DNA of 64,000 nucleotides. Source: Escherichia phage ime. The stretch lies in the sequence record MN850576.1. One strand, written 5' to 3'. Shown piece by piece: positions 1 through 64,000 of the stretch. Numbering within the stretch: position 1 is the first letter of the stretch; the number at the start of each line of letters is the position of its first letter. Under the pieces are notes generated by a model. That model did no database searches. It saw nothing but the letters and a program-made list of their open reading frames with translations, and was not told where the DNA came from. The position numbers and the translations under genes were made by a program.

Positions 1-237
1 ATTGATGGTATGTATTCAATCATTTGCGCTATCCGTGAACGCTTCGGCAACACAAAAACTATCTGGGTGTACACAGGGTATTTGTTTGAAGAAGTCCCCG
101 ATTACATTAAAGATAGTGTTGATTACATTATGGACGGTAAGTACGAAAAAGATAACCCCACCAAAAAACCCTTTAGAGGCAGTGATAACCAAAGAATGTT
201 TAAAAAGGTAGCAGATGGTTGGGTTCAGGTTGACTAA
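1..237 (+). CDS. nrdG: anaerobic ribonucleotide reductase activating protein NrdG, C-terminal fragment (5' end outside window)
   Basis: Frame open to window start; TIWVYTGY...FRGSDNQR tail resembles conserved NrdG C-terminus (E. coli DIWVWTGY...WRGSSNQ, from memory). Confidence 0.7.
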   Translation: MDGMYSIICAIRERFGNTKTIWVYTGYLFEEVPDYIKDSVDYIMDGKYEKDNPTKKPFRGSDNQRMFKKVADGWVQVD

Positions 238-240
238 TCG

Positions 241-270
241 TTGACAAAGCTTTGTTAAGTCGGTTATAAT
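241..270 (+). promoter_or_regulatory. sigma70-like promoter (TTGACA-18nt-TATAAT)
   Basis: TTGACA 241-246, TATAAT 265-270, followed by GAGGAGG RBS and ATG at 300. Confidence 0.5.
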
Positions 271-299
271 TGTCGTAATGAAAGCAGAGGAGGTGCCAA

Positions 300-413
300 A
301 TGGCTAAAAAAGCCTTGAAGAAGGCGTACAAGAAAGAGATTGCGCTTGAGCTTAAGAAAAAACACAAGCGTGAAAAGAAACATCATGAAGATGAAGAGGG
401 GGTGCAACAGTGA
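300..413 (+). CDS. small lysine-rich protein (37 aa), below ORF-track size cutoff
   Basis: ATG at 300 with GAGGAGG 8 nt upstream; stop TGA overlaps GTG start of next ORF. Confidence 0.4.
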   Translation: MAKKALKKAYKKEIALELKKKHKREKKHHEDEEGVQQ

Positions 414-760
414 CACAAGAACGTATCGATTTGGCTAATAAGTTTGTAGATCTCATTTTGCCACGGTTAGTTACTCAACATGCAGATGCTATTTCCACTA
501 ATCTTGATGGCTTACGCCTAATGCTGAATCGCACAGATGACCCTCGTATTCGGGCTGATTTAGAAGCCTCTGCCAACAAACTGGAAAAGTTCTTGCAAGT
601 AGACACGCAAGAAGCCTTGCACAAGATTATGGTGGAAGGTTTCTCTAAAGAATTTACCATTAAAGAGCTTAAGGAGCTGATCCACCAAGAAGAGATGAAT
701 ATTCGAGTTCAGGCTGTTGCAAGCAGCATGGAAGCGGCTATTGAAAAACTGTTGCAGTAA
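410..760 (+). CDS. hypothetical protein
   Basis: ORF track; GTG start overlapping upstream stop (GTGA). Confidence 0.5.
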   Translation: MTQERIDLANKFVDLILPRLVTQHADAISTNLDGLRLMLNRTDDPRIRADLEASANKLEKFLQVDTQEALHKIMVEGFSKEFTIKELKELIHQEEMNIRVQAVASSMEAAIEKLLQ

Positions 761-798
761 AAGTACTTGGCACATCTCAATCTGAAAGGAGTCCCAAC

Positions 799-1587
799 AT
801 GGGTCGAGCTAAAGAAACAAAACGCATGCGTGATGAAGCTAGAGAGGCTCGCAAATCTGATCGCCTGCGTAAGGCTGCTGAGAAATTTGCTGACGAAAGA
901 GAGCACACCGCTCCAGCTCTCCGACCAATGAATAAGAAGCAGCAAAAGTATCTTGATTATCTAGGGTCACGTAAGATTATTATTGTAAACGGTGTGTTTG
1001 GATCCGGTAAGACATTTATGGCATCTGCATATGCAGGTGATCTTCTGCGTAAGAACGAGATTGATAAGATCATTGTTGCACGTCCTTACGTCCAGACAGG
1101 AAAGACTTCAGGATTTAAACCCGGAAATGCAATGCAGAAACTGTGGCCCTATCTTCGAAGCATGATGGACACGATTTGTCGTCGTGTTGGCAAAGGTGCT
1201 TTTGCCGCAATGCTGGGAGACGGTCAGAACAGTCGTATCGAGATTTGTGAAGTTGAAAGCATTCGTGGTCGTAGTTTCGATGAGCGATGCTTTGTCCTGA
1301 TTGACGAGGCACAGCAAACTAACCCTGAAGAAATGTTGTCAATTATCACAAGGATCTCTGATCAAGCCACCCTTGTAATTATGGGTGATAATAGCCAACG
1401 TGACATCCCTGGTAAATCTGGCCTTGCATGGGTGACGGATTTCTTTACTCGTCATCCAGATCCTGAGGTTGGAATGATCAGCTTTGATAGTCCAGACGAT
1501 GTCGTTCGTTCCGGGTTGGGTCGTCAAATCGCACTCAATCTTATTGAGGATCGTGCAAATCATATTTGGACCCCTGTTTCCGAGTAA
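799..1587 (+). CDS. phoH: PhoH-like ATPase
   Basis: Walker A GVFGSGKT, Walker B VLIDEAQ; RBS AAAGGAG upstream of ATG. Confidence 0.8.
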   Translation: MGRAKETKRMRDEAREARKSDRLRKAAEKFADEREHTAPALRPMNKKQQKYLDYLGSRKIIIVNGVFGSGKTFMASAYAGDLLRKNEIDKIIVARPYVQTGKTSGFKPGNAMQKLWPYLRSMMDTICRRVGKGAFAAMLGDGQNSRIEICEVESIRGRSFDERCFVLIDEAQQTNPEEMLSIITRISDQATLVIMGDNSQRDIPGKSGLAWVTDFFTRHPDPEVGMISFDSPDDVVRSGLGRQIALNLIEDRANHIWTPVSE

Positions 1588-1631
1588 TACAGAAGGGTGG
1601 TTATTCCACCCTTAAATATCTAAAACAGTTG

Positions 1632-1660
1632 TTGACAAATAGGCAAGCTTTAGATATTAT
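1632..1660 (+). promoter_or_regulatory. sigma70-like promoter (TTGACA-17-TATTAT)
   Basis: TTGACA 1632-1637, TATTAT 1655-1660. Confidence 0.45.
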
Positions 1661-1688
1661 TATCGGACAAAACAAAGAGAAGGACAGT

Positions 1689-2000
1689 ATGGCTACAATA
1701 CAAGAGAAACTGAATAAAATATACTGCCTATTTGTCTATAACGGTGAGACAATTTTGGCAAATAAAGGATCCAAGAATGTGTGGACCAAGGACAGCGGTG
1801 GTAATATAATCAACTTAGCGTTGCTACGTGAGCGCCGACACAGATTCTTTATCGAGTCTCGAATTATTGAAAGCAGCACTTGCTACAGAACAGGCGATAA
1901 AGTAATTGTTGACAATGATACGTGGTATGTGGTAGATTGGCAATCATTGAGTTGTGATGCTTCTGACAATCGTAAGTACTCCATAGTGATTGCTAAATAA
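1689..2000 (+). CDS. hypothetical protein
   Basis: Internal ATG of track ORF 1566..2000 placed after promoter, with AGAAGGA RBS. Confidence 0.45.
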   Translation: MATIQEKLNKIYCLFVYNGETILANKGSKNVWTKDSGGNIINLALLRERRHRFFIESRIIESSTCYRTGDKVIVDNDTWYVVDWQSLSCDASDNRKYSIVIAK

Positions 2001-2060
2001 AGGTAAATGTGAATCAGGTTTAAATAAATAGCTTTCAACTTCCAATATTAAGGATTTCTC

Positions 2061-3110
2061 ATGAATTTAACACCTCGCAGCACCATGGTACACGGCATGA
2101 AAGAAAAACAGAACGGTTTCGAACCTATGAGTAATAAAATGTTTGGTATGCCGGGCGGTATCATGGAAACATACAGCTACCCAACACCTGTTGTTGACCA
2201 CGTTCTTTATATCGACGATTTGGAGGACCTGCAGGATCATATGTCTCGTCTGCAGACGATCCGTATGGCTCAGCCGGAAGAAAGCATTCGTGTGATCATC
2301 AATAGCCCTGGTGGTTGCGTGCACATTGCAATGGCCTATCTGCAGGCATTCCGCGAGTCTCAGGCAAGCGTTGTTGCACATGCTGAAGGGATGTGCTGCT
2401 CTGCTGGAACAATCTTATGGCTTGGTTGCAAAGAACGTACTGTGGCTCCGGACACAGAATTTATGTTCCACTACTATCAAGGTGGCACTTATGGTAACGG
2501 TGTTAACATGAATACTCAGGTCAGCTACTGGAAAAAACGTTTTGAACACCTGATCGAAAAATACTACGGTGGGGTGCTGACAGAAGATGAGATAGCATCC
2601 ATCACAGCTGGTGGCGAAGTGTGGTTGGACGGAGAAGAGTTGGCAGCACGCACTGGAGCTATTATTCTGGATGAAGGCAACATACAACGCATCCAGAACG
2701 GACAAAAACCGAAAAAGCTTCTGGCAAAAGGTGATGAAGAAGGCGTGTTAGGTGAAGCAGGTCTTCCGGAGATTCATCAGTGCACATCTTTAGATGAGTT
2801 AGTTCATGCTGTTGAATCTGCAAAAGCGGGTGGTTCGAAAGGTGATGTTCACACTGTGTTCCTGAATCTGCAGATGGAAAGTGGCGAGACCGTCCGAATT
2901 GCCCTGGGTGAGATTACTTCAGAAGATCTGCAGAGATTCTCTGTCGTTGAACTTCAGGATATTCTGTCTCAATTGAAGACTACTCTGAACGGCGGTGAAG
3001 AGGTTAAGGTGAAAGATAAGACTCGCAAGCGTCTTGTGGACAATATTATTAAAACAGCAAAAGAGCTCAATGAAAAAATCCTGGGTGCAGGAATTGTCGA
3101 AGAAGCTTAA
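2061..3110 (+). CDS. ClpP-family (S14) serine peptidase with C-terminal extension
   Basis: ClpP-like core INSPGG...AEGMCCSAG...FMFHY. Confidence 0.65.
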   Translation: MNLTPRSTMVHGMKEKQNGFEPMSNKMFGMPGGIMETYSYPTPVVDHVLYIDDLEDLQDHMSRLQTIRMAQPEESIRVIINSPGGCVHIAMAYLQAFRESQASVVAHAEGMCCSAGTILWLGCKERTVAPDTEFMFHYYQGGTYGNGVNMNTQVSYWKKRFEHLIEKYYGGVLTEDEIASITAGGEVWLDGEELAARTGAIILDEGNIQRIQNGQKPKKLLAKGDEEGVLGEAGLPEIHQCTSLDELVHAVESAKAGGSKGDVHTVFLNLQMESGETVRIALGEITSEDLQRFSVVELQDILSQLKTTLNGGEEVKVKDKTRKRLVDNIIKTAKELNEKILGAGIVEEA

Positions 3111-3123
3111 ACATTAATTCTAA

Positions 3124-3146
3124 AGCCCTCTTCGGAGGGCTTTTAT
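3124..3146 (+). terminator. rho-independent terminator
   Basis: AGCCCTC-TTCG-GAGGGCT stem-loop followed by TTTTAT. Confidence 0.6.
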
Positions 3147-3161
3147 GATCTGGAGATTTGC

Positions 3162-3695
3162 ATGACTTGTGCTAGAAAACCTGATGAACAACGTAACGCC
3201 TACGATGAGTATGTGACACCGGAGTGGTGTGCAGAAGGGCTGTATGACCTTATTCCGTTCCCAGAAGACTGGACCTACTTAGAGCCTTGCAGGAATAGTG
3301 CCTCAGGTGTGTTCTACTCCCGTATGCCGTTAGGATCTGCATGGGGAGAAATCCAAGAAGGTGTTGACTATCTGAATACAGAATACAACCATGTTGACTG
3401 TATTATCACCAACCCGCCGTACAGCCTGGCTCGTGAGTTTGTGGACAAGGCGTTGAAAGATGCCGACGTAGTTATTATGCTTTTGCGTCTTAATTTTCTG
3501 GAAAGCAAGGCCAGATTTGAATGGTGGCTTGATAATGCACCTACCACTGTGATCACAATATCTAAGCGTCCGTCATTCCAATCTAATGGTAGAACGGATG
3601 GGCAGGCATATGCATATTTTGTATGGGACAAGAAAAACCGTCTAGACTTGCCGCCATTTATGTGGTTGGCACCACCAGAGGCAGACTTGAAATGA
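3162..3695 (+). CDS. small DNA N6-adenine methyltransferase (phage Dam-like)
   Basis: NPPY catalytic motif (DCIITNPPYS); 177 aa; GGAG RBS. Confidence 0.6.
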   Translation: MTCARKPDEQRNAYDEYVTPEWCAEGLYDLIPFPEDWTYLEPCRNSASGVFYSRMPLGSAWGEIQEGVDYLNTEYNHVDCIITNPPYSLAREFVDKALKDADVVIMLLRLNFLESKARFEWWLDNAPTTVITISKRPSFQSNGRTDGQAYAYFVWDKKNRLDLPPFMWLAPPEADLK

Positions 3696-3976
3696 AAATG
3701 AGTGCTAAGGACAAGTTGCACCAGTTAGCGCTAAAACGTCCTGTAACGCTTCCTGACGAGCTTAACTCTATTTATGATGCGATTGTTGGGGAGATACAAA
3801 ATAAAGCGTTAGCAGGCTTTCTGGGATGTGGATTTTCGATAAATCTCCCATCACACCTCTCAGACTACTTCCCACACATTGTTGGGGATTTGAGGGCAGG
3901 AGGTCTGCAGGTGGATGTTGTTGGCATCTCTCCGGAGAAAAATAACACAGTTGCCTACTTGACAGTGACCTGGTAG
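3692..3976 (+). CDS. hypothetical protein
   Basis: Internal ATG of track ORF 3623..3976; overlaps upstream stop. Confidence 0.4.
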   Translation: MKMSAKDKLHQLALKRPVTLPDELNSIYDAIVGEIQNKALAGFLGCGFSINLPSHLSDYFPHIVGDLRAGGLQVDVVGISPEKNNTVAYLTVTW

Positions 3977-4011
3977 TAGTGTATTTTGTTTTCAACAAGA
4001 GGGGGCCATTT

Positions 4012-4251
4012 ATGTACAAGTCATTCTCAATCTACTCAAGACAGGCGAAACACTACACAGAGATCCTGATCACTCAGAAAAAGTCTGTAGAAGGTGAGTG
4101 GGAGTATCACCATAAAATGTTGCGTCCAGATTGGGTTTTTGATAGACTTATTGCTATGATCCCTCTTGGAGAAGTATACCCTCTGACAGGTCATAGGGAT
4201 GCTTGGGATTTAATTGATTACATAGATTCATTTAAGGAGCCTAGATTATGA
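4012..4251 (+). CDS. hypothetical protein
   Basis: Internal ATG of track ORF 3979..4251 with AGAGGGGG RBS. Confidence 0.4.
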   Translation: MYKSFSIYSRQAKHYTEILITQKKSVEGEWEYHHKMLRPDWVFDRLIAMIPLGEVYPLTGHRDAWDLIDYIDSFKEPRL

Positions 4252-4646
4252 AGATTGAGATTACTAAAGAAGGTAAGAAAGTGTCCGGCAACTATGCAAC
4301 AGTAATTCGGGATTTAATGTTTGAAGCCACCAAGATCGGTACATCTAAAGTTGGTCAAACTGTTAGTGTGAAAAGTAATATCGCCACAGGAGAGAAGGTA
4401 TTCATTGTGGTCAAAGGGCAGGATCCCGTGGAAGGAACAGTGGGCCGAGGTGGCTACCTGTGCATTTCTGAAGAGCCGCGTATGTTAGTGGCTGACGCTA
4501 CTATGGGTGGGAAACGTGTGTGCGAGGCGGATGAGGTAATGATTATCCAACCTGTTGATCCAGATGACCCAGCAACTTGGGTGGTAGGAAATGAAATCTT
4601 CTCTTTAGAAGAGTTATCCTTCCCAGCACCGCGCTCTGTTCAGTAA
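4248..4646 (+). CDS. hypothetical protein
   Basis: ORF track; TAAGGAG RBS; ATGA start/stop overlap. Confidence 0.5.
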   Translation: MKIEITKEGKKVSGNYATVIRDLMFEATKIGTSKVGQTVSVKSNIATGEKVFIVVKGQDPVEGTVGRGGYLCISEEPRMLVADATMGGKRVCEADEVMIIQPVDPDDPATWVVGNEIFSLEELSFPAPRSVQ

Positions 4647-4683
4647 TAATTTATCTTACCAGGGACGGTAGGTAGGAGGTAGC

Positions 4684-4917
4684 ATGAAAGTTAAATTTCT
4701 TACAGATTTAGGGTACCCTTCCTTGGTTGACTGTGTTGGTAAAATTGTGGAAGCAAAACGGCTATCTGCAAACGAGAATGTTGTCCTGGTTAAAGGGAAT
4801 GATTTACTAGCTGCAGGTGCAGAGTCTGGCAGGATCTCTCCTGATTATATGTATTACCTATCTTTAAGTAATCTGCCAGAGCGAGGCGGTAAAGGCCTTG
4901 AAGTTGTGGAGGAGTGA
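4684..4917 (+). CDS. small protein, paralog family A (MKVKxL ... KGxDLxxAGA ... EVVEE)
   Basis: TAGGAGG RBS; shared motifs with 8329, 8546, 10418, 10686 ORFs. Confidence 0.5.
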   Translation: MKVKFLTDLGYPSLVDCVGKIVEAKRLSANENVVLVKGNDLLAAGAESGRISPDYMYYLSLSNLPERGGKGLEVVEE

Positions 4918-4922
4918 CAGGT

Positions 4923-5447
4923 ATGCTTCTGATTAACTGGGAAGACCTCTATGGGGACAAAGACCCTGTTGCGTTTGTTGATCGTAGGTGGAGATATACT
5001 GAAGAACAACTGGCGGCAAAAAATTTAACTGCAAAACGCAGAAAGATCATCCAGTGCAAGTACAAATACGCACAGTTCGCTGCAAAAGTGTCTCCACAAA
5101 TCGAGAGCTTTGTGCTTAAATTGTATGACGAGTACCTCAAATTCAAATTGGATTTTGTGCAGGTGTACCGTGCACAGGTACGACCAGATACCAACATATG
5201 TAGATGGAAGGTTGTTTGTGAAGGTAAAGATTTGCCGCTCAGCTTGACAATTGAGTGGCGTTATGGGTATCATGAGTGTGGTCTGTATGATATTTGGGAT
5301 GTCATTGTAGATCCTGCTAAGCATCTGAACACAGAGGAGCTGGAATATATCAATAAGGTTATTCTCGATATGTTTTTCAGCTACACACATGAAAACTCTG
5401 AGAAAGAACGGGATAATTTTCTTGACACCCTCAGCGACCATTTGTAG
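4923..5447 (+). CDS. hypothetical protein
   Basis: ATG 4923 with GGAGGAG RBS (track ORF begins at GTG 4914). Confidence 0.55.
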   Translation: MLLINWEDLYGDKDPVAFVDRRWRYTEEQLAAKNLTAKRRKIIQCKYKYAQFAAKVSPQIESFVLKLYDEYLKFKLDFVQVYRAQVRPDTNICRWKVVCEGKDLPLSLTIEWRYGYHECGLYDIWDVIVDPAKHLNTEELEYINKVILDMFFSYTHENSEKERDNFLDTLSDHL

Positions 5448-5477
5448 TGTACAATTTAACCTACAAAGGGAGGACCA

Positions 5478-5705
5478 ATGAGTATAAATGTTGTGCTAAT
5501 AGCTTACCTGGTAATGTCCGTTATAACAGCGGTATTCTTGACAGGTGTATGCATCGTGTCCAGACGAAGGGTGAAGTTTGATGATTTTATCACCATCATC
5601 ACTGCTGCACCTTTTTGGCCTGTTGTTATCTTCATCGTAATAATGTGCCTAGTTGATTACTACAAGAATATCAGGAAGGAGAGTAGGGATGGAGACCGCA
5701 CCTAA
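5478..5705 (+). CDS. small membrane protein
   Basis: AAGGGAGG RBS; hydrophobic segments. Confidence 0.5.
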   Translation: MSINVVLIAYLVMSVITAVFLTGVCIVSRRRVKFDDFITIITAAPFWPVVIFIVIMCLVDYYKNIRKESRDGDRT

Positions 5706-5841
5706 AACTATCTATACTGTTCTTAAAGAGATTGCGTTCTACGCAGATCTTAGCCAGGCACCTTTATGGGAAAAGAGCATGTATTTAAAATGGTGCGTTA
5801 ATTTAGGGAGACCTTCCAGTGTTTCAAGCCATGTTTATTGA
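5689..5841 (+). CDS. hypothetical small protein
   Basis: Internal ATG of track ORF 5653..5841 with GGAAGGAG RBS. Confidence 0.3.
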   Translation: METAPKTIYTVLKEIAFYADLSQAPLWEKSMYLKWCVNLGRPSSVSSHVY

Positions 5842-5906
5842 GATGCTATCTGGGATATTGTTACTGGTAGCCATCTTAGGTGGTGCAGTTCTGATGTATA
5901 ACTATC

Positions 5907-6110
5907 TTGAAAAAGGAGACAGCAATGGCAAAAAATAAATCTTTAGAGCAGGCTGAAAACCTTCTCCACGAGCTGGTAAAGGAGTGGAAAGTTGAATACT
6001 CAGATTTTAATGCACGAGAGGGTGAAGATTATTGGCCTACGGAGCGCTCAGAGGGCGAATGGTATCAAGATTTCATAGAGTGGTTATATCAGACGTGCGA
6101 TGAGGGGTGA
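5907..6110 (+). CDS. hypothetical protein
   Basis: AAAAAGGAG RBS. Confidence 0.45.
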   Translation: MKKETAMAKNKSLEQAENLLHELVKEWKVEYSDFNAREGEDYWPTERSEGEWYQDFIEWLYQTCDEG

Positions 6111-6112
6111 CG

Positions 6113-6568
6113 ATGTTTGTTAAATATGTAAAAACGTGCCTCAACAATCTTGGTAGAGAGCATTGGTACACCTTGCTTGAAAAAGGAGAAATTTTAACAA
6201 AATCTGGAAAGATAACTTTAATACCCTTGGACGATAAAGACCCGTCACTACTTATCATAGATGATTACGTTACAGGTGTGTCGTACGAGGTCTCTGTGGA
6301 GAGGTTAATACGCAGATCTGGAGGTCCTTATGACCGAAGAGAGTATGTTTTCGATTCTATTACAGAGAAGGAAGATCCGTCTCTAATGTTTAGGATGGTA
6401 ATCAGGGATATGAAATCATCTATAAATAGGATCGTAAAGGACATTAAGGAACCTTTTAGAGTAAAAGTTAAGAAGTTTTTCGATTCTAAGATTAACATAC
6501 TCGCCGTTGCACTAGGTGTAGTTCAACTTCTGTTAATTTTGCACTATTTTGGACTACTATTTAAGTAG
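6113..6568 (+). CDS. hypothetical protein with C-terminal hydrophobic segment
   Basis: ATG 6113 after GAGGGGTG. Confidence 0.5.
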   Translation: MFVKYVKTCLNNLGREHWYTLLEKGEILTKSGKITLIPLDDKDPSLLIIDDYVTGVSYEVSVERLIRRSGGPYDRREYVFDSITEKEDPSLMFRMVIRDMKSSINRIVKDIKEPFRVKVKKFFDSKINILAVALGVVQLLLILHYFGLLFK

Positions 6569-6630
6569 TGGTTGAGATATGGCACAAAGGATGTGCCATA
6601 GTGAAATAAACTAAGAAAGAGGTAGAGAGA

Positions 6631-6978
6631 ATGCCAAAGATTAAAACGTTATTAATGTGGGTAGCTGTTTTAGCTTTTATAGGGTACTGGACTTGGGAAA
6701 CTGAATTAAAAGATATCGGATATACCAGTCTTGAGAGCAAGGCGTGCATTGGTATAACCGATGCATTCAGGCAAAATGCTATGGATCACGAATGTGTCGA
6801 TGCAGACATAGATGATAAACTGTCTAAGGACAAAGACTTCTACCACGGGTATGCTTTGCTTGACAGTGGGGACACTGTAGAGTTCTGGTCGTGGTTTCGT
6901 GAAGATGGAACAATAAAAACAGCAGTAAAAATCTCCAACAAAGAGTTAATGCTGTTGCAGCAGAAGGAGGTTCAATGA
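6631..6978 (+). CDS. hypothetical protein with N-terminal hydrophobic/signal segment
   Basis: AAGAAAGAGG RBS. Confidence 0.5.
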   Translation: MPKIKTLLMWVAVLAFIGYWTWETELKDIGYTSLESKACIGITDAFRQNAMDHECVDADIDDKLSKDKDFYHGYALLDSGDTVEFWSWFREDGTIKTAVKISNKELMLLQQKEVQ

Positions 6979-7262
6979 TCTGGATATCCTATGCGGATGG
7001 CACCATGCTGTATACTGCGGGTACCCGATACGAAGTTCAGGAGAACGATAAAAAATTTATCGTAAGAACATTTGACAAGGACGACAACCTTTTGCTAGAA
7101 TTGACTTACAAGGTTGGAGAGGTATCCAATATCCAATTGGATTGTGGTCATAAAGATAACCCACTCAAAAAACCTGGAATAGGCAAGGCTTCAGAAGAAC
7201 GTTTGTCTCGTATTGCAGAAAGCGTTTCTACACAAAAATCTAAGAAGGGGACTAGAAAATGA
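6975..7262 (+). CDS. hypothetical protein
   Basis: AGAAGGAGG RBS; ATGA overlap. Confidence 0.5.
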   Translation: MIWISYADGTMLYTAGTRYEVQENDKKFIVRTFDKDDNLLLELTYKVGEVSNIQLDCGHKDNPLKKPGIGKASEERLSRIAESVSTQKSKKGTRK

Positions 7263-7453
7263 AAAACTTACGTTTTAACACTTATTACTACAACACATTG
7301 AATGATTTGTATTATATTGTTCGAAGTAAAAGTCCTGAAACAGTCCTATTCTGCCGCGAACCTTTCAAAGGGGAGGAAGTAGAGTCTGAGATGAATGTTA
7401 GCCAGATCACCTCTTTGTTGCTCTCAGGTGCAATGGAAGAAGCAATATTCTAA
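7259..7453 (+). CDS. hypothetical protein
   Basis: ORF track; overlap coupling. Confidence 0.45.
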   Translation: MKNLRFNTYYYNTLNDLYYIVRSKSPETVLFCREPFKGEEVESEMNVSQITSLLLSGAMEEAIF

Positions 7454-7470
7454 ACCAGGCGGGGGGTTTT

Positions 7471-7656
7471 ATGAAGCACTATTGCCTGTCTGGTAGAATG
7501 GGTGCAGATTGTGATTGGGTTTTCTTAAAACTTGTCAGCATTCGAGAGTTCATCCCAGAGGAAGAGCAAGAAAGCGAGCTGATGTCATGGATCAACCATT
7601 ACGGTAACACTTTTCGGCATGTTAAGGTAGAAGAGTTGCCAAGCGAGGCTGATTGA
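7471..7656 (+). CDS. hypothetical protein
   Basis: ORF track; G-rich RBS. Confidence 0.45.
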   Translation: MKHYCLSGRMGADCDWVFLKLVSIREFIPEEEQESELMSWINHYGNTFRHVKVEELPSEAD

Positions 7657-7658
7657 CT

Positions 7659-7748
7659 ATGATTGCATCAATATTAACGTTTATGGGTGGCGTGGCATTC
7701 GGATTCATTGTTTGCCTGTTTATAGTGATTATGTCTATGCGAGGCTGA
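7659..7748 (+). CDS. small hydrophobic peptide (29 aa), below track cutoff
   Basis: ATG 2 nt after upstream stop; hand-translated MIASILTFMGGVAFGFIVCLFIVIMSMRG. Confidence 0.3.
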   Translation: MIASILTFMGGVAFGFIVCLFIVIMSMRG

Positions 7749-7751
7749 ATT

Positions 7752-8048
7752 ATGAAACTTTTTGAGTGGTTTAAAAAGTTTAAATATAAAGCTGTAGCCA
7801 TCGTGCCGTGGTCCATTCAGTGGGTTGATGAAGGTGGTCTACCGATACCTGGTGACAAAGATACTGGGTACTGGATTATGATGGAGAACGGGTTTGGAAA
7901 GCGAAAGTATACGTGCACAAACTCTACTCGATCTGCACTTAATAGAGTTCCTGGTTACAAACTTATGGTTGTGTGGAAAATGTCAGGCGTGCCTCCAGCC
8001 AATGCTCAATTTCTTACTGACAATCCGACCACGGTAGAGGGAGATTGA
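7752..8048 (+). CDS. hypothetical protein
   Basis: ORF track. Confidence 0.5.
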   Translation: MKLFEWFKKFKYKAVAIVPWSIQWVDEGGLPIPGDKDTGYWIMMENGFGKRKYTCTNSTRSALNRVPGYKLMVVWKMSGVPPANAQFLTDNPTTVEGD

Positions 8049-8050
8049 TA

Positions 8051-8332
8051 ATGAAAAAGATTAACAGTAGTGAAGTAGAGTTTAAACTTGTCGGAAAAGG
8101 CACTTACTGGGAAGTTCGTCAAAAGGTATATTTGTTCGGTATTATTCCCTACTGGTCTAAATTCTACTGGGGAGCTAACGAGTGGGGAAGATACGCCACC
8201 AAATCAATGGCACTTATTGGTATAGCAGAGTACATTGCAGCCCGAGATAGGGTTGGAACCACTTATTACTACACTGCTGACGATATTCGTAACAGTGTTT
8301 ACATCCCACAACCGCCTGAGGGAGACCGTTGA
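8051..8332 (+). CDS. hypothetical protein
   Basis: ATG 8051 (track ORF starts at TTG 8045). Confidence 0.5.
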   Translation: MKKINSSEVEFKLVGKGTYWEVRQKVYLFGIIPYWSKFYWGANEWGRYATKSMALIGIAEYIAARDRVGTTYYYTADDIRNSVYIPQPPEGDR

Positions 8333-8556
8333 TGAAAGTTAAAGTTTTAGATTCAAGCTTCTATATTGGTCAGGAGCCCTTAGTGGGGAAAGTGTTTACC
8401 GCTATCCCTAACGAAGATTATCCTGACCTTTTAAAAATAAAAGGTGCAGATCTTATTTCCGCTGGTGCATCTCAGGACTGCTTTGACAGCCAGTGGACCT
8501 ACAACTTTGCCCTTGGTGAGGATGTAGAGATAGTGGAGGACGAGAATGAAGGTTAA
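8329..8556 (+). CDS. small protein, paralog family A
   Basis: MMKVKVLD...KGADLISAGA motif. Confidence 0.5.
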   Translation: MMKVKVLDSSFYIGQEPLVGKVFTAIPNEDYPDLLKIKGADLISAGASQDCFDSQWTYNFALGEDVEIVEDENEG

Positions 8557-8800
8557 AATTCTTGATTCTAACGTCTACTTGGGACAATCCTTCCTGAAGG
8601 GAAAGGTCGTTCCTGCGGTATACTTTGAAGGGTTGCCGTGGGATGATCCTGTGCGGCAACATCGCAGTTATGTAGGCCACAACGTGGTGTTTATCTTGGG
8701 ATCAGACCTGATCGCTGCTGGTGCACCGGAATATTATTTCGGGGAAGAATCCTATTATGCCTTTGGGGCAGGGTCAGATGCAGAGATTGTAGAGCTGTGA
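8546..8800 (+). CDS. small protein, paralog family A
   Basis: MKVKILD...GSDLIAAGA...EIVEL. Confidence 0.5.
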   Translation: MKVKILDSNVYLGQSFLKGKVVPAVYFEGLPWDDPVRQHRSYVGHNVVFILGSDLIAAGAPEYYFGEESYYAFGAGSDAEIVEL

Positions 8801-8812
8801 TGGGTAACCGTT

Positions 8813-9211
8813 GTGAAAAATAAACTGTTCAAAGTTACAATGAAAATTCGCGGAGCTTGGAGCGTAAAGCAAGGGCGTATCCCAGAATTTGAGAAAGACT
8901 TCTACGTAGTCTCCACCTCGGAGGAGGCTGCATGCTGGCAGGCTGGCTATGCATATGCAAGAACCTGGTACGAAGGATACCAGACTGGTGGCTATGACGG
9001 AGAAATTATCAGCAAGGGTGTAGAAGAAATTAATGTGTTGACAAGTGAAAAAGTTTTTGTTATAGTGCATCCAGATTCCAGAGTGAAGCATTACTGGAAT
9101 GCCAGAACAAAAACTTGGACACCGTTTGCAGATTCTGCTACACCACTTTTAAACCAGAAAGCTCTTGACTCTGTCCCGAGCTATGGGGTTGTTGAAGAAA
9201 AGCTAAACTGA
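8813..9211 (+). CDS. hypothetical protein (paralog of 11018..11413)
   Basis: Shared FVxxHPxSxxxYW...WTP motif. Confidence 0.5.
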   Translation: MKNKLFKVTMKIRGAWSVKQGRIPEFEKDFYVVSTSEEAACWQAGYAYARTWYEGYQTGGYDGEIISKGVEEINVLTSEKVFVIVHPDSRVKHYWNARTKTWTPFADSATPLLNQKALDSVPSYGVVEEKLN

Positions 9212-9228
9212 AACGGTGAGGTACTAAC

Positions 9229-9519
9229 ATGATTGATTTAGTTCTAGACACTGATAACACCGGAGCGTTTAAAAAGGATGGTGTAACAAGCGTTGACCAA
9301 TCATTCCCTGCCAAGATTGACTCAAAATGGACCTACAAGTTTGATGGAGAGATCTTCGCAAATGATGAGAAGGTTGTAGATGCTGCAGCCATTTTGAACG
9401 CTCTAGGGTACGACCCTGTGAATTCTTTGATCAAGGATCCTGTTGAGTTTGCAGAGTATGTTCGAAAAATGGCAGATCTTGCTGTGGATATTTTAAAAAC
9501 TATCGACAACAATCTGTAA
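9229..9519 (+). CDS. hypothetical protein
   Basis: ORF track; GAGG RBS. Confidence 0.5.
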   Translation: MIDLVLDTDNTGAFKKDGVTSVDQSFPAKIDSKWTYKFDGEIFANDEKVVDAAAILNALGYDPVNSLIKDPVEFAEYVRKMADLAVDILKTIDNNL

Positions 9520-9525
9520 AAACTG

Positions 9526-9554
9526 TTGACACAACGCTTCAGATTTAGTATCAT
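9526..9554 (+). promoter_or_regulatory. sigma70-like promoter (TTGACA-17-TATCAT)
   Basis: TTGACA 9526-9531, TATCAT 9549-9554, upstream of HPF gene. Confidence 0.5.
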
Positions 9555-9601
9555 TGTTTTCAAAGAGGGTTTGGTTCCCTCTTCTTTAAAAGGAACACGT
9601 T

Positions 9602-9919
9602 ATGCAAATTGAAATCACTGGCAACGTAGAAATCACTGAAGGTATGGTGTCTTTCATTTCCCACAAAATGTCTAAGCTGGAGCGTTTGCATCCCTCTGCC
9701 AACTATGCACGTGTGAGTGTAAAAGTTGAAAATGATCACCAGGAAGTTATGGCGTTCATTTTTGACAATTCTGGAAAAGAAGTTATTGCCAAAGCTAAAG
9801 GCAGTGATGCTTACGAGGCAACTGACCGTATGGTAGATGTTGCAGCACGTCAACTGGCTAAATGCGGTGGAAAGAAAGGTAAGGGGAAAGGCAAAGTAAA
9901 GATTGACTTTGGAGAATGA
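9602..9919 (+). CDS. hpf: ribosome hibernation promoting factor / RaiA-family protein (short form)
   Basis: MQIEITGNVEITEGM...KLERL...ARQLAK closely parallels E. coli HPF MQLNITGNNVEITEAL...KLEQY...ARQLTK (recalled). Confidence 0.75.
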   Translation: MQIEITGNVEITEGMVSFISHKMSKLERLHPSANYARVSVKVENDHQEVMAFIFDNSGKEVIAKAKGSDAYEATDRMVDVAARQLAKCGGKKGKGKGKVKIDFGE

Positions 9920-9928
9920 GGTGCTACA

Positions 9929-10030
9929 ATGGGTGTGATCAAGAAATTAGTCCCAAATGTAGAGATTGCATGCTTTGAAATTATGTTTGCAATCGCAGTT
10001 GTAGTTAATGTGTTAGGTTACGGCTATTAA
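9929..10030 (+). CDS. small hydrophobic protein (33 aa), below track cutoff
   Basis: ATG 9929 with GGAGAATGAGGTG RBS; hand-translated. Confidence 0.3.
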   Translation: MGVIKKLVPNVEIACFEIMFAIAVVVNVLGYGY

Positions 10031-10056
10031 TATCAAATAATTGAGGAGACCTCTAA

Positions 10057-10326
10057 ATGAAAATTAAATTATTCAAAACTGAGCTGGCAGACAAAAACTG
10101 TGGACTGGTTGAAGGTATGATTGTCGAAGCACAACCAGTTGACTATATGAAGGTGGTTCGTGATGCCCTGGGTGAAGGTTTTGATCTGATGGAGCCAGCT
10201 CTGCGAGAAGATGTTATCGAGATGGCTAAAAAGCACACACCTGAAGGCATGGTGGTGTTTGTTGCACCGGGTAACGGAGAAGAGTTGATTGTAACTCCGG
10301 ATGTGTATGAGATTGTAGAGGAATAA
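10057..10326 (+). CDS. small acidic protein (family A-related, ...EIVEE)
   Basis: GAGGAGA RBS. Confidence 0.5.
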   Translation: MKIKLFKTELADKNCGLVEGMIVEAQPVDYMKVVRDALGEGFDLMEPALREDVIEMAKKHTPEGMVVFVAPGNGEELIVTPDVYEIVEE

Positions 10327-10417
10327 TCCTGCTTGGATTAGCATACTTCCTCGATAAGGAAGGTTTGTAATTATTTGTGGGAAAGGAATCCCAATCTCTT
10401 ACCAGAGGTGATACTAT

Positions 10418-10681
10418 ATGATTGTTTATTTTAAAACTTCAGGTGGATACCCTGATTCTCAAAGCTTGATCGGAAAAACGTGCACAGCATACTCACCTCT
10501 TGATGAGGAGGTAGGCGATATTCTACGAAATATGTATCGGATTGATCCTCAAGAAGCTTTTGATCAAAACCTTGTATTTGTCAAGGGCTCAGACATGAAG
10601 TCTTTGGGAGCATTCCCTGAAGCAGATGATGATGCCGTTTATTCGTTCATGACCCCTTTTGAAGCTATGGTTGTTGGGTGA
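10418..10681 (+). CDS. small protein, paralog family A
   Basis: LVFVKGSDMKSLGA motif. Confidence 0.5.
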   Translation: MIVYFKTSGGYPDSQSLIGKTCTAYSPLDEEVGDILRNMYRIDPQEAFDQNLVFVKGSDMKSLGAFPEADDDAVYSFMTPFEAMVVG

Positions 10682-10685
10682 TAAT

Positions 10686-11018
10686 ATGAAAGTACGCTTT
10701 ATTGGTGAAACAATTCCTGTGCATCTCCGGTCGCCTGAGGATTCTGCAGATCTTGCATCTCAAAAGGCGAGAGGTTATGATAAGAAAGTAACCTCAACTG
10801 ATGTAGTGCTTGAGGCTACTAGTCTACCTGACCCTGCTGCATTCTTTAATCATTATGGGTACTATTTCAGCAATCTGATGAATATCGGTGAGCTTGTGTT
10901 TATTAGTGGTGGAGAGATTGTTAGCAAGCTTGGCGGCGATCCGGATGTCTTTCATGAAACCTGTCCTTTTGCATTTGTGGTAGGTTCAGATGTGGAAGTT
11001 ATTGAGGAGGTGCGGTAA
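10686..11018 (+). CDS. small protein, paralog family A
   Basis: MKVRFIGE...VVGSDVEVIEE; ATG 10686. Confidence 0.5.
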   Translation: MKVRFIGETIPVHLRSPEDSADLASQKARGYDKKVTSTDVVLEATSLPDPAAFFNHYGYYFSNLMNIGELVFISGGEIVSKLGGDPDVFHETCPFAFVVGSDVEVIEEVR

Positions 11019-11413
11019 TGGTAAGCCTATACCGTGTTGAGTATAGCTCAGATACTGTATACAACGTAAGAAGCAAAGATCGCAGCGACAGAGTGCAAGA
11101 AATGTATGTTCTTGCCGACAGTCCGTTATCTGCAGCGTTCAAGGCAGGGGCTCTTGCATCTCGTTGGAAATTTGAAGGCGGATCTTTCTATGAAGAAACC
11201 CTTGAAGATTCTGTTGTTATTTCTTCTGTAGAGGTTTCAGATGACTACGAAGGGAAAAAGTTCGTAATGCGGCACCCACACAGCAACATTGCGTACTACT
11301 GGGATGTTCTGAACAACGAGTGGACCCCAGATCTTCAGAAGGCTACTGTGCTAACACCGTTTTTGGCAGATAAGTTCCCACCAGAAGGTAATTTATCCGC
11401 ACTGTTTCAGTAA
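11018..11413 (+). CDS. hypothetical protein (paralog of 8813..9211)
   Basis: Shared HPxSNIAYYWD...WTP motif. Confidence 0.5.
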   Translation: MVSLYRVEYSSDTVYNVRSKDRSDRVQEMYVLADSPLSAAFKAGALASRWKFEGGSFYEETLEDSVVISSVEVSDDYEGKKFVMRHPHSNIAYYWDVLNNEWTPDLQKATVLTPFLADKFPPEGNLSALFQ

Positions 11414-11492
11414 TTTTCTTGCACACAGGTGTTGACAACGCCAACCCTGTGTGAAATAATACCTTCATCTTAACAAGACAGGAGACCGATTG

Positions 11493-11750
11493 ATGAAGAT
11501 TAAATTGAAAAACCTTGAAACGGCAGAGATTCAGGACGGTGTTGATTTCCGTTCTAAAGATGGTGACATCTTAGAGGTAAATATTCCAACCTACGAGCTG
11601 ATTAAAGGTTTTGGCAACGTTCCGGAAGAGGATATTACAGAAATTCTTATGATGTTGATTCTTGACGGAACTGTGTTTGTAGGTGAAGGTGAGAACGCTA
11701 TTGCAATCCCAGGCCATTTTTATGAAGTAGTTGACGAAGAGGTGCTGTAA
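11493..11750 (+). CDS. small acidic protein (family A-related)
   Basis: ATG 11493 with AGGAGA RBS. Confidence 0.5.
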   Translation: MKIKLKNLETAEIQDGVDFRSKDGDILEVNIPTYELIKGFGNVPEEDITEILMMLILDGTVFVGEGENAIAIPGHFYEVVDEEVL

Positions 11751-12101
11751 ATGAAAGTAGAAATTACCGGTTTTGATGTGAATGTGGTTCCGGAAGATAT
11801 TTTAGCTAAACTTCCAGAAGGTTTTGGTAACGGCGTTGTGGTGGATGCTGTTCCTCCTACCAAAGACATTCTGCTGCAGTATGGTGTAGCAGAGGAAGAT
11901 GTCGATAAAGTTCTTACAATGATGGCAATCGATCGTGTTGTCGTTGTTAAAGGTCTCGATAATTTTGAGAGTGATCCCCTGATTATTCGTGGAGATGACT
12001 ACAAAATCATCGATAATGAAGGCCAAGAGTTCTATGAACCTTGTGCAGAAGATATTCTTAACTTATTACTGGAAGCAGGCACCGAAGAGGAGGACGAATA
12101 A
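11751..12101 (+). CDS. small highly acidic protein
   Basis: ORF track; abutting upstream stop. Confidence 0.5.
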   Translation: MKVEITGFDVNVVPEDILAKLPEGFGNGVVVDAVPPTKDILLQYGVAEEDVDKVLTMMAIDRVVVVKGLDNFESDPLIIRGDDYKIIDNEGQEFYEPCAEDILNLLLEAGTEEEDE

Positions 12102-12430
12102 TGAAGATTGACCCGTTACTGAAGGCTCGTGCAGAAAAAGCGTACACTATTAAGCTGACTAATCTGGTTCCTACTTGTCATCCGGATGTAGGTTGGCCCG
12201 AAGGTCTGGTAGAGGGAACTGTAACAGCTGCATACCTTCCTAACATCAAGTACCTTATGGAGATCTTAGAGATGGATGAGGAAACTGCAGAACAGTTCCA
12301 GTTAGATATGAAACAGAGTGGGACTCTGGTTATTCACGGGTGGTATAATACTAAAGATGCAGAAGACCCTCTGGTAACTTCTAATCTGGCATATGAAATC
12401 TTAGGGCCTTTGAACCTGGAGGAAGACTAA
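12101..12430 (+). CDS. small acidic protein
   Basis: ORF track; TAATG overlap. Confidence 0.5.
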   Translation: MKIDPLLKARAEKAYTIKLTNLVPTCHPDVGWPEGLVEGTVTAAYLPNIKYLMEILEMDEETAEQFQLDMKQSGTLVIHGWYNTKDAEDPLVTSNLAYEILGPLNLEED

Positions 12431-12717
12431 TGAAAGATCTGGTTAAGATTAAGATTAAAGATACCAATGGAGAACTCAGCCATTTTGGAATTAATGATGG
12501 TGACGAGCTGATCGCACACCTGCCTACTAAGGAGGTTGTAAGCAAAGCAGTTGCCGGAGAAGAAGCTGCAATGCAGGCTGCAGGTGTGGATGAAAACTAT
12601 GTAGCTATGTGCATGTGCCGAGATCAGGTTGTTCTGTATAAAGCGTATCGACCAAACGGAGCCACGGAGTGGCTTGTATTCCGACCCGAAGGATATGAAA
12701 TCTTAGAGGCACTATGA
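12430..12717 (+). CDS. hypothetical protein
   Basis: ORF track; TAATG overlap. Confidence 0.5.
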   Translation: MKDLVKIKIKDTNGELSHFGINDGDELIAHLPTKEVVSKAVAGEEAAMQAAGVDENYVAMCMCRDQVVLYKAYRPNGATEWLVFRPEGYEILEAL

Positions 12718-12806
12718 TAAATCTTGCCAAGGTTGCAACGGCACTGTTAATTATTTGCTGGTCTGTAACCTTAACACTGTGTCTTGTATTTCAGTGAGGT
12801 GCTTGT

Positions 12807-13070
12807 ATGAACATCCTGATGTGGGTTATAGCAGTGGCGTTTGTTGCATGTTTTTGCTGCTGGGTTGCGGTGAGGATTTCTGTAGCTACCCTTCGGAAGT
12901 TGGGGTTCTCAGAATGGGATATTAATATCCTTTCTTTTCGCAATGAAACAATCTCAGCCGCCCTGCTTTGTAAGAAATTCAAGTGGGAACCTTGTGAGGT
13001 CATGAGCTATCTAAGAACAGGCGATATCCCTGAAAGATTTAAAAAAGTTCTTGACGGCAAGGATAAATGA
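12807..13070 (+). CDS. small membrane protein
   Basis: ORF track; hydrophobic N-terminus. Confidence 0.45.
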   Translation: MNILMWVIAVAFVACFCCWVAVRISVATLRKLGFSEWDINILSFRNETISAALLCKKFKWEPCEVMSYLRTGDIPERFKKVLDGKDK

Positions 13071-13225
13071 CAGTATAGTGACTAACAAGAGGTGAGGAGT
13101 GACTGATTTTACTGAAGCTTTAATGATGGCCTTGTCTGTTTTAGCGCTATCGGTGTGTTTTGGGGCGTTATTCACATCTCTGGTTAAAGTTTTACATACA
13201 GTATTATTACCCAAGGAGCGCAGTA

Positions 13226-13477
13226 ATGACGAAGATTGACTTGAATGCTGGCGACCATGTTGTTGTCAAATGCATCGGAGATTATCTTGGATTCACAATC
13301 GGTAATACTTACGAGGCGGTAGTGGCGAAGGTTTATCATGATAAAGTCCTCAGTCTTGTATTTGACTGCGATGATGATGGAGATGACCGATACGTCTGTG
13401 AGGTGCTGGCACGAGACGACAGTGAAGACCAGAAATTCTTGGTTATTGAACTGAACGGTATTTTTGTAGAACGTTAA
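13226..13477 (+). CDS. hypothetical protein
   Basis: ATG 13226 with CAAGGAG RBS. Confidence 0.45.
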   Translation: MTKIDLNAGDHVVVKCIGDYLGFTIGNTYEAVVAKVYHDKVLSLVFDCDDDGDDRYVCEVLARDDSEDQKFLVIELNGIFVER

Positions 13478-13505
13478 TTTAAAACAACATAAGGGGACTC
13501 TTACT

Positions 13506-13811
13506 ATGGCTAAATCTAAAGTTGAACTGTTCACCTCTCTTCCTTCTGACACTGCAGAGCGTGATCGCCTTCGCAAGACAATCGAAGAACTGGTGGAACT
13601 CCAACTTCAGATTAAAGATCTGAAAGATGCCATTAAGGATATCATTCTCGTTGAGAAGCAGGATCACCTGTATTCTCCTAAATTCATCAAATCTCTGGTG
13701 GCTACCGAGTTCGATATTCGCTATGAGGCTGAAAAACGTCGAGCTAAAATCGAAGAAGAGGTTGAGCACATGTCCGAGGCAGACATTCTGTTCAAACGCT
13801 CTGTAGAATAA
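13506..13811 (+). CDS. hypothetical coiled-coil protein
   Basis: TAAGGGGA RBS. Confidence 0.5.
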   Translation: MAKSKVELFTSLPSDTAERDRLRKTIEELVELQLQIKDLKDAIKDIILVEKQDHLYSPKFIKSLVATEFDIRYEAEKRRAKIEEEVEHMSEADILFKRSVE

Positions 13812-13820
13812 TGACAAAAA

Positions 13821-13845
13821 GAGGGGCCCAAGCCCCTCTTTTTAC
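13821..13845 (+). terminator. rho-independent terminator
   Basis: GAGGGGC-CCAA-GCCCCTC followed by TTTTT. Confidence 0.6.
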
Positions 13846-13866
13846 TATCTATGAAGGAGATTTGAG

Positions 13867-14199
13867 ATGGGTATACCGATCACTGTAAAAGAATTGAATG
13901 AACGTGATGCAGGTGGTCTATGGCCTGCACGAAAAATACGCTGCATCCGTATGAAAGAGAACCTTGAGCATCTTGAGCAACAGAAACGGATTGAGGTTGG
14001 TGATATTTTCGAAGTATTTTATTCTGATCGCCGTAACTGGGAAACCATTCAACCTTCCGGTTTTGTTCTTGCTAAGCTTGACACTGGAGAAGTGATTGTT
14101 CCTGGGTTGGATATTGTCTTCGAAATTATCCAGGAGTGGGATCCGGACAAGATTAGATACGAAGAGCTATTCGGTGAAGGTATTATCAAACCTGTGTGA
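13867..14199 (+). CDS. hypothetical protein
   Basis: AAGGAGA RBS. Confidence 0.5.
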   Translation: MGIPITVKELNERDAGGLWPARKIRCIRMKENLEHLEQQKRIEVGDIFEVFYSDRRNWETIQPSGFVLAKLDTGEVIVPGLDIVFEIIQEWDPDKIRYEELFGEGIIKPV

Positions 14200-14207
14200 G
14201 GTGGATT

Positions 14208-14507
14208 ATGTCTACAAAGGCGGCTAAATACTCCTACATGCCATCAACCTCTGCAGAGGTAGACTTTAGTTTCGATGTGTTTCCACTGTTTGAGGTGGTT
14301 CTGGCATACCCAACAATACTATCTACTCCTGAATCACTTGTGCCTGTTAAGTTGCAGAACGCTATGCATTCCATGCACTACAACAACAAATGTAGGCACA
14401 GATGGTGTCAGGACGAGGAAAAAGATTTGGATAGTTTGAGAGATTTTGACAGTCACCTTTTGACACCTTTCAGCTACTCCAACCTTGATAAGCCCTCGTG
14501 GGTATAG
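14208..14507 (+). CDS. hypothetical protein
   Basis: ATG 14208 after GAGGTGG. Confidence 0.45.
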   Translation: MSTKAAKYSYMPSTSAEVDFSFDVFPLFEVVLAYPTILSTPESLVPVKLQNAMHSMHYNNKCRHRWCQDEEKDLDSLRDFDSHLLTPFSYSNLDKPSWV

Positions 14508-14531
14508 CAAAATATCAAATTTAAGACACCT

Positions 14532-14558
14532 AGGACGCTCTGTGGCGTCCTTTTCTTT
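14532..14558 (+). terminator. rho-independent terminator
   Basis: AGGACGC-TCTGTG-GCGTCCT followed by TTTCTTT. Confidence 0.6.
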
Positions 14559-14720
14559 ATCTGGTGCACGATTGCATACCTTGGGCAGTTAATCTCATTA
14601 CAGAGCGTTTAAGAGCTCCCTACAAACAACTCCATATTTCGAGCGTAGCGAGAACGCACGTCCGTTTTGACCCAAATCACCATACGCTCGGATTTTAACC
14701 AAACCCTCGCGGCGTTTCTG

Positions 14721-14749
14721 TTGACACATTACCGATCCAGTGATAGTAT
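14721..14749 (+). promoter_or_regulatory. sigma70-like promoter (TTGACA-17-TAGTAT)
   Basis: Consensus -35 and near-consensus -10. Confidence 0.5.
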
Positions 14750-14867
14750 CCACACATAGTTTGTAGAATATGGAGTACACAATGAGAACATTGTCCGAAG
14801 TTTTAGTGGTGATCCTGATGATCATTACGTCCATAGCGGCTGTTGCCGGAATACTCACGGGTGGAAC

Positions 14868-15080
14868 ATGATAAACACACATGCATCTGAAGAGACATCC
14901 AAAGGAGTGACTATATGTCCCTTGGCTGAGCCAGTGAAAGAGGAAAACTTAGATTCTGAAGATTCTCCATCTTCGCTCCAGGTAGATCCTGAGGCTGATG
15001 ACCTAACGTGGGAAGACATCGTAGATATCTGGTTCTCTATTATGCCTGAGCACGAAGAGTTCAGGGGTGGTAGACTATGA
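14868..15080 (+). CDS. small highly acidic protein
   Basis: ORF track; D/E-rich; start context weak. Confidence 0.35.
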   Translation: MINTHASEETSKGVTICPLAEPVKEENLDSEDSPSSLQVDPEADDLTWEDIVDIWFSIMPEHEEFRGGRL

Positions 15081-15201
15081 AGCACCGAGCCCACACAGGT
15101 TCCTCATGCTAAAGCATGGCCTGAAGAGGCAAACGTGCATAATTCCTGTGCATCGGAACGTATAAAACCCTGTTCACACTCTCATTTCCAGAGGAGATTT
15201 C

Positions 15202-15417
15202 ATGAAGATAGAAATATTTGGTGGAGCTGACAACACTCGTGGCCTGATTTACCTTGAATTCGATGAATCATACCTGCCAGAGGTGTTAAATATGGACTCT
15301 GTTGCTGATGCTTTGGGAGTAAGTCCTAAAGATCTCTACTCTGGTGCTGAGATTGATGGTTGGGAGGAGACCATGAACATTGATTTCAGTGAAGTAGGTG
15401 ATGAACCACTGGACTGA
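15202..15417 (+). CDS. small acidic protein (family A-related)
   Basis: GAGGAGA RBS. Confidence 0.5.
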   Translation: MKIEIFGGADNTRGLIYLEFDESYLPEVLNMDSVADALGVSPKDLYSGAEIDGWEETMNIDFSEVGDEPLD

Positions 15418-15546
15418 CACACAATTAGCTGCCAGGCTAAAGTGCTGGAAGCGCACCTATAACACATCTTTCAACTAAATTTCCTACCACCACAATCACT
15501 TACCTCCCACACATGACTGTTTGCTTGTTTAGTGAGCAGTCATGCC

Positions 15547-15574
15547 TTGACATTCTTGCCTATCCTGATAAAAT
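15547..15574 (+). promoter_or_regulatory. sigma70-like promoter reading into ORF-free region
   Basis: TTGACA 15547-15552, TAAAAT 15569-15574; no ORF of 60 aa or more for ~2 kb downstream. Confidence 0.4.
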
Positions 15575-16992
15575 TAAGTTCTTCTCTTTTCTTTTACCGA
15601 GTAATTCGGGTTTTCTGTTCTCTTCGGTTTGAAGGGGTATGGAGATACACCTGAGTGAACAGGGTGAACAACCGAACCATTGGCTATGGCATTAGCATGG
15701 CGAAGCGGACGGGTGACGAAAGAGGGGCCGGAGGACACCAGTCACTGCCATATGGTATATGGGTGATAACCTGAAGAGTCTGAATAAGTGTTTAAGTACC
15801 AGTCAGAGGAAAAGGTGAATGGTAGCCGAAGGGGGAGGGGGGTTTCTTGTATCTTTAATTTGTATATTATGTATACACTTGTAAACCAATCTCATCTGAA
15901 TCTGTTTACCACACAAAGCGGATAGAGACAAATATCACCTATTAAACTTGAATTATTTATAGAAAATACCACAACACCACTTAAGTCTTTGATTTTACAC
16001 ACAAATCCTACAGATATTCAACCTCCATATTTAACATACTTGTAACATATTCCATACTCTACCTGTCTGATCAATCTACCCAACCACATCCTTCATATTT
16101 TCCCTGTCTGTACCACCCCTGCCCCGCCGGGAGTCCCGTCATATCTGGCTTTCCAGTAAATAGCACACCCACAAATATCATTGCCTGAAGAGGGTTTCAT
16201 CCCATAATACATGCCTTACCTGAAGAGCGCTTCATACACCACGTAAATTTTTTAATTGACCTGCAATTTTCCCGTCATGACCCCCCCCCTGCCCCGCCGG
16301 AGAGGTTGGCTTTTCCCACACAGACCTGAAGAGTCAGCCAGAAATATCTGAACAGGTCCAGTTCTGCCTTGTCATGAGCCGTAGCGACTGGAGTGCTGCC
16401 AGGCGGACGGAATGGGAATACTTCTCATTCTTATAATAATTCTCAAATATCGAGGCAGTGAGGCAAATTAATAGGTGAGGCCGTTCACACAGTGGCACAA
16501 CATTTGCAATCTATTTTGTGAGGGTGAATGAGAATACCTATCATTGTGAGAACCTTTATCATTACGGGCAATTTAACATAATACCCATTATGCGCACCAC
16601 TGGCGATACATACAGGGATTGATACCATGAGTTACAGTTTACGCATATAACAATCATATTTCTTACTATTTGTGTGGGATATAGTTAGCAACCAATAGAT
16701 TAGATATTGACCTACAGACTTCCAACCGTCTAGACGTCTAAACGCCCACACACCAAGGGTTATACATACATTACTGAATGTAAACAGGGCCGCAAAAATG
16801 CTACCATACCAGTTTGTAAATTTTTCATGCAGCACTTGACAAAGAGGAGAAAAACTTGTCTGACATAATGTGACCTAACTGACACAACATGACACTTTTA
16901 CACACCTATTAGTTTACACACTGGATTGTTTACATTCCTGATTGTTCACATGCTAACCATTTACATGATTGACTGTTTACACACCGATAATC

Positions 16993-17244
16993 AGCCATGC
17001 CATTCGTTTGCATGACAATAATTATACATGACAATAATCGCACTGATTATAATTAGCATGACATAATATAAAAGCAGGGCAACTATTAGCAGATCTATAG
17101 TTGCCTTGCTTGTTATGTCATGATTAACTAAATACAAGGCAACTATGATCTGATTAATAGTTTGCAGACAAACTATCACGGGGGTGATGGTTACTGCTTT
17201 TATATTATGTCGCGACTCCGTCGCGCCATGCCATTCGTTTGCAT
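16993..17244. repeat. 20-bp direct repeats (GCCATGCCATTCGTTTGCAT) flanking nested inverted repeats; candidate ori/pac
   Basis: Direct repeats at ~16993-17012 and 17225-17244; inverted-repeat arms 17060-17077/17194-17211; palindrome GGCAACTAT-N10-ATAGTTGCC 17078-17105; ATAGTTTG-CAGA-CAAACTAT 17157-17176. Confidence 0.6.
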
Positions 17245-17859
17245 AGTTGCCTTATTGTTACAGATAAAATAATTGTATTGTTAATTATTTCTTATCTTTC
17301 TATTAGTCATCTAATGATTTCAGTTAATATAGTAACGTACAGTAAACATTAGACGACTAAAGATTTCTCTGCTTATGGTAACCTAACGTGACAATTCCAG
17401 ACTGTTTACGAAAAATGTTGACACCTGGGCCGATTTATGTTATGCAGTTTACACGAATAATTATTTTATGCAGGTATTGACTATTCCGTTATTCTATGGT
17501 TGGAATAAATGCTTAGCAGGCTATAGAATGGCGAGCGTACGTAAATTCTGAGATCTGGCGGCTATAGTTATACTCGATTTTTCACGTAGAAAACGCTTTT
17601 GTAGCTATGTAAGTGTATGACTTATAAAGATTTTTAGTTGTTGACAAGATATTGGAGATGTGCATCAGATTAAATTTTGTGCAATAGCTACATTACGTGC
17701 ACTTTTGGAAGAAAAAACGTGTAAAAATGGCCCTGCTACCACACAATGAAAGATTATGCAATAGTTATTTTATATGTATATTTGTACAGTGTGTGGGATT
17801 AATGGCTAGTCAATTATTCCACTTGCCAGGTAGGGCCGTTTATGGTAGGAGAAGAGCAG

Positions 17860-17888
17860 ACAAAAAGAAAGGGGCCTTTAAGCCCCTT
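17860..17888 (-). terminator. rho-independent terminator (minus strand)
   Basis: GGGGC stem-loop; on minus strand followed by TTCTTTTTGT. Confidence 0.55.
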
Positions 17889-17906
17889 GATAATTCAGTT
17901 AAGAAA

Positions 17907-18326
17907 TTATAATGATTCGTATATTTCAAAAATCCGATTTGCCAGGTCGTTACGGTAGCGGAATTTTTCATCACGCTTGATCATTAAATCCTTATAGCCG
18001 TACTCTTTAAGCACTTCATTAACTTTATGGCGGCATACCTGCATATTATCTTGAGCGTCACCAATAAACTTGTTGCTGTGGTGCATTGCTTTAATTTCTT
18101 CTTCCAGGACCAGGGCAACTACCCGGACCGGATCAAGCTGGTAGGCGGTAACATCCATGCGGCATTGTAGACGGCTTTTAACGTCTGCCACCGGATATAC
18201 TGCAACCTCTTCCCCGTCAACATTAACAATAACTAGTTTACCATCGATTTCGAATCCTTTCGCCGCCGGACCGTGACAAAAAGCGTTATCAAAGCTATAT
18301 GCCGGATTATCAGATTTAATGTTCAT
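17907..18326 (-). CDS. hypothetical protein
   Basis: ORF track. Confidence 0.5.
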   Translation of the reverse strand: MNIKSDNPAYSFDNAFCHGPAAKGFEIDGKLVIVNVDGEEVAVYPVADVKSRLQCRMDVTAYQLDPVRVVALVLEEEIKAMHHSNKFIGDAQDNMQVCRHKVNEVLKEYGYKDLMIKRDEKFRYRNDLANRIFEIYESL

Positions 18327-18433
18327 GGTGTTTTTACCTCTTAGTTAATTTTCTTACAACTTCCCTTCAAAAAGAATATAGCAAAACTGCCGATCCCTGT
18401 CAACCAAGGATAGCATAATTTTTATGTGATCAA

Positions 18434-18449
18434 GGGGCTTTATTGCCCC
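18434..18449 (-). promoter_or_regulatory. GC-rich intergenic hairpin (GGGGC-N6-GCCCC)
   Basis: Palindrome seen in sequence. Confidence 0.4.
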
Positions 18450-18469
18450 TGACCATGTAACTTGTTGTA

Positions 18470-18733
18470 TTATTTGTTGCTCATCCAGTTTTCCCAAGCT
18501 GCCTGATAATCTGCCTCACTACGGCGGATCTCTTCTTGTTCTTCACGCCGGATCTCTTCTTCCAGGTACCCCAGTATATCGGCTTTTTTGGTCTGGCGTA
18601 ACATCCAATCATCTTTTTTACGAGTAAAGATCTTATAAGCTTTCTCGCAAACCTCTTTTTTGCTACCTTTCTGGACTTCAAGAATTCTGTAGGCCATGTA
18701 CTGAACTAATTTAAGCTGATCCAGACGTTTCAT
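18470..18733 (-). CDS. hypothetical protein
   Basis: ORF track. Confidence 0.45.
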   Translation of the reverse strand: MKRLDQLKLVQYMAYRILEVQKGSKKEVCEKAYKIFTRKKDDWMLRQTKKADILGYLEEEIRREEQEEIRRSEADYQAAWENWMSNK

Positions 18734-18810
18734 GATGTTTCCTCTTTATGTGGTTCGTTTTGATTAGTTGATAATACAGCAGTTCGCAGATCAGTCTTTA
18801 GCAATTCATG

Positions 18811-19029
18811 CTATTTACTCACAACGGTGTCGAAAACAAATTTTTCTTTATTGTCTAAACTCACGTATCCGATTCGACCACGCAAGCCGCAAGTAGTGCC
18901 GTACTCGTAACCATTAAGGCCTTTAACCTTCCAATCCGTACCCATTAAAACCGCATTATATTCCTGACCAACTACAAAAGCGCCCCCAGTCGATTCAATG
19001 CAAACAACTTTAATTTTACGGGTTGTCAT
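18811..19029 (-). CDS. hypothetical protein
   Basis: ORF track. Confidence 0.45.
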   Translation of the reverse strand: MTTRKIKVVCIESTGGAFVVGQEYNAVLMGTDWKVKGLNGYEYGTTCGLRGRIGYVSLDNKEKFVFDTVVSK

Positions 19030-19089
19030 TTTCTTTCTCTCTTTGTGTGGTTCTGATTAGTGGACCTTTTGGCCCGTGTCATTATCTTA

Positions 19090-19362
19090 TTACTTGCGGC
19101 GGCAGAATTCAAGCGTTTTTAATTGATAATCTTCCTCAGCCTGGAGTACTACCGCCTCGATCATTTCGTTGGCATTGTTAAAGCCATAACCTTTAGCGAA
19201 CTCATCCGCGCCACCTTCGTGATCATGTTCTGCGTTCATCGCTTCCACAAAATGGAATTCCAAATTGTTGAGGTAGGGGCTTGATGTGCCGTCTTCTTTT
19301 TCGATGAGATCCCAAATAGCATTAAAACGTGATTCGACTTCTTGATTAATCCAGCTTGACAT
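19090..19362 (-). CDS. hypothetical acidic protein
   Basis: ORF track. Confidence 0.5.
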   Translation of the reverse strand: MSSWINQEVESRFNAIWDLIEKEDGTSSPYLNNLEFHFVEAMNAEHDHEGGADEFAKGYGFNNANEMIEAVVLQAEEDYQLKTLEFCRRK

Positions 19363-19391
19363 AGTGTTTTCCTCTCTCCTGGTTATTGTGT

Positions 19392-19405
19392 GGGCACTTT
19401 TGCCC
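19392..19405 (-). promoter_or_regulatory. GC-rich 5' UTR hairpin (GGGCA-CTTT-TGCCC)
   Basis: ~30 nt upstream of start at 19362. Confidence 0.4.
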
Positions 19406-19573
19406 CTTCAAGATAAATGTTACCCCACCCCATGGCAGATGTCAACGGTTTTTATAGTTCTTATATGACAGGCAGGCCCGGTGATTGTCTCCACCCGTCG
19501 CCAGGTGCCTGCCGTGAAACAAGTATAACAAAAAACAGGACCATTGCAAGCCCTGTTTTGTAGTTTATAAGGA

Positions 19574-19765
19574 TTATATTTTTTCGCCTATGTAGTCCGG
19601 TCGGTTTTTCTCTGTCATGCGCTTGAGCAATTCTTGCATGTTGCTTATGGCTTGCAGTGTATCCCCTTCCAGACTTGAATCAACATAATCAGGATCGTCT
19701 ATAACCTTTCTATGATTATGATAACGCAGTACCGCCAATACCTTTCTAACTTGTTCGATATTCAT
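19574..19765 (-). CDS. hypothetical protein
   Basis: ORF track. Confidence 0.4.
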   Translation of the reverse strand: MNIEQVRKVLAVLRYHNHRKVIDDPDYVDSSLEGDTLQAISNMQELLKRMTEKNRPDYIGEKI

Positions 19766-19777
19766 TTTTATCGCTCT

Positions 19778-19912
19778 TTAAAACAAGGTGCCAACCGTTC
19801 CCAATAGATCACTGACTACCAGGACAATACTGATCAGCACATACCTAACCATAAGGGGAAAGAGCGCCAGCGATCCAGCCACAATCCCCAAGGTGATGAT
19901 TATCTTTCTCAT
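19778..19912 (-). CDS. small hydrophobic protein (44 aa), below track cutoff
   Basis: ATG 2 nt after upstream stop; hand-translated, stop verified. Confidence 0.3.
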   Translation of the reverse strand: MRKIIITLGIVAGSLALFPLMVRYVLISIVLVVSDLLGTVGTLF

Positions 19913-19914
19913 GG

Positions 19915-20199
19915 TTAACGGTTTACGTAAGCTTTACCGTTTACGGTGATGGGCAGGTCTTCCAGGTCTGGATCTTCCTTAAGGTCGCGAGCAAGCTCAC
20001 CGCACCGGATACCCTCGAATCCGTAGTACTCTGTTGTGCCGTCATTAAAAGTTTTAGCGGCAAGGCATAAGCGATAAGTAACCCCGATTTGATTGACGGC
20101 ATGGATATCCGTTAGATTAACCTCTTTTGCCAGCTCTTTAGCCATTACAGGCGCATTAAGTCCAACAACCAGGGCAACTACTGCGATCATCTTTTTCAT
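19915..20199 (-). CDS. secreted/periplasmic small protein (signal peptide)
   Basis: MKKMIAVVALVVGLNAPVMA N-terminus. Confidence 0.5.
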   Translation of the reverse strand: MKKMIAVVALVVGLNAPVMAKELAKEVNLTDIHAVNQIGVTYRLCLAAKTFNDGTTEYYGFEGIRCGELARDLKEDPDLEDLPITVNGKAYVNR

Positions 20200-20290
20200 T
20201 GTGTCTAGCCTCTTTCTGCTACGTTTAAGGCGGCGGTAACCGCCTGTTTATGATTTATTGGTTAATTTTCAGGTATCGCTATAAATTAAA

Positions 20291-20515
20291 CTATGCTGTA
20301 CGCTCAACTATAACAACGGTTTGAGGGATCTCACCTTCTACCACTATCAAGGCCTTTTTCTGCGTGATGGATATCTTTACCCGTTGCAGCGTGGCGGTGA
20401 AGTCTTTCATTTCGTCACGTGGTGTTTTAGTGCAATGCCAGATCTCAGGCTTACCTATTTGCAAGCCGCGTAAAAATTCTGTTTTACCTGTCTTATTCGT
20501 GATCATTTGATTCAC
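20291..20515 (-). CDS. hypothetical protein
   Basis: ORF track. Confidence 0.45.
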   Translation of the reverse strand: MNQMITNKTGKTEFLRGLQIGKPEIWHCTKTPRDEMKDFTATLQRVKISITQKKALIVVEGEIPQTVVIVERTA

Positions 20516-20516
20516 C

Positions 20517-20720
20517 TTAACCGATACCGTGGGAAGATAGGATCATGTTAGCCATAGTTGCAACCACTCCAACCGATAATGCCAGGCCAACTACTACAAC
20601 CGTGAAAATTTTCTCTAACATGATTCTACCCTCATTAATGGGCGTTGCCTTATTGCCCCGCCCTACGAAATACAGTCTATCAAGTAATAAACTATTGTCA
20701 AGATTTATTTTACTTCCCAA
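20517..20720 (-). CDS. small membrane protein
   Basis: ORF track; hydrophobic C-terminus. Confidence 0.4.
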   Translation of the reverse strand: MGSKINLDNSLLLDRLYFVGRGNKATPINEGRIMLEKIFTVVVVGLALSVGVVATMANMILSSHGIG

Positions 20721-20842
20721 ACGGAAAATTCACTACCTGGCGGAATCATCTTTTTAATCTTGTTTGCTGCTGCTACCAGATCCACGGCTTGTACTGTAAT
20801 AATATAACCAATTGTCGAGGCTGTTGCGTTGAAAGTTTTCAT
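20705..20842 (-). CDS. small protein (45 aa), below track cutoff
   Basis: ATG with GAGGGTAA RBS; hand-translated, stop verified. Confidence 0.3.
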   Translation of the reverse strand: MKTFNATASTIGYIITVQAVDLVAAANKIKKMIPPGSEFSVWEVK

Positions 20843-20861
20843 TAAATTACCCTCATTAATG

Positions 20862-20878
20862 GCGGGAAGTATTCCCGC
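20862..20878 (-). promoter_or_regulatory. 5' UTR hairpin (GCGGGAA-GTA-TTCCCGC)
   Basis: Perfect palindrome between candidate promoter (~20891-20919) and start at 20842. Confidence 0.45.
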
Positions 20879-20924
20879 GCTATGTAGTACACTTTACCAG
20901 ATTGTTGACTGTTGTCAAACTATT

Positions 20925-21104
20925 TTAACGATAATCATCATATGCTTTATTGACCTGGCGAATATAACATTCAAAAGCTAAATCAATAGATTTATATTCA
21001 CGGATATATTCACCATAGGAAACCACATACATTTCTATAGCTTCCTCATATGCGAGGAGAATAGAATCTAAGCCTACGATCTCAGTCTTTGCAATAATAG
21101 CCAT
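20925..21104 (-). CDS. hypothetical small protein (59 aa)
   Basis: ATG with AAAGAGGATAAAAATC upstream; hand-translated, stop verified. Confidence 0.4.
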   Translation of the reverse strand: MAIIAKTEIVGLDSILLAYEEAIEMYVVSYGEYIREYKSIDLAFECYIRQVNKAYDDYR

Positions 21105-21129
21105 GATTTTTATCCTCTTTGTGGTTGGT

Positions 21130-21144
21130 GGGGCTTGTTGCCCC
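21130..21144 (-). promoter_or_regulatory. 5' UTR hairpin (GGGGC-TTGTT-GCCCC)
   Basis: ~25 nt upstream of start at 21104. Confidence 0.45.
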
Positions 21145-21179
21145 CTTTGATTTATATTCTACAGTCTTATAAGGTCATG

Positions 21180-21389
21180 TCAACTATTTTCAAAAAATTT
21201 TTCTGCTGTAATATTTTTCCCGGTAGGGTTCGCTACTTTCAAAATTTTATCATGCACTGGACGCCCAAAAGAATAATCGCCGTCAGGCTGTACTATTACA
21301 GCCGCATAGGGTACGCCTTTTTCGTTTTTGCTGACAAAATAGATCACGTTGCCATTAATAGCCTCGGCGCGTTTAATTTGTTCCATCAT
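21180..21389 (-). CDS. hypothetical protein
   Basis: ORF track; AAGAGAGG RBS. Confidence 0.45.
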   Translation of the reverse strand: MMEQIKRAEAINGNVIYFVSKNEKGVPYAAVIVQPDGDYSFGRPVHDKILKVANPTGKNITAEKFFENS

Positions 21390-21421
21390 GATGATTTGCC
21401 TCTCTTTATTTTCATAATTGG

Positions 21422-21438
21422 GGGGCCTTTTCGGCCCC
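21422..21438 (-). promoter_or_regulatory. 5' UTR hairpin (GGGGCC-TTTTC-GGCCCC), followed by GCCCCGCCAGGTT motif
   Basis: ~33 nt upstream of start at 21389. Confidence 0.45.
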
Positions 21439-21445
21439 GCCAGGT

Positions 21446-21730
21446 TTATTTATTGATAGCGTGCAGCGGGAAAGGTACGCCAGGTTGATAGATAACTTTT
21501 ACAACCTCATCAGAGCAAAAGAAATTACAAAATTCACCCTGGTAAGCCTCATCCTCTTTTAATTCTTCATCAACATACTGGAAAAAGTAGTCAATGCTTG
21601 GATAATCCTGACCGGGATTATATTCAACCATGGTTAATAACAATTCTTGATCATTCCGTATGATATGCATACCAGCTTTTAAGTATTTGGCTTCCATTTC
21701 TACTACATCGCCAACGGTAACAATAGCCAT
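21446..21730 (-). CDS. hypothetical protein
   Basis: ORF track. Confidence 0.5.
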   Translation of the reverse strand: MAIVTVGDVVEMEAKYLKAGMHIIRNDQELLLTMVEYNPGQDYPSIDYFFQYVDEELKEDEAYQGEFCNFFCSDEVVKVIYQPGVPFPLHAINK

Positions 21731-21939
21731 GGTTTTAACTCCTATCTATCCGGTTAATGATTGGAGGCCTCACCGCCCCCCCCCGACACCCTTTATTATC
21801 CATATTGTAGGACTTGATGCAAGTACTTCTTTAAAAATTTTTTAAGCGCCTTGGGGGCCGCTGTAACGCCAAAATAATAAAGGCTATGCAACCGCATAGC
21901 CTTTATGTGATTATATCGCTGCAGGCCCTGCCAGGGGCC

Positions 21940-22290
21940 TTATTTTGCATTCTTTCCTATATTGCCGCTACGGTACCAGCGTTTACGGTGAAAATGGTAA
22001 TAATCACCATCGGCATTAAACATCAGATGATTTTCAATAACCAGCTTACGAAGGTGGGCCGGATCTTGTTCCATTCTTGCCAGATTCTGGCGGCTGTTAC
22101 GTAAGCGGATAAATTCTATATTCAGGCCGTTGATTGCAGCATGGATGTCAAAGTAACCACCTTTGAGACGTTCACGCATGGCGTTAAGCTCAACACAATA
22201 TACAGATTTCTCACAAATCAAGGTATTAGCCAGGGCGCGGACCTGGGCAAGGGGGTTAAGCTCATTAAGGTAATATAGTTTTACTTTCAT
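21940..22290 (-). CDS. hypothetical protein
   Basis: ORF track. Confidence 0.5.
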   Translation of the reverse strand: MKVKLYYLNELNPLAQVRALANTLICEKSVYCVELNAMRERLKGGYFDIHAAINGLNIEFIRLRNSRQNLARMEQDPAHLRKLVIENHLMFNADGDYYHFHRKRWYRSGNIGKNAK

Positions 22291-22307
22291 AAAATCACCT
22301 GCTGAAA

Positions 22308-22628
22308 TTAGTTTGAGAAAACATCGTTCACAATAGCGATCACAATGCCGCCCACCTTGTCACGGTCAACAATGCACAAATCACCATAAATCATGTGGTA
22401 GTCTGGATGATCTTTGACGGAATAGTCGATAAGTGTTTTCTTGTCATCCAGCTTACTAACTTCCATTCTCATAACGATATGAGAATCATCAAAGGCATTA
22501 TTCCGAAAAGTCATAACCTGACCGCCAGGGCACCCGGTGATTTCCACCTCCACGCCGTCTACGATCTGACCATCAAAGAAATAAAGATTATTAGCCTGGA
22601 TAAACATGATCATTACTCCTTTTTGCAC
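22308..22628 (-). CDS. hypothetical protein
   Basis: ORF track; start may be an internal Met. Confidence 0.5.
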   Translation of the reverse strand: MQKGVMIMFIQANNLYFFDGQIVDGVEVEITGCPGGQVMTFRNNAFDDSHIVMRMEVSKLDDKKTLIDYSVKDHPDYHMIYGDLCIVDRDKVGGIVIAIVNDVFSN

Positions 22629-22651
22629 TGATTATTTTAACAGGGTTTAAA

Positions 22652-22696
22652 TTTACTTTATTGATGGCCCTGGAGTCAAGGCCATCTAAAAATAAA
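22652..22696 (-). promoter_or_regulatory. 45-bp repeat copy 1: candidate promoter with palindromic operator over -35
   Basis: Identical to 26367-26411; contains GATGGCC-N10-GGCCATC with TTGACT on the minus strand. Confidence 0.45.
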
Positions 22697-22698
22697 TT

Positions 22699-22899
22699 TT
22701 ACAGGCCTACAATCTCTTTAATTCGTTTTACTGCTGCCTCAGCGCCTTGAGGGTAAAAATTATGGTAACCAATCACGCGAGTGATACTAATCGCCGTTTG
22801 ATGATCTTCATAATCACCTTTAAAGATTTCTTGACCGTCAATCAGCACGGCAATTTTTTCTTCTTTTTTGAAGTTAATAACGCGGATATTGTTGCTCAT
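22699..22899 (-). CDS. hypothetical protein
   Basis: ORF track. Confidence 0.45.
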   Translation of the reverse strand: MSNNIRVINFKKEEKIAVLIDGQEIFKGDYEDHQTAISITRVIGYHNFYPQGAEAAVKRIKEIVGL

Positions 22900-22933
22900 T
22901 TTGTTTCTCCTTTTGGAACTTTGTCTATGCGGT

Positions 22934-22948
22934 GGGGAGTGTCTCCCC
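22934..22948 (-). promoter_or_regulatory. 5' UTR hairpin (GGGGAG-TGT-CTCCCC)
   Basis: ~35 nt upstream of start at 22899. Confidence 0.45.
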
Positions 22949-22995
22949 GTTGATTGTTATTATCCATATTCTGGATCGGATTGCAACACTCAGGG

Positions 22996-23036
22996 AGAAA
23001 AAAATTTGAAAAGTTAGGCCCCCATGATCGGGGGCC
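22996..23036 (-). terminator. rho-independent terminator (minus strand)
   Basis: GGCCCCC-N6-GGGGGCC hairpin followed on minus strand by TTTTTTTCTC. Confidence 0.5.
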
Positions 23037-23040
23037 GTTC

Positions 23041-23160
23041 TTAGTTACTTACAGCGATAAAGTACATCCCTACGCCTAGCAATATTTCAAGGGCGATAAT
23101 CTCAAGCCATACCATAACGCGGCGCACCTTATCGGTGCATGGCTTATCCTTGGTTGTCAT
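23041..23160 (-). CDS. small protein (39 aa) with hydrophobic C-terminus, below track cutoff
   Basis: ATG with GGAAAGGGGGAGACG RBS; hand-translated. Confidence 0.3.
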   Translation of the reverse strand: MTTKDKPCTDKVRRVMVWLEIIALEILLGVGMYFIAVSN

Positions 23161-23269
23161 CGTCTCCCCCTTTCCTTCTGGTAGTAGTGACGCGATCTAC
23201 AATGGCCCCCAGGAGTCCTATCACGACACACACCACAAGAAAAATTATCTCCGCTGTTGTTCGATCCAT
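23144..23269 (-). CDS. small membrane peptide
   Basis: Internal ATG of track ORF 23144..23329 with GAGGA RBS. Confidence 0.3.
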   Translation of the reverse strand: MDRTTAEIIFLVVCVVIGLLGAIVDRVTTTRRKGGDDDNQG

Positions 23270-23379
23270 TGTTATAAAATTCCTCAAGATCAGGCCTGAA
23301 AATAAAGCGTTCGTTATTGAATCCGTCACGCCAGGCGGCTGGCTTCAAATCTCCACTAAAGGGATTAATTAACGTGGCA

Positions 23380-23751
23380 TTATTTAAACGGTTGGCCCAC
23401 ATATTTTCTATTCCTCTCAAATAGGCGATCCGCCTCAGTTAAACAAATCTCATGGGCGTGATCTCTGGTTTTAGCTTCATCGAAAACCTGTTGTGCAAGG
23501 CTGCAACGTAGGGAGACTGGAAGATCACTATAATAGGCGTTGACAAACGTTTGAGCGTCGTACAGGTCTGAAAATACTTTACCCTTTCTATTATTCCCCT
23601 TGTCAACAATTGCAAGGATAACCAATACAATAGTTGCAACCACCCCCAGGAAAATAGATATAATAAACCATAAAAAGGCGGATCTTCCCATCTTGCCAGC
23701 GATCCAGGCGTTAAACAAGGCAACCAATACAGCCAAAATAATAAATTCCAT
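23380..23751 (-). CDS. membrane protein
   Basis: ATG 23751 with AAAAGAGG RBS; two predicted TM segments. Confidence 0.5.
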   Translation of the reverse strand: MEFIILAVLVALFNAWIAGKMGRSAFLWFIISIFLGVVATIVLVILAIVDKGNNRKGKVFSDLYDAQTFVNAYYSDLPVSLRCSLAQQVFDEAKTRDHAHEICLTEADRLFERNRKYVGQPFK

Positions 23752-23815
23752 TCTATGTACCTCTTTTACAGTTCTGATTAACAATAAGGCGGCAAATATG
23801 CCGCCTGCTACCTGA

Positions 23816-24196
23816 TTAAAAATTATCGCCGTAAATCTTTCCGCTTTCTACCCATACCACCACGCGAGGCATACTATCCCACACGTCTTGTTTTAGATTG
23901 AGCGCGTGCAATTCTTCGGTGGTGCTCATACCGGGCACGGGCTGATTGTATACTGCAAAACGACCGCCTGCATAATCATAGGCCAGGGTTAAATCACACT
24001 GGATCATCTTTTTGATCATGGCATTAAGCATGGCGTTAGCCGCATATTGATCACGTTTTAAAGGCAACTCTTTGATTAGTTTGCGATAGTTTTCGATATG
24101 GTCGCACACTGTTTCACGAGGAAGATCTTTCATATCTTCACGGAATGTAACCAGGTTAAACATAACGGTGTCAATAGCCTTGGTAGTGTTTTTCAT
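23816..24196 (-). CDS. hypothetical protein
   Basis: ORF track; AGAGGATAA RBS. Confidence 0.5.
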   Translation of the reverse strand: MKNTTKAIDTVMFNLVTFREDMKDLPRETVCDHIENYRKLIKELPLKRDQYAANAMLNAMIKKMIQCDLTLAYDYAGGRFAVYNQPVPGMSTTEELHALNLKQDVWDSMPRVVVWVESGKIYGDNF

Positions 24197-24221
24197 GATG
24201 TTATCCTCTTTGTTTTGTGTT

Positions 24222-24240
24222 GGGGCAAACGTCTTGCCCC
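24222..24240 (-). promoter_or_regulatory. 5' UTR hairpin (GGGGCAA-ACGTC-TTGCCCC)
   Basis: ~25 nt upstream of start at 24196. Confidence 0.45.
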
Positions 24241-24286
24241 CTTGAGTTTTAATATAGCAGGTTTTTAGGTTATTGCAACACTTTAT

Positions 24287-24910
24287 TTATGAAAAAGTCA
24301 TCTCACCATATTCATCGACATCAAACCGCCAATCATTGGCCTCGATAAGGCCGATCAGGTTTTCTGCGGTGAACTGTTCTAGATAGGCCTCCTCCAGGTC
24401 TACGTAAACCTTGCGGGATAGCTCCCGTACCGTCTCGGTGATCAGTTCTTCCAGGTCTTCCACTTTGTTTTCTTGTTTGGCGGTCAGATCTAGCCAAGTG
24501 GTATCAATGTACCCGCTTACAGTGTTTTCATGGCTGTAATGGCTGTACTTGTCGCGTTCAACACTGGCTGATAACTCGCCATCGTGCATTGTGCCGAACA
24601 AGTGACGAATTGATCGGAACTTGGTCAGGGCCTTTACTTTACGCAAAAATTTTTCTAAATCCACGTTTTCAGCACTGATTGACGCGCCGTCACCCTGGCA
24701 CCAAAAGCCTGACCAATGTACTTCGGTATCTTCAAGGCCATACTCTGGAAAAACATATTCTTTATAGTATTCAATTACACTTTCTGCAAAAAAGTTATCC
24801 CCGCTGTGTTCTTCTCTTTCGCGGACCATTTCAACGGCTTTTTCTTTTTGTTCGTCGGTCAGCACGTCGAAAGATAAATTGTAACCTGCGGTAATGTTAA
24901 CGGTGGTCAT
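24287..24910 (-). CDS. hypothetical protein (207 aa)
   Basis: ORF track; RBS AGGAGAAAA. Confidence 0.55.
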   Translation of the reverse strand: MTTVNITAGYNLSFDVLTDEQKEKAVEMVREREEHSGDNFFAESVIEYYKEYVFPEYGLEDTEVHWSGFWCQGDGASISAENVDLEKFLRKVKALTKFRSIRHLFGTMHDGELSASVERDKYSHYSHENTVSGYIDTTWLDLTAKQENKVEDLEELITETVRELSRKVYVDLEEAYLEQFTAENLIGLIEANDWRFDVDEYGEMTFS

Positions 24911-24938
24911 GATATTTTCTCCTATTTTCTTTGTTAGT

Positions 24939-24957
24939 GGCGGGAAGTTTTCCCGCC
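24939..24957 (-). promoter_or_regulatory. 5' UTR hairpin (GGCGGGAA-GTT-TTCCCGCC)
   Basis: Perfect 8-bp-arm palindrome between candidate promoter (-35 at 24990-24995) and start at 24910. Confidence 0.5.
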
Positions 24958-24984
24958 TGTGTGTTTAAGTATACTTATTGAGGC

Positions 24985-25245
24985 TTACTTGTCAACACTA
25001 TTTTTTAAATTATTGTGGCGCAAAATGTTTAAAATCTCCTCAACGTCATCAACACGGCGGCAATTTTTAAACGCTACCAATTGCCCCATGATTTTAATCA
25101 CTGGGCGGCCTTGCCAGTGCCCCTGAAGAAAGCGCGCCCTGACTTTATCGGTGGAACTATCACGCCACCAAATAGCCTTGTTGTTGCAGTAGTAAAAATT
25201 ATTCAGGATAACATCAACTTTATCAAAATTTTTTAATTTACGCAT
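24985..25245 (-). CDS. hypothetical protein
   Basis: ORF track. Confidence 0.45.
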   Translation of the reverse strand: MRKLKNFDKVDVILNNFYYCNNKAIWWRDSSTDKVRARFLQGHWQGRPVIKIMGQLVAFKNCRRVDDVEEILNILRHNNLKNSVDK

Positions 25246-25435
25246 GGCGTTTACTCCTTTCTCTCTTTGATGTGGTTAGTATAGCTAACCTGTTGACGAT
25301 GTCAATGATATTTTTAACGCCATGAAACGGCCCTGGGCGATGTTTTCAGGTTAAGGGGGGCGATTGCATAGGTGGGGGCCTTTTTGGCGCTTACAGGGCC
25401 AACCAGGGGCGCTATTCGTAGGATAGAAATAAAAA

Positions 25436-25455
25436 GCCCCGCACAATGGCGGGGC
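25436..25455 (-). terminator. rho-independent terminator (possibly bidirectional)
   Basis: GCCCCGC-ACAATG-GCGGGGC flanked by A-run and T-run. Confidence 0.5.
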
Positions 25456-25463
25456 GTTGGTTG

Positions 25464-25661
25464 TTATTTGTCTTTATGGCGGTATCGTTCTGCCTGTCGT
25501 TCACGTTCCAAAAGTAGGCCGGGCAATTTACGATCATAATGATTACGCCAGATCTTCCCAAACCTTTTTGGCTTATTCAGTTTATTGTTACGCTGGCGGC
25601 GTTCTGGCAGCTCTTCGGAATCATGAGGGCGCTTTACAATTTTCTCGAAATTAATTTTCAT
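25464..25661 (-). CDS. small highly basic protein
   Basis: ATG 25661 with AAGGGGGG RBS; K/R-rich. Confidence 0.45.
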   Translation of the reverse strand: MKINFEKIVKRPHDSEELPERRQRNNKLNKPKRFGKIWRNHYDRKLPGLLLERERQAERYRHKDK

Positions 25662-26004
25662 ATATTCCCCCCTTGCTAACTTCAATATTGGCCTGAATAG
25701 CCCGGATACGGCGCTTTATAACTTCCTGATCTGTGTGGTCGTATCCCCAAAAGTCTACAATTTTTGCGCCCCCCGCCTTCAGGCGGTATAGTGTTTCCTG
25801 CATTTTGTAAGCCGGGATCGGTCGCGGTGTTACTTGGTCACCTTCTTTATTTTTATACTTTATAATATAATCTTCGTTATCGTTGAATGCCCAAAATGGA
25901 TATTCTGCAAGGGCGGTACTTCCTCTTTCCTTTTTATCCTGGATCTTATTTACAATTAAAGCCGTAGCAATAGCGCCAATAATAAAACTTGCCCCGCTGA
26001 TCAT
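25651..26004 (-). CDS. membrane-anchored protein
   Basis: ORF track; N-terminal TM. Confidence 0.5.
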   Translation of the reverse strand: MISGASFIIGAIATALIVNKIQDKKERGSTALAEYPFWAFNDNEDYIIKYKNKEGDQVTPRPIPAYKMQETLYRLKAGGAKIVDFWGYDHTDQEVIKRRIRAIQANIEVSKGGIYEN

Positions 26005-26077
26005 GTACTTTCTCCTTTCATGGTGTTAATAAATTATCTTTATAGATGGCCCTGCAACCAGGACCACCGAAAAATAA

Positions 26078-26323
26078 CTATTTCACAATGCCTACAAAAC
26101 AGATCCCGCCTTCACCTATATAAGCAATATCGGTCACTTTATAACTTGTCAAGATCTGCTTATTTAGTTCATTAATAAAATCGGTCATTGCGTTGGTGTA
26201 GTTGTCTTCCGTGTCTAAGGCATAATCCCAGGTGTACACCTTTTTACGTCCGAAGCCTTTTACCATGATACGGGCGCTTTTGGTGTTGGTAGGGGCATAA
26301 TATTTGGTGATTAGTGCTGCCAT
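26078..26323 (-). CDS. hypothetical protein
   Basis: ORF track. Confidence 0.45.
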   Translation of the reverse strand: MAALITKYYAPTNTKSARIMVKGFGRKKVYTWDYALDTEDNYTNAMTDFINELNKQILTSYKVTDIAYIGEGGICFVGIVK

Positions 26324-26366
26324 GGTTTTAACTCCTATGCATTAGTTCAGTGTTAACAGTATAAAG

Positions 26367-26411
26367 TTTACTTTATTGATGGCCCTGGAGTCAAGGCCAT
26401 CTAAAAATAAA
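26367..26411 (-). promoter_or_regulatory. 45-bp repeat copy 2: candidate promoter with palindromic operator
   Basis: Identical to 22652-22696. Confidence 0.45.
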
Positions 26412-26412
26412 C

Positions 26413-26808
26413 TCAATAAGTTTTTAGTACTTTCCCGTCCAATCTGTCAAGCTGGATCTCGATAGCTGCAGAAAACCTATTGTAAACCACATCGCCCAGG
26501 GAGTCCAGCCAATCTATGACGTTATATACCTGCTCTTTATTCTTGCAAGTCCGGATCCGTTTCATTACGTAAGACGGATCAATATTAGCGCTCTCGTTGT
26601 TGTGGTCCTGCGCCTGGCCTGCTGCGCTAGTTATAGATTTTACAACCACCTGAAAGGGCTTTAAGGTGCCTTTTGCGTTCATCTCACGCGCTTTTGCGGC
26701 GCGGTTGTTATATGTTACACAACGGCGGCAAATGTTGACCAAATGCATATCAATAATTTTTTCATCGTTTGCCAGTTCGTTCATGATGCGGCGTACGTTC
26801 TTATTCAT
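26413..26808 (-). CDS. hypothetical protein
   Basis: ORF track. Confidence 0.5.
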   Translation of the reverse strand: MNKNVRRIMNELANDEKIIDMHLVNICRRCVTYNNRAAKAREMNAKGTLKPFQVVVKSITSAAGQAQDHNNESANIDPSYVMKRIRTCKNKEQVYNVIDWLDSLGDVVYNRFSAAIEIQLDRLDGKVLKTY

Positions 26809-26827
26809 GATCTTTTTCCTTTGTGCT

Positions 26828-26846
26828 GGCGGGAAACATTCCCGCC
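26828..26846 (-). promoter_or_regulatory. 5' UTR hairpin (GGCGGGAA-ACA-TTCCCGCC)
   Basis: Same arms as 24939-24957; ~20 nt upstream of start at 26808. Confidence 0.5.
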
Positions 26847-26890
26847 TTTTGTGTCTAGTTTACTTAAATTTTGCAGCGTGTCAATGATTT

Positions 26891-27289
26891 TTATTCGTGG
26901 GCGCATGTTACAATGTGTTTTTTATAGCCCAGGTGGTCAGCAAGTGCCGACAAAAACTCTTCTTCGTAGATCCAGCCGTCGGCAGTGATCCCCATAGCAT
27001 TTAATGCGCTCTCAAGTGCTGCGTTAGCTTTATCGTAACCGTGACCGCTCGCCTTGCCGCCAGTATAACCGTACTTATTGTTCTTGTTGTCGTGAATCCA
27101 AAACACGCAGTAGTGAGTGTTCCCGCTGGCGGCGGCATAATACCGGATCTCAGCTACTTCGTGCAAATTATTGTCATCGTCCAGGCCCACCAGATTATAA
27201 GCCTTGTAAAATCCACGATCACGGCGGCAGTTCTTGACATCAGAAAAAGAAAAGTCCGCATTATCAAAATTAAAGGTGGTGGTTTTCAT
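26891..27289 (-). CDS. hypothetical protein
   Basis: ORF track. Confidence 0.5.
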   Translation of the reverse strand: MKTTTFNFDNADFSFSDVKNCRRDRGFYKAYNLVGLDDDNNLHEVAEIRYYAAASGNTHYCVFWIHDNKNNKYGYTGGKASGHGYDKANAALESALNAMGITADGWIYEEEFLSALADHLGYKKHIVTCAHE

Positions 27290-27353
27290 GATTTTATCCT
27301 CTTAGTGTCTTTTGTGCTTTTAGTGTATTTGGTGTCGGACTATATGTCAATAC

Positions 27354-27551
27354 TTATTTTTTATTAAACCAGTGGTTGATCTGTCCTTTTGTCAGGGCGC
27401 AACGATTAAGCTGTTGCCGGGTATAGCTCTGACCGCGACGGAATTTATAAAGGCCTTGCCCGTTGTTGATGGTTACGTCCACCTGGCAAACCATTTGATC
27501 GGTGACCACCTGGCGAGTGTTGCGACGTACTTTGATCCCGTATGCGTTCAT
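27354..27551 (-). CDS. small basic protein
   Basis: ATG 27551 with AAAGAGGATAA RBS. Confidence 0.45.
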   Translation of the reverse strand: MNAYGIKVRRNTRQVVTDQMVCQVDVTINNGQGLYKFRRGQSYTRQQLNRCALTKGQINHWFNKK

Positions 27552-27647
27552 AAATTTATCCTCTTTACTGGTTAGTGCGGTGTTGTTCACCTTGTAGGGT
27601 AATAATACCATGATTAACCTTGTTGTCAACGATTATTTTAAATTATT

Positions 27648-27773
27648 TTTATGATAGAATCCACCTGCCGCCCCCGCCAGGTTAACCACCATTTTTTCGT
27701 ACTCTTCTTTATGTTCCCGCGCTTCTGTATCATTAATCACTACATTTCCCAGGTGAGTAGCATTACCTTTCAT
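27648..27773 (-). CDS. small protein (41 aa), below track cutoff
   Basis: ATG with GAAGAGGAGG RBS; hand-translated; overlaps GCCCCGCCAGG motif. Confidence 0.25.
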
Positions 27774-28030
27774 TTTTGTACCTCCTCTTCAATTGTTTAC
27801 CCTACAGCATGGGCCTACCAGGTTTGCAAGATTTCACCCTCTCCCACCTGGTCAGTTAGGTCCTGCCAGGCTGGCCCCGCCAGGTTGCAACGGTTAGCGC
27901 ATCAGGTTAGAAAAATTTTTTGAAAAGGTGTTGACAGCGGCCCCGCCAGGGGGCACAATATACCTATCGAAAGGACGGCAGGCACCGGTGACGGTGGAGA
28001 CAACCACCGGGGATGGGCGCTGCATAAAAT

Positions 28031-28053
28031 GAGAACGGTTATCATTATCATTT
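28031..28053. promoter_or_regulatory. Fur-box-like sequence A
   Basis: GAGAACGGTTATCATTATCATTT; about 15/19 match to GATAATGATAATCATTATC by eye. Confidence 0.3.
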
Positions 28054-28165
28054 AAAAATTTATGCAAAAAATCCTTGCCTTCTTTGTCCTGTGTGATACT
28101 ATAATAACAAGCCGGGGCAACAGGGGCCGGGAGACAATCACCGGGCCTGCCCGTTATTCTGCAAA

Positions 28166-28184
28166 CGAGAATGATTATCATTCA
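28166..28184. promoter_or_regulatory. Fur-box-like palindrome B
   Basis: GAGAATGATTATCATTC; core AATGATTATCATT versus consensus AATGATAATCATT. Confidence 0.35.
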
Positions 28185-28300
28185 AAATTCTAAATGAGAA
28201 CTCCTCGCATTTAATAAATTTAATTAGCATGCTAATTACCCTCCGTAACAATTTCCTATAAAACAGTATCCCATAAAATATTCCCATATAGAAATTTTAA

Positions 28301-28482
28301 AAATCCATTTCTGAAAACGAAAAATCGATTTCGTCCCCAAAAATTTCAGGTCGAGAGCTGGAACGATTTCCAGAAAATCCGATTCAGAAAACGAAAAACA
28401 GATCGAGTACTTGGAAATTTATCGAGAAAAATTTTCAGAAAATTCAATCTTTGAAACGAAAAACAGATCGAGTACTTGGAAA
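28301..28482. repeat. degenerate tandem iterons (~65-75 bp period), AT-rich
   Basis: GAAAACGAAAAACAGATCGAGTACTTGGAAA twice (28385/28451) plus variant at 28311; AAATCCATTT motif recurs to 28760. Confidence 0.5.
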
Positions 28483-28787
28483 GCTGTACCGCAACTTCAA
28501 GATAGTGGCTGGATTATTGCCATAAAAGGCCAAGGGCGAGTGGGAAAGTTCTGGTAGAAGGATGTGAGCATGTGTGGGAAAATCTATAATGGTGGCCTGG
28601 AATATGGTGCAAACGATAGGATGAGTTATTCAGCTTGTCGCGCCTACTCTGAAAAATCCATTTTAGTTTTCGATCCATTTTCTGATTTTCTAAGAATTTT
28701 AAAATATCCAGCCCGGTGAAATATCAAAAGGAGGAAATCCATTTTAGAAATCCCCCTTATACTTGATATGCCAGGAATTTTCAAGTA

Positions 28788-29117
28788 TCAGTTGTCTTTG
28801 TTTTTAGGTTTGTACATGCGCAGAGGTATGGTCTTTGTAACATTCCATTTCCTCAACCCTTCCCAGCTCCAGTTGTGGGCGTGGTATCCGGTTATGCATG
28901 CACTACTGGAGTGATCGTAAGCATAAGAGAACGCTAAGCGCACCAGGTGGGGCCAGTCCTTCCATGGTTGTGGACCGTAAGCTTTTCTCCAACACCGACA
29001 CAAACTAAATGTCTCAAGGATAGGAAGGATAACAAACCCATACACTGTCACCAAAATAGTCAGTGCAATGATTGTCAGGAACACATACCCTGCAGTTGAA
29101 ATGATGATCTCTGTCAT
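28788..29117 (-). CDS. membrane protein
   Basis: ORF track; hydrophobic N-terminal half. Confidence 0.45.
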   Translation of the reverse strand: MTEIIISTAGYVFLTIIALTILVTVYGFVILPILETFSLCRCWRKAYGPQPWKDWPHLVRLAFSYAYDHSSSACITGYHAHNWSWEGLRKWNVTKTIPLRMYKPKNKDN

Positions 29118-29317
29118 TTGTCGTCCCCTTTCTTACGGATATAGATGTGAGAACCTGCCTGTATATAAATTTCTCGACCATCTTCTGCGAAGATGTGGAA
29201 TACACGGTCACCTTCGTACTCAATACGAGATATCTTCATAATGGTCTTTCCACCTGGGATACGGATCTCGTCCCCCACAGCGATGTTCCATGCAGATTTA
29301 AGCTTAAACATCTGCAC
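29114..29317 (-). CDS. hypothetical protein
   Basis: ORF track. Confidence 0.45.
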   Translation of the reverse strand: MQMFKLKSAWNIAVGDEIRIPGGKTIMKISRIEYEGDRVFHIFAEDGREIYIQAGSHIYIRKKGDDK

Positions 29318-29549
29318 CCTCCTTTGGGAACTTGAACTCTGGCATAGCCATATACGCTACAACAGGGTTGTGATCAAAGTAGAACTGACCGTTAATTATC
29401 CCGGTTTTACTCACATAGTTACCAGATCCTGCAAGAACAACCTCGCAAGCTCCGAAATCTACATTGCCATCCTCATCAGCCATGGCTACGATATACTTTC
29501 CTAGAGGCATGTTTTTAACGCCGTCTACAAATGTCCACCCTTTGTTCAT
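29304..29549 (-). CDS. hypothetical protein
   Basis: ORF track. Confidence 0.45.
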   Translation of the reverse strand: MNKGWTFVDGVKNMPLGKYIVAMADEDGNVDFGACEVVLAGSGNYVSKTGIINGQFYFDHNPVVAYMAMPEFKFPKEGADV

Positions 29550-29569
29550 ACTTTATCTCCTGCACTTTT

Positions 29570-29902
29570 TTAAGGTAACCAGTAAACAATCTCGCCTTTC
29601 AGCTTCATGTCGTTTCCAACATAAATTTCCCAGCCATCCATCTTAGCAACTGTAGGCCCAAAGTCATCCGCACCCCTTACCTCTTTCCAGGCTCCGTAGT
29701 CAGGTTGCCAGATATAGAATCCACCTTCTTTGTCCCATGCTCCGTACACTACGTTTAACAGGTTTCCCATTGCAACAATGGTGGGCCGTGGGAATAATAC
29801 ATCTACAGATGCGCCACAATTTCGGGTATCTTTTAAGTTGCAATCCCAAAAGATGTCTGCCAGTGTGGCGGCGATAGCTTTACGTCTTTCCAATGTTACC
29901 AT
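29570..29902 (-). CDS. hypothetical protein
   Basis: ORF track. Confidence 0.5.
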   Translation of the reverse strand: MVTLERRKAIAATLADIFWDCNLKDTRNCGASVDVLFPRPTIVAMGNLLNVVYGAWDKEGGFYIWQPDYGAWKEVRGADDFGPTVAKMDGWEIYVGNDMKLKGEIVYWLP

Positions 29903-29912
29903 GGCACGATAC

Positions 29913-30104
29913 TCACTTGTTGTTAATAAGTTCTAAAACTTTCTGTCTTACTTTGTCAAGGTCTGTTGATTCAAAAACTGTGCGATATCCCCAACTTTGC
30001 CCATAGGAGTGACTGCAATCCCCGTAGCACCATTGCTCAATTTGATAGTATTCAAGGAACGGGTGCTGTCTAACTATGATACCATCCCGGTTAAAAATTA
30101 CCAT
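29913..30104 (-). CDS. hypothetical protein
   Basis: ORF track. Confidence 0.4.
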   Translation of the reverse strand: MVIFNRDGIIVRQHPFLEYYQIEQWCYGDCSHSYGQSWGYRTVFESTDLDKVRQKVLELINNK

Positions 30105-30167
30105 AATACATCGCTCTCTGTTAGTTTATGCGTATATTATACACTGCAGTTTTCAGATGTCAACCTC

Positions 30168-30419
30168 TTACAGATTGCTCCAGTACAATCGGCATTTACA
30201 TTTTTGGCAATGAGGTTCTTTTATGTAATAACCGTCAGTCTTTGGAACACTTTTTGGTGCAGTTTTAATATTGTACCTGGTAAAACATCGGAAGCAGGTT
30301 ACCTCTCCGATCTGTTGATCGTTAATCCACTCGCCAGAGTGAAGCTCTTTCTTGTTTCTCATAATTCTCTTCAAAATCCTCTGCAATCTTATACCAAAAT
30401 CTCCAGCCAGAAAGCACAC
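30168..30419 (-). CDS. Cys-rich zinc-ribbon-like small protein
   Basis: CFRCF...CQKCKC cysteine pairs. Confidence 0.45.
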   Translation of the reverse strand: MCFLAGDFGIRLQRILKRIMRNKKELHSGEWINDQQIGEVTCFRCFTRYNIKTAPKSVPKTDGYYIKEPHCQKCKCRLYWSNL

Positions 30420-30613
30420 GGGAACACTTTGAGGATTGAATCTTTACTTGGCTCGGAAGTTCTTTTTCCGTATGGTAGGTAGAAATACCCTCCTGCAGAT
30501 TCGAATATAGCTCCTTCGGTTGTATCTACCACAGCAAGAATTAAGATTTTAGTCTCCACAGTGCTCCCCTCTCTTAGTTGTTGTGGTGACTATACCATCT
30601 CAAAAACCAGCTG

Positions 30614-31111
30614 TCAACACTTTTTGTACTCCACCACGATAATATCCATATCAAAAGTGGCAAGGTTAATAACGTCCTCTACGTGCTCCCACTTCAAACC
30701 GCCTATGCCGCACCCGATCTTAGGGATGTAGAATGGTAAAGTCGATCCACTGAATACCTCATTGACTAGCTCAAAGCCTTTCAGGATTGAGAAATATTCA
30801 GCATTAGGTCCTGGGTAGAACTGAGTATACAGATTGATTCCGTAGACAATACCTCTCGGAGATAAGTGCTCCCATCGGGAGAACGCACCCAGTTTACTTA
30901 GGCAACCATGTCTGGTCTCTTTGTCAGCTGCCAATGCTTGAGGGAACTCACGGGTAATCTGTTTTGCTATCCCCTTGCCCATTGTGTGGAAGCAGTTACA
31001 ACCGTGGATCAGGTGACCAGCACCACTCTTAAAAAGGGAGATTAAATCTCCCTCTACAGTATCAATAATCACGGTATGCCAGCTCCTCTTCCACAATTTC
31101 AAAAAACTCAT
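30614..31111 (-). CDS. macro-domain protein (ADP-ribose binding/hydrolase family)
   Basis: HGCNCFHTMGKGIA and IPKIGCGIGG motifs; start set at internal Met, uncertain (track ORF extends to 31171). Confidence 0.55.
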   Translation of the reverse strand: MSFLKLWKRSWHTVIIDTVEGDLISLFKSGAGHLIHGCNCFHTMGKGIAKQITREFPQALAADKETRHGCLSKLGAFSRWEHLSPRGIVYGINLYTQFYPGPNAEYFSILKGFELVNEVFSGSTLPFYIPKIGCGIGGLKWEHVEDVINLATFDMDIIVVEYKKC

Positions 31112-31487
31112 CCCAACCTTGTGGCATATTTGAGTTGCCGAAGTGGCTTTCATAGTAAAGGTTCTCACCACTTGGGAGATAGAAATCTGTTACCTCGTAG
31201 AGTCCACAATCGTCGCACTCACCTTCTTCGAACTTGGCCTCAACCTTAATACCTAGGAAGGTGAAAAGTTTATGGATATCTTCAGTTTCGAACTCCCAGC
31301 AGATATTGTTTTCCGCATCGGTGTAGAACTGGATCAGCAGACCATTATCCAGTTTACCAAAATATTCTGTGAAGTAACTACCTTCCCAGAAATCTTTATG
31401 ACAAATAATATCCATGCGCTTGCCCATGATAAAGGTGTGGGCGTTTTGGGCATCGTCACGAATCAGTTTTGGCATTTCATAGATCAT
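31062..31487 (-). CDS. hypothetical protein
   Basis: ORF track. Confidence 0.5.
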   Translation of the reverse strand: MIYEMPKLIRDDAQNAHTFIMGKRMDIICHKDFWEGSYFTEYFGKLDNGLLIQFYTDAENNICWEFETEDIHKLFTFLGIKVEAKFEEGECDDCGLYEVTDFYLPSGENLYYESHFGNSNMPQGWDEFFEIVEEELAYRDY

Positions 31488-31555
31488 CTTAGTTCTCCGG
31501 GTTCAACAGGTGGTGGTGCTACAGGAAGATCATAAAACATAGCTATCACAGTCTC

Positions 31556-31753
31556 TTACACAGGAATTGCTTCAAACAGGCCGTTATCTATACCGTCCTT
31601 CAGATAGAGATTATATTCTATGTCGGTATCTGTATAAAGGGCAGCATCCAGCATTCTATCTGTGAGTCCATCCATTGGGTGGAGAAACCACCACCCACGC
31701 CAGTCAAAGTAACAGCCTGGTGCATCTTCTCTTACACGGATTCGATAAATCAT
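31556..31753 (-). CDS. hypothetical protein
   Basis: ORF track. Confidence 0.4.
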   Translation of the reverse strand: MIYRIRVREDAPGCYFDWRGWWFLHPMDGLTDRMLDAALYTDTDIEYNLYLKDGIDNGLFEAIPV

Positions 31754-31849
31754 GGGCAGTGGCCTCCTGTTAGTTATACATCCCAGTTTTCTTCGTTCAT
31801 CACGTCCTCCCGTTCTATGAAGTTATAATTGCACACCTTTCCACCTGTG

Positions 31850-32266
31850 TCAACAGAAAACTTCAACAAATTCTTCCACAGTTTTAATGTCGTGTGAAAA
31901 AGGTTTACGGCTATAACGGGCAATAGCACTATCAACCACCGCCCGGTACTCCAAATCTTCAGAATATTTCATGAAGCATTGCAGCGTCTCTGGGCAGATA
32001 GCTAAATAGCTCCACCACCCCTCTTCAGATTGGTAGTCGAATCCCATACTCTCCAACCATGAAGCATATACGCCTGCACCCTCAAGCCAGTGAGTATTTT
32101 CATCCAGAAACTTGTTAATAGACATGTGAGCTTCTAAGCATTTATCCAGCTCTTTTCCGTTAACCAGCCACGCACTGACCGTGGCGCATCCAAAGTCTAC
32201 AGATTGAGTTGACAGGTTGTATTGGTCATAGTTCTCAGGTTTAACAATGATATCTTCTAATGTCAT
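31850..32266 (-). CDS. hypothetical protein
   Basis: ORF track. Confidence 0.5.
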   Translation of the reverse strand: MTLEDIIVKPENYDQYNLSTQSVDFGCATVSAWLVNGKELDKCLEAHMSINKFLDENTHWLEGAGVYASWLESMGFDYQSEEGWWSYLAICPETLQCFMKYSEDLEYRAVVDSAIARYSRKPFSHDIKTVEEFVEVFC

Positions 32267-32328
32267 TTTTCAGATCTCCTTATACAAAAATGCCCCACCC
32301 TTTCGGGCAGGGCTATGTTAACTAGATG

Positions 32329-33555
32329 TTAGAATGGGATGTCATCATCAAAGGCGTACTGTGCTGGATTCTGATCCATCGGGTCATCTTCCTCGTCATT
32401 TACAGGAGGAGCGTCTACAGTATTTTGCTGTGAAGCAGCTTCCTGTTTGGCAGCTTGAGGTTCTTGATGGTCAGTGGACCCAGCACCGTTCTTGATCCAA
32501 TCGTACAACGGCTCAGCCAGATTAGTCAAGACATCTTTTGCTTCTGCAGTAATTGCCGCTGCAAAATCATCAACTTTCGTTTTCTTGTCAATACGGCGAC
32601 AAGCGTTCAACACCGCATTACCGACACTGGCACCTACTTCATCTTCAGTTCGGTTGGTGGCTTGAGCATACTCTTTCTTAAGCTCAATAGTGACTACGTG
32701 CAGTGTTTTAGCCACACCTAGTGGGTCGTCTACCTTAAACCCGCGATCCAGGATGATTTGCAACGCATTGATGCTATGTCCCGTCTCCACACCAATAGGG
32801 TCGTAAGAGGATTTACGCTTGCCACCAGAGCCTTGAGTGCCGTTCTCTGCCTTAGGTGGATAGGCTTTGAAACCACTGATAATGTTTCCGGTGTCTTTGT
32901 CAACAATGGCTGCAACACGACCACCTACCACCAGGTCTTTAAGCTGCTCATCAGTAACAACCATGGCACCTTCGCCAATCTTGTGGTCATTAACAGTAAC
33001 CACGTTGCCAACAATCTGAGTCACATCGCCATAGATGCGTAAAACGTCCTGATTGGCATTCTGCTGAGGTTTCTGCTTCTGGCCTTGTGATTGTGCACCT
33101 TGTTGCTGTTTTTGCTGCTGAGTCGCTGCTGGAGCCTCTCCTGCACCCAGCTTGACCATCTTAGCCAGTGAGCCTTTGTAATAGGTCTTACCGTTATGCT
33201 CGTTTGCCTTCAAAGGGATATTTACGATCCATCCCGGCGTTACGGTTTCCCACTTGTCATCAATCTTAACAGAGACAGAGTCTTGATGACCAGGTTTAAG
33301 CAGCTTATCACCCATACTGATCCAAACTTCTTCACCACCTTGAAGCAGGTTATCAGAGGAATCCAGTTCAGAAATCAGTAAAGAGATGGTGTGGCTGGAT
33401 TCAATTTTCTTACCTTGCCACACAGTGGTTTTAATACCTGTTGTAGGATCAGCACCTTTGATAGGTTTGATGCTGACACGTTTAATCATGCCGTGAGCCA
33501 GTAAAACAGTTTCACGCGGATTCATCGGGTTAGCGAATTGTTGAATAACGCTCAT
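32329..33555 (-). CDS. putative ssDNA-binding/replisome protein with host-SSB-like acidic C-terminal tail
   Basis: C-terminus ...AFDDDIPF matches the E. coli SSB tail; Q-rich linker. Confidence 0.55.
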   Translation of the reverse strand: MSVIQQFANPMNPRETVLLAHGMIKRVSIKPIKGADPTTGIKTTVWQGKKIESSHTISLLISELDSSDNLLQGGEEVWISMGDKLLKPGHQDSVSVKIDDKWETVTPGWIVNIPLKANEHNGKTYYKGSLAKMVKLGAGEAPAATQQQKQQQGAQSQGQKQKPQQNANQDVLRIYGDVTQIVGNVVTVNDHKIGEGAMVVTDEQLKDLVVGGRVAAIVDKDTGNIISGFKAYPPKAENGTQGSGGKRKSSYDPIGVETGHSINALQIILDRGFKVDDPLGVAKTLHVVTIELKKEYAQATNRTEDEVGASVGNAVLNACRRIDKKTKVDDFAAAITAEAKDVLTNLAEPLYDWIKNGAGSTDHQEPQAAKQEAASQQNTVDAPPVNDEEDDPMDQNPAQYAFDDDIPF

Positions 33556-33920
33556 TATTTGTCTCCTTGTTCTTCGTTAGTGTTTGCCGTGTGTGCAAAC
33601 CCTGCTTGAATTAATTTGTCCTGAACTTGAGCCAACAGGCCCATTGCAAAACTTGTGGTCCCAGAGAGGGCCATCAACATATCTCGTTGTTGAGCTACCC
33701 AACCTAAGGCATAGTCCAAACGACGATATTTTTCTTCTTCACGCAGAGCCTGAAATAATTGTTCAGCCTCCGGTTGTTGTGTGAGCTCCTGAAGTCTTCC
33801 CATGAAAGAAGAAAGCACTAGCAAAAGAGACACTTGATCTTTACTTAACCCTAAGAAAAATTCTTGAGGTTGTTCTTGCTCGTTCATCGCAACCGACGCT
33901 TGATCGTTCATTTGTTCCAT
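33555..33920 (-). CDS. hypothetical protein
   Basis: ORF track; ATGA overlap with downstream gene. Confidence 0.5.
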   Translation of the reverse strand: MEQMNDQASVAMNEQEQPQEFFLGLSKDQVSLLLVLSSFMGRLQELTQQPEAEQLFQALREEEKYRRLDYALGWVAQQRDMLMALSGTTSFAMGLLAQVQDKLIQAGFAHTANTNEEQGDK

Positions 33921-34003
33921 TATGGAATCTCCGATTTTATTTGAACAACATAGAAGGAGACACTATTTTAGCATCCCCTTCTGTAAATTACAATAGATAT
34001 TTG

Positions 34004-34249
34004 TTAGCCAATCACTTCAAAAGTTCCCCAATTCCCGTCCAGCAGGCAGGTGATCGGATCCCCATCGTCGTCAAAGATTTCAAAGTTTTCAGCATCCAGG
34101 ATGTGGCCCTCGAACACAATACTTTCGTCGCCACCACCAGAAATAACAGCGTATTCCTTACCTTGAGTCAAGTTTTGACACCCTTTGCCACCAAAACCTA
34201 CTTCAACACAACGTACTTTCTGTCCTGCGCGAGCAACTACTCCAGTCAT
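34004..34249 (-). CDS. hypothetical protein
   Basis: ORF track. Confidence 0.45.
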   Translation of the reverse strand: MTGVVARAGQKVRCVEVGFGGKGCQNLTQGKEYAVISGGGDESIVFEGHILDAENFEIFDDDGDPITCLLDGNWGTFEVIG

Positions 34250-34266
34250 CTTAAGGTCTCCTGATA

Positions 34267-34587
34267 TTAATCGTCAAGTTCAAAATAGATTTTAACAGCT
34301 TCATCAAAGATTGGAATCCCGATGTTGTTGATAAGCTGCCAAACTACCATATCTTTACCTGGGTCTGGGAGAATGTCAACCTTTCTCCATGCGCTGTATA
34401 TCCAGTTCGGACCACCTTCTGCACTAACTGGCAGATTTTCACCAGCCTCCTGCAGATACTTATACAGCAAAAGATATTCTGGATACTCTAGAACACTGTC
34501 CTCTGTAGTATATAGCAGTTCACGGTATACTTTTAAGAACCCTGCGGGGGTGATGTTTTCAGTCTTCATTTGCTGCTTCTCCTGCAT
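34267..34587 (-). CDS. hypothetical protein
   Basis: ORF track. Confidence 0.5.
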   Translation of the reverse strand: MQEKQQMKTENITPAGFLKVYRELLYTTEDSVLEYPEYLLLYKYLQEAGENLPVSAEGGPNWIYSAWRKVDILPDPGKDMVVWQLINNIGIPIFDEAVKIYFELDD

Positions 34588-34948
34588 TCATCAGATCTGC
34601 CATAGCGTCACCCACGAAGAGAACAACCACATCGTTGATCGCGTCAGCATCATCTTTGTTGACGTTGCTGAATTTAGGACACACAGCAATGATCATATAG
34701 ACACCGTTACCAACCTGGACTGTCCGTGTGGTGCACATCATGGCGGTATTTGTGCCTTCTTTGAAGGCGAAGCCTTGAAGACGCTCCTCTAAAGTGTTAC
34801 CGGTAGATTTCAGAAGCGCCAGCTCGTCCAAGGCATAGATGATATCTCCGGAAGTTAGTGTTGCCTTGCCATCAGACACCATAATCACTCCATCAGCACC
34901 GTCAAGCTTAGAGGCTTCAAAGATATCAATATCCCAAATATTTTTCAT
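34559..34948 (-). CDS. hypothetical protein
   Basis: ORF track. Confidence 0.5.
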   Translation of the reverse strand: MKNIWDIDIFEASKLDGADGVIMVSDGKATLTSGDIIYALDELALLKSTGNTLEERLQGFAFKEGTNTAMMCTTRTVQVGNGVYMIIAVCPKFSNVNKDDADAINDVVVLFVGDAMADLMNAGEAANED

Positions 34949-35220
34949 TACGCTTCCTCGTCGTCTAAGTAATCATCAAGAGAGGTGAAGATTTCACCGA
35001 AGTATTCTAAGATTTCTAGCTCACGTGTGGTGCAGCAAACATAATCGCCTTGGTCGTCCTTAATAGTGGCCTCTTTACCCAGAACATGCACTTCAAATTC
35101 ATCGTTCAGCAGGACGGCCCCTGTGTAAACTTTGTCAGCTGTGCAGTCCCGAAAAGCAGAGTCCTTTTCCAGATAGTCTGGCTTAACCTTGGCTTTAATT
35201 CGTTGATATTGTTTGGTCAT
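34948..35220 (-). CDS. small protein, paralog of 35284..35538 (AF[RK]DCT motif)
   Basis: ATG 35220 with AAAGGGGA RBS; start chosen by paralog alignment. Confidence 0.45.
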   Translation of the reverse strand: MTKQYQRIKAKVKPDYLEKDSAFRDCTADKVYTGAVLLNDEFEVHVLGKEATIKDDQGDYVCCTTRELEILEYFGEIFTSLDDYLDDEEA

Positions 35221-35251
35221 TGCTGTGGTCCCCTTTCGTTTTGATAGGGCC

Positions 35252-35280
35252 ATTATATTAGGCCCTATCACTGTTGTCAA
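35252..35280 (-). promoter_or_regulatory. sigma70-like promoter (minus strand; TTGACA-17-TATAAT)
   Basis: Plus-strand TGTCAA 35275-35280 and ATTATA 35252-35257; -10 sits in loop of TAGGGCC/GGCCCTA inverted repeat. Confidence 0.5.
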
Positions 35281-35283
35281 GTA

Positions 35284-35538
35284 TTAATGTTCAGGTTTTA
35301 CAAAAACTACTTCATTAACAGTGCACCAGACAGAGTCTCCTTCGTCATCTTTAAAGGTAAGGCACTGTGCTGAGTTTTCCAGCTCATCAATCTCTTCTTG
35401 TGATAAAGGGGCCCCTTCTTCCAGAAGGGCTTTTACCAGAGGGTTCTCACAAAACTCTGCTTCATAAATTGCACCGACTGTGCAATCTTTAAAAGCTCGG
35501 TCATTTGCAACGCATTCTGGCTTCAAAGTAATTTTCAT
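35284..35538 (-). CDS. small protein, paralog of 34948..35220
   Basis: AAGGAGA RBS. Confidence 0.5.
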   Translation of the reverse strand: MKITLKPECVANDRAFKDCTVGAIYEAEFCENPLVKALLEEGAPLSQEEIDELENSAQCLTFKDDEGDSVWCTVNEVVFVKPEH

Positions 35539-35614
35539 CTTGGCAGTCTCCTTAGTTATTTAAAAATCAACGCTCTGTTTGTGTGAAGCATCTTATATCT
35601 AATCTTACTTCTTG

Positions 35615-35986
35615 TCAATGGCTATTTTCAATCATCCACACAGGGTCGAGGTAAATTTGTTGACGTCTTGCCCAATGACAAACTTCATTGTACATCTGAA
35701 TCTCTTTGTCTGTCAATTCACGAATAGGCTCATCTATACCCTCATTTTTGTGGTAATCCCATTCTGCGTCTATCTCCCACAGCCATGACTTGTTGTCACC
35801 ACGCTTACGCACACAGAAGTCACCAGGGCGGCCTGCCAATGCATTTAAGAACTCGTTCTCCGCTCGCTCCTGGAGAATACTAAGGAGCAAAACGTTGGAA
35901 CATGACCGTAAAATATGCTTCAGCTCGCAGTCATCGATCTCAACTTCGATACGTTGTTTGACTGTGTGAGTACCTTTTACTAACAT
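35615..35986 (-). CDS. hypothetical protein
   Basis: ATG 35986 with GAGGAGG RBS. Confidence 0.5.
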   Translation of the reverse strand: MLVKGTHTVKQRIEVEIDDCELKHILRSCSNVLLLSILQERAENEFLNALAGRPGDFCVRKRGDNKSWLWEIDAEWDYHKNEGIDEPIRELTDKEIQMYNEVCHWARRQQIYLDPVWMIENSH

Positions 35987-35996
35987 TCTACCTCCT

Positions 35997-36191
35997 CTAT
36001 ACAAACTCTGCAAGGGTTGTGTCGCTCATTGCACTGTGATAAATAGAATACCCTAACCCGTTAGAGTGCAAAAACCATGGCGTGCCGAAATTATCTTTCA
36101 CGTAGACATCGCCGTTGCTTGTAAATGGCCAATATTCTTCACCAAGGGTGAAATACCTACTCATACCCTCAGCCAGATACTTTACTTTCAT
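35997..36191 (-). CDS. hypothetical protein
   Basis: ORF track. Confidence 0.4.
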   Translation of the reverse strand: MKVKYLAEGMSRYFTLGEEYWPFTSNGDVYVKDNFGTPWFLHSNGLGYSIYHSAMSDTTLAEFV

Positions 36192-36415
36192 AGGTCCTCT
36201 TCAACAGCTACAAACTTGGCAAGCAGGGTGGTTCCGTAGATATGATACTCACCGTTTGCCAGATGGGAGATAAACCAGGCAACCCCTTCCTCGTCTTTAA
36301 TCATTTTATTTGCACGAGCTTTATCGTAATAAACCTCGTAGGTCTTTCCTTCTTTAAAGAATGACAGGTCTGTCATCTTTTCTTCTACAAAGGTAGCTTT
36401 AACCAAAGTCGTCAT
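36188..36415 (-). CDS. hypothetical protein
   Basis: ORF track; ATGA overlap. Confidence 0.45.
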   Translation of the reverse strand: MTTLVKATFVEEKMTDLSFFKEGKTYEVYYDKARANKMIKDEEGVAWFISHLANGEYHIYGTTLLAKFVAVEEDL

Positions 36416-36696
36416 TGATCAGTCTCCTTCTTGTTAAGTCTGAATACTGCAATAATAGCATTCCCAAGGTGCAGTGTCAAATCATTTCCAAGATACCACA
36501 GCATCCCACGGTCATCTTTAATGAAAGGGTAACAATCTGGTGCCTTCCAGACATTGTACACTTTGCCAACCTGAAAGAAATCAGGCCCTGTCGGGATTTT
36601 GGTGCCAGGCCACACTTGAGATACCTGAACACACTCCACCTGCATAATAACAGGAATAGTCATGGATGTAAATGTTTTTGTTGGTTCTACTACCAT
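36412..36696 (-). CDS. hypothetical protein
   Basis: ATG 36696 with AAAGAGGAGA RBS (track ORF extends to 36786). Confidence 0.45.
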   Translation of the reverse strand: MVVEPTKTFTSMTIPVIMQVECVQVSQVWPGTKIPTGPDFFQVGKVYNVWKAPDCYPFIKDDRGMLWYLGNDLTLHLGNAIIAVFRLNKKETDQ

Positions 36697-36745
36697 AAAA
36701 GTCTCCTCTTTGCTCAACAACACTTCCATGTGTTGATAGTTTACA

Positions 36746-37099
36746 TTAGTGACAATCACCCCAATTACGACCACACAAGTATTCACCTGTGATCTGGAAC
36801 GGGACTCCCATCATTTTAGAAGCTTGCCAGAAGCAATGCACCACCATTTCACCCACAGGGCTCCAGATAAGTTCAAGCTTTCCGTCATCGTTCAGGATAG
36901 GATCGTACACCGTGTTTCCGTCTCTGTCAACCACTTCGTTTCCGTTTTCATCCTTGCGTGCCTTTTTGTACTTATGACCGTCAAACACATGAAGTTTGGC
37001 CTCCTGCTCTGCCTTAAATGCTTCCAATTCTTCAATTGTGTCGAAGGTGTACACAGTCTTATACTTAGGCGTGTCAGGGACCTGAAGTTGGTACTCATC
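36746..37099 (-). CDS. DNA polymerase (family A) C-terminal segment: putative exon 2 or C-terminal fragment
   Basis: Begins DEYQLQV directly after a TTG pseudo-start and ends ...NWGDCH like the conserved Pol A C-terminal His; no independent RBS. Confidence 0.55.
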   Translation of the reverse strand, partial: DEYQLQVPDTPKYKTVYTFDTIEELEAFKAEQEAKLHVFDGHKYKKARKDENGNEVVDRDGNTVYDPILNDDGKLELIWSPVGEMVVHCFWQASKMMGVPFQITGEYLCGRNWGDCH

Positions 37100-38001
37100 C
37101 AATAGTTCAGGTAGGTCGTTAAGCTACCCCGCACCATTACGTGCACAGCCATACGGTTTCCTGTATGGATCGGACTATCTCACTACCTTGTTACCAAGGC
37201 ACCTCTCATTTCGACCGCACTTGCTGGCCTACTCTACTCGCTTCTTCACACCAAACTATGTTGGAGCTATGCTTTCGATAGTCTCTGAACGTTACTACCA
37301 GGTGTAGTTTTTAGAGATATGTTTCCACTGTCTTCTTTGCTTTATGGCTCTGACCGTCTCATAAGGATACCCAAGATCCCTAATCTCACATTGTCGTAGA
37401 CCACTCTGCAACAGTTCACAAATCTCCATTACCTCATCCTCGGTCAGCACAGCGTTGGCATTATACTCACCGACTGGCCTTACTCTGAGCTCATTATCGT
37501 AGGCGTGTTTGATATTTTCACCGGGGGTAGTCCATTCCAGGTTCCAGTATGCATTGTTGTACTTATTTCCATCCTTATGGTTCACCCATGTGAGCTTTTC
37601 AGGATCAGGGTTCGGTACAAAGCATTCAGCAACCAAGTGGTGGACACCTTTTGTGCACTGCCTTCCATCGATGAGCATGGTTACGCAAAGGTAACCTCTA
37701 CCATTATCAAAACAAAACATTGTTGTATGATCACGTTTCGATAAAGGTATTGTTCCATCATCAAACACGATATACCCGTGATAATCAGCTGATCTAGCCA
37801 TTTTAACTACACCCCTTTAGTCTTCGCTGCGGATTAGCATATTGAGTTTTTACCATGTTTAGGTGTAAAAGTCAACTTAGCCTTCCCGTCAATTAAAGAG
37901 GTTTTCGACGTGCATCACTGCACGAAGCCACAATGTTATTTATGGTAATAAATAATACGACGAACACCTTCATCGTACCACCCACGCTTCACCATTTGGT
38001 G
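37100..38001 (-). mobile_element. ~900-bp insertion in DNA polymerase gene (putative group I intron carrying an HNH homing endonuclease gene)
   Basis: Interrupts Pol A at motif C (H|DE); stop-rich flanks of 134 and 193 nt around the HNH ORF; last nucleotide G before exon 2. Confidence 0.45.
37295..37801 (-). CDS. HNH homing endonuclease
   Basis: HHLVAECFVPNP...VNHKDGNKYNNAYWNLEWTTPGEN HNH signature. Confidence 0.75.
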   Translation of the reverse strand: MARSADYHGYIVFDDGTIPLSKRDHTTMFCFDNGRGYLCVTMLIDGRQCTKGVHHLVAECFVPNPDPEKLTWVNHKDGNKYNNAYWNLEWTTPGENIKHAYDNELRVRPVGEYNANAVLTEDEVMEICELLQSGLRQCEIRDLGYPYETVRAIKQRRQWKHISKNYTW

Positions 38002-40365
38002 GTGCATGAGTATCCCAACTAAGTCACACAACGATGCACCACCATTTTGTTGGTATGCATTAAGTAAAGAGTGTTTAGATCGGGTCCAGATAGCATGACC
38101 ATCAAAAGAGTAGATAAACTTCTTACCCGTTGCTTCCCAGAATTTCTCCAGATCCTCTTTACGCCCTTTAAGACCAGGGTTGGCATCCCAAAGCGCATCG
38201 ATTACCCTTTGCCCCAACTCTGGGGAGATATCCAGCATGTCTGCAACTTTATCTTTTTGTGCCCCATACATAACCCCGTACGTGATAGGTTTACCGTCGT
38301 TACGAGACACCTCTCTACCTGCTACTTTCGTATATGCCTCAGCATTGTTTTGGTGGGCATCCCCGTTACTTACAACATCGTAATACAGGCCGTTGTCGAA
38401 CTCAAAGGCACCCCAAGCCCCGATAAGCTGCTCTAAGTTGGACCCGTCAATACCGATCTCAAAGTATCCTGGAGGAACACCCCACAGACTGCGCATCTCT
38501 TTACCCATAACCACTTTAGGAGATGGTTTAGGCATGTTTGCACAAATACTGTGTTTCTGTCGGGAAGTGTTTGTTAATCCAGAGCTTTTAGCAGGAAGCT
38601 TATGGTCAATCTTCAAACGTGGGTGATTAAGAAGACCAGTATCAACCTTATCCTCCTTGATTGGATCAAGGACCGATCTGCGGTTTCGCAATGATAACCA
38701 CAAGACGATATCTTTAGCCATCTCTCCGTTCAATTTTTCAAGATTCGGACATAGGTGTCCAAACGTATCTTTCAGTTGCGGAGAAGTAATAAGTGCCCTG
38801 GCTTTTCTGCGTATTTTCCCGAACACTTCCTTTTTAATCCTTTCGGAGTTAGGAAAGCTTCGGAACTTGTGCACTGTTGTCTGAAACTTAGCATCAGTTT
38901 TGTTCCAGAAGTTGATAATTAGGTCACAATACTCTGACTCTAAAAGCTCGTCCATGTATGCATATACTCGTGCATCAACATCTGCATCAGGTAGAGCTTT
39001 CTTCTTGCTGTCCTTAGTTACATCCTTAGTTCTCCACATTGTCGGAAGCCAACCAGCACTGATCAGGTATCGCTTAATGTCGTCCTGGTTGCTGATTTTC
39101 ATAGGTATCTTGCAGTCAGGCATTCGCTTCTGCTGCAGATCACTTATTGCCTGATCCATCAGCTCTTTAGGTAAAGGTTGTGGTGTGGAGGTGCCCTTAA
39201 TATAACCTCTCAAGAAATCAGCCATCTTGTCGGGGTCTTTGCAGCCCATCTCTTCGCACCATTTTATCCCCATCTTGCTGACATCTCCTGTGGAGGTAAA
39301 TGCTCGCTTAGGCGGGGCTTTGAATTCTAAAGCGCTCATGTCTACAGGATAGCCAAGCTTATCTTTTAACCATTTCCAACCATTATTGGAGATTGTCCCA
39401 TCTTGGTTAAACGGCTTTTCAGGGAACTTGGGCCGCTGAGACATTGACAACTCTTTTAAAGGAAGTTGAGGTTCAACACGATCAGCGATCTCTTTCATCC
39501 ACGCATCGCAACGGTCACGTAAAGCAATAGCTCCATCTATGTCGAAGTATACACCCTGACGGGCCTGCAGCTCCATCAGGAAGTGCTGCAGCATGCCTCG
39601 ACGTAATGCGTTCTTCCAGGTGATCTTCTTGAACCCTTTCGGCTTCTCTTTGGCTGGATCGTACATAAAGTTCTGCATGTCAGATTTGCCGTAGAATACA
39701 CCTTTTGATTCCGCTACCAGCTCTTTCCAGAGCAGCTCCTGGATGATAACGTCCTCGAATACACGATCCACATACTTCCACAACGGAAGATCGCGCCAGT
39801 CATCAATTTGAACTTTCTGGTTACCAAGGGCGTAGCCCCATGCCATAAGGCCGTGAGGACCAACAGGCTGCATTTTCTTAGTAACCGGGTTGAATACAGA
39901 GTCCGGACAACCTTTTGGTAAAGGGCGATCAGGCCACAAGATTCTGCTCATCGCCAACGTATCAAACAGGTTAACCTGGTGGTCGTTGATAGTCCCCATG
40001 CATTTAGGATCACGGAACATATCAAAATGAATACCGGATAATCTTTCCATCAGCATAAAGTCATAACTGTAGCAGTTATGGCAGTTCAAAGCTGTTGGTG
40101 ACCAGTCGGAATTGCCTGTAAGCCAACCTTCCAACTCCGAAAAATCTGCTATGCGAACTTCAAAATCTTTATGAAGAGTTTTCTTTGCCAGAATAAAGTT
40201 CTTAGCCTTCTCTATATCCTCTTCGGAGTAGTGTGTGCGGTCATTTAGAGGAAGGAACAGCATAAAACGGTTCTTATTCAGCTCTTTAAACAGGCCGCAG
40301 TGATAATAAAGATCTGGATCTTCCAGCAAACCGGATGACTCAAAGTCGAACGACCACATGCTCAT
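38002..40365 (-). CDS. DNA polymerase, family A (exon 1: 3'-5' exonuclease domain and polymerase motifs A and B)
   Basis: Exo I FDFES; motif A IDGSNLEQL; motif B KPITYGVMYG; frame reads ...GILMH then runs on 21 codons into the insertion to stop at 37936; TAAGGAGA RBS. Confidence 0.8.
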
Positions 40366-40423
40366 ATACAGTTCTCCTTAAAGGGGAGGCGGTTGTACTA
40401 CCCCTCCCACTCTTTGTTAAACA

Positions 40424-42502
40424 TTAAAAAGGTGTTTCATCATCCTCAAAACCAGGGACCGGATCAGAGGATGGATCATCGTATTGGAGGTCTTCCTGCG
40501 TGTCAATAGGCTTGACAGTGGGTGTTACAACCTTATCAGCCACAACCTTGCCCATAGGTGTTTCTACAACTGCATGCTCCTGATCCTCAAACATAGCCTG
40601 AGGTCTCCAAACAACCTCCCCACCTTCTCCGTCTGTAAACATCTGCATTTCTTTGTCCCAGTACCAATTACTGGCATCATGGAACTTACCTGTATGCGGA
40701 TCCATAACTAAAGTGTCAGCAATACCTAAAGTTTTTGCTGGACGGTTTTTAAGACCTACCAGACGGACACGTCCACGAGAACGATCCACCATTTCTTCGG
40801 CCTCGACACCTATGACTACCCAACTCAACTGTTCAAGCCCAGCCGATCCTCGCAAATTCTCTTTTCGCACAGGATACCAGAAAGGTAATGGGTTACCATC
40901 CTTGTCCTTAGGGGGCACAATCTCTGTACGTTTGAGGTGAGCGATCACCAAGATAAACACGTTAAACTGCTTACAAAACGCAGCCAGTTGGGTCATAGCC
41001 ATGTCCAGTTCTTTTCGCTCATCCTTAACATTAAGCCCTGAAATTACCATGGACAGGTGATCCAGCACAATATAACGACAATGGTACAGGCAAACCATTT
41101 GCTTAAGCTTGGTAATCAACTCGTCCACTGGAATAGACCCGAAATGTTTGAACACTTTGATTTTTCCAGCTTTTGCCCATGATTGGTGAATCTCTGCGTG
41201 TTCTTGATCAGTTAAAAACTGGCTAGGATCTTCAACAAACTCTTTAACATCAAACCCTAACTGGTTTGCATACAAGGAGTTAATTGCTTCCTCTGGGTCC
41301 TCCTCAAGATGGATCATACATAGACGATCATCCTCTTCATAGTCATCAGCCTTCGGGCATGTTGGGTCCATTAGGTATCTTGCAATACAATGTTCCAGTT
41401 TTTTAGCTACGGTTGTTTTACCGCCACCTGATGGGCCTGTAAGCATTACAAGTGTCCCCTTGTGCAAGCCTTTTAACATTTTTTGCAGTTTTGGGAACTC
41501 TGCACTGATATCTACCCCGTTGGAAGTCTTTTTCCGCAAAGACTCGATAGAGAAGTCTTCTAAGTCCGACACAGCATCAGGCACGTATTTAACAGGATGC
41601 CGGAACATGTTGACAATATCTTCCAGCTTTTTAGCCTTCAGCATGTCACGGATATCTTTTACCCCGTCAGGGTCATTTACTTCACCAGGGTATTCTACGT
41701 GGTAAACGTTATCAGCCATCAAAAATGCTGCGATATTGTGCGTGGCCTCAACACCTTTAATGACGTGTTTTTGCTTCTCTACCTCGTTGGCTGCATCGTT
41801 ATCCATTGCCAGCACAACTGTTCCATAGCTACGGATAAACTTCTCATTGTTTGCAAAAGTATCTACTGCGTTTGCACATCCACAGTTAATTCCAACAAAA
41901 GGTAGGCAGGGTTTTCCTGCCAGATCACCACCGTTGATAACTGCATCGATCCCGTCCTGGACCTCTTTAGCCCACTGTTTCACCTTTGCCGGGGCTTTAG
42001 CATTGGTGAGAATCCCTTTTACTTGTATCTGATATGCAGCCTGCCATGCTGCAATAACATCGCCTTCCCCCTCACAAACGTTAATCTGCTTACGGTTGTT
42101 AGAAGATGCACACAGCTTTTGCCCAAACATTTGGGAGTTAGCCTTTACGATCCCAACCGTCGTAAAGTGCCCACGTTGCTCTTTGGGGATCGTCCAGTCA
42201 CGCTTTTTGAAACCGGACAGATTCCCGTAGCGGTCGTAATATGGGAAATATGTTGCAGTAACTGTCACACCGTCTTCTTGGGACAATGCTGATCGCACAC
42301 CAAAATATTGTGCAGCCATCAGACCGATATTTTGTTGTGGGACAGGGACAATTTTAGTATTTTCTAAAACAGTCTCTACAGTTTCAACTTCTTTTTCATC
42401 ACGATAGTCTCGTTTCACACTTCCCCCACTTTTATACTTAGTTGCTTTCGGGTTTGGCTCACCGAAACGGTTGTATGCAGATGCCATAAATTTACTTCCC
42501 AT
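40424..42502 (-). CDS. bifunctional primase-helicase (T7 gp4-like: TOPRIM primase plus DnaB-family helicase)
   Basis: TOPRIM-like CEGEGD/AMDNDAANE; Walker A GPSGGGKT; acidic C-terminus ...FEDDETPF. Confidence 0.85.
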   Translation of the reverse strand: MGSKFMASAYNRFGEPNPKATKYKSGGSVKRDYRDEKEVETVETVLENTKIVPVPQQNIGLMAAQYFGVRSALSQEDGVTVTATYFPYYDRYGNLSGFKKRDWTIPKEQRGHFTTVGIVKANSQMFGQKLCASSNNRKQINVCEGEGDVIAAWQAAYQIQVKGILTNAKAPAKVKQWAKEVQDGIDAVINGGDLAGKPCLPFVGINCGCANAVDTFANNEKFIRSYGTVVLAMDNDAANEVEKQKHVIKGVEATHNIAAFLMADNVYHVEYPGEVNDPDGVKDIRDMLKAKKLEDIVNMFRHPVKYVPDAVSDLEDFSIESLRKKTSNGVDISAEFPKLQKMLKGLHKGTLVMLTGPSGGGKTTVAKKLEHCIARYLMDPTCPKADDYEEDDRLCMIHLEEDPEEAINSLYANQLGFDVKEFVEDPSQFLTDQEHAEIHQSWAKAGKIKVFKHFGSIPVDELITKLKQMVCLYHCRYIVLDHLSMVISGLNVKDERKELDMAMTQLAAFCKQFNVFILVIAHLKRTEIVPPKDKDGNPLPFWYPVRKENLRGSAGLEQLSWVVIGVEAEEMVDRSRGRVRLVGLKNRPAKTLGIADTLVMDPHTGKFHDASNWYWDKEMQMFTDGEGGEVVWRPQAMFEDQEHAVVETPMGKVVADKVVTPTVKPIDTQEDLQYDDPSSDPVPGFEDDETPF

Positions 42503-43286
42503 TAATTCTGCTCCTTACTACAGGCTCGTTTGCTAAGAATACGGCTTTTGCCCAGCCACGTGGTGTGAGGCTTCGGATCATCTTCGTTCTTGCACTCTTC
42601 CCACCCAGCTTGGCGTGTTGCATGGAATACCCGCTAACCGCGTCAACTATTTGCGGGACAGGTTTTGTGGCCGGGATTATAAATCCATTACCTATCCAGC
42701 CGCAAGTTATTTTTGGATAGGCATCACGTGGAGCTATAAATTCAGGAAACCAGGGGTTTACATCATCCTCCGGTAAATACCCGCCATAGTCAGAAGGATG
42801 AAAACGGTAATCAGGTTTGCGCCACAGTGTGGACATAACACCAACAGGATTCTCTACATGCCACGGGCAATCGTAAATCTCTCCCAGCTCTTCCGCAACC
42901 CGAGCATCCTTTACAGCATTAATTTGGATCAAAGGATCCTTAGCCAGCTTTTTCTTAAAATGTGCAGCACCTGATACCGCTAAATGCGTGCACGGAGGAA
43001 ATGCAAGAATAAAGTCTGGAGCTGGATACATGCAAAAAGTTTCCTGAGGGAACCATGGGTCAATCCAATAATCCACATAGTGAATGTTAGGATGATCGGT
43101 TATCACCTCTGCATAACTGCCGTGGTCAGCACCTTCTGCATTAAAGCACAGGCACAGGTACCCAGCTTTTGCCCAGTCAATAACTGCACCACCAGACCCG
43201 TCAAATAGACTCCACACAACACCTTTGTGGTAGTGTTCTTTGTAGATGAATTTCAATTTGCTGTCTCCTAATGCAAAAAGCCCCAC
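42492..43286 (-). CDS. DNA cytosine-5 methyltransferase-like protein (atypical)
   Basis: Motif I LFDGSGG, motif IV AFPPCT (PCQ-like, Q to T), motif VI ENPVG; overlaps primase-helicase start by 11 nt. Confidence 0.55.
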   Translation of the reverse strand: MGLFALGDSKLKFIYKEHYHKGVVWSLFDGSGGAVIDWAKAGYLCLCFNAEGADHGSYAEVITDHPNIHYVDYWIDPWFPQETFCMYPAPDFILAFPPCTHLAVSGAAHFKKKLAKDPLIQINAVKDARVAEELGEIYDCPWHVENPVGVMSTLWRKPDYRFHPSDYGGYLPEDDVNPWFPEFIAPRDAYPKITCGWIGNGFIIPATKPVPQIVDAVSGYSMQHAKLGGKSARTKMIRSLTPRGWAKAVFLANEPVVRSRINGK

Positions 43287-43307
43287 CCTTTCGGGCAGGG
43301 CCTAGTG

Positions 43308-43790
43308 TTAAACCCGGATACCTATTGTATACTCGGTGGATACCAATGTCAAATCTAAATTTAAAATTTCTTGCATCTCATAATATGCGTCCAGGGTTAG
43401 ATACATTTCCCCATCCTTTTCTACATACTTGTCCAAGTGCTTGAGGCATTTCGGATAACTATCAAGTGCAGCTTTCAGGCACTCAAACTCTGTGCTGTTG
43501 ATGAATCCTTCCATCTTGGCTACCCGTTCTGGGGTAATGATAGCACTGTAGTGAGATTTAGCTTCCTGAATGCAATGGGTCCAAGCATCAACCTTCTCTT
43601 CGAAAAGTCCAAAGAACTTCTTTTTGGTGAGCTTCAGATTCTTTAAGTGCTTAAGCACTCGGTTGCCGATTACAGCCACATCACGAAACTTAAGGATCAC
43701 CTTGTCGATATCCTCGCGGCCTATTTTCACAAAGCAGGCTTCGCACATTTCAGGGGCTGCGTAACCTACTTTCCACATAAAATCTGACAT
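43308..43790 (-). CDS. hypothetical protein
   Basis: ORF track. Confidence 0.5.
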   Translation of the reverse strand: MSDFMWKVGYAAPEMCEACFVKIGREDIDKVILKFRDVAVIGNRVLKHLKNLKLTKKKFFGLFEEKVDAWTHCIQEAKSHYSAIITPERVAKMEGFINSTEFECLKAALDSYPKCLKHLDKYVEKDGEMYLTLDAYYEMQEILNLDLTLVSTEYTIGIRV

Positions 43791-43802
43791 ACCGCCTTCT
43801 CC

Positions 43803-44198
43803 TTATTCCTTAAAAGCTATGATATCATAGGAACTTGCAGATGATTCTGGTGAAGAATGACTCCAGTCCAGGTCATCAGAATAGTCAGCGTACTGTGCAC
43901 CACTACGTAGTTTATATTTTACCCACTTACCTGGTGCAGGGTTTTCACCACCTTCCCATACTTCCCAGCCTTCTGGCAGGCCGTCCTGGGGATAGTCATC
44001 CACCTCACTAATAATCTTAGGGTTTGGCACCAAGATCCCTGCAGGCTCTTCCTTCCGGATAAGTGTCCACACAACGTAGGTGTCTGAGCAGGCGCATGAT
44101 AGCAAAGTATATCCACTATTCAGAACTTCTGCAAGCTCTTTTTCAGCATCTTCCAATTTGGTTAAGTGGTATTGGATAATCTTCACACCTGTAATCAT
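43803..44198 (-). CDS. hypothetical protein
   Basis: ORF track. Confidence 0.5.
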   Translation of the reverse strand: MITGVKIIQYHLTKLEDAEKELAEVLNSGYTLLSCACSDTYVVWTLIRKEEPAGILVPNPKIISEVDDYPQDGLPEGWEVWEGGENPAPGKWVKYKLRSGAQYADYSDDLDWSHSSPESSASSYDIIAFKE

Positions 44199-44503
44199 CA
44201 GAAACCTCCCACTTCTTCAGCAAATGCAGCTGCTGTCGTCGCTGCATCCAGATAGGACTCTAGTTCACGGGCTGCACGTTTGTAAATTGAGTGGCGCATA
44301 TCGTTTGGCAGTTGGTGGAAGTCCACCTCTTCACCGTTGTGGTAAACATGCACATCGGTGATTTGTCTAAATCCGTAACAGTCAACATCAGAATCCCGGC
44401 ACTCCGGATCTGGCAACTGAACAACTGCCTGAGCTTCCACAGTAAACATATCGTCAAGTTCGAAATCGATTTCAAAAGTGTATGGTTTATAACGTTTCAT
44501 CAT
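44198..44503 (-). CDS. hypothetical protein
   Basis: ORF track. Confidence 0.5.
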   Translation of the reverse strand: MMKRYKPYTFEIDFELDDMFTVEAQAVVQLPDPECRDSDVDCYGFRQITDVHVYHNGEEVDFHQLPNDMRHSIYKRAARELESYLDAATTAAAFAEEVGGF

Positions 44504-44516
44504 TTGATTGTACTCT

Positions 44517-45842
44517 TTATTGATCAGAATTATCTTTCGTAATTAAGGTCTGGGTAAGTTTGTAATAGCGGAAGCCACCGCCACCTTGCCAGCTTGCAGA
44601 CTTAGAAATACCACCTTGATCTTCACCATCAATCACTTTTTGCAAGCGAGGGATAATATGGGTATGACAATGATCACCCAGTTCGATCAAGATCCAACGT
44701 CTTTTCATCTTGTGGGCTACAGCAGCAGTAGTTCCCGAACCGCCGAATGAATCCAATACCAAATCACCTTCTCGCGTACACATTTCGAGAATCCGCTTCA
44801 AAAGCGCTTCTGGTTTTTTTCCATTTTTGAAACTAACGCCGCCTTCATTTGCTATTCCATTCCAACTAATGTCTGTCCAAACATCAGTTATTAGTTCCGC
44901 AGGTTGCATCTCACCGTCAATTTCCAAAAGCCTGTTGGAGTAAAAGACCATTTGCCTACCATTTGCGATATAAAATCCTTCAACATCCTCATTCGGATGT
45001 GCATAAACCTTATCCCTATCTTTCTTTGACTTCTCGATAGTTTCTTTTCTCTTTATTTTAGCGCCACCACCAATTGCAACAGATTGAAATACACGTTCTG
45101 CATTATCAATTGCGAATTGTGCTAATTCATCATCGAATGTGTCAGGCAGTTTTTTCTTAGCTTCTTTTGCATCTTTATAGCCATTGGCCTTTGCAAACGC
45201 ATCGGCAATACCGCACCACGTCCAATTTTTATAATGGTCATCCGGGTTTAATAGGTATTTGTTATATCCTGTATCATACCCTTTAGGTATATAGATTTTG
45301 TTAAGCGGTTTCTGGGTGCGATCTTTTGCATATACAAGCAAAAAGTTTGCTGTGGAGAAAACTGTGGCTCCTGTTGCCTTAAATCCCGAAGGGGAATTTG
45401 TGGTCATCGATATGGTATTTAACTGATTTGCACGACCAAAAATCTCGTCCATCAAAACTTTTAAATACGCCATTTCGCAATCATCTAAGTGAACGAATAT
45501 TACCCCATCATCACTTAGAAGATTACGAATTATTTCTAACCTATCCCTCATTAAGCCCAGCCAAATGGAATGCTCAAGGCTATCATCGTAGTGCTCAAAA
45601 GCCCTTCCAGTATTGAATGGTGGGTCTATGTAAACACATTTCACTTTGCCTGCATACTCTTGCTCTAGCGCCTTCAATGCTAATAAGTTATCTCCAAAAA
45701 TCAGTTTATTATCAAAAATATCGTTTTCGGTCACTTTCTGGCTGTGGTAAGACTTGCTAGAATCTTCTAACAAAATGTGCGGCTCTAACTTTTTGCGCTC
45801 GTTTTTACCTATCCAGGTTAGTTCTAATTTGGTTTTACTCAT
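44517..45842 (-). CDS. DNA methyltransferase, beta-class (N6-adenine or N4-cytosine)
   Basis: Motif IV VYIDPPF N-terminal, motif I FGGSGTT C-terminal. Confidence 0.7.
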   Translation of the reverse strand: MSKTKLELTWIGKNERKKLEPHILLEDSSKSYHSQKVTENDIFDNKLIFGDNLLALKALEQEYAGKVKCVYIDPPFNTGRAFEHYDDSLEHSIWLGLMRDRLEIIRNLLSDDGVIFVHLDDCEMAYLKVLMDEIFGRANQLNTISMTTNSPSGFKATGATVFSTANFLLVYAKDRTQKPLNKIYIPKGYDTGYNKYLLNPDDHYKNWTWCGIADAFAKANGYKDAKEAKKKLPDTFDDELAQFAIDNAERVFQSVAIGGGAKIKRKETIEKSKKDRDKVYAHPNEDVEGFYIANGRQMVFYSNRLLEIDGEMQPAELITDVWTDISWNGIANEGGVSFKNGKKPEALLKRILEMCTREGDLVLDSFGGSGTTAAVAHKMKRRWILIELGDHCHTHIIPRLQKVIDGEDQGGISKSASWQGGGGFRYYKLTQTLITKDNSDQ

Positions 45843-45903
45843 CGTTTGGTGCTCTCCTTAGTTTTTGTGGGGAGGAGTGCCTCCCCTTTATACTCACATC
45901 TTA

Positions 45904-46245
45904 CTACTCAAGGTCTTCAGAGTCAAGCTCAAAAAGAATCAAACTGTGCATACCTGCAGAGAGATTAACACACCCTGCAACAATAAGGGTTTGATAGTAA
46001 GGTTCAGCACCCTCAATGTCTTCGTTAAAATCCACAACAAGGTAGTCACCTTTGTTAAAGGTGTATTTGTCCGATGTAAACGCAAAACCTGCCCAGTCCC
46101 CTACTGCAGGATCTTTATCAGTCACCTTTGTTAGCAGTAGATCTTTTTCACGAGATCTTTTAGTAAAATCGTGAATCACAACATCCTTCTCTTCAGGAGT
46201 CGGATTGCCACACACGTAGTTAACGATATTTCTCCACAAACTCAT
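45904..46245 (-). CDS. hypothetical protein
   Basis: ORF track; ATGA overlap. Confidence 0.5.
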   Translation of the reverse strand: MSLWRNIVNYVCGNPTPEEKDVVIHDFTKRSREKDLLLTKVTDKDPAVGDWAGFAFTSDKYTFNKGDYLVVDFNEDIEGAEPYYQTLIVAGCVNLSAGMHSLILFELDSEDLE

Positions 46246-47612
46246 ACGTCCCCCTCTTCTGCTCTGGTTTCAAAATCTTTCCTGACAATTTTGTCTAAGT
46301 CAGGGAATGTTGTATTGTAAAACTCTACTACTCGCGGGTCAACAATAATGTCAACTTCTCTTAGGGGACGCAACAAGTTTATTCCTTGTATTGTCTTAAC
46401 TCTACTCAAAGCGACATACGTCATCCCAGGAGAGAAAGCTCCGTTCTTTCCAAGGTCTAGGTTGTAACAATCTAGCGTAAGTCCTTGACTTTTATGAGAT
46501 GTTACGGCGTACCCAGATTTCAGAGGAAGTTGCTTGTATGACCCAATCACTACCCTCTCTATAAACTTCTCCATCTTCCTTTCTGCAATGTTGTATCTCT
46601 GAGAGGGCTTATACTCGTTATTCTCCCACAACCTCTGCTCTATGTCAACCTGTGTTCCATCTTCAAGCTCTACCACCACCGCCTTGTTCTTAAATTTAAC
46701 AATTGTGGCACGTGTTCCGTTAACATAATAAGGTACTTTGTGCGTCGGGTCAACATCGTTGGCGGTTATCATAACTTTCATGCCAATTTTCAACTTCATC
46801 TCCTGCTCAACTGGCAGGGTGGAGGGAAACTTACCCTTCATTTCACCAGTGTATACCTTCTCTGGGGCGTTGATGGCATCATAGAACCTTCTGTTTACTT
46901 CCTCTGCTTGTTTGTTGGTGGCGCAAATTGTGAGAGCATCTGTTGGTACACCACCTTTGTAACAGCGAGCATTAAGTTCTGCTACAACCTCTTTTATGCG
47001 ACGACCCTCACGAACACAGTTGAGCATTGTGGCAAATCGAATAGACTCCTGTCGGAACTGATCTATTAGGGCTATGTTGTGGAGGTCAAGCTCTTTCCAA
47101 GATTCGGTGTAGCAACACAGGTCCGTATGGTAGAAGTTGAAGTAGGCTTCCTTCTCCATAGAAGAGACAACAGGAGGTGCCTGGTAAAAATCGCCAAACA
47201 ATATGACCTGTATGCCTCCGAAAGGTTTGTCATTTTTTCGAAGGAAGCGGAGTTTCCTATCCATCTCTATAAACTTATCAGCACGGATCATAGAGATTTC
47301 ATCGATAATTAGGATGGTAAATGCCTTGCTTTTCAAAGGCTTTGCTGTTTTTGCCCTTATTGCGGTCCAGTCCGACTCCATGCTCACACCTGCTGCAAGA
47401 TCGAATGTTCGGTGTGCTGTTGCTCCATTAACGTTTAAAGCGGCTACCCCTGTCGGGGCAACCGTTATGCAAGAGTCTCCATACATTGACTGGATCATGT
47501 TGATGAGATACGTCTTCCCACAACCTGCAGGTCCTGAAACGAAGACATTCTCACCACTCATGATTGCAATGAGGGCAGCATCTGTGCCTACGTCATACTG
47601 CCCTTTTTCCAT
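46242..47612 (-). CDS. SF1 DNA helicase (Dda/RecD/Pif1-like)
   Basis: Walker A GPAGCGKT; Walker B IIDEISM; YVALSRV motif. Confidence 0.75.
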   Translation of the reverse strand: MEKGQYDVGTDAALIAIMSGENVFVSGPAGCGKTYLINMIQSMYGDSCITVAPTGVAALNVNGATAHRTFDLAAGVSMESDWTAIRAKTAKPLKSKAFTILIIDEISMIRADKFIEMDRKLRFLRKNDKPFGGIQVILFGDFYQAPPVVSSMEKEAYFNFYHTDLCCYTESWKELDLHNIALIDQFRQESIRFATMLNCVREGRRIKEVVAELNARCYKGGVPTDALTICATNKQAEEVNRRFYDAINAPEKVYTGEMKGKFPSTLPVEQEMKLKIGMKVMITANDVDPTHKVPYYVNGTRATIVKFKNKAVVVELEDGTQVDIEQRLWENNEYKPSQRYNIAERKMEKFIERVVIGSYKQLPLKSGYAVTSHKSQGLTLDCYNLDLGKNGAFSPGMTYVALSRVKTIQGINLLRPLREVDIIVDPRVVEFYNTTFPDLDKIVRKDFETRAEEGDV

Positions 47613-48817
47613 TACGCCTCCTCGTAGATAATGTCGATGATGTTACCATCACGGTCAACTACGTATTCAATCGGATCGCCATCTTTGCGTGATTCCGGTG
47701 CTGCTACGATTTCGTAGCGGCATGCACGGCACTTAGCACTGTTGTGTTGGTATGGCACACTAACCACATCCGCAGGGTCAACCATAACCATCATTATAGT
47801 GCCATAGCCCGCTGCATACTCTTTGCTGGCGCAGTGCAGGCCATAAGAACACGCAGCTTCCGGATCATCTTCTACAAAGTTACGAGGCATGGACACAAAA
47901 GCACCCTGGTATTGTGGAACTTTACCGCTGTGCCAATCCACCCACCTGCTCCCGTTAAACTGAACCCCCTTATAGCAAATGATTCGACCATCTTCTGCAA
48001 CCTGGATGTCATTAGCCTGCATGAAATCGTAGAGCATGTTCACAGATTTTGCAGACGGGTTGCGTAGCAGACGGACAAGGAATTTAACATATCGGTCGTC
48101 CAGTGTTCCATCTACATAATCTTCCTCAATTTTCTTTGCAATGGTGGATCGCATCTCTACACCGTAGTAGTAGAGCTTACCATCTTTCATGATCAGGTTG
48201 TCTGCAAGTGTGGTGAACTCATTCTTGCGTTCCAGCCAGACAAGGATTTCACCAATTGCCTCATCATATTCCTGAACAGAAATATGGTCGAAGACTTTCT
48301 GGTAAACTTCCTCACTTTCGCTGCGGCGAATTTCAAAAATGCCTTCGTTGCAGGTGATCTGGAGGAGTTCCCCGCAAATAACTACCAAAGGCTCGATGCT
48401 TCGAGACTGTTGCTGAGACACACTGCTCACCACTTCCAGCACCGGATCTTTGACTTCTACTAAAGGTTCTTCTGACTTGATTGCTACCCCAGTGACCCCC
48501 GCACCGTGAACAACACACAGTGGGTATACCACGCCCCAACGTTTAACGGAACCTTCACCTGAATCTAAGATCATGGCGTACTTACCGTTGTCTTCCAGTC
48601 CGTAGCGGAATAAACGGGCCTCTTCGCGGGTTTCAAAATCCTCACGGGTATAGCAGACACTGTCTCGGTCAGGATCAAACAGCTCTGGGGCACCTACTGC
48701 CAGTGTCCATGTTGTAGTACCTTTCTCAATAGCACATGTGAAACCCTTCTTCTCAAGTTCTGCACGGCGGTCGCGTGCTTCTTTACGAGTTTTGAAATGT
48801 TCGTAGATGAAAATCAT
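47612..48817 (-). CDS. rIIB-like protein (tentative)
   Basis: Immediately downstream of GHKL rIIA-like gene; C-terminal motifs recalled as rIIB-like. Confidence 0.4.
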   Translation of the reverse strand: MIFIYEHFKTRKEARDRRAELEKKGFTCAIEKGTTTWTLAVGAPELFDPDRDSVCYTREDFETREEARLFRYGLEDNGKYAMILDSGEGSVKRWGVVYPLCVVHGAGVTGVAIKSEEPLVEVKDPVLEVVSSVSQQQSRSIEPLVVICGELLQITCNEGIFEIRRSESEEVYQKVFDHISVQEYDEAIGEILVWLERKNEFTTLADNLIMKDGKLYYYGVEMRSTIAKKIEEDYVDGTLDDRYVKFLVRLLRNPSAKSVNMLYDFMQANDIQVAEDGRIICYKGVQFNGSRWVDWHSGKVPQYQGAFVSMPRNFVEDDPEAACSYGLHCASKEYAAGYGTIMMVMVDPADVVSVPYQHNSAKCRACRYEIVAAPESRKDGDPIEYVVDRDGNIIDIIYEEA

Positions 48818-48827
48818 AGCTGTCTCC

Positions 48828-50810
48828 TTATTTGGTGTTATTCTTTGCGTCGATCAGTTCACGGTATTCAATCATAGCAGGAGTGTCCCAATATTTCAAG
48901 CCCACATGCTTCAAAAGTGGATATTTCTTTTCCAATCTTGCAATATAGGCCTTCCCGCACTTGACTCGGTTGGCGATTAAGATTTTGGCACGATGATTTA
49001 GCTCACTGTGCTTCCACGCGGTGTTACCTTCCCACTTGTGGAAATGTGGCCGATAATTTCCAAAATCTTGCATGGGGATAATTTTCCCTAATTGTCTATA
49101 CAGGCTGTCATATGAAGTTTCATTTGCTGCGCGAGTCAGTAAGAATTTCCAGGCGTCCTCTTTCAACAAATGTTCCACATTTTTCTCTGTAACATACTGG
49201 CAATCAGGATCAGTCCAAAGCAGACGAGATTCTGATACCAGGTACAGATCTTCCCCTTCAGGAATCTGGAGTGCCGCACGCACACGGTCATAATTTTGCT
49301 GGTAGATGTTACTTAGCTGTCCCAGCCAACAACTTCCACGTTGGATATCACCCTCATAAGGAATGCAGTGCTTAATCTTCTTGAACTCTGCCTTAGTAAT
49401 ACGTTCACGACGGAAGTAACCATCCTTCTCAAGCTTTTTAACCCAATAACCTGGCTCGTAATGAGTTTTTGTTTCACCTTTCTTCGCAGGTCGGCGAGGG
49501 AGCTCTGATAACAATTTGACAGTATCTGCAAAGAACGGATGGTGTGCCGCCTCTTTAAACTCTTTCACCAGATCCGTGTTCCGGCAATAGAAAACGTTGC
49601 GTCCGGTGATTTCGCTTAAGTAGTTACACTTATTTCGGTTATATTTACCATCTCCGTCGTTAAATACAAGGTATACACCTCGTAAGAACTCCGACTTTCC
49701 GTAACGAGCATAGCCTATGCGGTCTTTATTTAAGCCGCCAGCGAAAATTTCACAATCGCCTAAGTCGCCAAGCCCTGTTTCTTCCCAACGGTTCCACATA
49801 AAGTTTTTGCCGAAGATGTGTCCGAACACTCCACTATTCTTCATCATTTCACGTGCTTCTGCGGAGGTTTTTGCCGTCTCCAGTTCTGCAATAACTTCTG
49901 CCCCGCGAAGACGTATACCTTCTTTGACAAAGGCCTCCAGGCGATCCTGGAATCCACCGTCGTCATGGCCCTCTATGGTCCATTCACGCCCAGGGTTAAT
50001 ATTGCAATCCCCAATAGGAATTTCCACGCAGATTGCAGGGTAATCGGTCAATGTCTCCAGGAACTTGGAGCGGTAAGGTTGGTGACCCATCACAACACGG
50101 CTCTCATCAGAACTGGTATAACCTTTCAGGATGGTCATTTTCCAGCCATCCTTCTCGTAATGATACTGTGCCTCAACCTTGTCACCTTCTAACATCTTAC
50201 TGGTCATAGGATCGGTGACGATGAACGGAAACTTCGCATAGCGTAAGCACGATGCAATAGCAGTGCGATATTTCAGGACATGCTCTTTCTTAACATGGAA
50301 CTGAACTTTTACCCCGTTGTGCTCTTCAGTCTTCCGCTCACGGATCTTGGTAACGTTTGGGATACCCTGATCCAAGAACAATAGATATGTGCTTTCAACA
50401 CCATTGTGCACACTGATAACATCGAAAGTGTCCACCATACTGAACGGAGCCTTTGAACCAACACCTTTATTACCTACCAGAGCGTTGCTGTTGCGCTTGG
50501 TTGACTCCCCGAGATTCATGAAAGTGTTGCGGACCATCTCTTCTGACATGCCCAATCCAACGTCCTGCACAAAGAAGTATGGTTCAAGGTCTGTAGGAGA
50601 GTGAATGATGATCGGTACATCACCCCGTCCAGACTCAACATGGGAGTCCACAGCATTGAAGATTGGTTCACGGCAGCTTGCCAGCACCTTATCTTCGTAA
50701 ATCCCTTTAATGATTAGCCCAAAAGTCTCTTTGTTCAGAGAAATTGAGCCCCTGGTGACCTCCATATTTCCGGTCAGCACTGCTTTAGTTTCATTACTGT
50801 TTACAATCAT
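48828..50810 (-). CDS. rIIA-like protein with N-terminal GHKL (histidine-kinase-like) ATPase domain
   Basis: N-box FNAVDSHVE, D-box QDVGLGMS, G-box GNKGVGSKAPFS; AAGGAGCG RBS. Confidence 0.6.
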   Translation of the reverse strand: MIVNSNETKAVLTGNMEVTRGSISLNKETFGLIIKGIYEDKVLASCREPIFNAVDSHVESGRGDVPIIIHSPTDLEPYFFVQDVGLGMSEEMVRNTFMNLGESTKRNSNALVGNKGVGSKAPFSMVDTFDVISVHNGVESTYLLFLDQGIPNVTKIRERKTEEHNGVKVQFHVKKEHVLKYRTAIASCLRYAKFPFIVTDPMTSKMLEGDKVEAQYHYEKDGWKMTILKGYTSSDESRVVMGHQPYRSKFLETLTDYPAICVEIPIGDCNINPGREWTIEGHDDGGFQDRLEAFVKEGIRLRGAEVIAELETAKTSAEAREMMKNSGVFGHIFGKNFMWNRWEETGLGDLGDCEIFAGGLNKDRIGYARYGKSEFLRGVYLVFNDGDGKYNRNKCNYLSEITGRNVFYCRNTDLVKEFKEAAHHPFFADTVKLLSELPRRPAKKGETKTHYEPGYWVKKLEKDGYFRRERITKAEFKKIKHCIPYEGDIQRGSCWLGQLSNIYQQNYDRVRAALQIPEGEDLYLVSESRLLWTDPDCQYVTEKNVEHLLKEDAWKFLLTRAANETSYDSLYRQLGKIIPMQDFGNYRPHFHKWEGNTAWKHSELNHRAKILIANRVKCGKAYIARLEKKYPLLKHVGLKYWDTPAMIEYRELIDAKNNTK

Positions 50811-51307
50811 TTATTGCGCTCCTTGTAGTAGATATGGCTCCCGAATTGAGCTGTCCTCTGCATCTTTTTTGCCCATTTCGGTCGTACTTTGGTTGTATGG
50901 TAGTGTGTTGCTCCACCTGTTATGTCCATAGCCATGTATGCAACATGGTTGTTATTATAGACCTTTAGAAGCATCTTTGCAAGACTTTTAGCGTGATCCC
51001 ATGAATCTTTTTCTGTCACCTTAAAAGTTTTGCCGTGGTTTGTCCACGAAAACTGGTTAGGTTGGTAGACAATCTTTCTTATAGTGTCTGGGTATTTAGG
51101 GTGGGATTTCCTGTTTAGTGTGGCAAACCCAGATGCCAGCATACCCATCGTGCCATCTCCTCTAGCTTCCCTGTAGATATTGCATGCCAGAATGTTTTCC
51201 TTAGTATCTGATGGCTTGCAAGTATGATATACTTTTTGTTTTTGTGCTGCAACAACAGGCAGCGATAAAAGTGCGCTCAAAATAATAGCAAAGATCTTAA
51301 TTTTCAC
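50807..51307 (-). CDS. SleB-type cell wall hydrolase with signal peptide
   Basis: NIYREARGDG...YQPNQFSWT motif; hydrophobic N-terminus; GTG start with GGAG RBS. Confidence 0.7.
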   Translation of the reverse strand: MKIKIFAIILSALLSLPVVAAQKQKVYHTCKPSDTKENILACNIYREARGDGTMGMLASGFATLNRKSHPKYPDTIRKIVYQPNQFSWTNHGKTFKVTEKDSWDHAKSLAKMLLKVYNNNHVAYMAMDITGGATHYHTTKVRPKWAKKMQRTAQFGSHIYYKERNK

Positions 51308-51319
51308 AATGACTCCAAA

Positions 51320-51343
51320 TAGAAAATCCCCGCCGAAGCGGGG
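51320..51343 (-). terminator. rho-independent terminator (minus strand)
   Basis: CCCCGC-CGAA-GCGGGG hairpin followed on minus strand by ATTTTCTATTT. Confidence 0.5.
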
Positions 51344-51356
51344 GAGGTCTTAGAAA

Positions 51357-51737
51357 TTAATCGTAGTGTGCCAAAATCTCTCCATCGTTGCAAGTTCCCT
51401 CTACAAAGTTATGAAGATTCATGCACTCATCTTGATAGAAGAATTTACCGCTTTTCAGCCGTAGGCCAAACAACTCCGCATCTCCACGATGGCAAGCCTC
51501 TACAAGTTCATAGATTTCATACGGCAACTCTCCGTCGTCATGGAAGAATCCAGCCTTATCGTTGACATAAATGAAGAAATAATCACTGCTATCGCAAGCG
51601 TCCAATATTTTAAACCAGACTTCATCTACATCTTTTTCTCGGATATCGATCACGCAAGTGGAGCTGCATTCGTACTCCTTCTCCGGCTCCTCGGTCAATA
51701 CCACCAGGTAGTTTCCCCGCTTACCTACTTTAGCCAT
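51357..51737 (-). CDS. hypothetical protein
   Basis: ATG 51737 with AAGGGGGG RBS. Confidence 0.5.
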   Translation of the reverse strand: MAKVGKRGNYLVVLTEEPEKEYECSSTCVIDIREKDVDEVWFKILDACDSSDYFFIYVNDKAGFFHDDGELPYEIYELVEACHRGDAELFGLRLKSGKFFYQDECMNLHNFVEGTCNDGEILAHYD

Positions 51738-51747
51738 ACAACCCCCC

Positions 51748-52932
51748 TTAAGCTTTAGCCAAAATGGCGCTAAACTCTTCACCAAACTCTTTTACAATCT
51801 TCATCAGGTTTGGGTATGCTTTGATCAGCTGAGCAACAATCTTGTCACGCCCTTTACCGATAAGCAAGGCATTTCCTAAGGCATTAGGTTTCATCATCGC
51901 CATAAAGACTGAGAATACAAAATCTCGGTTCTCGTCCTTGAAGTTTTCCCAAAGGAAATCGAGGAAGTTTGCCACGCAGCTGACAAGATCTTCGTCTGAG
52001 ATACTTGCATTTTCCATCATATTGCGAATAGCGATACAACCTTCAGATCCAAGAATCCACAAAATGTCTGGCTGCTTAGGACCTACGTATTCTTTGCAGC
52101 CACCTGCCATAATCCGACCGATTTCCGGTAAATTACGTTTCTTGGTGTGGTAAGTCCAGATCTCTACCGCTGCAGTGTGACCAATAGCACCTTGTAGAAG
52201 AACACGGGCCATAGCGTCAGAAATAATACCGCTGTCAAAATCGTGCAAGATGTCAGATGCAGCAACCCAAGATCGTGGTGTGGCAAAAGATGGACAATTA
52301 ATCTCAGCCATAGCCTCATAATTATCAATAGCTGATGGAACTCTTTTCAGATACCCAATTACAGAGGAGTGAACCCCGTTGAGGAATGCGTAGTCCTCAA
52401 TAAACACCTCTGCATTGCTTGTAACCTCTACAATGATAAAACGGTTAGCCAGAGGGGCTTCGAGCGCCGAAAGAACCGCACCATCTGTAGAACGGTTACC
52501 CGCAGCCACAAAAACAGAACCCTTAGGGAATGCATAGGTGCCGCACTTGTGGTCAAGCATAATTTGCATTGCAACCTTTTGCAGGTAGTTATCTGCATGA
52601 GTGAGCTCATCCAGAAAGATAATTCCGCTCCAGTCAGGATCCGCAGGCCAAAATTCTGGAATTGCAAACACTGTACGTGTAGTTCCATCCGCTTCTACAG
52701 GGATAGGTAGCCCAGATAAGTCGGCAGGATCTTTATCTGACAGTCGCACGTCAACAAGGTTGTCATCTCGCTCACCGAACATATTATCAGCGATCTGCTT
52801 CATCACCTGGCTTTTACCCACACCCATTGGTCCCAAAATTAGGACAGATCGGCTATGACGTTGGGCAAACTGAATAATAGCTGGCAACTCACGGACAGTG
52901 ATTTGACCACTTTCGAATACGTTTCTTGACAT
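51748..52932 (-). CDS. AAA+ ATPase, MoxR-like
   Basis: Walker A GPMGVGKS, Walker B IIFLDEL. Confidence 0.7.
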   Translation of the reverse strand: MSRNVFESGQITVRELPAIIQFAQRHSRSVLILGPMGVGKSQVMKQIADNMFGERDDNLVDVRLSDKDPADLSGLPIPVEADGTTRTVFAIPEFWPADPDWSGIIFLDELTHADNYLQKVAMQIMLDHKCGTYAFPKGSVFVAAGNRSTDGAVLSALEAPLANRFIIVEVTSNAEVFIEDYAFLNGVHSSVIGYLKRVPSAIDNYEAMAEINCPSFATPRSWVAASDILHDFDSGIISDAMARVLLQGAIGHTAAVEIWTYHTKKRNLPEIGRIMAGGCKEYVGPKQPDILWILGSEGCIAIRNMMENASISDEDLVSCVANFLDFLWENFKDENRDFVFSVFMAMMKPNALGNALLIGKGRDKIVAQLIKAYPNLMKIVKEFGEEFSAILAKA

Positions 52933-53201
52933 TAGTAAAAGTCCTCTACTTGTGTGTAAGTGTTTTCAAAGTTTTCCAAAACAGATATCACATCGAATCT
53001 GTCAATATCATACGTGACTCTCCAGTTGTACGCAACCCTTTCTGCTGTTGCCTCTTCTGGCGCTAGTCGTCTGCTGGCATAAAAGAGTGTTGGAGTACAC
53101 TTTCTTGCTTGCCCTCTAACTTTCCCATAATAATATCTGTGAATATCTTTGTCAAAATTTAACTCTTTTTCTGCACGAAGTTCATATTGCTGGTATAACA
53201 T
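52932..53201 (-). CDS. hypothetical protein
   Basis: ORF track. Confidence 0.45.
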   Translation of the reverse strand: MLYQQYELRAEKELNFDKDIHRYYYGKVRGQARKCTPTLFYASRRLAPEEATAERVAYNWRVTYDIDRFDVISVLENFENTYTQVEDFY

Positions 53202-53245
53202 CTCTACTACTCCTTAAGCAGCATCCTTGCCGCCATTCCTGCCCA

Positions 53246-53626
53246 CTAAAATGCAGTCCGAATCCAGACAAGGTTCTTATCTGCCCAATCATAGAGGCAA
53301 GTCATTGCACTATTGAATTGCTCACACGGAGGATAATCTTCTTCCATCTGGCGCATAGCAGAGCCTTGTGGGTAAAGCTCCCGTGCTGCAAACCACGCGT
53401 CGTAGTCATCAACGGTGTCGAAGTAGTATACAACATCCTCTAACTCAGGATCGAACTTTGAACTATCAGGATCCAGTTGTTCAGGGAACTTGGAGCGTAA
53501 CTTGCCAGCCACAATACTTGCCAACTCGCTAACATGCTTATTGTCCCACTCCACTAGCTTCCCGTCTTCAGTGATGCGTCCTAACCACTGATCATGAAGG
53601 TCAACTGTTGTCTTCCACTGAGCCAT
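53246..53626 (-). CDS. hypothetical protein
   Basis: ORF track. Confidence 0.5.
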   Translation of the reverse strand: MAQWKTTVDLHDQWLGRITEDGKLVEWDNKHVSELASIVAGKLRSKFPEQLDPDSSKFDPELEDVVYYFDTVDDYDAWFAARELYPQGSAMRQMEEDYPPCEQFNSAMTCLYDWADKNLVWIRTAF

Positions 53627-53628
53627 TA

Positions 53629-53889
53629 TCAGTCCACCTCTTCTTCTCGTTGTAGTTCAAGATACCCGTAGGTCTGGACATCTTGAAGGGTGTGGAACTC
53701 CCCCCCCTCTGCCGCTAAGGCACGAACAACTTGGCACAAAACCTTATGAGGAACTTCATCCAAACCTAGATTCAGTGCAGGAAACACCTTATCTAAGTCA
53801 ACAAAATAAACGAACTGTAGCTCACCAGCTTCAAAAGGTGTATCTTCAATAAACATCTTCTCGGCATTAGTCAAGATCTGCACTTTCAT
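53629..53889 (-). CDS. hypothetical protein
   Basis: ORF track. Confidence 0.45.
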   Translation of the reverse strand: MKVQILTNAEKMFIEDTPFEAGELQFVYFVDLDKVFPALNLGLDEVPHKVLCQVVRALAAEGGEFHTLQDVQTYGYLELQREEEVD

Positions 53890-54245
53890 TATTCTACCTC
53901 CTCTTCTTTTTCTTCGGCATTAGTTTCATGGCTACCCCACTCGGGAGTTTCCACCTCGATAGTAAACTCACGCACTACACGGTAATTGCCCATGAAGCGC
54001 TCTACTTCGTCAAGGCTTATGGAGAGGCCATTGGCAACCAGGTCTGCAGCACCCTCTTCTACCAGGTAGTCCAGATTGGCTTCCAGAGCCTCAGGTTCAA
54101 ACCCTGTCAATGCAATCAGATAACCTTCCCCTTCATCAGGGAGGACAATACAGCCCAATTGATTTTCTTTAAAAAGGCAGTGACCATCATTATTGATTGG
54201 GTGTTCATTGCAGTAAATAGCTGCACGATAAGTAACTTTAGACAT
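53889..54245 (-). CDS. hypothetical acidic protein starting MSKVTYRA
   Basis: ATG 54245 with TAAGGAGA RBS; first 8 codons lie in the 29-bp inverted repeat. Confidence 0.5.
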   Translation of the reverse strand: MSKVTYRAAIYCNEHPINNDGHCLFKENQLGCIVLPDEGEGYLIALTGFEPEALEANLDYLVEEGAADLVANGLSISLDEVERFMGNYRVVREFTIEVETPEWGSHETNAEEKEEEVE

Positions 54246-54250
54246 CGGTA
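54222..54250. repeat. 29-bp inverted repeat, copy A
   Basis: Reverse complement identical to 56085-56113 (TACCGATGTCTAAAGTTACTTATCGTGCA). Confidence 0.7.
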
Positions 54251-54258
54251 AGGTCTCC

Positions 54259-54537
54259 TTAGGCAATTGTCGTTTTACATTCTTGAAATTTTAACACAAG
54301 ACGGTGATTGTGTCTAGTGTCTAAAAAGATTTTTTCAACCATCAGGCACACGGTATAACCGTCAATCTTGTTGACAACAAAATCTCCAGGATGAGGGAGG
54401 ATGTCTCCCGGATTGGGGAAACATAGTCCACTCAGAAAGGCATCGTCAGTGGTGGACTTAATAGATTTCCACACACTGTCTGCCTGAACATGTTCACCGA
54501 CGTAATATACATTACCACATGCCTTCATCATAGTCAA
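54259..54537 (-). CDS. hypothetical protein
   Basis: ORF track. Confidence 0.45.
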   Translation of the reverse strand: MTMMKACGNVYYVGEHVQADSVWKSIKSTTDDAFLSGLCFPNPGDILPHPGDFVVNKIDGYTVCLMVEKIFLDTRHNHRLVLKFQECKTTIA

Positions 54538-55433
54538 ACCCTCGCATAAATTAAACTTGTATCAGTATACTTCTTTAATGGGTAAATATCCTGTCCATAG
54601 ATGCAATCATTAAACACCTCATCTACCCAAAGGCTACACTTATATCCCATCATTTCTAAAACACCCATCTCTTCTTCGGTAAACTTATCACCGCTCTTGC
54701 AAGATGTCAATACCTCATTCTGAACTCTTGCTACCTCGAAGCGGTTATTGGCAATATCGCTATTGGCGATCAAATACTCACCTAGAGGGTGTGCGGCATT
54801 AAAGATGCACAGTGGACGGCTGACGTAATAGTCTCCAGGTGTATAAAAATTGTTGAGGTCTTTCACTAGAACATTCTTATCAGTCACTTCATTTATAACA
54901 TCATGCATATCGCACATCTTTATATGTTTGAGGATTCCATCCCCCATCACAAAATAAAAACTTGCTGAGACACTTTCGGCATAGATCTTACTAGATCCGT
55001 TGTAGTTGTATTTTACTCGGATGCTAACGGGGGTTTTTCCTGTCGCGTTAGCCATCATCCAAAGAAATGGCAGCTCATACTTCTCCTCTGAGGAAACAAA
55101 AGGTGAGGTAGCCAGAGATCGAAAACCTCCAGAGAAGTTGAAAGTTACAGAACCGCTCCGGCGGTATGATACCGCGTATTCTACTTTTATATCGACATAC
55201 CCATTGGAATAGGTGTGTCCTTCATTATCTAAATATGTCCACTTATCAGACCCAGATACCAATCTACGCTCAATAACCTTCATCACTATAGGAATTAATG
55301 GGTTGGTACAAACCGCTTTTGAAGTAGCTTTATCATCTAAAGCCTCGTAAATTGCAGAAAGGATGTCCCCAGCTGAAAGATTGGTTGTTATGTCCTGTTT
55401 CCACCGCGTACTAAAACTGTTAAGATTTGCCAT
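54534..55433 (-). CDS. hypothetical protein (299 aa)
   Basis: ORF track; first gene of leftward block. Confidence 0.55.
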   Translation of the reverse strand: MANLNSFSTRWKQDITTNLSAGDILSAIYEALDDKATSKAVCTNPLIPIVMKVIERRLVSGSDKWTYLDNEGHTYSNGYVDIKVEYAVSYRRSGSVTFNFSGGFRSLATSPFVSSEEKYELPFLWMMANATGKTPVSIRVKYNYNGSSKIYAESVSASFYFVMGDGILKHIKMCDMHDVINEVTDKNVLVKDLNNFYTPGDYYVSRPLCIFNAAHPLGEYLIANSDIANNRFEVARVQNEVLTSCKSGDKFTEEEMGVLEMMGYKCSLWVDEVFNDCIYGQDIYPLKKYTDTSLIYARV

Positions 55434-55515
55434 AAGTAAGTGCTCCTATGTTAGTTTTCTTTCGAATGGGTGCACTATATTGTGGAGTTAGAGTAAAGTC
55501 AACACGTTTTTGATG

Positions 55516-55544
55516 TTGACATCTGTTGAGACAATTGATACGAT
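55516..55544 (+). promoter_or_regulatory. sigma70-like promoter (TTGACA-17-TACGAT)
   Basis: Divergent from leftward block. Confidence 0.5.
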
Positions 55545-55575
55545 TTCTTCACTTACAGAGCACGAGAGACGACTC

Positions 55576-56553
55576 ATGAATCTTGAAAAATATTATACAC
55601 CAGAAGAGTTAGAGCGCTTGCTCAAAAAATATAGACGCAAACAGAATAACGCACGGAAACGAGATATAGAGTTCGACCTGTCATGGGAAGAATACCTCCT
55701 ATTTGGTAAAAAACTTTTAGGAGATGGAGTATGCGACTATACCCTTATACCTTTTGACATGCACACAGATGAAAACGGGCTGGGGAATCCTTTCTACCCA
55801 TCTCTGGAGCGGATAGATGATGAAGGTCCTTATGCGGTTGATAACTGTTGTGTGGTGGGATTGAGATGCAACTCTCTAAAGGACTGTCTGGTAGATAAAA
55901 AGACTGCAGTCTTGATTAAAGACGAAACTGATCGAAAAATTGTCCAGCAGATGATGCTCCACCTGAGCGAAGAGCGTATGGAGAAATTGAAAGGTGATTA
56001 TACTTTTGAAGATTTCATCTTGCAATATGGAACGGAAGAGGATAAACTAGCACTCTTTGACGAAGAAGAGGAGGAAGATATGCTACCGATGTCTAAAGTT
56101 ACTTATCGTGCACCCAAGAAGCACATTTCCGACATTGTAAACGAGCCTATCACAGAAGAGATTGAAGAAATGACGCAACAGGTGCATGAAGAGGAAAAAG
56201 AGACTCAGGAGGTCGAAGAGGAGCTTACAGAAGAGGTTCCTGCACTACCTGATGATGTTGAGATTGCCAAAGCTTACACTTTCTATTGTCAAACGTTCTA
56301 CGATGTAGGTATGAAAGTTGATCTGTCGTTCAGCCAATTTAAGAGTTCGTATATTCGCAAATGCTGTGCTTTAACTGGTGAACGTCTTGGAGCTGGACTT
56401 AAACCCCTGTTGGTGACCGACTGGAATAAAGGTTTCACTAAAGGAAACTTTATGGTAGTATCTCCAATTATGGAGAAAGCTATGACAGATCTTATGAAGA
56501 CCACCCGCATGACAATGACCGAGTTGGCAGGTATTTTCAAACACGTTAAATAA
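55576..56553 (+). CDS. hypothetical protein (325 aa) with possible internal start at 56091
   Basis: ATG 55576 downstream of promoter; in-frame internal GAGGAGG RBS plus ATG at 56091 inside 29-bp repeat. Confidence 0.5.
   Translation: MNLEKYYTPEELERLLKKYRRKQNNARKRDIEFDLSWEEYLLFGKKLLGDGVCDYTLIPFDMHTDENGLGNPFYPSLERIDDEGPYAVDNCCVVGLRCNSLKDCLVDKKTAVLIKDETDRKIVQQMMLHLSEERMEKLKGDYTFEDFILQYGTEEDKLALFDEEEEEDMLPMSKVTYRAPKKHISDIVNEPITEEIEEMTQQVHEEEKETQEVEEELTEEVPALPDDVEIAKAYTFYCQTFYDVGMKVDLSFSQFKSSYIRKCCALTGERLGAGLKPLLVTDWNKGFTKGNFMVVSPIMEKAMTDLMKTTRMTMTELAGIFKHVK
56085..56113. repeat. 29-bp inverted repeat, copy B
   Basis: Identical to reverse complement of 54222-54250. Confidence 0.7.
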
Positions 56554-56565
56554 TGACAGGGGCCA

Positions 56566-58047
56566 ATGGCCCCTTCTGGAGTTTTAATGGATAGTAGAAG
56601 TTCAGAAATCATTGCCTCGCAGAAAGATGATGCCCTGAGAATGTTGCAGGCTGCACGTATGTATCTCCTTGAAAAGCTGCCGTTTTATGGCACACTACTG
56701 TCAGGGTTGCAGTTCGTAGAAAACCACACATGGTGCTCCACCATGGCAACCGACCATAAACGCATCTATTACAGTCCTGAGTTCATTATGGGATTGGCTG
56801 ATGAACGCAAGGCTATTCTTAAGGCTTCTCTAACTGACGAGCAGTTTGAGATGGCTGAAGTTTTCTATTCCCCAAAATCTGTGAAAGAGGTGGCCTTCCT
56901 TCTGTCACATGAGGTGGGGCATATTATCTGTGATCACCTAGTCCGTGGTAAAAGCTTTGAGCCGGAACTGTTCAATATTGCTTGTGATCACGTTATCAAC
57001 ACAGGCCTTGTGGTTGACTTTAGCAAACCTCCTTGTGTTTTCTTCCCGAAGGGGAAAAGCACTACGTTCATGAAAGGTAAGCCTTTTGGCTTCTTAGCCA
57101 GCTGCTACTGCGACATGAAGTTTCATGGATGGATTGCTGAGAACGTTTATGCAGTTCTTGATAAGCAAAGAGATCAGAATAACGGTAAAAGTAAGAACGG
57201 TAAAGGTGAGAACTCTCAAAGTGATAAGCGACAAACCGATGATCACATGAGTGGGAACGGTGGCACCAGTGATAATCTTGGAAAGGCTATGAGGTATGAT
57301 CAGCCACAACCTGTAATCAGCCAATCTGATAAAGATCAGGCCATGCAGGACTCTGGTGATATGCTGGAGGCAGCAATGCAAGCGTCCGGAGGCCGTTGCC
57401 CTGAGGCGGTGCGTGAGTTTGTCAAGAACAGAGGTAAGCCTGTAATCAACTATATAGACATCATTAAGCAACGTATGTTGTCTAAAAGAAAGGCCGAACT
57501 GACCTACAGAAAACCTGGTCGCCGATCTGGGTCTTTGACCAGCACAATGCGAAAAGTTGGGGCTATAAACAAGAACCAGCACGTTATTGTTCCTGGTCGT
57601 AATCCGGAAAACACTATAGATATTGTGGTGGCTTTAGACGTTTCTGGCTCGATCTCTCAAAGAACTTTAAAGAAAATGTTCAATGAAATCACCGGATTGT
57701 GCAATCTGTATAAAGAGTTTAAGGTTACAATGTTCTGTTGGTCAACTGAGGTTGGAGAGGTTAAAGTATACACTCGCGGCAACATAGACGAGATGGTCAA
57801 CTATGAGGTCCACTCAACATGGGGCACAACAGCTGCTTGCGTGTTCGAGTATCTGGATGCCAACATACCTAATGCAAAAGATGTCATCGTCCTGACCGAC
57901 CTATACTTTGAGCATAACTTTGAACAAAAGGTTGTTGACAACAAGTGGAAAAAGTACGATACTCTATGGGTCCTCACTGAGGGGTATAATAAAAATTATA
58001 TCCCGAGCTTTGGGAAAACTGTGGAATTAATCGAGTACGCTAAGTAA
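56566..58047 (+). CDS. VWA-domain protein with N-terminal HExxH metallopeptidase-like domain
   Basis: HEVGH; MIDAS-like DVSGS; alternative start ATG 56587. Confidence 0.7.
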   Translation: MAPSGVLMDSRSSEIIASQKDDALRMLQAARMYLLEKLPFYGTLLSGLQFVENHTWCSTMATDHKRIYYSPEFIMGLADERKAILKASLTDEQFEMAEVFYSPKSVKEVAFLLSHEVGHIICDHLVRGKSFEPELFNIACDHVINTGLVVDFSKPPCVFFPKGKSTTFMKGKPFGFLASCYCDMKFHGWIAENVYAVLDKQRDQNNGKSKNGKGENSQSDKRQTDDHMSGNGGTSDNLGKAMRYDQPQPVISQSDKDQAMQDSGDMLEAAMQASGGRCPEAVREFVKNRGKPVINYIDIIKQRMLSKRKAELTYRKPGRRSGSLTSTMRKVGAINKNQHVIVPGRNPENTIDIVVALDVSGSISQRTLKKMFNEITGLCNLYKEFKVTMFCWSTEVGEVKVYTRGNIDEMVNYEVHSTWGTTAACVFEYLDANIPNAKDVIVLTDLYFEHNFEQKVVDNKWKKYDTLWVLTEGYNKNYIPSFGKTVELIEYAK

Positions 58048-58062
58048 GAGAGGAGGTTATTT

Positions 58063-58326
58063 ATGGCAACAGAGTTAAAATTTGCATCAAACCGTAAAAC
58101 TAAGAAGTATCTGTCCTCAGTAGCTCCAGGCACTGTGGTGATGTTTGTTGATGAACTTGGGGATGTGAATACAGCACTTGTTGTAAAATCACATCCTGCA
58201 AACATATATGTTGGGGTATTTGACCTGTTCAGAAAGGTGTTTGTAGAACTGCCTCACAGTTTGGTTGTTACAGAAATGGATGCCTGCATAGAAATTCTTG
58301 GCGAAGTTATGGTGGAGGAACAATAA
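58063..58326 (+). CDS. small protein, tandem paralog 1 of 4
   Basis: GAGAGGAGG RBS. Confidence 0.5.
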   Translation: MATELKFASNRKTKKYLSSVAPGTVVMFVDELGDVNTALVVKSHPANIYVGVFDLFRKVFVELPHSLVVTEMDACIEILGEVMVEEQ

Positions 58327-58589
58327 TGGCTACCAGCATTGTATTCAATTCTAAGGTGAAGAACAAAAAGCGTGCAGACAGTTTTCCGTGTGGGACCGTG
58401 GTAAGTTGCGACGGAGACGGCATTCAAAACATAGTTATGATTGTCAAAACAGGAGAACATTGTGTGTGGGGGTTCGATTTAGAAAATAATGAGTTGTACG
58501 ATCTGCCGCCAAACATGAAAGTTACAGAGCTTGACACCAAAATTACCATCCTTGGAGAGACAAGCTATTCAAAAGAAGGAGGAGAATAA
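58326..58589 (+). CDS. small protein, tandem paralog 2 of 4
   Basis: TAATG overlap. Confidence 0.5.
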   Translation: MATSIVFNSKVKNKKRADSFPCGTVVSCDGDGIQNIVMIVKTGEHCVWGFDLENNELYDLPPNMKVTELDTKITILGETSYSKEGGE

Positions 58590-58852
58590 TGACCACAAAA
58601 ATCACTATCGCAGAACCGAAAGCTAACACTCAGCCTATCGAAAAGTTTAAGTGCGGTGAGGTGGTAACATTCACACCAGATAATGAAGATGCTAAGATTT
58701 TCGCAATGGTCACAGCTGAGTGGATGTGTGACAACACCACACAGGTTCTGCGTTTTGACACCTATCTTACCGATGAAATCAGGAACGACAAGATTGTGAC
58801 TGGTGTGGATACTGAGATTGTTTTCTACAAGAGCTTTTTAGAGGGTTTCTGA
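58589..58852 (+). CDS. small protein, tandem paralog 3 of 4
   Basis: TAATG overlap. Confidence 0.5.
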   Translation: MTTKITIAEPKANTQPIEKFKCGEVVTFTPDNEDAKIFAMVTAEWMCDNTTQVLRFDTYLTDEIRNDKIVTGVDTEIVFYKSFLEGF

Positions 58853-58853
58853 T

Positions 58854-59087
58854 ATGGCAAAAATTAGAAAATTATCTAGCAATCAGGTTGTGAAAGACTT
58901 CGAATCTGGAGAGATTCTTTATGTTCGTGATGCAGATGACGAAGGTGAAGATCTCGTTATGTTGGTGGGGCACGCTGAGGACGGATGCATCCAAGCTGTT
59001 TTTCTTGAAACAGCTATGGTGCACTGGATAGAGCTGGACCTGAAAGCACGAAAACCTAAAGCAGAAATCCTGATTTACGAAGATTAA
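58854..59087 (+). CDS. small protein, tandem paralog 4 of 4
   Basis: ORF track. Confidence 0.5.
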   Translation: MAKIRKLSSNQVVKDFESGEILYVRDADDEGEDLVMLVGHAEDGCIQAVFLETAMVHWIELDLKARKPKAEILIYED

Positions 59088-59103
59088 CAAAAAGGAGATA
59101 GCC

Positions 59104-59553
59104 GTGTTGAGCAAACGTGAATGCGACAGCATTAGCCTGAATTCTTATAAGAAACAATGGTTTGGGGTGGAAGTTTGCCGACTGCGGCTAGGCTCCTACC
59201 TGAACTTCGTTTATTATGAGAGTGACAGTCGTATCGTTTCTTATGAAGTGTTCTACACTAAGAACACATTCGAACTGCGCCGTAAAGTAGATGGCGGGAG
59301 AACTACCACCCAGAATAATTGGGAAACTATTCTGCCTCCAGATGTTATAGGAAGTCCCCTGAATGTATCTGAAGATGAAAATCTTATGGTTCATGCTATG
59401 ATGGGACTTGACAGCTTAGAGCTGGCAATCTATGATATGTCCATCGAAGCAGTTAAGCTGGACTACATCGAAAACACTTTAGAGGAAGGTATCAAGAAGT
59501 TTCTCAGTGAGAAATTAAAAGACCACTTTCATAAGGAGCTATATCTGTTATGA
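59104..59553 (+). CDS. hypothetical protein
   Basis: GTG start with AAAAAGGAGA RBS. Confidence 0.5.
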   Translation: MLSKRECDSISLNSYKKQWFGVEVCRLRLGSYLNFVYYESDSRIVSYEVFYTKNTFELRRKVDGGRTTTQNNWETILPPDVIGSPLNVSEDENLMVHAMMGLDSLELAIYDMSIEAVKLDYIENTLEEGIKKFLSEKLKDHFHKELYLL

Positions 59554-59795
59554 AGACCCGTAAAGAACGTAACAAAATTTTACCTGGAGCTCTCGAACAC
59601 CTGATGAAGTGCAGATCTATTTGGCACTCTGCCAAGGAAGGGCAGAAGGTGGTTGTGGTTAGTGACAATACCAACCCGTTTGGAGATTATACCACCATGA
59701 TGGCTCCATATGTCCGTGATGGCGTTGTAGAAGTGGTCCCTTACAACGGTTTGCATGAACGGCACTTTGAAAGCACTTTGCTAGTGGAGCTATAG
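59550..59795 (+). CDS. hypothetical protein
   Basis: ORF track; ATGA overlap. Confidence 0.45.
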   Translation: MKTRKERNKILPGALEHLMKCRSIWHSAKEGQKVVVVSDNTNPFGDYTTMMAPYVRDGVVEVVPYNGLHERHFESTLLVEL

Positions 59796-59797
59796 TC

Positions 59798-60364
59798 ATG
59801 GCGGTCAATGTGGCTTACAACACAGGAAAGCTTGACAGAGACATTGGGTGTCTTGTCCTTTCAGATACAGAAGAGTATTGGGGTTATGGGTTGCTGTCAG
59901 ACCCACACCCGAGCAACCTTGTATCAACAGTGCTATACCGCTACGACCCTGTGCCAACGGTACACGACAGAGACATTCACGACCTTCGGATCAAGTGTCT
60001 GGAAGATCTGCTGAACAATGGTTGCAACGATCTGCGGGTAGCCAAGGAGAAGCTTACAAACATTCACAAAGAGGAAGTGATGAGTACCCTCAGTAAAAGA
60101 TCAGTGCACAAAAAGATGATGCTGAACTTTGCAATGGGTATCTACATGGATGGGTATAAGGGAGGGGATCCGATCCTCAAGCTTCGCTGCCCGACACTGT
60201 GGGAAAGAGTGGTTGACAGTAAGGACGGTACTGCCCTGCTCGAACTCCACACTGCAGGTTGGATTTGGCGGTATGTAGACGGATACCCTCTGTGGGCATG
60301 TGGACCTGGGGAATTTGTTGACAGACCTAGCGCGGTGGTGGACTTACTATTGCAGTTTGAATAA
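59798..60364 (+). CDS. hypothetical protein
   Basis: ORF track. Confidence 0.5.
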   Translation: MAVNVAYNTGKLDRDIGCLVLSDTEEYWGYGLLSDPHPSNLVSTVLYRYDPVPTVHDRDIHDLRIKCLEDLLNNGCNDLRVAKEKLTNIHKEEVMSTLSKRSVHKKMMLNFAMGIYMDGYKGGDPILKLRCPTLWERVVDSKDGTALLELHTAGWIWRYVDGYPLWACGPGEFVDRPSAVVDLLLQFE

Positions 60365-60421
60365 AAAGGTGAGTTATAAGGTATTCATACACCTACCAAC
60401 AATACAACAGGAGAGACTAAG

Positions 60422-60697
60422 ATGACGAAAGAAGAGGCCGACGTATTAGATTTTGCACTAGAGGCTACGCAGGAGGCTTTGGTGTTAGCTTGGAAAATGA
60501 ACCAGCGTGCTGCAGAATGCAACCGCCGCATCAATGAGATCTTGGGCATGTCTATGTATGATTTCACCATGCATGCCGGAGAGATTCCTGAATTAACTGC
60601 CGAGATGAATGATCTTGACGATAAAATTAATATCATTCTGAAGACAGCAGAAACAACTCACCAAACCGCCCGTAAATTTATCAACGAGAAGGTGTGA
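60422..60697 (+). CDS. hypothetical protein
   Basis: ORF track; GGAGAGA RBS. Confidence 0.45.
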   Translation: MTKEEADVLDFALEATQEALVLAWKMNQRAAECNRRINEILGMSMYDFTMHAGEIPELTAEMNDLDDKINIILKTAETTHQTARKFINEKV

Positions 60698-61164
60698 ATA
60701 TGGACTACAGCTACTGCGGGGAAGAAGTCCCTTTTAATTACAGCAATCTTACCACGAGCAATCCATATGAGACTCGCCACGGCACGCACATCATTGCCAT
60801 CGACTTTGATGGAACGTTTAATGCGAGCCCTTTCATCTTCTCCAGCCTGATCAGGGATCTGAAGAAGGAGGGGTGGACAGTCTACCTTGTGACTTTCCGA
60901 TTCATTACTCAAGACAATGTAGACATTGAGTATTGGCGCAAGGAGCTCGATGTTGGTGTGTTCTACACAGGTGGTGTTCAGAAGGCAGCCTACCTGGCGC
61001 AGTTTGATATCTACCCAGATATCTGGATTGATGATTCTCCGGCATGTATTCCGGCTAAGAATCAGTTAGAGTTTGCAATGAAGGAGATTGAGTATAAGTC
61101 TGAGGCTAAGCGGAACGGATGGCCCTTTATTATTGAAGATTACCCAGATCCTGAACCGGAGTAA
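60694..61164 (+). CDS. HAD-superfamily hydrolase-like protein
   Basis: HAD motif I IAIDFDGTF. Confidence 0.55.
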   Translation: MNMDYSYCGEEVPFNYSNLTTSNPYETRHGTHIIAIDFDGTFNASPFIFSSLIRDLKKEGWTVYLVTFRFITQDNVDIEYWRKELDVGVFYTGGVQKAAYLAQFDIYPDIWIDDSPACIPAKNQLEFAMKEIEYKSEAKRNGWPFIIEDYPDPEPE

Positions 61165-61169
61165 GAGCC

Positions 61170-61340
61170 ATGAGGCGAAGATATCATTACCTGATGTGGA
61201 AGTTATATCAAAATGCTGCCAAAGCCTATCATATCATGTTTGGCAATGACGATCACTACATCATGTTACATCTCACCGCTATTGAGCATCACAATGAGTG
61301 GATTCATGCAATCGTGGCAGGTGATAAAGACTTTAAGTAA
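61170..61340 (+). CDS. small protein (56 aa), below track cutoff
   Basis: ATG with GGAG 8 nt upstream; hand-translated. Confidence 0.35.
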   Translation: MRRRYHYLMWKLYQNAAKAYHIMFGNDDHYIMLHLTAIEHHNEWIHAIVAGDKDFK

Positions 61341-61390
61341 AGTATACCTCAAAAACGTATAGTGCGGCTTTCTAGACGGAGACTGATTAA

Positions 61391-61771
61391 ATGTGCAAGT
61401 GTAAATCCTATAATTGGAAAGTGAAAGGTGCCAAGCATCCAAATGTTATCGTTGATGTGCCTAAAAATCTTCGTGACGGCAAAAAACGTGTGTGCCTTGA
61501 TAAGTGTATGGCTAAGCCTATCATGAGTTTGTGGGCAGCAGGTTTGAAAACGCTAAACTGCTGCTGTGGTCATAACAAAGATATTCCAAGCATCATTATC
61601 CCAGAAGATGCAGATCCTAAAGCTTATGCCAAAATACTGACCCGCTATCCCAGCACCTTCCTGATCGGAAAATGGTGTCACGATGAACTCCAATGGTGGA
61701 TAGCCTATGGTAGTATAGGCACTACTTTTGGCTTCCCAGCTTTGTCAGAGCGCTATGTCAAAGTGCCATAA
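61391..61771 (+). CDS. Cys-rich hypothetical protein
   Basis: ORF track. Confidence 0.5.
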   Translation: MCKCKSYNWKVKGAKHPNVIVDVPKNLRDGKKRVCLDKCMAKPIMSLWAAGLKTLNCCCGHNKDIPSIIIPEDADPKAYAKILTRYPSTFLIGKWCHDELQWWIAYGSIGTTFGFPALSERYVKVP

Positions 61772-61875
61772 TAGAATTTAAGGCCTCAAACGAGGCCTGT
61801 GCCTTCATAAATTTCTCCACCCTGTGCGATTGCCTTCCTGAATAAAATACCCTCTCAGATCTCTTAAAATTAAGC

Positions 61876-61904
61876 TTGACACCACCACCAGATCTATATA
61901 TAAT
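61876..61904 (+). promoter_or_regulatory. sigma70-like promoter (TTGACA-17-TATAAT)
   Basis: Consensus hexamers. Confidence 0.55.
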
Positions 61905-61932
61905 TCTCACCAACCAAACAGAGGAGATCGTC

Positions 61933-62340
61933 ATGGATAATCTTGCAGATGTAAATGTCGAAATTGTTAAACTAAAGTTCTTGGGCTTTCGAGACCCTTA
62001 TTCTTTAACAGCCATACTAATGGATACTCACTTCACACCAGGTAAAGAGTACACTGCCTTCCGTTATATTTGCGGAGATCACGAATCAGCTTACAGTGTG
62101 AATACAAACCTCGGCGAGGGATATTTCATCAGAGATATCACAGATCACTTGTGGGGTATGTGGGAGTTGGTGGAGGAAGAGAATAAATCCCTTCCTAAAG
62201 AGATTTGGGTGCACACCTTCCACACAGGTAAGTTTGGAGGTACGGAACATAAGTCTATCCACTATGATGAAGAAAGTGCCATCAAACAACAAGCTGTGCT
62301 TGGTGGATCTATAGAAAAATTTGTTAAATGCGAGGACTGA
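61933..62340 (+). CDS. hypothetical protein
   Basis: ATG 61933 with AGAGGAGA RBS. Confidence 0.5.
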   Translation: MDNLADVNVEIVKLKFLGFRDPYSLTAILMDTHFTPGKEYTAFRYICGDHESAYSVNTNLGEGYFIRDITDHLWGMWELVEEENKSLPKEIWVHTFHTGKFGGTEHKSIHYDEESAIKQQAVLGGSIEKFVKCED

Positions 62341-62343
62341 GAA

Positions 62344-62544
62344 ATGGCTGATTTTTGTAAAGATTGCTCTGAAGAGTTGTTTGGCTTTGACTGCAAAGAT
62401 TTGGAAGGTCTGATCACTGAGGATCAGTGGAAGGAAGGCTATGCAGCACCTGTTATTTGTGAAGGTTGTGGCTATACCTATGTTGACCATAAAGGTAAGC
62501 GCGTCAAGCCGTCTGAAGATGGGGCATGTTGGGAGTATTACTAA
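62344..62544 (+). CDS. Cys-rich zinc-ribbon-like small protein
   Basis: CKDC...CEGCG cysteine pairs. Confidence 0.45.
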   Translation: MADFCKDCSEELFGFDCKDLEGLITEDQWKEGYAAPVICEGCGYTYVDHKGKRVKPSEDGACWEYY

Positions 62545-62548
62545 CTAT

Positions 62549-62580
62549 AAAAAGAAAGGGGCCGTTTGGCCCCTTTTTAT
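62549..62580. terminator. bidirectional rho-independent terminator
   Basis: GGGGCC-GTTT-GGCCCC flanked by A-run and T-run, between convergent genes. Confidence 0.6.
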
Positions 62581-62591
62581 TTACCACCTTG

Positions 62592-64000
62592 TTAACGAGA
62601 AAAGGTTGCGTAGGCTTCTAGACGATACTGCTGGTCACCAGGGAACATAACACCTATAGAGGCTGTCCCTAGAATCCTGCCTTCCTTTCCAGACTCCATT
62701 CTGAACCCTACCCATCCTGAACTCCTTGCAGCCTCGATGTTGTCGCTATACCCGAAAGTGGCAAGATCGTCAACACCAGCCCCAAACAGCAACTGAAGCT
62801 GACTTCTCGGAAGCCCTATAATTTCAGGAATATACGCACCAAAGTACACCATCTGCCCTACCTTAGGACCGCTGCCGTACTCCATCGGTTTGCTTGTAGA
62901 GAAAGTCTTCATACCAGAAGTACCTGCCGGATTAGGGTATGCCCCGTTTGTTGCTGTACCTATCCACATTCTCCACTGTGGTGCCATCTGTTTGACAGTA
63001 AAAGATGTTGAAGACGTTTTGCGCCCTGCATCATCTGTAACTACAAACTTTATGGTGACATTCCCAGTAGCTTTAAATGTTACCAGTCCTGTGGTGGCAT
63101 CCACTGTTGCAATGTTGGTATTACTACTTTCCCAAGTCTTTCTAATCCCGGATACGTTGGAAGGGGTAATAGAAGGTTCCTGCATCTGCAGTTTACCACC
63201 CACAATCCCTATGCCGTTGCCCGGATTATACAGCACACCAACCTCGTCTATAATGTTCCCTGCTTTGAGACTATACTTCCTTGAGAAGTTGTAGGTTCCG
63301 TTATAAGTGTGTGTCCCTGAGAAGGTGACATCTGCCTTCCCGTAAGAGATGCAAACCAAAGCATACTTCCTGTCAGGCAACGTTTCTCCAGTCTCTGGGT
63401 GAGTTTTACCTACCTGGAACACACTCGGGTCAGTAGAGTCGTGACTATCACTAACGGAGCTTGGACCGCCCATCAACTGTGACAAACAATTCCTTACCCA
63501 TGTCCAGTTATTATCGCTGGAGAAGTCCACAGTCAAATCAAACACAACCCACTCATTTGGCTTCCACACAGGTGTTGTAATGGACTTGCCTACACCACCT
63601 CCTTGGAGTGTTGCCGACTGTTCGGTGATCAGGGCCGTATAGGCCAGAGTTCCTAAACTCAGAGTCTGGCTTGCTGTCCTCACTACCTTAGAATCAGCAT
63701 CTGTGAAGTTGTTGATGATTTGGAATGTGCCATAAGTGTTTTTACAGGTAATTCTGGCGTTCAGCGTGTCAATCTTCCTCACATCTGCCATAGCAGTGTT
63801 AGACACAGAGAAGTCAGAAGCTTTAGCTGAGTTTGCCGCAACAGCAGGATCAACGTTAAGAGTTGCGTTGAACTGACAGGCAGGGGTAACCAGCAGCTTG
63901 TTATCACCTATTTGCTTCCATGAAATACTTTGGACAGGTAGATTCCATTTAATACCTGAGAAAACTTTAGCAACCCTTGGCCCCAAAGCTCCAGTCCTGT
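62592..64000 (-). CDS. virion structural protein with bacterial Ig-like (Big_2-type) domain; 5' end outside window
   Basis: TNIATVDATTGLVTFKATGNVTIKFVVTDDAG Ig-like segment; frame open to window end. Confidence 0.6.
   Translation of the reverse strand, partial: RTGALGPRVAKVFSGIKWNLPVQSISWKQIGDNKLLVTPACQFNATLNVDPAVAANSAKASDFSVSNTAMADVRKIDTLNARITCKNTYGTFQIINNFTDADSKVVRTASQTLSLGTLAYTALITEQSATLQGGGVGKSITTPVWKPNEWVVFDLTVDFSSDNNWTWVRNCLSQLMGGPSSVSDSHDSTDPSVFQVGKTHPETGETLPDRKYALVCISYGKADVTFSGTHTYNGTYNFSRKYSLKAGNIIDEVGVLYNPGNGIGIVGGKLQMQEPSITPSNVSGIRKTWESSNTNIATVDATTGLVTFKATGNVTIKFVVTDDAGRKTSSTSFTVKQMAPQWRMWIGTATNGAYPNPAGTSGMKTFSTSKPMEYGSGPKVGQMVYFGAYIPEIIGLPRSQLQLLFGAGVDDLATFGYSDNIEAARSSGWVGFRMESGKEGRILGTASIGVMFPGDQQYRLEAYATFSR

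Follow-up and report, generated by a model that had tools for sequence, protein, structure and literature searches.

Fur boxes have been noted on the cargo of temperate phages, as in the case of Shiga toxin 1, and prrF1 and prrF2 illustrate how a Fur-controlled RNA gene can be arranged as tandem duplicates. More generally, RyhB and PrrF1/PrrF2 are short non-coding RNA genes coupled to Fur boxes. The Fur operators of E. coli genes such as ryhB, fecI and fhuA are 19-bp inverted repeats (9-1-9) with a 7-1-7 core, TGAnAAT-N-ATTnTCA. In T4-type phages, the PeSLs are composite promoter-terminator cassettes in which the stem-loop stands before the promoter and is co-directional with the genes (PMC2839356, PMC4122927); in these repeated cassettes of ~50-100 bp, which are scattered among small early genes, a stem-loop is joined to an early sigma70 promoter. 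In T5-like phages, the untranslated 'Repeat Region 3' (injection-stop, iss) contains a GC hairpin, the string AATTCTCA and a perfect Fur box, followed by more Fur-box-like repeats, DnaA boxes and nine lineage-specific direct repeats; the comparative T5 paper enters these palindromes as elements without a known function and does not identify them with Fur (bioRxiv 10.1101/866236). The only coliphage-relevant co-mention of a Fur box and a phage genome that our searches returned concerns sitABCD on lambdoid prophages (PMC6969025).

We report here a locus that shares elements with each of these systems. It lies in a stretch of 64,000 nucleotides (hereafter the window) of Escherichia phage ime (MN850576.1), an rV5-like Vequintavirus and virulent coliphage. 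Over the 1 kb around the locus, identity is 98.5% to Escherichia phage rV5_ev146 and 90-96% to ~100 other Vequintavirus genomes. Inside a long block of leftward small early genes (17.9-55.4 kb), a gap of ~730 bp, between the end of a 46-aa gene at 27773 and the next leftward ORFs past 28510, holds two copies of a module (modules 1 and 2), and a third copy (module 3) lies some distance to the left. All neighbouring genes belong to PHROGs of unknown function, and the window contains no tRNA or tmRNA gene. The features are as follows, mismatches being counted against the Fur consensus palindrome AATGAKAATNATTMTCATT.

27894-28181, minus strand: annotated 95-aa 'Phage protein', which exactly covers modules 1 and 2 and is present in several annotations, including those of rV5_ev146 and Gotham
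27931-27959, plus strand: promoter of module 1, TTGACA (27931-27936), 17-bp spacer and CACAAT, with an A/T tract upstream; promoter-scan score 10/12
27978-28023, plus strand: predicted hairpin of module 1, in which GGAGACAACCACC (27996-28008) makes up the apical stem and loop
27996-28011 (plus), 28130-28145 (plus) and 19477-19492 (minus): core motif GGAGACAA[CT]CACCGGG, exact matches
28028-28052, no strand assigned: Fur-box cluster A, overlapping 19-mers AATGAGAACGGTTATCATT (28028-28046) and AACGGTTATCATTATCATT (28034-28052), 6 bp apart
28075-28105, plus strand: promoter of module 2, perfect -10 TATAAT (28100-28105) and weak -35 TTGCCT (28075-28080); read from the sequence
28106-28163, plus strand: module 2, a predicted hairpin of ~55 nt with an outer stem, an inner CCGG/CCGG stem, the loop GAGACAATCA and a ATTCTGCA tail
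28164-28182, no strand assigned: Fur box B, AACGAGAATGATTATCATT, one mismatch
28193-28211, no strand assigned: degenerate third Fur-like box, AATGAGAACTCCTCGCATT, four mismatches; read from the sequence
28287-28482: three direct repeats of ~57-74 bp, directly to the right of the modules
19459-19517, minus strand: module 3, the same hairpin with a perfect outer stem GGCAGGC/GCCTGCC, running in the same direction as the genes beside it
19522-19549, minus strand: promoter of module 3, TTGCAA, 16 bp, TATACT, with an extended -10 (TG); promoter scan

A first-pass annotation of this DNA had proposed two related modules with a [CT]CACCGGG core and a third, inverted copy of the GC-rich core at 19459-19503. 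Both plus-strand cores are indeed exact, the 16-mer GGAGACAAYCACCGGG occurring in the window solely at 27996(+), 28130(+) and 19477(-), and the third copy proved to be a full module with its own minus-strand promoter. The module length of ~110 bp proposed at the same time has to be replaced by a measured start-to-start distance of 134-136 bp, the plus-strand core copies being 134 bp apart and the A/T-rich strings behind them 136 bp apart. Of the two promoter hexamers then pointed out, TATAAT at 28100 is confirmed, and TTGACA is present but begins at 27931 instead of 27929.

When up to three mismatches are allowed, the core motif has four matches in the window, compared with 0.62 expected, a number reached by none of 100 shuffles. 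A covariance model built from the homologues, module 1 being left out of its construction, retrieved three copies in the window and no more, namely 28106-28163(+) with 66.4 bits (E = 1e-13), 19459-19517(-) with 44.7 bits and, weakly, 27984-28024(+) with 15.5 bits; the fourth core-motif match, at 22533, is unsupported by the model and was not retained as a module. Known RNA families are not represented, since Rfam gave no match in the whole window at the gathering threshold, nor any match to the modules at E ≤ 5 on the locus and five relatives. The sole Rfam match by E-value was a chance Lst_thermometer (E = 0.19) in the repeat region. A host origin of the module was rejected, as no match to it was found among 5,426 E. 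coli genomes. The GCCCCGCCAGG strings, which we had considered as a CRISPR I-E repeat or a tmRNA 3' end, are really GC-rich promoter spacers that recur in the relatives.

The A/T-rich strings behind modules 1 and 2 resemble Fur boxes. The two overlapping sites of cluster A carry two (28028-28046) and three (28034-28052) mismatches to the consensus, and their 6-bp offset is the one reported for overlapping sites in true Fur clusters of E. coli (PMC2189734). Between box B and AATGAGAATGATTATTATT, the ryhB operator of E. coli, two of the 19 positions differ. Altogether, the window has five Fur-like sites with up to three mismatches, compared with 0.31 expected, and none of 100 shuffles reached five; the further sites, at 16411 and 16527, are syntenic with positions 1088 and 1612 of the Klebsiella phage contig L107. 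As a positive control, the consensus was searched with up to three mismatches over 54 kb of E. coli K-12 sequence that surrounds textbook examples of Fur control, where it matched the promoter regions of ryhB (one mismatch), fecI (two), fhuA, cirA, fecA, fepD-entS and fepB-entC (three each), and nothing outside Fur-controlled promoter regions. The fepA-fes operator needed four mismatches, and the tested E. coli operators span one to four.

The exact palindrome tells the same story across bacteria. With one genome taken per bacterial species, it occurs at >120 loci in many phyla, and 145 ORFs have their start no more than 350 bp away. Among these ORFs, the Pfam families seen most often are Plug/TonB receptor (8), the binding proteins of iron ABC systems (8), ZnuA (6) and FUR (6), followed by FeoA and FeoB (4 each), ECF sigma (4) and FTR1 (3); in other words, the genes that adjoin the exact palindrome in bacteria are the Fur regulon. 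From the one or two mismatches, the E. coli control and these regulon neighbours, the earlier description of the palindromes as Fur-box-like is borne out at the sequence level, and the case is strong for regarding the boxes behind modules 1 and 2 as Fur-operator sequences, which match the consensus like ryhB and fecI, the best host operators tested. Furthermore, many other viral contigs have the palindrome directly behind a TTGACA-N17-TAnAAT promoter, a position at which a bound repressor would block transcription. Because it directly follows a strong promoter in many unrelated viral contigs, phages appear to use it as an operator.

We then examined how far the module extends beyond Vequintavirus. 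As a raw 16-mer scan of IMG/VR returned mostly chance matches, we used instead a sensitive homology search, with 27925-28205 as the query, and read twelve of the loci. Conserved copies of module 2 with its box occur in Seunavirus, Mydovirus, Certrevirus, Phapecoctavirus, Justusliebigvirus, Serratia phage Kashira, W70 and Aeromonas phage PhAER-3, thereby covering Vequintavirinae, the phi92-like Stephanstirmvirinae and one Aeromonas phage. Module 2 is 72-89% identical to its counterparts in these other genera, in intergenic DNA that is otherwise unalignable, and most of the matching records annotate nothing at the module. The common layout comprises a sigma70 promoter, ~7 nt, a GC-rich hairpin of ~55 nt with the loop GAGACAAWCACC, the string ATTCTGCA, one to four Fur boxes and lineage-specific direct repeats. 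In all lineages the first box stands 6-8 nt behind the hairpin. The boxes of the relatives are ~29 bp apart, and their second to fourth boxes sit where the window has its degenerate third box. The orthologue of box B is a perfect palindrome in PVP-SE1, GAP31, KNP2 and ESCO13, that of the Salmonella phage PVP-SE1 reading AATGAGAATGATTCTCATT. About three long direct repeats lie downstream in the relatives; they differ by lineage and often contain GATC. The gap free of genes measures ~700-900 bp in every genus.

Phages of seven host genera, namely Escherichia, Salmonella, Klebsiella, Cronobacter, Pectobacterium, Serratia and Aeromonas, share constant Fur boxes, while the repeats diverge with the phage lineage. 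This pattern would fit a host factor that reads the boxes and a phage factor that reads the repeats. Just upstream of the module, most genera have 'RNA A', another conserved element that resembles an RNA and has its own promoter. It is absent from the window, where module 1 takes its place, so that the tandem looks like a Vequintavirus-specific duplication in which module 1 replaced 'RNA A'. Module 3, which sits in an ordinary intergenic spacer and has no Fur box, has orthologues in the Klebsiella phage contigs L302 (4991-5048) and L107 (4326-4383) that keep a weak box.

Each module is preceded by a promoter on its own strand. That of module 1 is of the AAAA..TGTTGAC early-promoter type, the Certrevirus early-promoter consensus being AAAA(N3-4)TGTTGAC(N17-19)TATAAT (PMC7344957). 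That of module 2 was not called by the promoter scan because its best -35 sits 19 bp from TATAAT. The promoter of module 3, alone in having a terminator-like hairpin that overlaps it upstream of the module, is homologous to that of the second module copy in the Klebsiella phages. In the other genera, the orthologous promoters read TTGATC-16-TATTAT, TTGCAA-17-TATATT, TTGACG-17-CATAAT and TTGCTT-16-TATTCT. Their sequence drifts by lineage, but every genus keeps the distance to the hairpin and the essential -10 positions, the hexamers TATAAT, TATTAT, TATATT, TATTCT and CATAAT all holding A2 and T6.

The hairpin itself received moderate support, which makes the structure plausible. Each homologue, folded alone, forms an outer stem ATRGCGGG/CCCGYYAT, an asymmetric internal loop, a short inner stem and the tip GAGACAAWCA. 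Module 1 folds with a minimum free energy of -24.1 kcal/mol (z = -4.18; none of 200 shuffles as good) and module 3, moderately, with -20.5 kcal/mol (z = -2.16), while module 2 alone folds no better than shuffles (z = -0.82). The outer stem is 82-85% paired, with 85% in 24 distinct sequences aligned plainly by MAFFT, and there it has three pairs with changes on both sides, with AU<->GC exchanges at columns 5-51 in eight sequences and GC<->AU exchanges at columns 8-48 in three. On these 24 sequences, its covariation score is 0.210 versus 0.156 for shuffles, above all slid controls and reached by none of 500 shuffles; the signal is weaker on a larger model-guided alignment of 34 distinct sequences, where seven of 500 shuffles reach the score. 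RNAalifold found no consensus structure (0 pairs) on the model-guided alignment. The inner stem changes register from lineage to lineage and is therefore just 54-56% paired by column, and the loop and 3' strand are conserved mainly as sequence. As for possible targets, the loop has eight matches in the window at up to two mismatches, five of them beyond the modules, versus ~2.5 by chance, which is no convincing enrichment.

On which strand would such an RNA be made? Among the wobble pairs of the outer stem, 25 are valid solely on the plus strand and six solely on the minus strand, a bias that agrees with the conserved plus-strand promoters. Three lines of evidence, namely the position of the promoters, the compensatory changes in the outer stem and the wobble bias, point to a plus-strand RNA that would be antisense to the early genes. 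The small RNA suggested in the first-pass annotation thus receives indirect support from these three lines, and is weakened by the missing RNAalifold consensus and by the lack of an intrinsic terminator, none having been found behind the hairpin.

It is worth comparing the modules with the systems mentioned above. First, the phage boxes share with the Fur operators the 19-bp inverted repeat and the overlapping sites, but they lie 55-85 nt downstream of a conserved promoter (~+54 to +87) and not over its -35/-10 region, they form tandem arrays at ~29 bp in the relatives, and the phage that carries them is virulent and has no iron gene near them. Second, the coupling of a predicted short non-coding RNA to Fur boxes, and the tandem arrangement, recall RyhB and PrrF1/PrrF2; a Fur-repressed small RNA gene of that type was nevertheless rejected, as the box lies behind the RNA and not on the promoter, no Rho-independent terminator or U-tail was called, and there is neither an Rfam match nor an E. 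coli homologue. Third, a T4-type PeSL was rejected because in the phage module the promoter precedes the hairpin and modules 1 and 2 are antisense to the genes; in addition, phages of different subfamilies share the loop sequence, and the module carries a Fur operator. Fourth, T5 Repeat Region 3 shares with the modules a large gene-free region, a GC-rich hairpin, Fur boxes and direct repeats, but it has DnaA boxes and lies in the terminal repeat, and its hairpin is unrelated except at the junction of ATTCTnCA with the box.

From these data, we tentatively propose, at somewhat less than an even chance, that the modules are copies of a conserved, Fur-gated unit of non-coding transcription in the early region of the phage. 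The promoter, the hairpin, the fixed spacer of 6-8 nt and the first Fur operator are the constant elements. A host sigma70 promoter would fire rightward, against the surrounding leftward early genes, and we infer that it yields a short GC-rich plus-strand RNA with a hairpin of ~55 nt, which would present GAGACAAYCACC at its tip for the recognition of some partner. When iron is plentiful, Fur-Fe2+ bound to the operators 6-8 bases past the hairpin would act as a roadblock that halts RNA polymerase, thereby leaving only the short RNA. When iron is scarce, Fur would leave, and transcription could continue into the direct-repeat region, head-on to the early leftward transcription. Fur normally represses by overlap with the -35/-10 region, and a roadblock at +55 to +85 would be unusual for it, which speaks against the Fur-gated unit. 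So does module 3, which is boxless in this genus; the hairpin can thus stand without a box.

Alternatively, though this is rather unlikely, the clustered near-consensus operators may serve as a decoy that titrates host Fur as the phage genome replicates, thereby de-repressing host iron uptake, nrdHIEF and RyhB and feeding the iron-dependent enzymes of the phage, in which case the promoter and the hairpin would keep the region open or be unrelated. Multicopy Fur boxes do titrate Fur, as exploited in the FURTA assay, and several features of the boxes would suit this role: they have 0-2 mismatches and number up to 4-5 per locus, whereas host operators have 1-4 mismatches; they do not overlap the conserved promoters; more clusters occur 8-12 kb off, at the syntenic positions given above for the window and for L107; and unrelated T5-like phages also have Fur-box arrays. 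Titration leaves unexplained, however, both the conserved promoter and the fixed coupling of 6-8 nt between box 1 and the hairpin in all lineages. Moreover, because an E. coli cell holds thousands of Fur molecules, so small a number of boxes per genome could take effect only late in infection, by which time the host genes may no longer be transcribed.

The locus could also be a cis-acting DNA site for the initiation of replication or for headful packaging, a proposal that we consider unlikely. The rightward promoters would then provide transcriptional activation or an R-loop from the G-rich RNA, the A/T-rich palindromes an unwinding or bending region with Fur in an architectural role, and the repeats the binding sites of a phage initiator or terminase. 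Tandem promoters with A/T-rich DNA resemble the layout of the T7 primary origin and of T4 oriF/oriG, which speaks for such a site, as do the three direct repeats next door, with lineage-specific equivalents, many with GATC, in all relatives, the gene-free gap of ~730-900 bp in every genus, and the position of the T5-like analogue (hairpin, Fur boxes and repeats) at the terminal-repeat boundary. On the other side, the regions of Vequintavirinae have no consistent DnaA boxes, neither an initiator nor a terminase gene lies next to the locus, the spacer that holds module 3 is an ordinary intergenic one, and the GC-skew analysis of rV5 placed no origin at this locus (PMC3606486).

It is quite improbable that the boxes belong to a Fur-repressed leftward promoter, by which iron starvation would turn on extra leftward early transcription, with the hairpin as its 5' leader. 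The minus strand of module 2 does read TTGAAT, an 18-bp spacer containing the box, and CAGAAT; this promoter is also readable in PVP-SE1, GAP31, PcCB7V and Kashira, and its geometry resembles that of ryhB, the operator of which covers the -10. Yet it was not called by the scan, the wobble bias (25 versus 6) favours the plus strand, the -10 loses essential positions in Mydovirus (CTGAAT), PhAER-3 (GAGAAC) and L301 (CGGAAT), and the -35 is missing in phi92-like phages, W70 and PhAER-3, where the hairpin and the box persist. Since essential positions are lost in whole clades that keep the module, a leftward promoter cannot be its core function.

Even less credence can be given to a phage-encoded protein as the ligand of the palindromes, with a coincidental likeness to Fur boxes: palindromic operators are common in phage control regions, but the sequence is exactly that of the pan-bacterial Fur box found beside iron genes in many phyla, the boxes are constant across phages of seven host genera and the T5-like phages while the phage repeats diverge, and none of the 103 ORFs of the window encodes a Fur-family protein. 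Finally, the idea that the region codes for the 95-aa protein annotated in rV5_ev146, Gotham and others, the repeats being a protein repeat, can practically be discarded, since this ORF has no Shine-Dalgarno sequence, its frame is broken in contig L027 (92.7% identity), close relatives differ in its translation by amino-acid replacements, and the other genera keep the DNA element, with indels of 1-5 nt, without any ORF; judged from these sequence comparisons, the ORF is spurious. A 43-aa plus-strand ORF (28062-28193) was also rejected, as its start lies upstream of the promoter and its frame stops after nine codons in PVP-SE1.

Our searches of the literature for Fur boxes or transcriptomes of these phages returned nothing relevant, and the element goes unmentioned in the rV5 genome paper (PMC3606486). 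Within the literature searched, Fur-operator arrays with an attached hairpin look undescribed in virulent phages, and no account of Fur boxes turned up for the core control regions of such phages. A broader reading, possible but doubtful, is that unrelated large virulent enterobacterial phages (rV5-, phi92- and T5-like) carry near-consensus Fur-operator arrays in order to use host Fur. These arrays would sense iron to gate early, antisense or origin-proximal transcription, or would soak up Fur and thereby re-programme host iron metabolism; the T5 injection-stop palindromes would be Fur sites, and the hairpin RNA and 'RNA A' would be new phage RNA families.

For genome annotation, our finding means that one spurious 'Phage protein' drops from many records. 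If Fur binds to the boxes, one or two unclassified structured RNAs would join the short list of phage-encoded regulatory RNAs, and the T5 injection-stop palindromes, the function of which has been open for decades, would gain a testable identity. As to the biology of these phages, they may sense or manipulate the iron state of their host. If Fur binds, the development of therapeutic and gut coliphages (Vequintavirinae, phi92-like and T5-like) would hinge on the iron status of the host or change it, a link that would matter in the iron-limited gut and at infection sites.

Directly to the right of the Fur boxes of modules 1 and 2, the window carries a set of direct repeats, and a recurrent GC-rich string occurs on the other side:

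28287-28482: a direct repeat of about 57 nt in three copies, spaced by 65-74 bp, with the core GAAAACGAAAAACAGATCGAGTACTTGGAAA
27667-27683, 27870-27886 and 27936-27952: the GC-rich string GCCCCGCCAGG, which reads CCTGGCGGGGC on the opposite strand

Equivalent triple repeats are present in all related genera, with a sequence that differs by lineage, namely GATCGAG in Seuna-, Mydo- and Certrevirus, CTCAAGT in W70 and AAACTTTAAATTTTG in the phi92-likes, and we regard them as candidate sites bound by a phage initiator or terminase. In both the window and its relatives, GCCCCGCCAGG occupies the spacer between the -35 and -10 elements of several promoters, as exemplified in PVP-SE1 by TTGCATCCTGGCGGGGA. 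Such a GC-rich promoter spacer is unusual for an A/T-rich phage. Among the database matches to this E. coli phage region, 16-18 GenBank records bear the title 'Campylobacter phage' (MG0656xx; host given as C. jejuni). They share 92-98% identity with it, which suggests that their hosts were mislabelled, or that coliphages contaminated that data set.

Upstream of the module, other genera possess two conserved elements that are absent from the window, a direct repeat and the RNA-like element RNA A:

L040 (phage locus) 1437-1458, and the corresponding site in most other genera: direct repeat TTTGTAAAGAnnTGTAAAGA
L040 1333-1434, L042 1379-1480, L292 1311-1412 and 17 other loci: RNA A

In Seuna-, Mydo-, Certre- and phi92-like phages, the direct repeat, which may be the site for a regulator, directly precedes the module promoter's -35 element. 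RNA A, an element of about 100 nt located directly upstream of the module, has a sigma70 promoter of its own, and an Rfam search with it returned no match. Its CGCC/GGCG stem is invariant, a hairpin pair switches between GC and AU in nine of the 20 sequences, and a pseudoknot-like CCCC/GGGG pairing is swapped for CCAA/TTGG in a variant type.

Module 3, the minus-strand copy, has a composite arrangement, in that the -35 of its promoter falls within a terminator-like hairpin:

19532-19559, minus strand: hairpin AAAACAGGGCTTGCAATGGTCCTGTTTT with a T-run after it

This composite terminator-promoter closely resembles the PeSL (promoter-terminator) cassette of T4.

Fur-like boxes also occur elsewhere in the window and in T5-like phages:

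16411-16429 and 16527-16545: two Fur-like boxes with two mismatches each, 116 bp apart
L307 (T5-like phage chee24) 2060-2620, also L048, L099, L102, L121, L131 and L133: Repeat Region 3, the untranslated injection-stop region

The two window boxes lie inside a gene-poor region (about 14.9-17.9 kb; about 3 kb devoid of long ORFs), in which the blocks of rightward and leftward genes run towards each other. The surrounding DNA is conserved within Vequintavirus only, and boxes at a syntenic distance are present in contigs of Klebsiella phages (positions 1088 and 1612 of the contig L107). In the T5-like Repeat Region 3, a GC hairpin comes first, then AATTCTCA with a perfect Fur box, and after these at least three additional Fur boxes (0-1 mismatches), which adjoin DnaA boxes arranged in pairs as well as nine copies of the repeat GTGCGAATCCGACA. 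A comparative paper on this region does not name the palindromes as Fur sites (bioRxiv 10.1101/866236).

Many unrelated viral contigs have a perfect Fur palindrome directly behind a promoter of the form TTGACA-N17-TAnAAT and the motif GGCGCC, where it covers the predicted transcription start:

IMG/VR L046, L077, L097, L119, L122, L148, L154 and others: promoter with Fur palindrome

Other IMG/VR loci (L136, L127 and L161) carry arrays of Fur palindromes with a 30-bp period. Promoters operated by Fur seem to be widespread among uncultivated phages.

Follow-up and report, generated by a model that had tools for sequence, protein, structure and literature searches.

In Escherichia phage ime, degenerate direct repeats lie in a stretch that carries no open reading frames of 60 aa or more, and this raises the question of whether they belong to a replication origin, as an earlier note on this DNA had suggested, or to some other kind of control element. 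We analysed the locus within 64,000 nucleotides of the phage sequence (record MN850576.1; hereafter the window), to which positions refer unless another locus is named. Phages of the rV5-like group (Vequintavirinae) find wide use in collections for typing, biocontrol, and therapy, and the rV5 genome paper could not place the replication origin. In the literature, we found no description of the module region, nor any transcript map, origin mapping, or pac position for the subfamily, and the module appears to be undescribed in what is searchable. Our analysis indicates that the repeats are part of a strongly conserved, non-coding cis module that is common to the subfamily Vequintavirinae, phages of enteric bacteria, and is probably a control site on the DNA, and it supplies a precise candidate for an origin, pac, or transcription-unit function.

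The gap and its conservation

The window comes from a Vequintavirus (rV5-like) phage, and its region at 27700–29200 shares 94–96% identity with many members of that group, phage nomine among them (96%); 113 phage records cover at least 80% of it. Here, the repeats occupy the right half of a 1014-bp non-coding gap (27774–28787), which is bounded by small leftward genes (27633–27773 and 28788–29117, both on the minus strand) and separates two leftward early operons. The gap sits in a long leftward unit that also holds rIIA/B, the helicase, the primase-helicase, and the DNA polymerase, with the polymerase gene about 8 kb to the right of the gap. The eight proteins flanking the gap are small and have no Pfam match, no replication initiator or DNA-binding gene was found to adjoin it, no annotated terminase lies within 20 kb of it, and the 64-kb window contains no tRNA or tmRNA genes.

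The earlier description of the repeat stretch as free of ORFs was borne out, as there is no ORF of at least 60 aa in 28182–28787 and no ORF in the gap survives comparison with relatives. In an alignment of the gap with 12 relatives (10 GenBank records and two from IMG/VR), five ORFs of at least 30 aa inside the gap were tested, and stops or frameshifts interrupt each of them in one or more of the 12; a protein-coding reading of the gap was rejected on the grounds that the frames are not kept among relatives. Hypothetical proteins have been annotated over the module in the GenBank records of rV5 (ORF198/199; 13283–14122 of locus L024), FV3 (ORF182/183), GAP31 (GAP31_043A), and PVP-SE1 (gp202), and the GAP31 and PVP-SE1 records place small ORFs over the repeats, with one flagged 'poor ribosome-binding site'. 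Because the frames are not conserved, the ORF annotations across the module in these four phages are probably spurious. Such small annotated ORFs speak for the gap being decayed coding sequence or neutral repetitive filler, but three observations make this explanation highly improbable: conservation of the gap exceeds that of the flanking genes, relatives have the annotated ORFs disrupted, and the architecture is kept across genera.

As a measure of conservation, we used the mean pairwise identity among 13 Vequintaviruses. This gave 94–95% for the blocks with promoters, hairpins, and palindromes (27870–28215), 92% for the tandem units, and 84% for the block to their right, the last value being lowered by two genomes with a rearranged end, as compared with 63–77% for the flanking genes. 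At 92–95% against 63–77%, the non-coding blocks are, judged by these alignments, under stronger constraint than the neighbouring proteins, and about 1 kb that several records annotate as 'hypothetical proteins' is thus a non-coding element so constrained. Separately, we noticed a 30-codon sub-ORF on the minus strand (28138–28230; MLIKFIKCEEFSFRILNDNHSRLQNNGQAR) that stays open in all 13 Vequintaviruses, has a Shine-Dalgarno-like GGAGGG upstream in most, and overlaps a palindrome and a hairpin. It is not conserved in other genera, and it might just conceivably encode a micro-protein.

Elements along the gap

The left edge of the gap (27774–27930) contains GC-rich repeats (GGCCCCGCCAGG), three within the edge itself and a fourth inside the spacer of the first predicted promoter, P1 (27939). 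This edge has 60% pairwise identity and carries deletions in five of the 12 relatives, and in it a possible weak leftward promoter for the downstream operon (TTGCAA at 27829–27824, a 19-nt spacer, and TAGGGT) was read by eye, with low confidence. P1 itself is a predicted sigma-70-like promoter on the plus strand (27931–27959), with TTGACA, a 17-nt spacer, and CACAAT (10 of 12 consensus matches), and it points rightward, antisense to the flanking genes, with hexamers that are invariant in the 13 Vequintaviruses. A few nucleotides 3' of the predicted P1 start is the first copy of a hairpin element (27978–28023, plus strand; core GGAGACAACCACC), whose fold has an energy of -26.3 kcal/mol (z = -2.9). 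Promoter P2, predicted from reading the sequence, follows on the plus strand at 28075–28102 (TTGCCT, a 16-nt spacer, and TACTAT, with TG at the extended -10), for which TATAAT at 28100–28105 is an alternative -10, and next comes the second hairpin copy (28115–28152, plus strand; core GGAGACAATCACC). In this layout, each rightward promoter is followed within a few nucleotides by a hairpin (core GGAGACAAYCACC), after which comes a palindrome that fits GAGAAY-N3-TMTCATT. The promoter cluster that had been offered as an alternative to an origin is therefore partly right, as the predicted cluster at 27931–28102 is directly upstream and reads into the repeats.

Within the window, the hairpin core motif has three exact occurrences, and four if up to three mismatches are allowed, against 0.62 expected. 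A third promoter-hairpin copy is located at about 19445–19570 on the minus strand (core GGAGACAATCACC), where it is in sense orientation, directly after a terminator-like hairpin and directly before the rV5 promoter P168, an arrangement that recalls the promoter-stem-loop cassettes of T4-type phages. In those PeSL (promoter-early stem-loop) cassettes, an early sigma-70 promoter and a stem-loop are likewise repeated among small early genes, and the window has three such copies (27931–28023, 28075–28152, and 19445–19545 on the minus strand). However, the likeness concerns the promoter-hairpin part and not the tandem units, the hairpin core of the module is sequence-conserved across genera, and a role of the module in shuffling is only putative.

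Palindromes resembling Fur boxes accompany these promoters. Scored against the 19-bp sequence GATAATGATAATCATTATC, which we take to be the Fur consensus, palindrome 1 (28025–28052; GAGAACGGTTATCATTATC) has 16 of 19 matches, the best in the 64-kb window, and palindromes 2a (GAGAATGATTATCATTC) and 2b (AAATGAGAACTCCTCGCATTT, degenerate), which are 29 bp apart at 28161–28213, reach 15 of 19; on this scoring, the sites at 28031 (16/19) and 28167 (15/19) score highest in the window and would pass as putative Fur boxes. With its spacing, the 2a/2b pair looks like an operator array. The palindrome family GAGAAYNNNTMTCATT has four matches in the window against 0.02 expected, at 28031–28046, 28167–28182, and 16530–16563 (16530 and 16548), and these fall only in two non-coding regions; the family is also found in 25 of 26 related loci. 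The pattern suggests that one conserved factor, possibly host Fur, may bind both non-coding regions. The idea of a repeat-binding regulator, also raised in the earlier note, gains something from this, in that a putative operator-like palindrome array lies between promoters and repeats.

Further to the right, 28209–28308 is the second least stable 100-bp duplex segment of the 64-kb window (0.07th percentile in a nearest-neighbour profile) and a candidate unwinding element, within which there is a perfect 18-bp palindrome (TAATTAGCATGCTAATTA; 28221–28238). The repeat stretch had been called AT-rich, and its GC content (28301–28760) is indeed lower than that of the window, though only modestly so (0.38 versus 0.434; 4th percentile of 460-bp windows). 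The tandem units alone have a GC content of 0.32–0.33, and the right block one of 0.31.

The repeats noted earlier are real, with positions that had been off by 1–2 nt (28385, 28451, and a variant at 28311, where we find 28387, 28452, and 28313) and a spacing that measures 65 bp rather than 66 bp. Here, the 31-mer GAAAACGAAAAACAGATCGAGTACTTGGAAA at 28387–28417 has a second copy with two mismatches at 28452–28482, 65 bp on, and a variant that starts at 28313, whereas shuffled sequence is expected to give no match to it. A repeat search lengthens the repeat to 57 nt, with three copies at 28287, 28361, and 28426, spacings of 74 and 65 bp and 61–82% identity. These define three tandem units of 65–74 bp on the plus strand (28287–28482, starting at those same positions), and each has a short A/T tract, AGAAAATCCRAT, GAAAACGAAAAA, and (A)GATCGAGTAC. 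Tandem Repeats Finder misses the units because the copies are too degenerate, and A-tract phasing in them has no clear 10–11-bp periodicity. A CRISPR-like mini-array was rejected, as the sequence between one 31-mer and the next is itself homologous, forming part of the 57-nt units, and the units are position-conserved across genera. Since the repeats are more conserved than the flanking genes, and four or five genera have the same three in the same order, comparison among relatives argues that they are functional and not chance.

A shorter motif, AAATCCATTTY, has three exact copies (28301, 28654, and 28735) against 0.17 expected, along with the degenerate copies AAATCCGATTC at 28375, AAATTCAATCT at 28440, and GATCCATTTTC at 28672, and all of these, exact and degenerate, are on the plus strand. 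That this motif recurs at least five times, as had been claimed, holds if the degenerate copies are counted, but not for the exact ones. After the units comes a central spacer (28483–28651; 71% identity, with indels), in which the sequence drifts and the length is kept, and which has no excess RNA folding (z = +1.3 and +0.6). The right conserved block (28652–28727, plus strand) then carries ATCCATTTT at 28656 and 28674, AAATATC at 28702 and 28720, and TTTTCTGATTTTCT, an inverted copy of the unit motif CAGAAAAT; in phages YP-6 and 241Ecol014PP, its motifs are kept in a different arrangement.

At the right edge of the gap, a hairpin with an 8-bp stem is found on the minus strand (28728–28758; AAGGGGGA ... 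UCCUCCUU, followed by UUGAUAUUU), in the loop of which sits the third and last AAATCCATTTT. Its folding is stronger on the minus strand (z = -2.0) than on the plus strand (-1.1), and the inverted repeat is perfect in most relatives; YP-6 and 241Ecol014PP have a different hairpin with a U-tail at the same position. We regard this hairpin as the probable intrinsic terminator of the upstream leftward operon.

Corresponding loci in other genera

In a low-stringency BLAST search, the hairpin and palindromes (about 28114–28223) were the sole segment kept at 77–88% elsewhere, with matches in Seunavirus, Mydovirus, Certrevirus, Henunavirus, and the Stephanstirmvirinae phage phAPEC8. The layout is syntenic in the first four of these, where a 0.7–1.2-kb gap among leftward genes contains rightward sigma-70-like promoters, a 5' hairpin, Fur-box-like palindromes, three units, a spacer, and a right-hand motif block. 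A predicted promoter is present at the position equivalent to that of P2 in 10 of 10 related loci from six genera, with hexamers kept and spacers diverged, and in the other genera the rightward promoter lies about 40 nt before the hairpin core. Moreover, by eye, an additional promoter can be read in Seunavirus and Mydovirus, immediately in front of their units (TTGACA, 18 nt, and GAAAAT, or TTGACT, 17 nt, and GATACT). The palindromes number one to four per genome in related phages, and the 29-bp spacing recurs where there are at least two.

Arrays of three units with a 68–76-bp period, all motifs on the plus strand, are found in GAP31, PVP-SE1, 4MG, KpS11, Mydo, Hena1, and POP15. In six genomes, the units can be aligned to one shared pattern, AAAAATTTTTT .. 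AGAAAAAATACGATYT .. TTGAAAA .. GATCGAGWACC, and the 31-mer is the Vequintavirus version of its second half; variants of the unit motif are GATCGAGWAC, CTCAAGTC in Hena1, and the set of phAPEC8, whose repeats at the corresponding place differ (a pair of 72-nt units lying 138 bp apart). Between genera, the units match by position (the first with the first, and so on), and they have therefore been kept individually and not homogenised; among homologous arrays, we saw no variation in unit copy number. The spacer after the units measures 157–173 bp in seven genomes of four genera, with unrelated sequences, and the right block of other genera has AATATC two to four times together with ATCCATTT-like motifs, the AATATC copies being spaced 12 bp apart in the Seunavirus loci, Mydo, and POP15. 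Certrevirus units have 49–51% GC. GATC sites are clustered in the units of Seunavirus, Mydovirus, and Certrevirus (4–7 sites per module), but this clustering is weak in the present phage and absent in Hena1.

An IMG/VR search for wider homologues returned only two close loci and two already known genomes, bacterial genomes gave a single match, due to chance and located within a coding gene of a Clostridia MAG, and E. coli chromosomes gave no match to the module. Among plasmids, there is a single match at 93% identity, to positions 17137–17997 of CP057073.1, a record of 137.5 kb labelled 'plasmid' that belongs to an E. coli assembly from cattle faeces; since 137.5 kb is the size of a whole Vequintavirus genome, the probable source is a phage assembled together with its host, or a carrier state.

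Some features of these loci are not shared with the window. In other genera, a separate promoter precedes a GC-rich element of about 85 nt (CGCCACCCCACGGCGAAAAGGCGGGGCTAAC ... GGAAGGTGGATCGCCGGTAG; L004 2320–2405, L005 2335–2425, L003 2385–2470, and L019 1330–1410), which in Hena1 shows apparent compensating changes, and for which a pseudoknot fold is conceivable; Rfam has no match to it, and the 64-kb window lacks it. The first gene of the rightward unit in Seunavirus and Mydovirus encodes a small DUF7170-family protein (Pfam E = 1e-24; genes at L004 2069–2260 and L005 2097–2279, with equivalents in L017, L018, and L022), and Vequintavirus, without this gene, has the second promoter-hairpin-palindrome copy instead. 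The central spacer of POP15 (L020 1882–1950) contains about 1.7 copies of a 41-nt repeat (CCAGCAATGAGTAGCTTATGACTCATTA...), and F2M1E has a similar pair.

Candidate functions of the module

The best single reading of the module, which we put forward tentatively and with well under even confidence, is an origin of replication fired by rightward transcription. Here, host RNA polymerase starting from P1/P2 would open or R-loop the DNA, a candidate phage or host protein on the iterated motifs would shape the initiation complex, and a primase-helicase like gp4 of phage T7, together with a family-A polymerase, would then begin synthesis, the Fur-box-like palindromes between promoter and units serving to gate transcription. 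In favour of such an origin, predicted P1/P2 aim at the easily melted segment at 28209–28308 and then at the units, the spacer, and the right block, so that promoters which match the consensus and are invariant are directed into the candidate unwinding region, as in a transcription-primed origin. The repeats are far beyond chance, selection acts on non-coding DNA with no ORF conserved, the three-unit order recurs across genera, a rightward promoter is present in every genus, and GATC clusters occur in some. Moreover, a spacer of fixed length and free sequence fits two protein-bound arrays that would be held at a set distance, and the separate repeat set of phAPEC8 is the pattern to be expected if binder and site co-evolve.

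The primary origin of T7 consists of tandem promoters (phi1.1A/1.1B) and then an AT-rich stretch, and T4 oriF/oriG of a promoter and then a downstream unwinding element. In the same manner, the tandem promoters of the module read into an easily melted A/T-rich segment, and rV5, like those phages, has a family-A polymerase and a gp4-like primase-helicase without a known dedicated initiator; its replisome comprises PolA (the family-A polymerase) and the gp4-like primase-helicase, with no initiator and no mapped origin known. The module differs in that its promoters are of the host sigma-70 type, that it adds three long position-specific units, a palindrome array, and a right-hand motif block, that its AT-richness is not conserved in Certrevirus, and that priming by a transcript is only putative. 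If the module is an origin, it would amount to the T7 design adapted to host RNA polymerase and supplemented by iteron-like units.

The origins of T4 oriE and lambda carry iterons. With iteron origins in general (lambda ori, P1 oriR, T4 oriE with RepEB, and the satellite PLE ori with RepA_N; PMC7145576), the module shares direct repeats in non-coding sequence beside low-stability DNA, and repeat sequences that diverge between lineages. On the other hand, its units are 65–75 bp long as opposed to about 12–22 bp, there are only three, each individually conserved, and no cognate initiator gene, DnaA sites, or IHF sites were identified. The iteron origin proposed in the earlier note thus stands in part: three direct units and short iterated motifs are present and conserved in a non-coding gap, and an origin is still the best single guess, but there is no adjacent Rep gene or other initiator, no conserved AT-richness, no skew switch, and a second region competes. 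As for DnaA boxes (TTWTNCACA), there is no match in the gap and no enrichment in the window, and no IHF sites were identified. The published skew analysis of rV5 gave only skew changes tied to changes in transcription direction, with none at this position. Also against an origin are the missing initiator gene, the AT-richness that is lost in the Certrevirus units (49–51% GC) and in the central spacer, the GATC clustering that is not universal, and the 15.4–17.7-kb non-coding region, which is at least as origin-like. Finally, a rightward fork would meet the long leftward operon head-on.

Other functions have to be weighed against this origin. Rather unlikely, in our view, is that the module would be an operator or insulator array between the two early operons with no role in replication, binding a Fur-like or H-NS-like host factor or a phage regulator, and setting the timing of the downstream operon or blocking read-through. 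The gap does lie exactly between a leftward terminator and the next operon, the palindrome family far exceeds chance (4 versus 0.02 expected) in both non-coding regions, with 15–16 of 19 matches to the Fur consensus, and the palindromes hardly vary among phages that infect different enteric hosts, which is what binding by a conserved host factor would predict; the minus strand also has TCGATAAATT at 28416–28425, which is presumably the H-NS nucleation motif. Yet an operator or insulator needs no three 70-bp position-specific units, no length-conserved spacer, and no further motif block, the palindromes overlap no predicted promoter, and the binding factor is deduced from consensus matching alone; other regulators with AATGA...TCATT half-sites are possible. 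In a variant that we think quite unlikely, the module would be a rightward non-coding unit, and not an origin, coupling phage development to host iron status; equally unlikely in our view are the ways in which it might do so, a Fur-box array gating a three-unit RNA/DNA scaffold or titrating Fur as genome copies rise. The Fur-box-like array is near-unchanged in lytic phages of Escherichia, Salmonella, Klebsiella, Cronobacter, Proteus, Erwinia, and Pectobacterium, and as the same operator family marks the second non-coding region, both regions would be controlled together. If these Fur-box-like operators are real, they would, unexpectedly, tie a strictly lytic phage to the iron regulation of its host.

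P1 pac carries GATC clusters, and known pac sites are located within or next to the gene for the small terminase. A pac site of the kind used by headful phages, with terminase on the left array and the right block and the spacer between them looped and cut, must exist in the Vequintavirinae, whose genomes are circularly permuted and terminally redundant, and the module resembles SPP1 pacL-pacC-pacR and P1 pac in that two motif arrays flank a sequence-indifferent centre of fixed length, and in its GATC clusters, present in several genera. The module is, however, among early genes near replication genes and away from terminase genes, so that it is not adjacent to a small terminase, GATC clustering is not universal, and the accompanying promoters, hairpin element, and palindromes would be without a role in such a scheme; a pac function therefore seems to us improbable.

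About as unlikely as an operator array, in our view, is the possibility that the P1/P2 transcripts, starting with the hairpin at their 5' end and running through the A-rich repeat array, are themselves the product. Such a non-coding RNA might be directed against the converging leftward operon, by an antisense or interference mechanism, or might serve to sponge up a host factor that binds RNA. The predicted rightward promoters, a few nucleotides before the hairpin element, are conserved in every genus, the unit motifs are all on one strand, the plus strand is A-rich (AT skew of +0.11 to +0.28), opposite to the flanking genes, and ATG is absent from that strand across the array in every genome examined. 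Because the motifs are one-stranded, the plus strand is A-rich, and the promoters read into the array, transcription through it is likely. A structured RNA product from the array is, however, not supported. Rfam gave no credible match in the window or in the phAPEC8, GAP31, and PVP-SE1 loci, even at E of up to 1–5 and with type III antitoxin RNAs included; the unit array has no excess folding on either strand (z = -0.9 and +0.1), and the folding of array, spacer, and right block is not significant, the leftward terminator hairpin being the exception. RNAalifold on the hairpin element, using an alignment that was not hand-curated, gave no covarying consensus stem and only trivial pairs, and no rightward terminator was found. 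Moreover, what is conserved is primary sequence and motif spacing, and ATG and CAT are depleted on both strands, so that composition may explain the missing ATG.

A repeat-based non-coding RNA is used by the rV5-like phage PhiTE (PMC3475682), and its pseudo-ToxI has in common with the module tandem repeats in a non-coding, probably transcribed stretch of a Vequintavirinae genome. The pseudo-ToxI repeat, though, is 36 nt long and ToxI-like, and the module has no such similarity or Rfam match. We rejected the possibility that pseudo-ToxI corresponds to this locus, as it lies at 106,714–106,772 of PhiTE, beside tRNA genes and in a different gene cluster.

The second non-coding region of the window, at 15420–17700, is larger and likewise ORF-free, lies between converging rightward and leftward gene blocks, and is a competing candidate for an origin or pac. 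The 'non-coding' box of the rV5 paper was considered as a match for the present gap and rejected, since it spans 104,013–106,618 of rV5, between ORF163 and ORF164, and corresponds to this second region. Here, the window has its lowest GC content (0.33) and its least stable DNA, and there are no tRNA genes. The region also contains TTTACA-type repeats with a 16-bp period (16897–16981), an 18-nt perfect inverted repeat (17060/17194), a 20-nt exact direct repeat (16994/17225), and long inverted repeats.

Follow-up and report, generated by a model that had tools for sequence, protein, structure and literature searches.

The window analysed here, a stretch of 64,000 nucleotides from Escherichia phage ime (sequence record MN850576.1), encodes on its minus strand, at 30614..31072, a stand-alone macrodomain protein. 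Judged by its sequence, the protein is a member of the T4 Tk.4 / AdfM family, and its modelled fold is that of the ALC1-like class of ADP-ribosyl hydrolases, which includes TARG1, DarG, SCO6735 and Poa1p. It is likely, at a probability of about 0.7, that the protein works as an orphan-antitoxin-like hydrolase and erases DarT2 marks from the single-stranded DNA of the phage. The gene is already annotated, and the role of the Tk.4 family has recently been published; a full-text literature search found no paper on a Vequintavirus macrodomain. The rV5-like phages are candidates for the biocontrol of E. coli O157, and a probable anti-DarTG2 factor helps to predict their host range on strains carrying DarTG2. 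Of wider interest is the glutamine that invariably occupies, throughout the Tk.4 family, the position of the catalytic lysine of DarG and TARG1. The family also bears on the generality of the lysine-independent mechanism that has been proposed for SCO6735.

The gene and its start codon

The first-pass annotation had placed the gene at 30614-31171. An open reading frame of this extent exists and is the longest possible one in the ORF list (185 aa, GTG start), but it lies on the minus strand, and the true CDS is shorter, with 152 aa and a stop codon at 30614..31072. This CDS is supported by Pfam, PHROG, AlphaFold2 and GenBank. The start codon had been called uncertain, and rightly so, as the GTG at 31070..31072 (minus strand) is better supported than the longer starts. 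The minus-strand sequence leading into it is ATTGTGGAAGAGGAGCTGGCATACC-GTG. Here, a GAGGAG Shine-Dalgarno motif (31083..31088, minus strand) is found 10 nt upstream of the GTG, within the 3' end of the upstream gene. The homologues, including the Tk.4 proteins of T4 and RB49, all start at the same position with M-I-I/V, and the GTG is kept in KP869102. Further, an identical 459-nt CDS has been annotated in four near-identical GenBank genomes, namely KP869102, PP488543, LR699804 and PV435126. Since the N-termini of the homologues, the GAGGAG motif and the four annotations agree, GTG 31072 is the best-supported start.

Three longer starts, GTG 31171, ATG 31153 and ATG 31111, were considered and rejected. 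None of them is preceded by a comparable Shine-Dalgarno motif, the extension is missing from every homologue, and these starts are not used in any annotation. The 33-codon upstream extension of the maximal ORF (31073..31171, minus strand) has no counterpart in the homologues, and the annotations begin at 31072. It probably represents the 3' end of the neighbouring gene read in another frame and is not translated as part of the macrodomain protein. The window is 97% identical to published rV5-like Vequintavirus genomes, in which the CDS is named macro domain protein, O-acetyl-ADP-ribose deacetylase or phosphatase.

Fold, family and active site

A macro domain had been proposed from the letters alone, with the absence of a macro-domain HMM hit named as the refuting outcome. 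The HMM search returned Pfam Macro (PF01661) above its gathering score, at 27.7 bits (cut-off 22; E 2.7e-6), and the macrodomain fold is predicted with high confidence; the identification is thereby upheld. PF01661 is also precomputed for many of the homologues, of which 84 were found in the databases, and the protein matches PHROG 335 at about 1.1e-58; chance similarity on this scale is not to be expected. The AlphaFold2 model (pLDDT 96.5, pTM 0.91) has, together with its Foldseek matches, the three-layer alpha/beta/alpha architecture of macrodomains. Foldseek retrieved 177 PDB chains at E <= 0.001, and nearly all of the top 50 are either macrodomains or designed serine hydrolases that use a macrodomain scaffold. 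The best 18 PDB matches are exclusively TARG1, Poa1p or DarG, with BT1257 and SCO6735 appearing within the top 24; these five match at E values of 3e-10 to 8e-7 and TM scores of 0.69-0.79. When the family profile was compared with PDB sequences, M. tuberculosis DarG (3e-17), BT1257, TARG1, SCO6735, T. aquaticus DarG and Poa1p were recovered. At E <= 0.01, 15 of the 16 matching sequences are ALC1-like proteins, the remaining and far weaker one being the hypothetical protein TTHA0132 (E 7.5e-5). No entry named MacroD or YmdB is present among these 16. By structure and by sequence, the closest relatives are thus ALC1-like and not of the MacroD, PARG, macroH2A or Macro2 types.

The closest characterized relative is found in T4. 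Its Tk.4 (NP_049723) shares 39% identity with the window protein (E 4e-41, residues 1-150 against 1-152), and the Tk.4 of RB49 shares 68%. Both the T4 protein and the window protein are stand-alone macrodomains of about 152-155 aa. They have in common HGCNCFHTMG-G-A, NLYTQF-PGPN and P-IG-GIG, and with these the Gln that stands in for the catalytic Lys. The motif set of the family, HGCNC, MGxGxA, NLYTQ and PxIGxGxG, is thus present in the window protein. The genomic setting is different, as the T4 gene belongs to a vs - tk.4 - tk cluster, whereas the window gene lies downstream of the replication module. By tblastn, homologues were found in 2,719 of 50,697 phage records (~5%), many of them annotated as tk.4, phosphatase or macro domain; in RB49, JS10, Bp7 and EspM4VN, the matches fall under features annotated as tk.4.

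The first-pass annotation had pointed to two motifs as hallmarks of macro domains, and both are present in the translation. The first, HGCNCFHTMGKGIA, spans H23-A36 (codons 30965..31006, minus strand) and forms loop 1, with Asn26 (30995..30997) and a GxG. This loop should hold the distal ribose and the diphosphate. Conservation was counted over the non-gap residues of 226 family members, mostly <50% identical to one another; N26 is found in 225 of 225, and G24, G34 and A36 are each found in 224 of 225. In the profile-to-PDB and MAFFT alignments, N26 corresponds to Asn27 of SCO6735, to the Asn of DarG and to N23 of PhiKZ gp104, the residue mutated in the N23A construct (PMC13309987). The second motif, IGCGIGG (I119-G125, 30698..30718, minus strand), is the glycine-rich phosphate-binding loop 2. 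It aligns with LGVGNGG of DarG, IGCGLAG of BT1257 and SCO6735 and IGCGLDR of TARG1, and its G120 and G122 are almost invariant among the 226 members. HGCN...MGKGIA and IGCGIGG together match the ADP-ribose-binding loops of DarG, TARG1 and SCO6735.

Between the two loops lies NLYTQ (N80-Q84, 30821..30835, minus strand), with Gln84 encoded at 30821..30823. By the same alignments, Gln84 falls on the catalytic Lys of both DarG (K80) and TARG1 (K84), and it coincides with Gln85 of SCO6735. It is conserved in all 222 non-gap members, and N80 in all 223. The canonical catalytic Lys being absent, it may be asked whether the protein is a catalyst at all. It could instead serve as a sponge for ADP-ribose derivatives, such as Thoeris-type signals, or as a stoichiometric inhibitor that binds DarT2. 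Some macrodomains are readers only, and the catalytically dead Q85A form of SCO6735 still inhibits DarT via interaction (PMC9411070). However, the equivalent Gln is catalytically essential in SCO6735 (PMC9411070), and the invariance of Gln84, Asn26 and Asn80 across 226 members of mostly <50% identity argues for a conserved active site. Moreover, the matches to DarG cover its macro part only, and nothing in the protein resembles in sequence the C-terminal domain by which DarG binds DarT. A non-catalytic role is, therefore, very improbable.

Among the structurally known relatives, DarG is the nearest in sequence, its M. tuberculosis form (5M3I) being the best PDB match to the family profile. The fold agrees with TM scores of 0.74-0.78 (5M3I and the T. 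aquaticus 5M31/5M3E), the loops are equal in length and GxGxGGL of loop 2 is shared. Unlike DarG, the window protein has neither the C-terminal DarT-binding domain nor an adjacent darT, and the catalytic Lys80 (PTK motif) of T. aquaticus DarG is replaced by Gln84. The NCBIfam profile antitoxin_DarG (NF048014) was matched with 47.8 bits against a cut-off of 250 (E 1.2e-12), over profile positions 3-141 of 338, and the PADLOC DarG profile (6e-14) in its macrodomain part only. The protein was, therefore, not taken to be a DarG, as the score is far below the NCBIfam cut-off, the C-terminal domain and the darT neighbour are missing, and a Gln stands for the Lys.

The active site is more closely resembled by SCO6735 and BT_1257 (5E3B, 2FG1), which are likewise stand-alone ALC1-like proteins with a Gln at the catalytic-Lys position and a stabilising Asn (N27). 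Their identity to the window protein is, however, only about 25-28%, and the mobile loop following their Gln is 5 residues longer; the window protein has a loop of DarG/TARG1 length, seen as a 5-column gap in the alignment. SCO6735 has Val25 (HVCN) where the window protein has Gly24 (HGCN) in place of the Val or Ile looked for. Since the role of Val25 has been assigned to its backbone carbonyl (PMC9411070), Gly24 does not exclude an SCO6735-like mechanism. Human TARG1/OARD1 (4J5R/4J5S), a member of the same class, is the top Foldseek match (E 3e-10, TM 0.78), but its Lys84/Asp125 dyad corresponds to Gln84/Gly in the window protein.

Yeast Poa1p (6LFR) also shares the class and is matched by Foldseek at E 1e-9; it differs in being a small-molecule phosphatase with extra insertions. 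A housekeeping role can be derived from this likeness, in which the protein would process small ADP-ribose metabolites, as a Poa1p-like ADP-ribose-1''-phosphate phosphatase or an O-acetyl-ADP-ribose deacetylase, and would clear the by-products of RNA repair or sirtuins. Poa1p structures are indeed among the best matches in fold and sequence, the GenBank and PHROG names (phosphatase, deacetylase; compare the historical 'A1pp' and 'OAADPr deacetylase') point the same way, and a survey argues that many phage macrodomains may favour soluble ADP-ribose derivatives (PMC9503650). Nevertheless, these names have been transferred by homology, and Poa1p is the lowest-scoring ALC1-like match to the family profile. 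Pfam detected no KptA/Tpt1, sirtuin or other NAD-pathway domain among the 44 ORFs of the window that were scanned. The only known phenotype of the family is the DarTG2 sensitivity of T4 delta-tk.4, considered below, the gene being dispensable on K-12. Taken with these points, small-metabolite processing appears quite unlikely.

Probable reversal of DarT2 marks

The first-pass annotation had suggested that a phage macro domain could reverse a host toxin or defence based on ADP-ribosylation, and this idea is supported by the T4 homologue acting against DarTG2; for the window protein, it is inferred. The evidence comes from a 2025 preprint, in which tk.4 of T4 was renamed adfM, for anti-DarT factor Macrodomain (bioRxiv 10.1101/2025.11.20.689424). 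In the HIDEN-SEQ screen of T4 on a DarTG2 host, tk.4 alone reached significance, and it is the only T4 gene to become conditionally essential there. A clean knockout of tk.4 sensitised T4 to DarTG2, and the gene was non-essential on K-12. The removal of ADP-ribose by Tk.4 is put forward there as a proposal, the support in T4 being genetic. The V5-like phage Bas54 was also used in the HIDEN-SEQ study, in which no result for Bas54 on DarTG2 was found.

The biochemical evidence comes from related enzymes. SCO6735 of Streptomyces coelicolor is efficient in taking thymidine-linked ADP-ribose off DNA and can rescue cells from DarT; activity is lost on mutation to Q85A or N27S (PMC9411070). Thymidine ADP-ribosylation was reversed by every ALC1-like enzyme tested, i.e., DarG, TARG1 and SCO6735 (PMC9411070). 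By analogy with T4 Tk.4 and SCO6735, the Vequintavirus protein may be assigned the same substrate and role. The protein would be expressed from the minus-strand block that also holds the replication genes, and ADP-ribose would be bound between loop 1 and loop 2. Hydrolysis would then break the N-glycosidic bond that joins ADP-ribose to thymine on the single-stranded phage DNA. In this way, the marks set by the DarT2 of host DarTG2 systems would be erased and replication could proceed, the phage carrying, in effect, an orphan antitoxin. Catalysis would be independent of a lysine, with Gln84, held by Asn26, positioning the distal ribose in the manner of Gln85 and Asn27 of SCO6735. This mechanism is an extrapolation, because both the catalytic lysine of DarG and the longer mobile loop of SCO6735 are absent. 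The identity to T4 Tk.4, only 39% as given above, counts against the reading.

The name AdfM has also been given to gp104 of PhiKZ, which strips DarT2 ADP-ribose from DNA in vitro and protects the phage (Cell Rep 2026, PMC13309987). Like the window protein, gp104 is a stand-alone ALC1-like macrodomain of a phage, with the loop-1 Asn and a glycine-rich loop 2. However, the identity between the two is 21% over 127 columns (E 2e-5), gp104 keeps the DarG-type FPTK with its catalytic lysine where the window protein has NLYTQ, and it is imported into the phage nucleus, a structure that the rV5-like phages do not have. On account of these three differences, gp104 is a separate lineage with only the name in common. 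Phage NADARs, one of them in other Vequintavirinae, likewise remove the marks and protect the phage in the case of DarTG1, but not of DarTG2 (PMC11825919).

ALC1-like enzymes are also known to act on Glu/Asp-linked protein ADP-ribose, uracil-ADP-ribose RNA and small molecules (PMC9411070, PMC13036486), and therefore the substrate range cannot be read from the sequence. TARG1 and SCO6735 hydrolyse Glu/Asp-ADP-ribosylated proteins (PMC9411070), and uracil-ADP-ribose in RNA is reversed by TARG1, DarG and SCO6735 (PMC13036486). The window protein might thus be an eraser of other macromolecular marks, be it on Glu/Asp residues of proteins, on uracil in RNA, or those set by other host ART toxins or the phage's own ADP-ribosyltransferases, with DarT2 as one target at most. 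The presence of the family in ~5% of phage records is maybe wider than an answer to DarTG2 alone predicts. Against this stands the T4 screen, in which tk.4 was specific to DarTG2. The mRNA ADP-ribosyltransferase CmdT restricts T4 strongly even though the phage carries tk.4 (PMC11618068), and therefore the CmdT mark is evidently not erased. Nor was an ART domain found in the 44 window ORFs scanned. Such a role is thus considered rather unlikely beside the erasure of DarT2 marks.

The Tk.4 family combines loops of DarG length with the Gln/Asn active site of the SCO6735 type, and its NxYTQ is absolutely invariant. It can be speculated, with considerable doubt, that the family forms a branch of its own among the ALC1-like enzymes, borne by phages, of the Gln type and with a lysine-independent mechanism. 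Its substrates would then be broader than those of DarG (e.g., thymidine-ADPr DNA together with uracil-ADPr RNA, or the marks of undescribed ART toxins). This broader range, if true, would explain the carriage of the family by ~5% of sequenced phages. On the same supposition, the Vequintavirus copy would be a recently exchanged counter-defence cassette, its identity being 68% to the Tk.4 of RB49 and 39% to that of T4.

Neighbouring genes and transcription

The macrodomain gene is flanked by two uncharacterised small genes. The upstream one (31062..31487, minus strand, from the ORF list) encodes an acidic protein of 141 aa with a pI of 4.2, which matches PHROG 8157 (1.8e-80) and has no Pfam match. 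An overlap of about 50 nt with this neighbour had been noted earlier; that figure corresponds to ATG 31111, and with the start at 31072 the overlap shrinks to 11 nt. Such an overlap suggests that the two genes are co-transcribed and translationally coupled. The pairing is not kept outside the genus, as the gene upstream of tk.4 in T4 and RB49 is vs. The possibility that the 141-aa protein mimics the C-terminal domain of DarG was considered and dropped, given that it has PHROG 8157 as its only match, none in Pfam, and that T4 and RB49 lack this pairing.

None of the flanking ORFs has an ART domain. Pfam gave no match for the upstream ORF or for one of the two downstream ORFs, and for the second downstream ORF only a phage zinc-binding domain. 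The Pfam scan of 44 window ORFs, besides the absences given above, returned no NADAR, NAD-salvage or other NAD-pathway domain. AdfN, the NADAR of the Vequintavirinae Bas60-62, was not detected among these ORFs. Scans of the window for tRNA genes and against Rfam gave no match.

The macrodomain gene is situated downstream of the replication genes, within a long minus-strand block. By its match to the consensus, a candidate sigma-70-like promoter (TTGACA-17-AATTAT, extended TG) was located at 31825..31853 (minus strand). It could drive a 65-aa ORF, the 141-aa ORF and the macrodomain gene. Upstream, the nearest intrinsic terminator is found at 32313..32292 (minus strand) and has a 9-bp stem with 7 GC pairs, followed by a T-run. 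In the block as a whole, 34 sigma-70-like promoter matches were counted against 19.3 +/- 4.7 expected, and 24 of the 34 are on the minus strand. The label of an early-gene block, given earlier to this location, is plausible.

Boundaries of the macrodomain gene

The macrodomain gene of the window lies on the minus strand at 30614..31072 and encodes a protein of 152 aa. The first-pass annotation had placed it at 30614-31171, with no strand given. As per the ORF list, an open frame of this extent does exist on the minus strand (185 aa from GTG), and its translation carries both of the motifs pointed out earlier, HGCNCFHTMGKGIA and IGCGIGG; the 5' boundary, however, was too generous. There are four candidate starts in this frame, namely GTG 31171, ATG 31153, ATG 31111 and GTG 31072. 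A Shine-Dalgarno sequence, AAGAGGAG, which ends 10 nt before the start codon, is found for GTG 31072 but for none of the other three. From this codon alone does the protein begin with M-I-I-D-T-V-E-G-D-L, in agreement with the N-terminus of every full-length homologue. The same 459-nt CDS is annotated in four near-identical GenBank genomes. Thus, the gene is assigned to 30614..31072. With its first 11 nt it runs over the stop of the upstream gene, 31062..31487 (-); the earlier figure of about 50 nt for this overlap matches ATG 31111 instead and has to be given up.

Class, family and active site of the protein

The earlier recognition of a macro domain is borne out by the HMM search, in which Pfam Macro scores 27.7 bits over a gathering cut-off of 22. 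PHROG 335 matches with an E-value of 1e-58. The PADLOC DarG (6e-14) and NCBIfam antitoxin_DarG (1.2e-12) profiles also match, both covering the macrodomain part only. An AlphaFold2 model from 51 homologues has a mean pLDDT of 96.5 and a pTM of 0.91. When this model was compared with the PDB through Foldseek, TARG1 came out on top (E 3e-10, TM 0.78), followed by Poa1p and the DarG macrodomains of T. aquaticus and M. tuberculosis and, a few ranks down, by BT_1257 and SCO6735; viral and MacroD-type macrodomains rank below these ALC1-like ones. The family profile retrieves the same set from PDB sequences (E 3e-17 to 1e-13). PMC9411070 groups TARG1, Poa1p, DarG, BT_1257 and SCO6735 as the ALC1-like class. 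Judged from profiles and the predicted fold, the window protein is almost certainly an ADP-ribose-binding macrodomain of this class. It belongs to the Macro superfamily, ALC1-like class, and therein to the family of Tk.4 (AdfM), the T4 macrodomain.

T4 Tk.4 (NP_049723) is 39% identical to the protein over its whole length (E 4e-41), whereas RB49 Tk.4 is 68% identical; the loci compared are 30614-31072 (-) in the window, L006:3001-3453 in RB49 and L005:5926-6390 in T4. The closeness of the Krischvirus RB49, as against T4, suggests horizontal exchange between unrelated E. coli myovirus lineages. By tblastn, homologues occur in 2,719 of 50,697 phage records. The feature is named tk.4 in T-even and related phages (RB49, 67.5%; JS10, Bp7 and others, ~40-44%), and other carriers include 86-92 kb Escherichia, Salmonella and Pseudomonas phages, ~155-160 kb Salmonella and Escherichia phages and many more. 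An exhaustive profile search gave 1,267 clusters (50% identity) at E <= 1e-30, and the best 150 of these are almost all stand-alone proteins of ~145-190 aa.

The active-site columns were taken from three agreeing alignments (single-sequence, profile-to-PDB and MAFFT). Among the non-gap residues of 226 family sequences, Asn26 (225/225), Asn80 (223/223), Gln84 (222/222) and Gly120 (222/222) are invariant, and His23 is present in 221 of 225. Gln84, in the motif NLYTQ, shares its column with the catalytic lysine of DarG (K80, FPTK) and TARG1 (K84, ITK), as well as with Gln85 of SCO6735 and BT_1257 (NMIGQ). In SCO6735 of Streptomyces coelicolor, the Q85A change abolishes activity, and N27S, which removes the Gln-holding Asn, nearly does so; neither DarG nor TARG1 is as fast as this enzyme in removing ADP-ribose linked to thymidine (PMC9411070). 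The window protein has the same catalytic pair, N26 and Q84, but not the loop signature: SCO6735 has a longer mobile loop and Val25, whereas here the loop after the Gln is of DarG length and a Gly occupies that site. T4 Tk.4 is identical in NLYTQF. Owing to the Gln84/N26 pair and the DarG-length loop, the members of the Tk.4 family are classed from their sequences as ALC1-like macrodomains of Gln type whose architecture resembles that of DarG. The invariant Gln/Asn pair also makes it very improbable that the protein acts without catalysis, as a sponge or a DarT binder.

The protein is not DarG itself. Its score of 47.8 bits is far below the cut-off of 250, and the protein lacks the C-terminal domain, a darT neighbour and the catalytic Lys. 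Similarly, it does not belong to the lineage of PhiKZ gp104, a Lys-type protein with which it shares 21% identity. PhiKZ gp104, separately named AdfM, removes DarT2 marks in vitro and protects PhiKZ (PMC13309987). The name thus covers two distantly related lineages, the other being the Gln-type T4 tk.4 (bioRxiv 10.1101/2025.11.20.689424), and is a source of annotation confusion.

Probable counter-defence against DarTG2

DarTG2 is a defence system that tags DNA with ADP-ribose. A 2025 preprint (bioRxiv 10.1101/2025.11.20.689424) reports that, in T4 transposon sequencing, tk.4 was the sole significant gene to become necessary on a DarTG2-expressing host, and that its clean deletion rendered T4 sensitive to the system. 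On E. coli K-12 it is dispensable, with 45 of 46 TA sites disrupted. The authors of the preprint named the gene adfM and put forward the removal of DarT2's ADP-ribose from DNA as a proposal without an enzyme assay. A matching role against DarTG1 is known for phage NADAR proteins, which are inactive on DarTG2; one such anti-DarTG1 protein was found in the Vequintavirinae Bas60-62 (PMC11825919).

By homology, the Vequintavirus copy would have the same substrate and role. The protein would be made during infection, bind ADP-ribose between its two glycine-rich loops and hydrolyse the thymine-ADP-ribose bond written by DarT2 on single-stranded phage DNA. Erasure of these marks would restore the replication templates, and the protein would therefore serve as an orphan-antitoxin-like counter-defence. 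A probability of about 0.7 is given to this mechanism. The present analysis establishes the domain and its fold, the class and family of the protein and the conservation of its catalytic residues; what is known of the T4 phenotype, and of how DarG, TARG1 and SCO6735 work chemically, is taken from the literature. The earlier guess, reversal of a host ADP-ribosylation defence, was a good one.

In rV5-like records, the CDS is variously named 'macro domain protein', 'O-acetyl-ADP-ribose deacetylase', 'phosphatase' and 'T4-like protein with Macro domain, Poa1p-like'. Small-molecule processing, as an Appr1p phosphatase or OAADPr deacetylase, is what the old names imply, and Poa1p is indeed a good structural match; nevertheless, those names were carried over by homology, the sole known phenotype is DarTG2-specific, and a Pfam scan of 44 window ORFs found no RNA-repair or sirtuin partner, which leaves this role unlikely. 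Somewhat less doubtful, though still improbable, is action on a different or wider set of macromolecules: Glu/Asp-ADP-ribose proteins and uracil-ADP-ribose RNA are among the substrates of ALC1-like enzymes too, yet the mRNA ADP-ribosyltransferase CmdT restricts T4 even though this phage carries tk.4. Near-identical public genomes already carry an annotation of the gene, and the family role is published; the corrected boundaries and the Gln-type nature of the family are the additions made here.

Genome setting and neighbouring loci

Over 3 kb around the gene, more than 100 Vequintavirus (rV5-like) genomes match at 95-97% identity, the best of them being E. coli O157 typing phage 4 (97.0%). The long minus-strand block that houses the gene also holds the DNA polymerase, primase-helicase, a second helicase and rIIA/rIIB, after which come dozens of small unannotated genes. 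Sigma-70-like promoter matches number 34 between 27.5 and 38 kb, where 19.3 +/- 4.7 are expected; the minus strand has 24 of the 34. A strong intrinsic terminator is present at 32313..32292. By sequence, this enrichment and the terminator would suit transcription by the host RNA polymerase in the early or middle phase.

Three perfect or near-perfect sigma-70 consensus matches are present on the coding strand, at 30136-30163 (-), 35252-35280 (-) and 30589-30617 (-). Two are TTGACA-16/17-TATAAT with 12/12 matches; the third, TTGACA-17-TATAGT with an extended TG, overlaps the macrodomain stop codon and would drive the next small gene. The small downstream ORF at 30168-30419 (-), for which relatives annotate a shorter CDS of 195 nt, matches Pfam Phage_zn_bind_2 (PF23903, 72.7 bits). 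Three genes upstream of the macrodomain gene, a 408-aa protein at 32329-33555 (-), with no match in the Pfam scan, ends in FDDDIPF. An acidic tip of this type is that of E. coli SSB, where it recruits SSB-interacting proteins. Probably, the 408-aa protein either is the phage's own single-stranded DNA-binding protein or imitates the SSB tail.

Further away, the region 15,450-17,900, between the plus-strand and minus-strand blocks, is gene-poor. GC drops to 0.33 there between 17.0 and 17.7 kb, and the GC skew changes sign. At 17060-17260, AAGCAGGGCAACTAT / ATAGTTGCC recur as nested repeats, both inverted and direct, with perfect 18-nt arms at 17060-17077 and 17194-17211; the tRNA and Rfam scans of the window gave no match. 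A replication origin or a hub of divergent promoters may lie at this locus.

The 394-aa ORF at 51748-52932 (-) corresponds to the 'MoxR ATPase' gene annotated in PV435126. According to the HIDEN-SEQ preprint, the MoxR ATPase of the V5-like phage Bas54 (bas54_0063) is needed against the predicted defence system DS-28. Lastly, 16 unannotated 'Campylobacter phage' records with Campylobacter jejuni as host (e.g. MG065661, MG065682) are ~96.6% identical to 29500-32500; mislabelling or contamination seems likely.

Follow-up and report, generated by a model that had tools for sequence, protein, structure and literature searches.

We propose that the 408-aa protein encoded on the minus strand at positions 32329-33555 of the window (the whole 64,000-nucleotide stretch of Escherichia phage ime, MN850576.1, that was analysed) is the replicative SSB of this phage, that its C-terminal tip docks host SSB-interacting proteins and probably also the phage polymerase, and that the altered host ssDNA processing is what the defence system DRT10 senses. 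We put the probability of this reading at roughly 0.65; ssDNA binding, oligomerisation, and every contact between the tip and a partner are predicted. It draws on high-confidence predicted OB folds that match SSBs, PriB, and RPA, on a layout that mirrors bacterial SSB, and on a tip that is the most conserved part of the protein and follows the bacterial consensus. The kept gene order, the finding of no canonical SSB in our searches, the SSB labels given by some depositors, and the data on the ortholog Bas52_0087, DRT10, and SbcB dosage in a recent preprint point in the same direction.

An SSB-like protein with the ending FDDDIPF is not new, having been described through the ortholog Bas52_0087. 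Three points are new here and make up the value added beyond the preprint: the conservation of the tip throughout the family, a related tail on the phage helicase, and a peptide that extends many phage SSBs past the tip. None of the three is mentioned in its accessible part (bioRxiv 10.64898/2026.04.29.721553). In E. coli, more than 17 genome-maintenance enzymes find ssDNA via the SSB tip hub (PMC7913777). An exact copy of that tip on a phage protein offers a handle on how large lytic phages connect to or disturb the hub and on why defence systems, DRT10 among them, monitor phage SSBs, and the sister tail on the phage helicase yields partner predictions that are open to testing.

The C-terminal tip and its conservation

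The gene begins with an ATG at 33553-33555 and ends with a TAA at 32329-32331; the coordinates and the length of 408 aa given in the original prediction were exact, and the strand is minus. The protein terminates in ...NPAQYAFDDDIPF directly before the stop codon, and its tip, AFDDDIPF (residues 401-408), is encoded at 32332-32355. E. coli SSB finishes with the 15 residues PSNEPPMDFDDDIPF (PMC7913777), with the hexapeptide DDDIPF at the end (PMC5872125). The shared DDDIPF ending that had been noticed from the sequence is thus borne out by comparison with a host-type SSB, and the match in fact covers the last seven residues, FDDDIPF. Given the amino-acid composition of the window ORFs, DDDIPF would arise by chance at one given C-terminus with a probability of 2.7e-8, and 5.9e-6 such endings are expected across the 217 window ORFs of at least 50 aa; composition together with the conservation described below rules out a chance origin of the tip. 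Downstream of the TAA there are further in-frame stops and then, directly 3' of the gene on the same strand, a terminator-like hairpin with a T-run (32292-32313). These features indicate that F408 is the true C-terminus in the window allele and rule out a hidden read-through extension.

The window belongs to an rV5-like Vequintavirus. Escherichia phage rV5_ev146 carries exactly the same DNA for the SSB-like gene (100% identity). In 115 phage records, which are almost exclusively E. coli Vequintavirus, the identity is 91-99%, and in most annotated records the product is labelled "hypothetical protein." It is worth mentioning that 16 to 21 records named "Campylobacter phage" (MG0656xx, stated host Campylobacter jejuni) carry an SSB-like gene at least 96% identical to that of E. 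coli rV5-like phages, and the host labels of these records look doubtful.

Beyond these close relatives, the SSB-like protein matches PHROG 4477 over residues 1-408 (E 4.5e-173). A word-indexed search recovered 56 homologs, down to 29% identity, in which P407 and F408 are invariant, and an exhaustive profile search of 1.84 billion representatives returned 249 at E <=0.001 and 170 at E <=1e-10. Most family members are 260-300 aa long, corresponding to the first OB domain, the helical bundle, and the tail. Across 133 diverse representatives from the profile search, conservation within the protein is highest over the last eight residues, where P407 and F408 reach 94%. When the ends of 150 representatives were compared, 113 closed with PF, 106 with [ILVM]PF, 40 with DDD[ILV]PF, 17 with FDDDIPF, and nine with MDFDDDIPF, and a single one had its last 13 residues identical to those of E. 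coli SSB. The family profile, searched against all PDB sequences, gave two bacterial SSBs as its top matches, through the tail alone (E 0.013 and 0.04). By tblastn, 358 phage records contain the family. They belong to the Vequintavirinae, phi92/Justusliebigvirus, and Phapecoctavirus groups and include phages of Klebsiella, Salmonella, Cronobacter, Pectobacterium, and Erwinia and one Pseudomonas phage; a few depositors label the protein or its distant homologs as SSB.

Judged from these alignments, the tip is under strong selection. Its family-wide conservation and the PDB profile matches together show that it defines the family, is maintained by selection, and is a copy of the bacterial SSB-Ct, rather than a peculiarity of rV5. 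The SSB-type tip is a hallmark of a whole, otherwise unannotated SSB family.

Domain layout and genomic setting

The predicted structure divides the protein into several parts. OB-fold domain 1 (residues 1-138; 33142-33555), found in nearly all family members, is predicted to be an SSB/PriB-like OB fold. It is followed by a Q-rich linker (residues 139-169; 33049-33141; 13 Q in 31 residues) that is disordered according to its composition and a pLDDT below 50 in the full model, and by OB-fold domain 2 (residues 170-233; 32857-33048), which has a minimal b1-b2-b3-a-b4-b5 topology and is found in only about 25% of family representatives. The best structural matches of these two high-confidence predicted OB folds are true SSBs, PriB, and RPA. 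Residues 251-356 (32488-32805) form a conserved four-helix bundle (pLDDT 87-95) with conserved D252, G255, G259, H260, N263, G308, and G312 and no clear structural analogue. An acidic disordered linker (residues 357-400; 32356-32487; pLDDT about 31-33) leads to the tip, and the net charge of residues 357-408 is -12. SSB-type features found together in the protein are therefore a predicted SSB/PriB-type OB fold, a disordered linker, and an acidic tip of the form D-D-D-[IL]-P-F.

Sequence searches gave a different picture of the N-terminal region, in which a search for an OB fold had been suggested: the fold is upheld by the predicted structure and not by the Pfam search, in which the SSB-like protein had no match above threshold. 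A phmmer search of PDB sequences likewise gave no match, and 25 family members compared with Pfam had no SSB-family (PF00436) or other relevant match; the sole matches at E <=0.1 among them, to Trypan_PARP (0.0034) and MS_channel_2nd (0.016) in one member each, are unrelated. The resemblance to host SSB by sequence is thus confined to the tail. E. coli SSB (Pfam PF00436) shares the layout of OB fold, low-complexity linker, and acidic tip, but it has no sequence similarity to the phage protein outside the tail, is 178 rather than 408 aa long, and lacks the second OB fold and the four-helix bundle. The combination of an OB fold and a helical domain could also be read as that of a RecO-like protein that mediates recombination or anneals strands, in which case it would not be a replicative SSB. 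We consider this very improbable and disfavour it, since the RecO similarity is still present when the OB domain alone is searched, and since RecO binds the SSB tip and does not carry one.

The reading as a replicative SSB is in keeping with the position of the gene. It stands at the distal end of a same-strand run that encodes a Dda/Pif1-like helicase, methyltransferases, a gp4-like primase-helicase, a family-A polymerase, small ORFs, and a 121-aa ORF, and the order of primase-helicase, PolA, small ORFs, and SSB-like gene holds in homologs of about 30% identity. No other SSB is listed in the fully annotated rV5-type genome JLBYU08, and tblastn with canonical SSB OB-domain queries at E <=1 gave no match in the window or in the JLBYU08 genome.

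The 121-aa ORF (PHROG 7310; 33555-33920, minus strand) lies immediately upstream, and its last base is the first base of the SSB-like ATG, a one-base overlap that suggests translational coupling. This ORF has no Pfam match. Syntenic homologs with 22-28% identity are found at three loci with long-form SSB-like proteins 33-38% identical to that of the window, and none was found next to short-form family members at the loci examined. The ORF is therefore ruled out as a universal partner, being homologous and syntenic only beside long-form members, and we found no support for the "putative SSB" label that one depositor gave it. At a divergent short-form locus (L013), an ORF at 9837-10001 that overlaps the start of the SSB-like gene encodes a T7 Gp5.9-like protein, which is another T7-type feature of these replication modules; T7 gp5.9 is reported to target RecBCD.

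The family-A DNA polymerase (PHROG 17, Pfam DNA_pol_A; 36746-40365, minus strand) is split into two parts, 37936-40365 and 36746-37102. A tblastn search with the uninterrupted polymerase of Bas55 placed the split at residue 808/809, where an 842-bp insertion (37100-37941) interrupts what is one 925-aa ORF in phages Bas55 and Murica. The insertion carries a 168-aa HNH-like ORF (37295-37801), whose match to HNH_3 is weak (E 7.9e-5) and does not reach the Pfam cutoff. Rfam searches at gathering thresholds detected no group I intron in the insertion and no other match in the window.

Proposed partners of the tip and the link to DRT10

We envisage a protein that starts with an SSB/PriB-like OB fold and a Q-rich linker, in some members has a second OB fold, and continues with a four-helix bundle particular to the family, an acidic disordered linker, and the SSB-type tip. 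Its OB domain or domains would coat ssDNA at a T7-type replisome composed of the gp4-like primase-helicase and the family-A polymerase. The helical bundle may serve self-association or partner contact. The free ...DDDIPF-COOH tip would act as a working copy of the bacterial SSB-Ct, docking in the pockets that bind host SSB on ExoI/SbcB, chi, PriA, RecQ, and others, so that host enzymes might be recruited or titrated on phage ssDNA, and it probably also touches the phage's own polymerase. The perturbed host ssDNA metabolism would then be what DRT10 senses. The original prediction had held that the tip could recruit or compete for host SSB-interacting enzymes; the part of it that concerns a genuine SSB-type tip stands and had been published earlier as a hypothesis, and every tip-partner contact in it is inferred.

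The closest link to experiment comes from phage RudolfGeigy/Bas52 (MZ501102), whose protein Bas52_0087 (QXV84166.1) is identical to the window protein at 405 of 408 residues (99.3%), occupies the same genomic position, and shares FDDDIPF, D252, and Y351; the three substitutions (A369T, S375P, and A401S) all lie in the disordered tail. In a preprint of 30 April 2026, Bas52_0087 is reported as an SSB-like trigger of the reverse-transcriptase defence DRT10 (UG17), with the FDDDIPF motif noted (10.64898/2026.04.29.721553). Bas52 escape mutants carried D252V and Y351C, both in the helical domain of Bas52_0087, and the protein was genetically required for DRT10 activation; expressed alone, it was neither toxic to E. 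coli nor sufficient for triggering (10.64898/2026.04.29.721553). The same text reports that SbcB overexpression weakens the defence, SbcB dosage thus modulating it, and it proposes that Bas52_0087 interferes with SbcB/ExoI or other host factors that process ssDNA; the structure predicted there likewise has two OB folds and a disordered C-terminus, and the oligomerisation interface is only inferred (10.64898/2026.04.29.721553). In the window protein, both escape sites are present and fall within the four-helix bundle, and D252 is conserved in 82% of the SSB-like family. With an ortholog this similar in the preprint, the observation and the core interpretation of the original prediction were already in the literature, as a hypothesis.

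An exact host copy at the C-terminus might also be expected of a decoy, a protein that is not a working SSB and whose tip sequesters or inhibits SSB-interacting host enzymes such as ExoI, RecQ, PriA, or Ung, so that the phage can take over the host or counter its defences. A decoy, however, would need neither two predicted OB folds nor a conserved location closing the run of replication genes, no other SSB was found in the phage, and the lack of toxicity of Bas52_0087 in the preprint also speaks against it (10.64898/2026.04.29.721553). We therefore hold a pure decoy to be improbable.

A second acidic tail in the window bears on which partners the tip may have. The 692-aa primase-helicase (PHROG 239; Pfam DnaB_C and AAA_25; 40424-42502, minus strand) ends in ...GFEDDETPF, with its last eight codons at 40427-40450. 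An acidic run with an aromatic C-terminus is found in four of the 217 window ORFs, and just two of these, the SSB-like protein and the primase-helicase, end in PF. Among 120 primase-helicase homologs, which reach down to about 42% identity and include those of Vibrio phages, 112 have the acidic run and PF end. Many homologs (P0209-P0211 and P0250-P0298) are about 975-1025 aa long, compared with about 670-690 aa, with a query coverage of 52-81%; an intein, an extra domain, or some other large insertion may be present in them.

The paired tails recall phage T7, whose OB-fold SSB, gp2.5, has an acidic, disordered tail with a terminal Phe and is accompanied by a primase-helicase with a similar tail and by a family-A polymerase. 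The front basic patch of the T7 polymerase is where the acidic tail of gp2.5 anchors, the gp4 tail is mimicked by a DTDF peptide, and gp2.5 has an essential Phe at its C-terminus (PMC12339929 and its references). Similarly, the phage-encoded SSB of HK620 uses its C-terminal residues for a protein partner, the last six being needed for the annealase Sak4 (PMC5928155). HK620 SSB is, however, a distant SSB homolog with a diverged tip, NDYPPF (PMC5928155); the protein of the window lies outside that family by sequence and yet has the exact host-type tip. From the ...FEDDETPF ending and its conservation, the T7-type replisome, and these precedents, one could argue that the tip works inside the phage, the SSB and helicase tails both docking on the polymerase at its basic patches and thereby coupling the replisome, with the identity to the host tip secondary or incidental. 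The family-A polymerase is in any case a candidate phage-internal partner of the acidic tails.

As a full account of the tip, such a phage-internal role seems rather unlikely to us, because the two kinds of tail differ in several respects. At position -3, 94% of SSB-like proteins share I/L/V with bacterial SSBs, whereas 97% of the helicases have S/T/E/C, and up to 9-13 residues are copied from host SSB, beyond what a generic acidic tail would need. At the most divergent loci, moreover, the helicase lacks the acidic-PF tail whereas the SSB-like protein still ends in DDDIPF, so the helicase tail and the SSB-like tip do not strictly go together there. The phage-internal and host-docking roles are not mutually exclusive. 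We conclude that the tail of the SSB-like protein is a true SSB-Ct mimic, which may in addition serve a T7-like phage-internal contact.

A peptide beyond the tip in relatives

In about one-fifth of close homologs, the protein continues for 14-16 residues beyond PF, as in ...DDIPFAPVGLQYGKSRIHAL. The added peptide follows directly after a ...DDIPF or ...TPF tip, with the consensus A-P-I-G-L-Q-Y-[PGRA]-x-[LI]-[LF]-x-[CYH]-[MCI]. It is present in the SSB-like homologs P0001, P0006, P0021, P0044, P0048, P0051, P0060, and P0091 and in two primase-helicase homologs (P0217 and P0221), and it is absent from the window allele. We found no mention of this motif in the literature searched. Its Q-Y-x-x-[LI]-[LF] core bears what we take to be a loose likeness to clamp-binding motifs.

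A scan of IMG/VR for DNA encoding PFAP[IVM]GLQY identified 48 loci (L014-L061). The carriers comprise 29 canonical SSBs, with tails such as ...EPPMDFDDDIPFAPIGLQYPALLNCM, about seven members of the SSB-like family, and three proteins of 691 aa with tails matching that of the extension-bearing helicase homolog P0221; the remainder consists of further small proteins that end in SSB-like tails. Across the 48 loci, synonymous sites are free to vary, and three alleles (L008, L009, and L011) have the extension with no overlapping gene downstream, which together show that selection acts on the peptide itself. At another locus (L007), the RBS and ATG of an inserted HNH-like gene fall within the extension codons. 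The extension as a mere by-product of homing-endonuclease insertion is nevertheless ruled out by the three alleles without an overlapping gene and by the free synonymous variation.

The peptide places the tip Phe internally and would bury its terminal carboxylate; it may therefore cap or switch the tail or extend its range of partners. More broadly, we tentatively raise the idea, which we would sooner bet against than for, that large rV5/phi92-type myoviruses have a T7-style "two-tail" replisome with a host-type SSB-Ct linking it to the host SSB interactome, and that, separately, the post-tip peptide is a cap, a switch, or a second docking motif. Elsewhere in the window, a 349-aa ORF (2061-3110, plus strand) encodes a protease domain of the ClpP type (Pfam CLP_protease, E 3.5e-12), which could be relevant if the tails or the post-tip extensions should turn out to undergo processing or degradation.

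In addition, some rV5-like phages have a homing-endonuclease-like gene immediately 3' of the SSB-like gene, at the loci L006 (Bas58, MZ501073; 3736-4314) and L007 (4244-4867). One of these downstream genes is annotated as "putative homing endonuclease," and the other is a Cys-rich 207-aa ORF with no Pfam match. In both alleles, the last ~30 nt of the SSB-like gene have diverged, which suggests that the conserved tip-coding DNA is a homing target.
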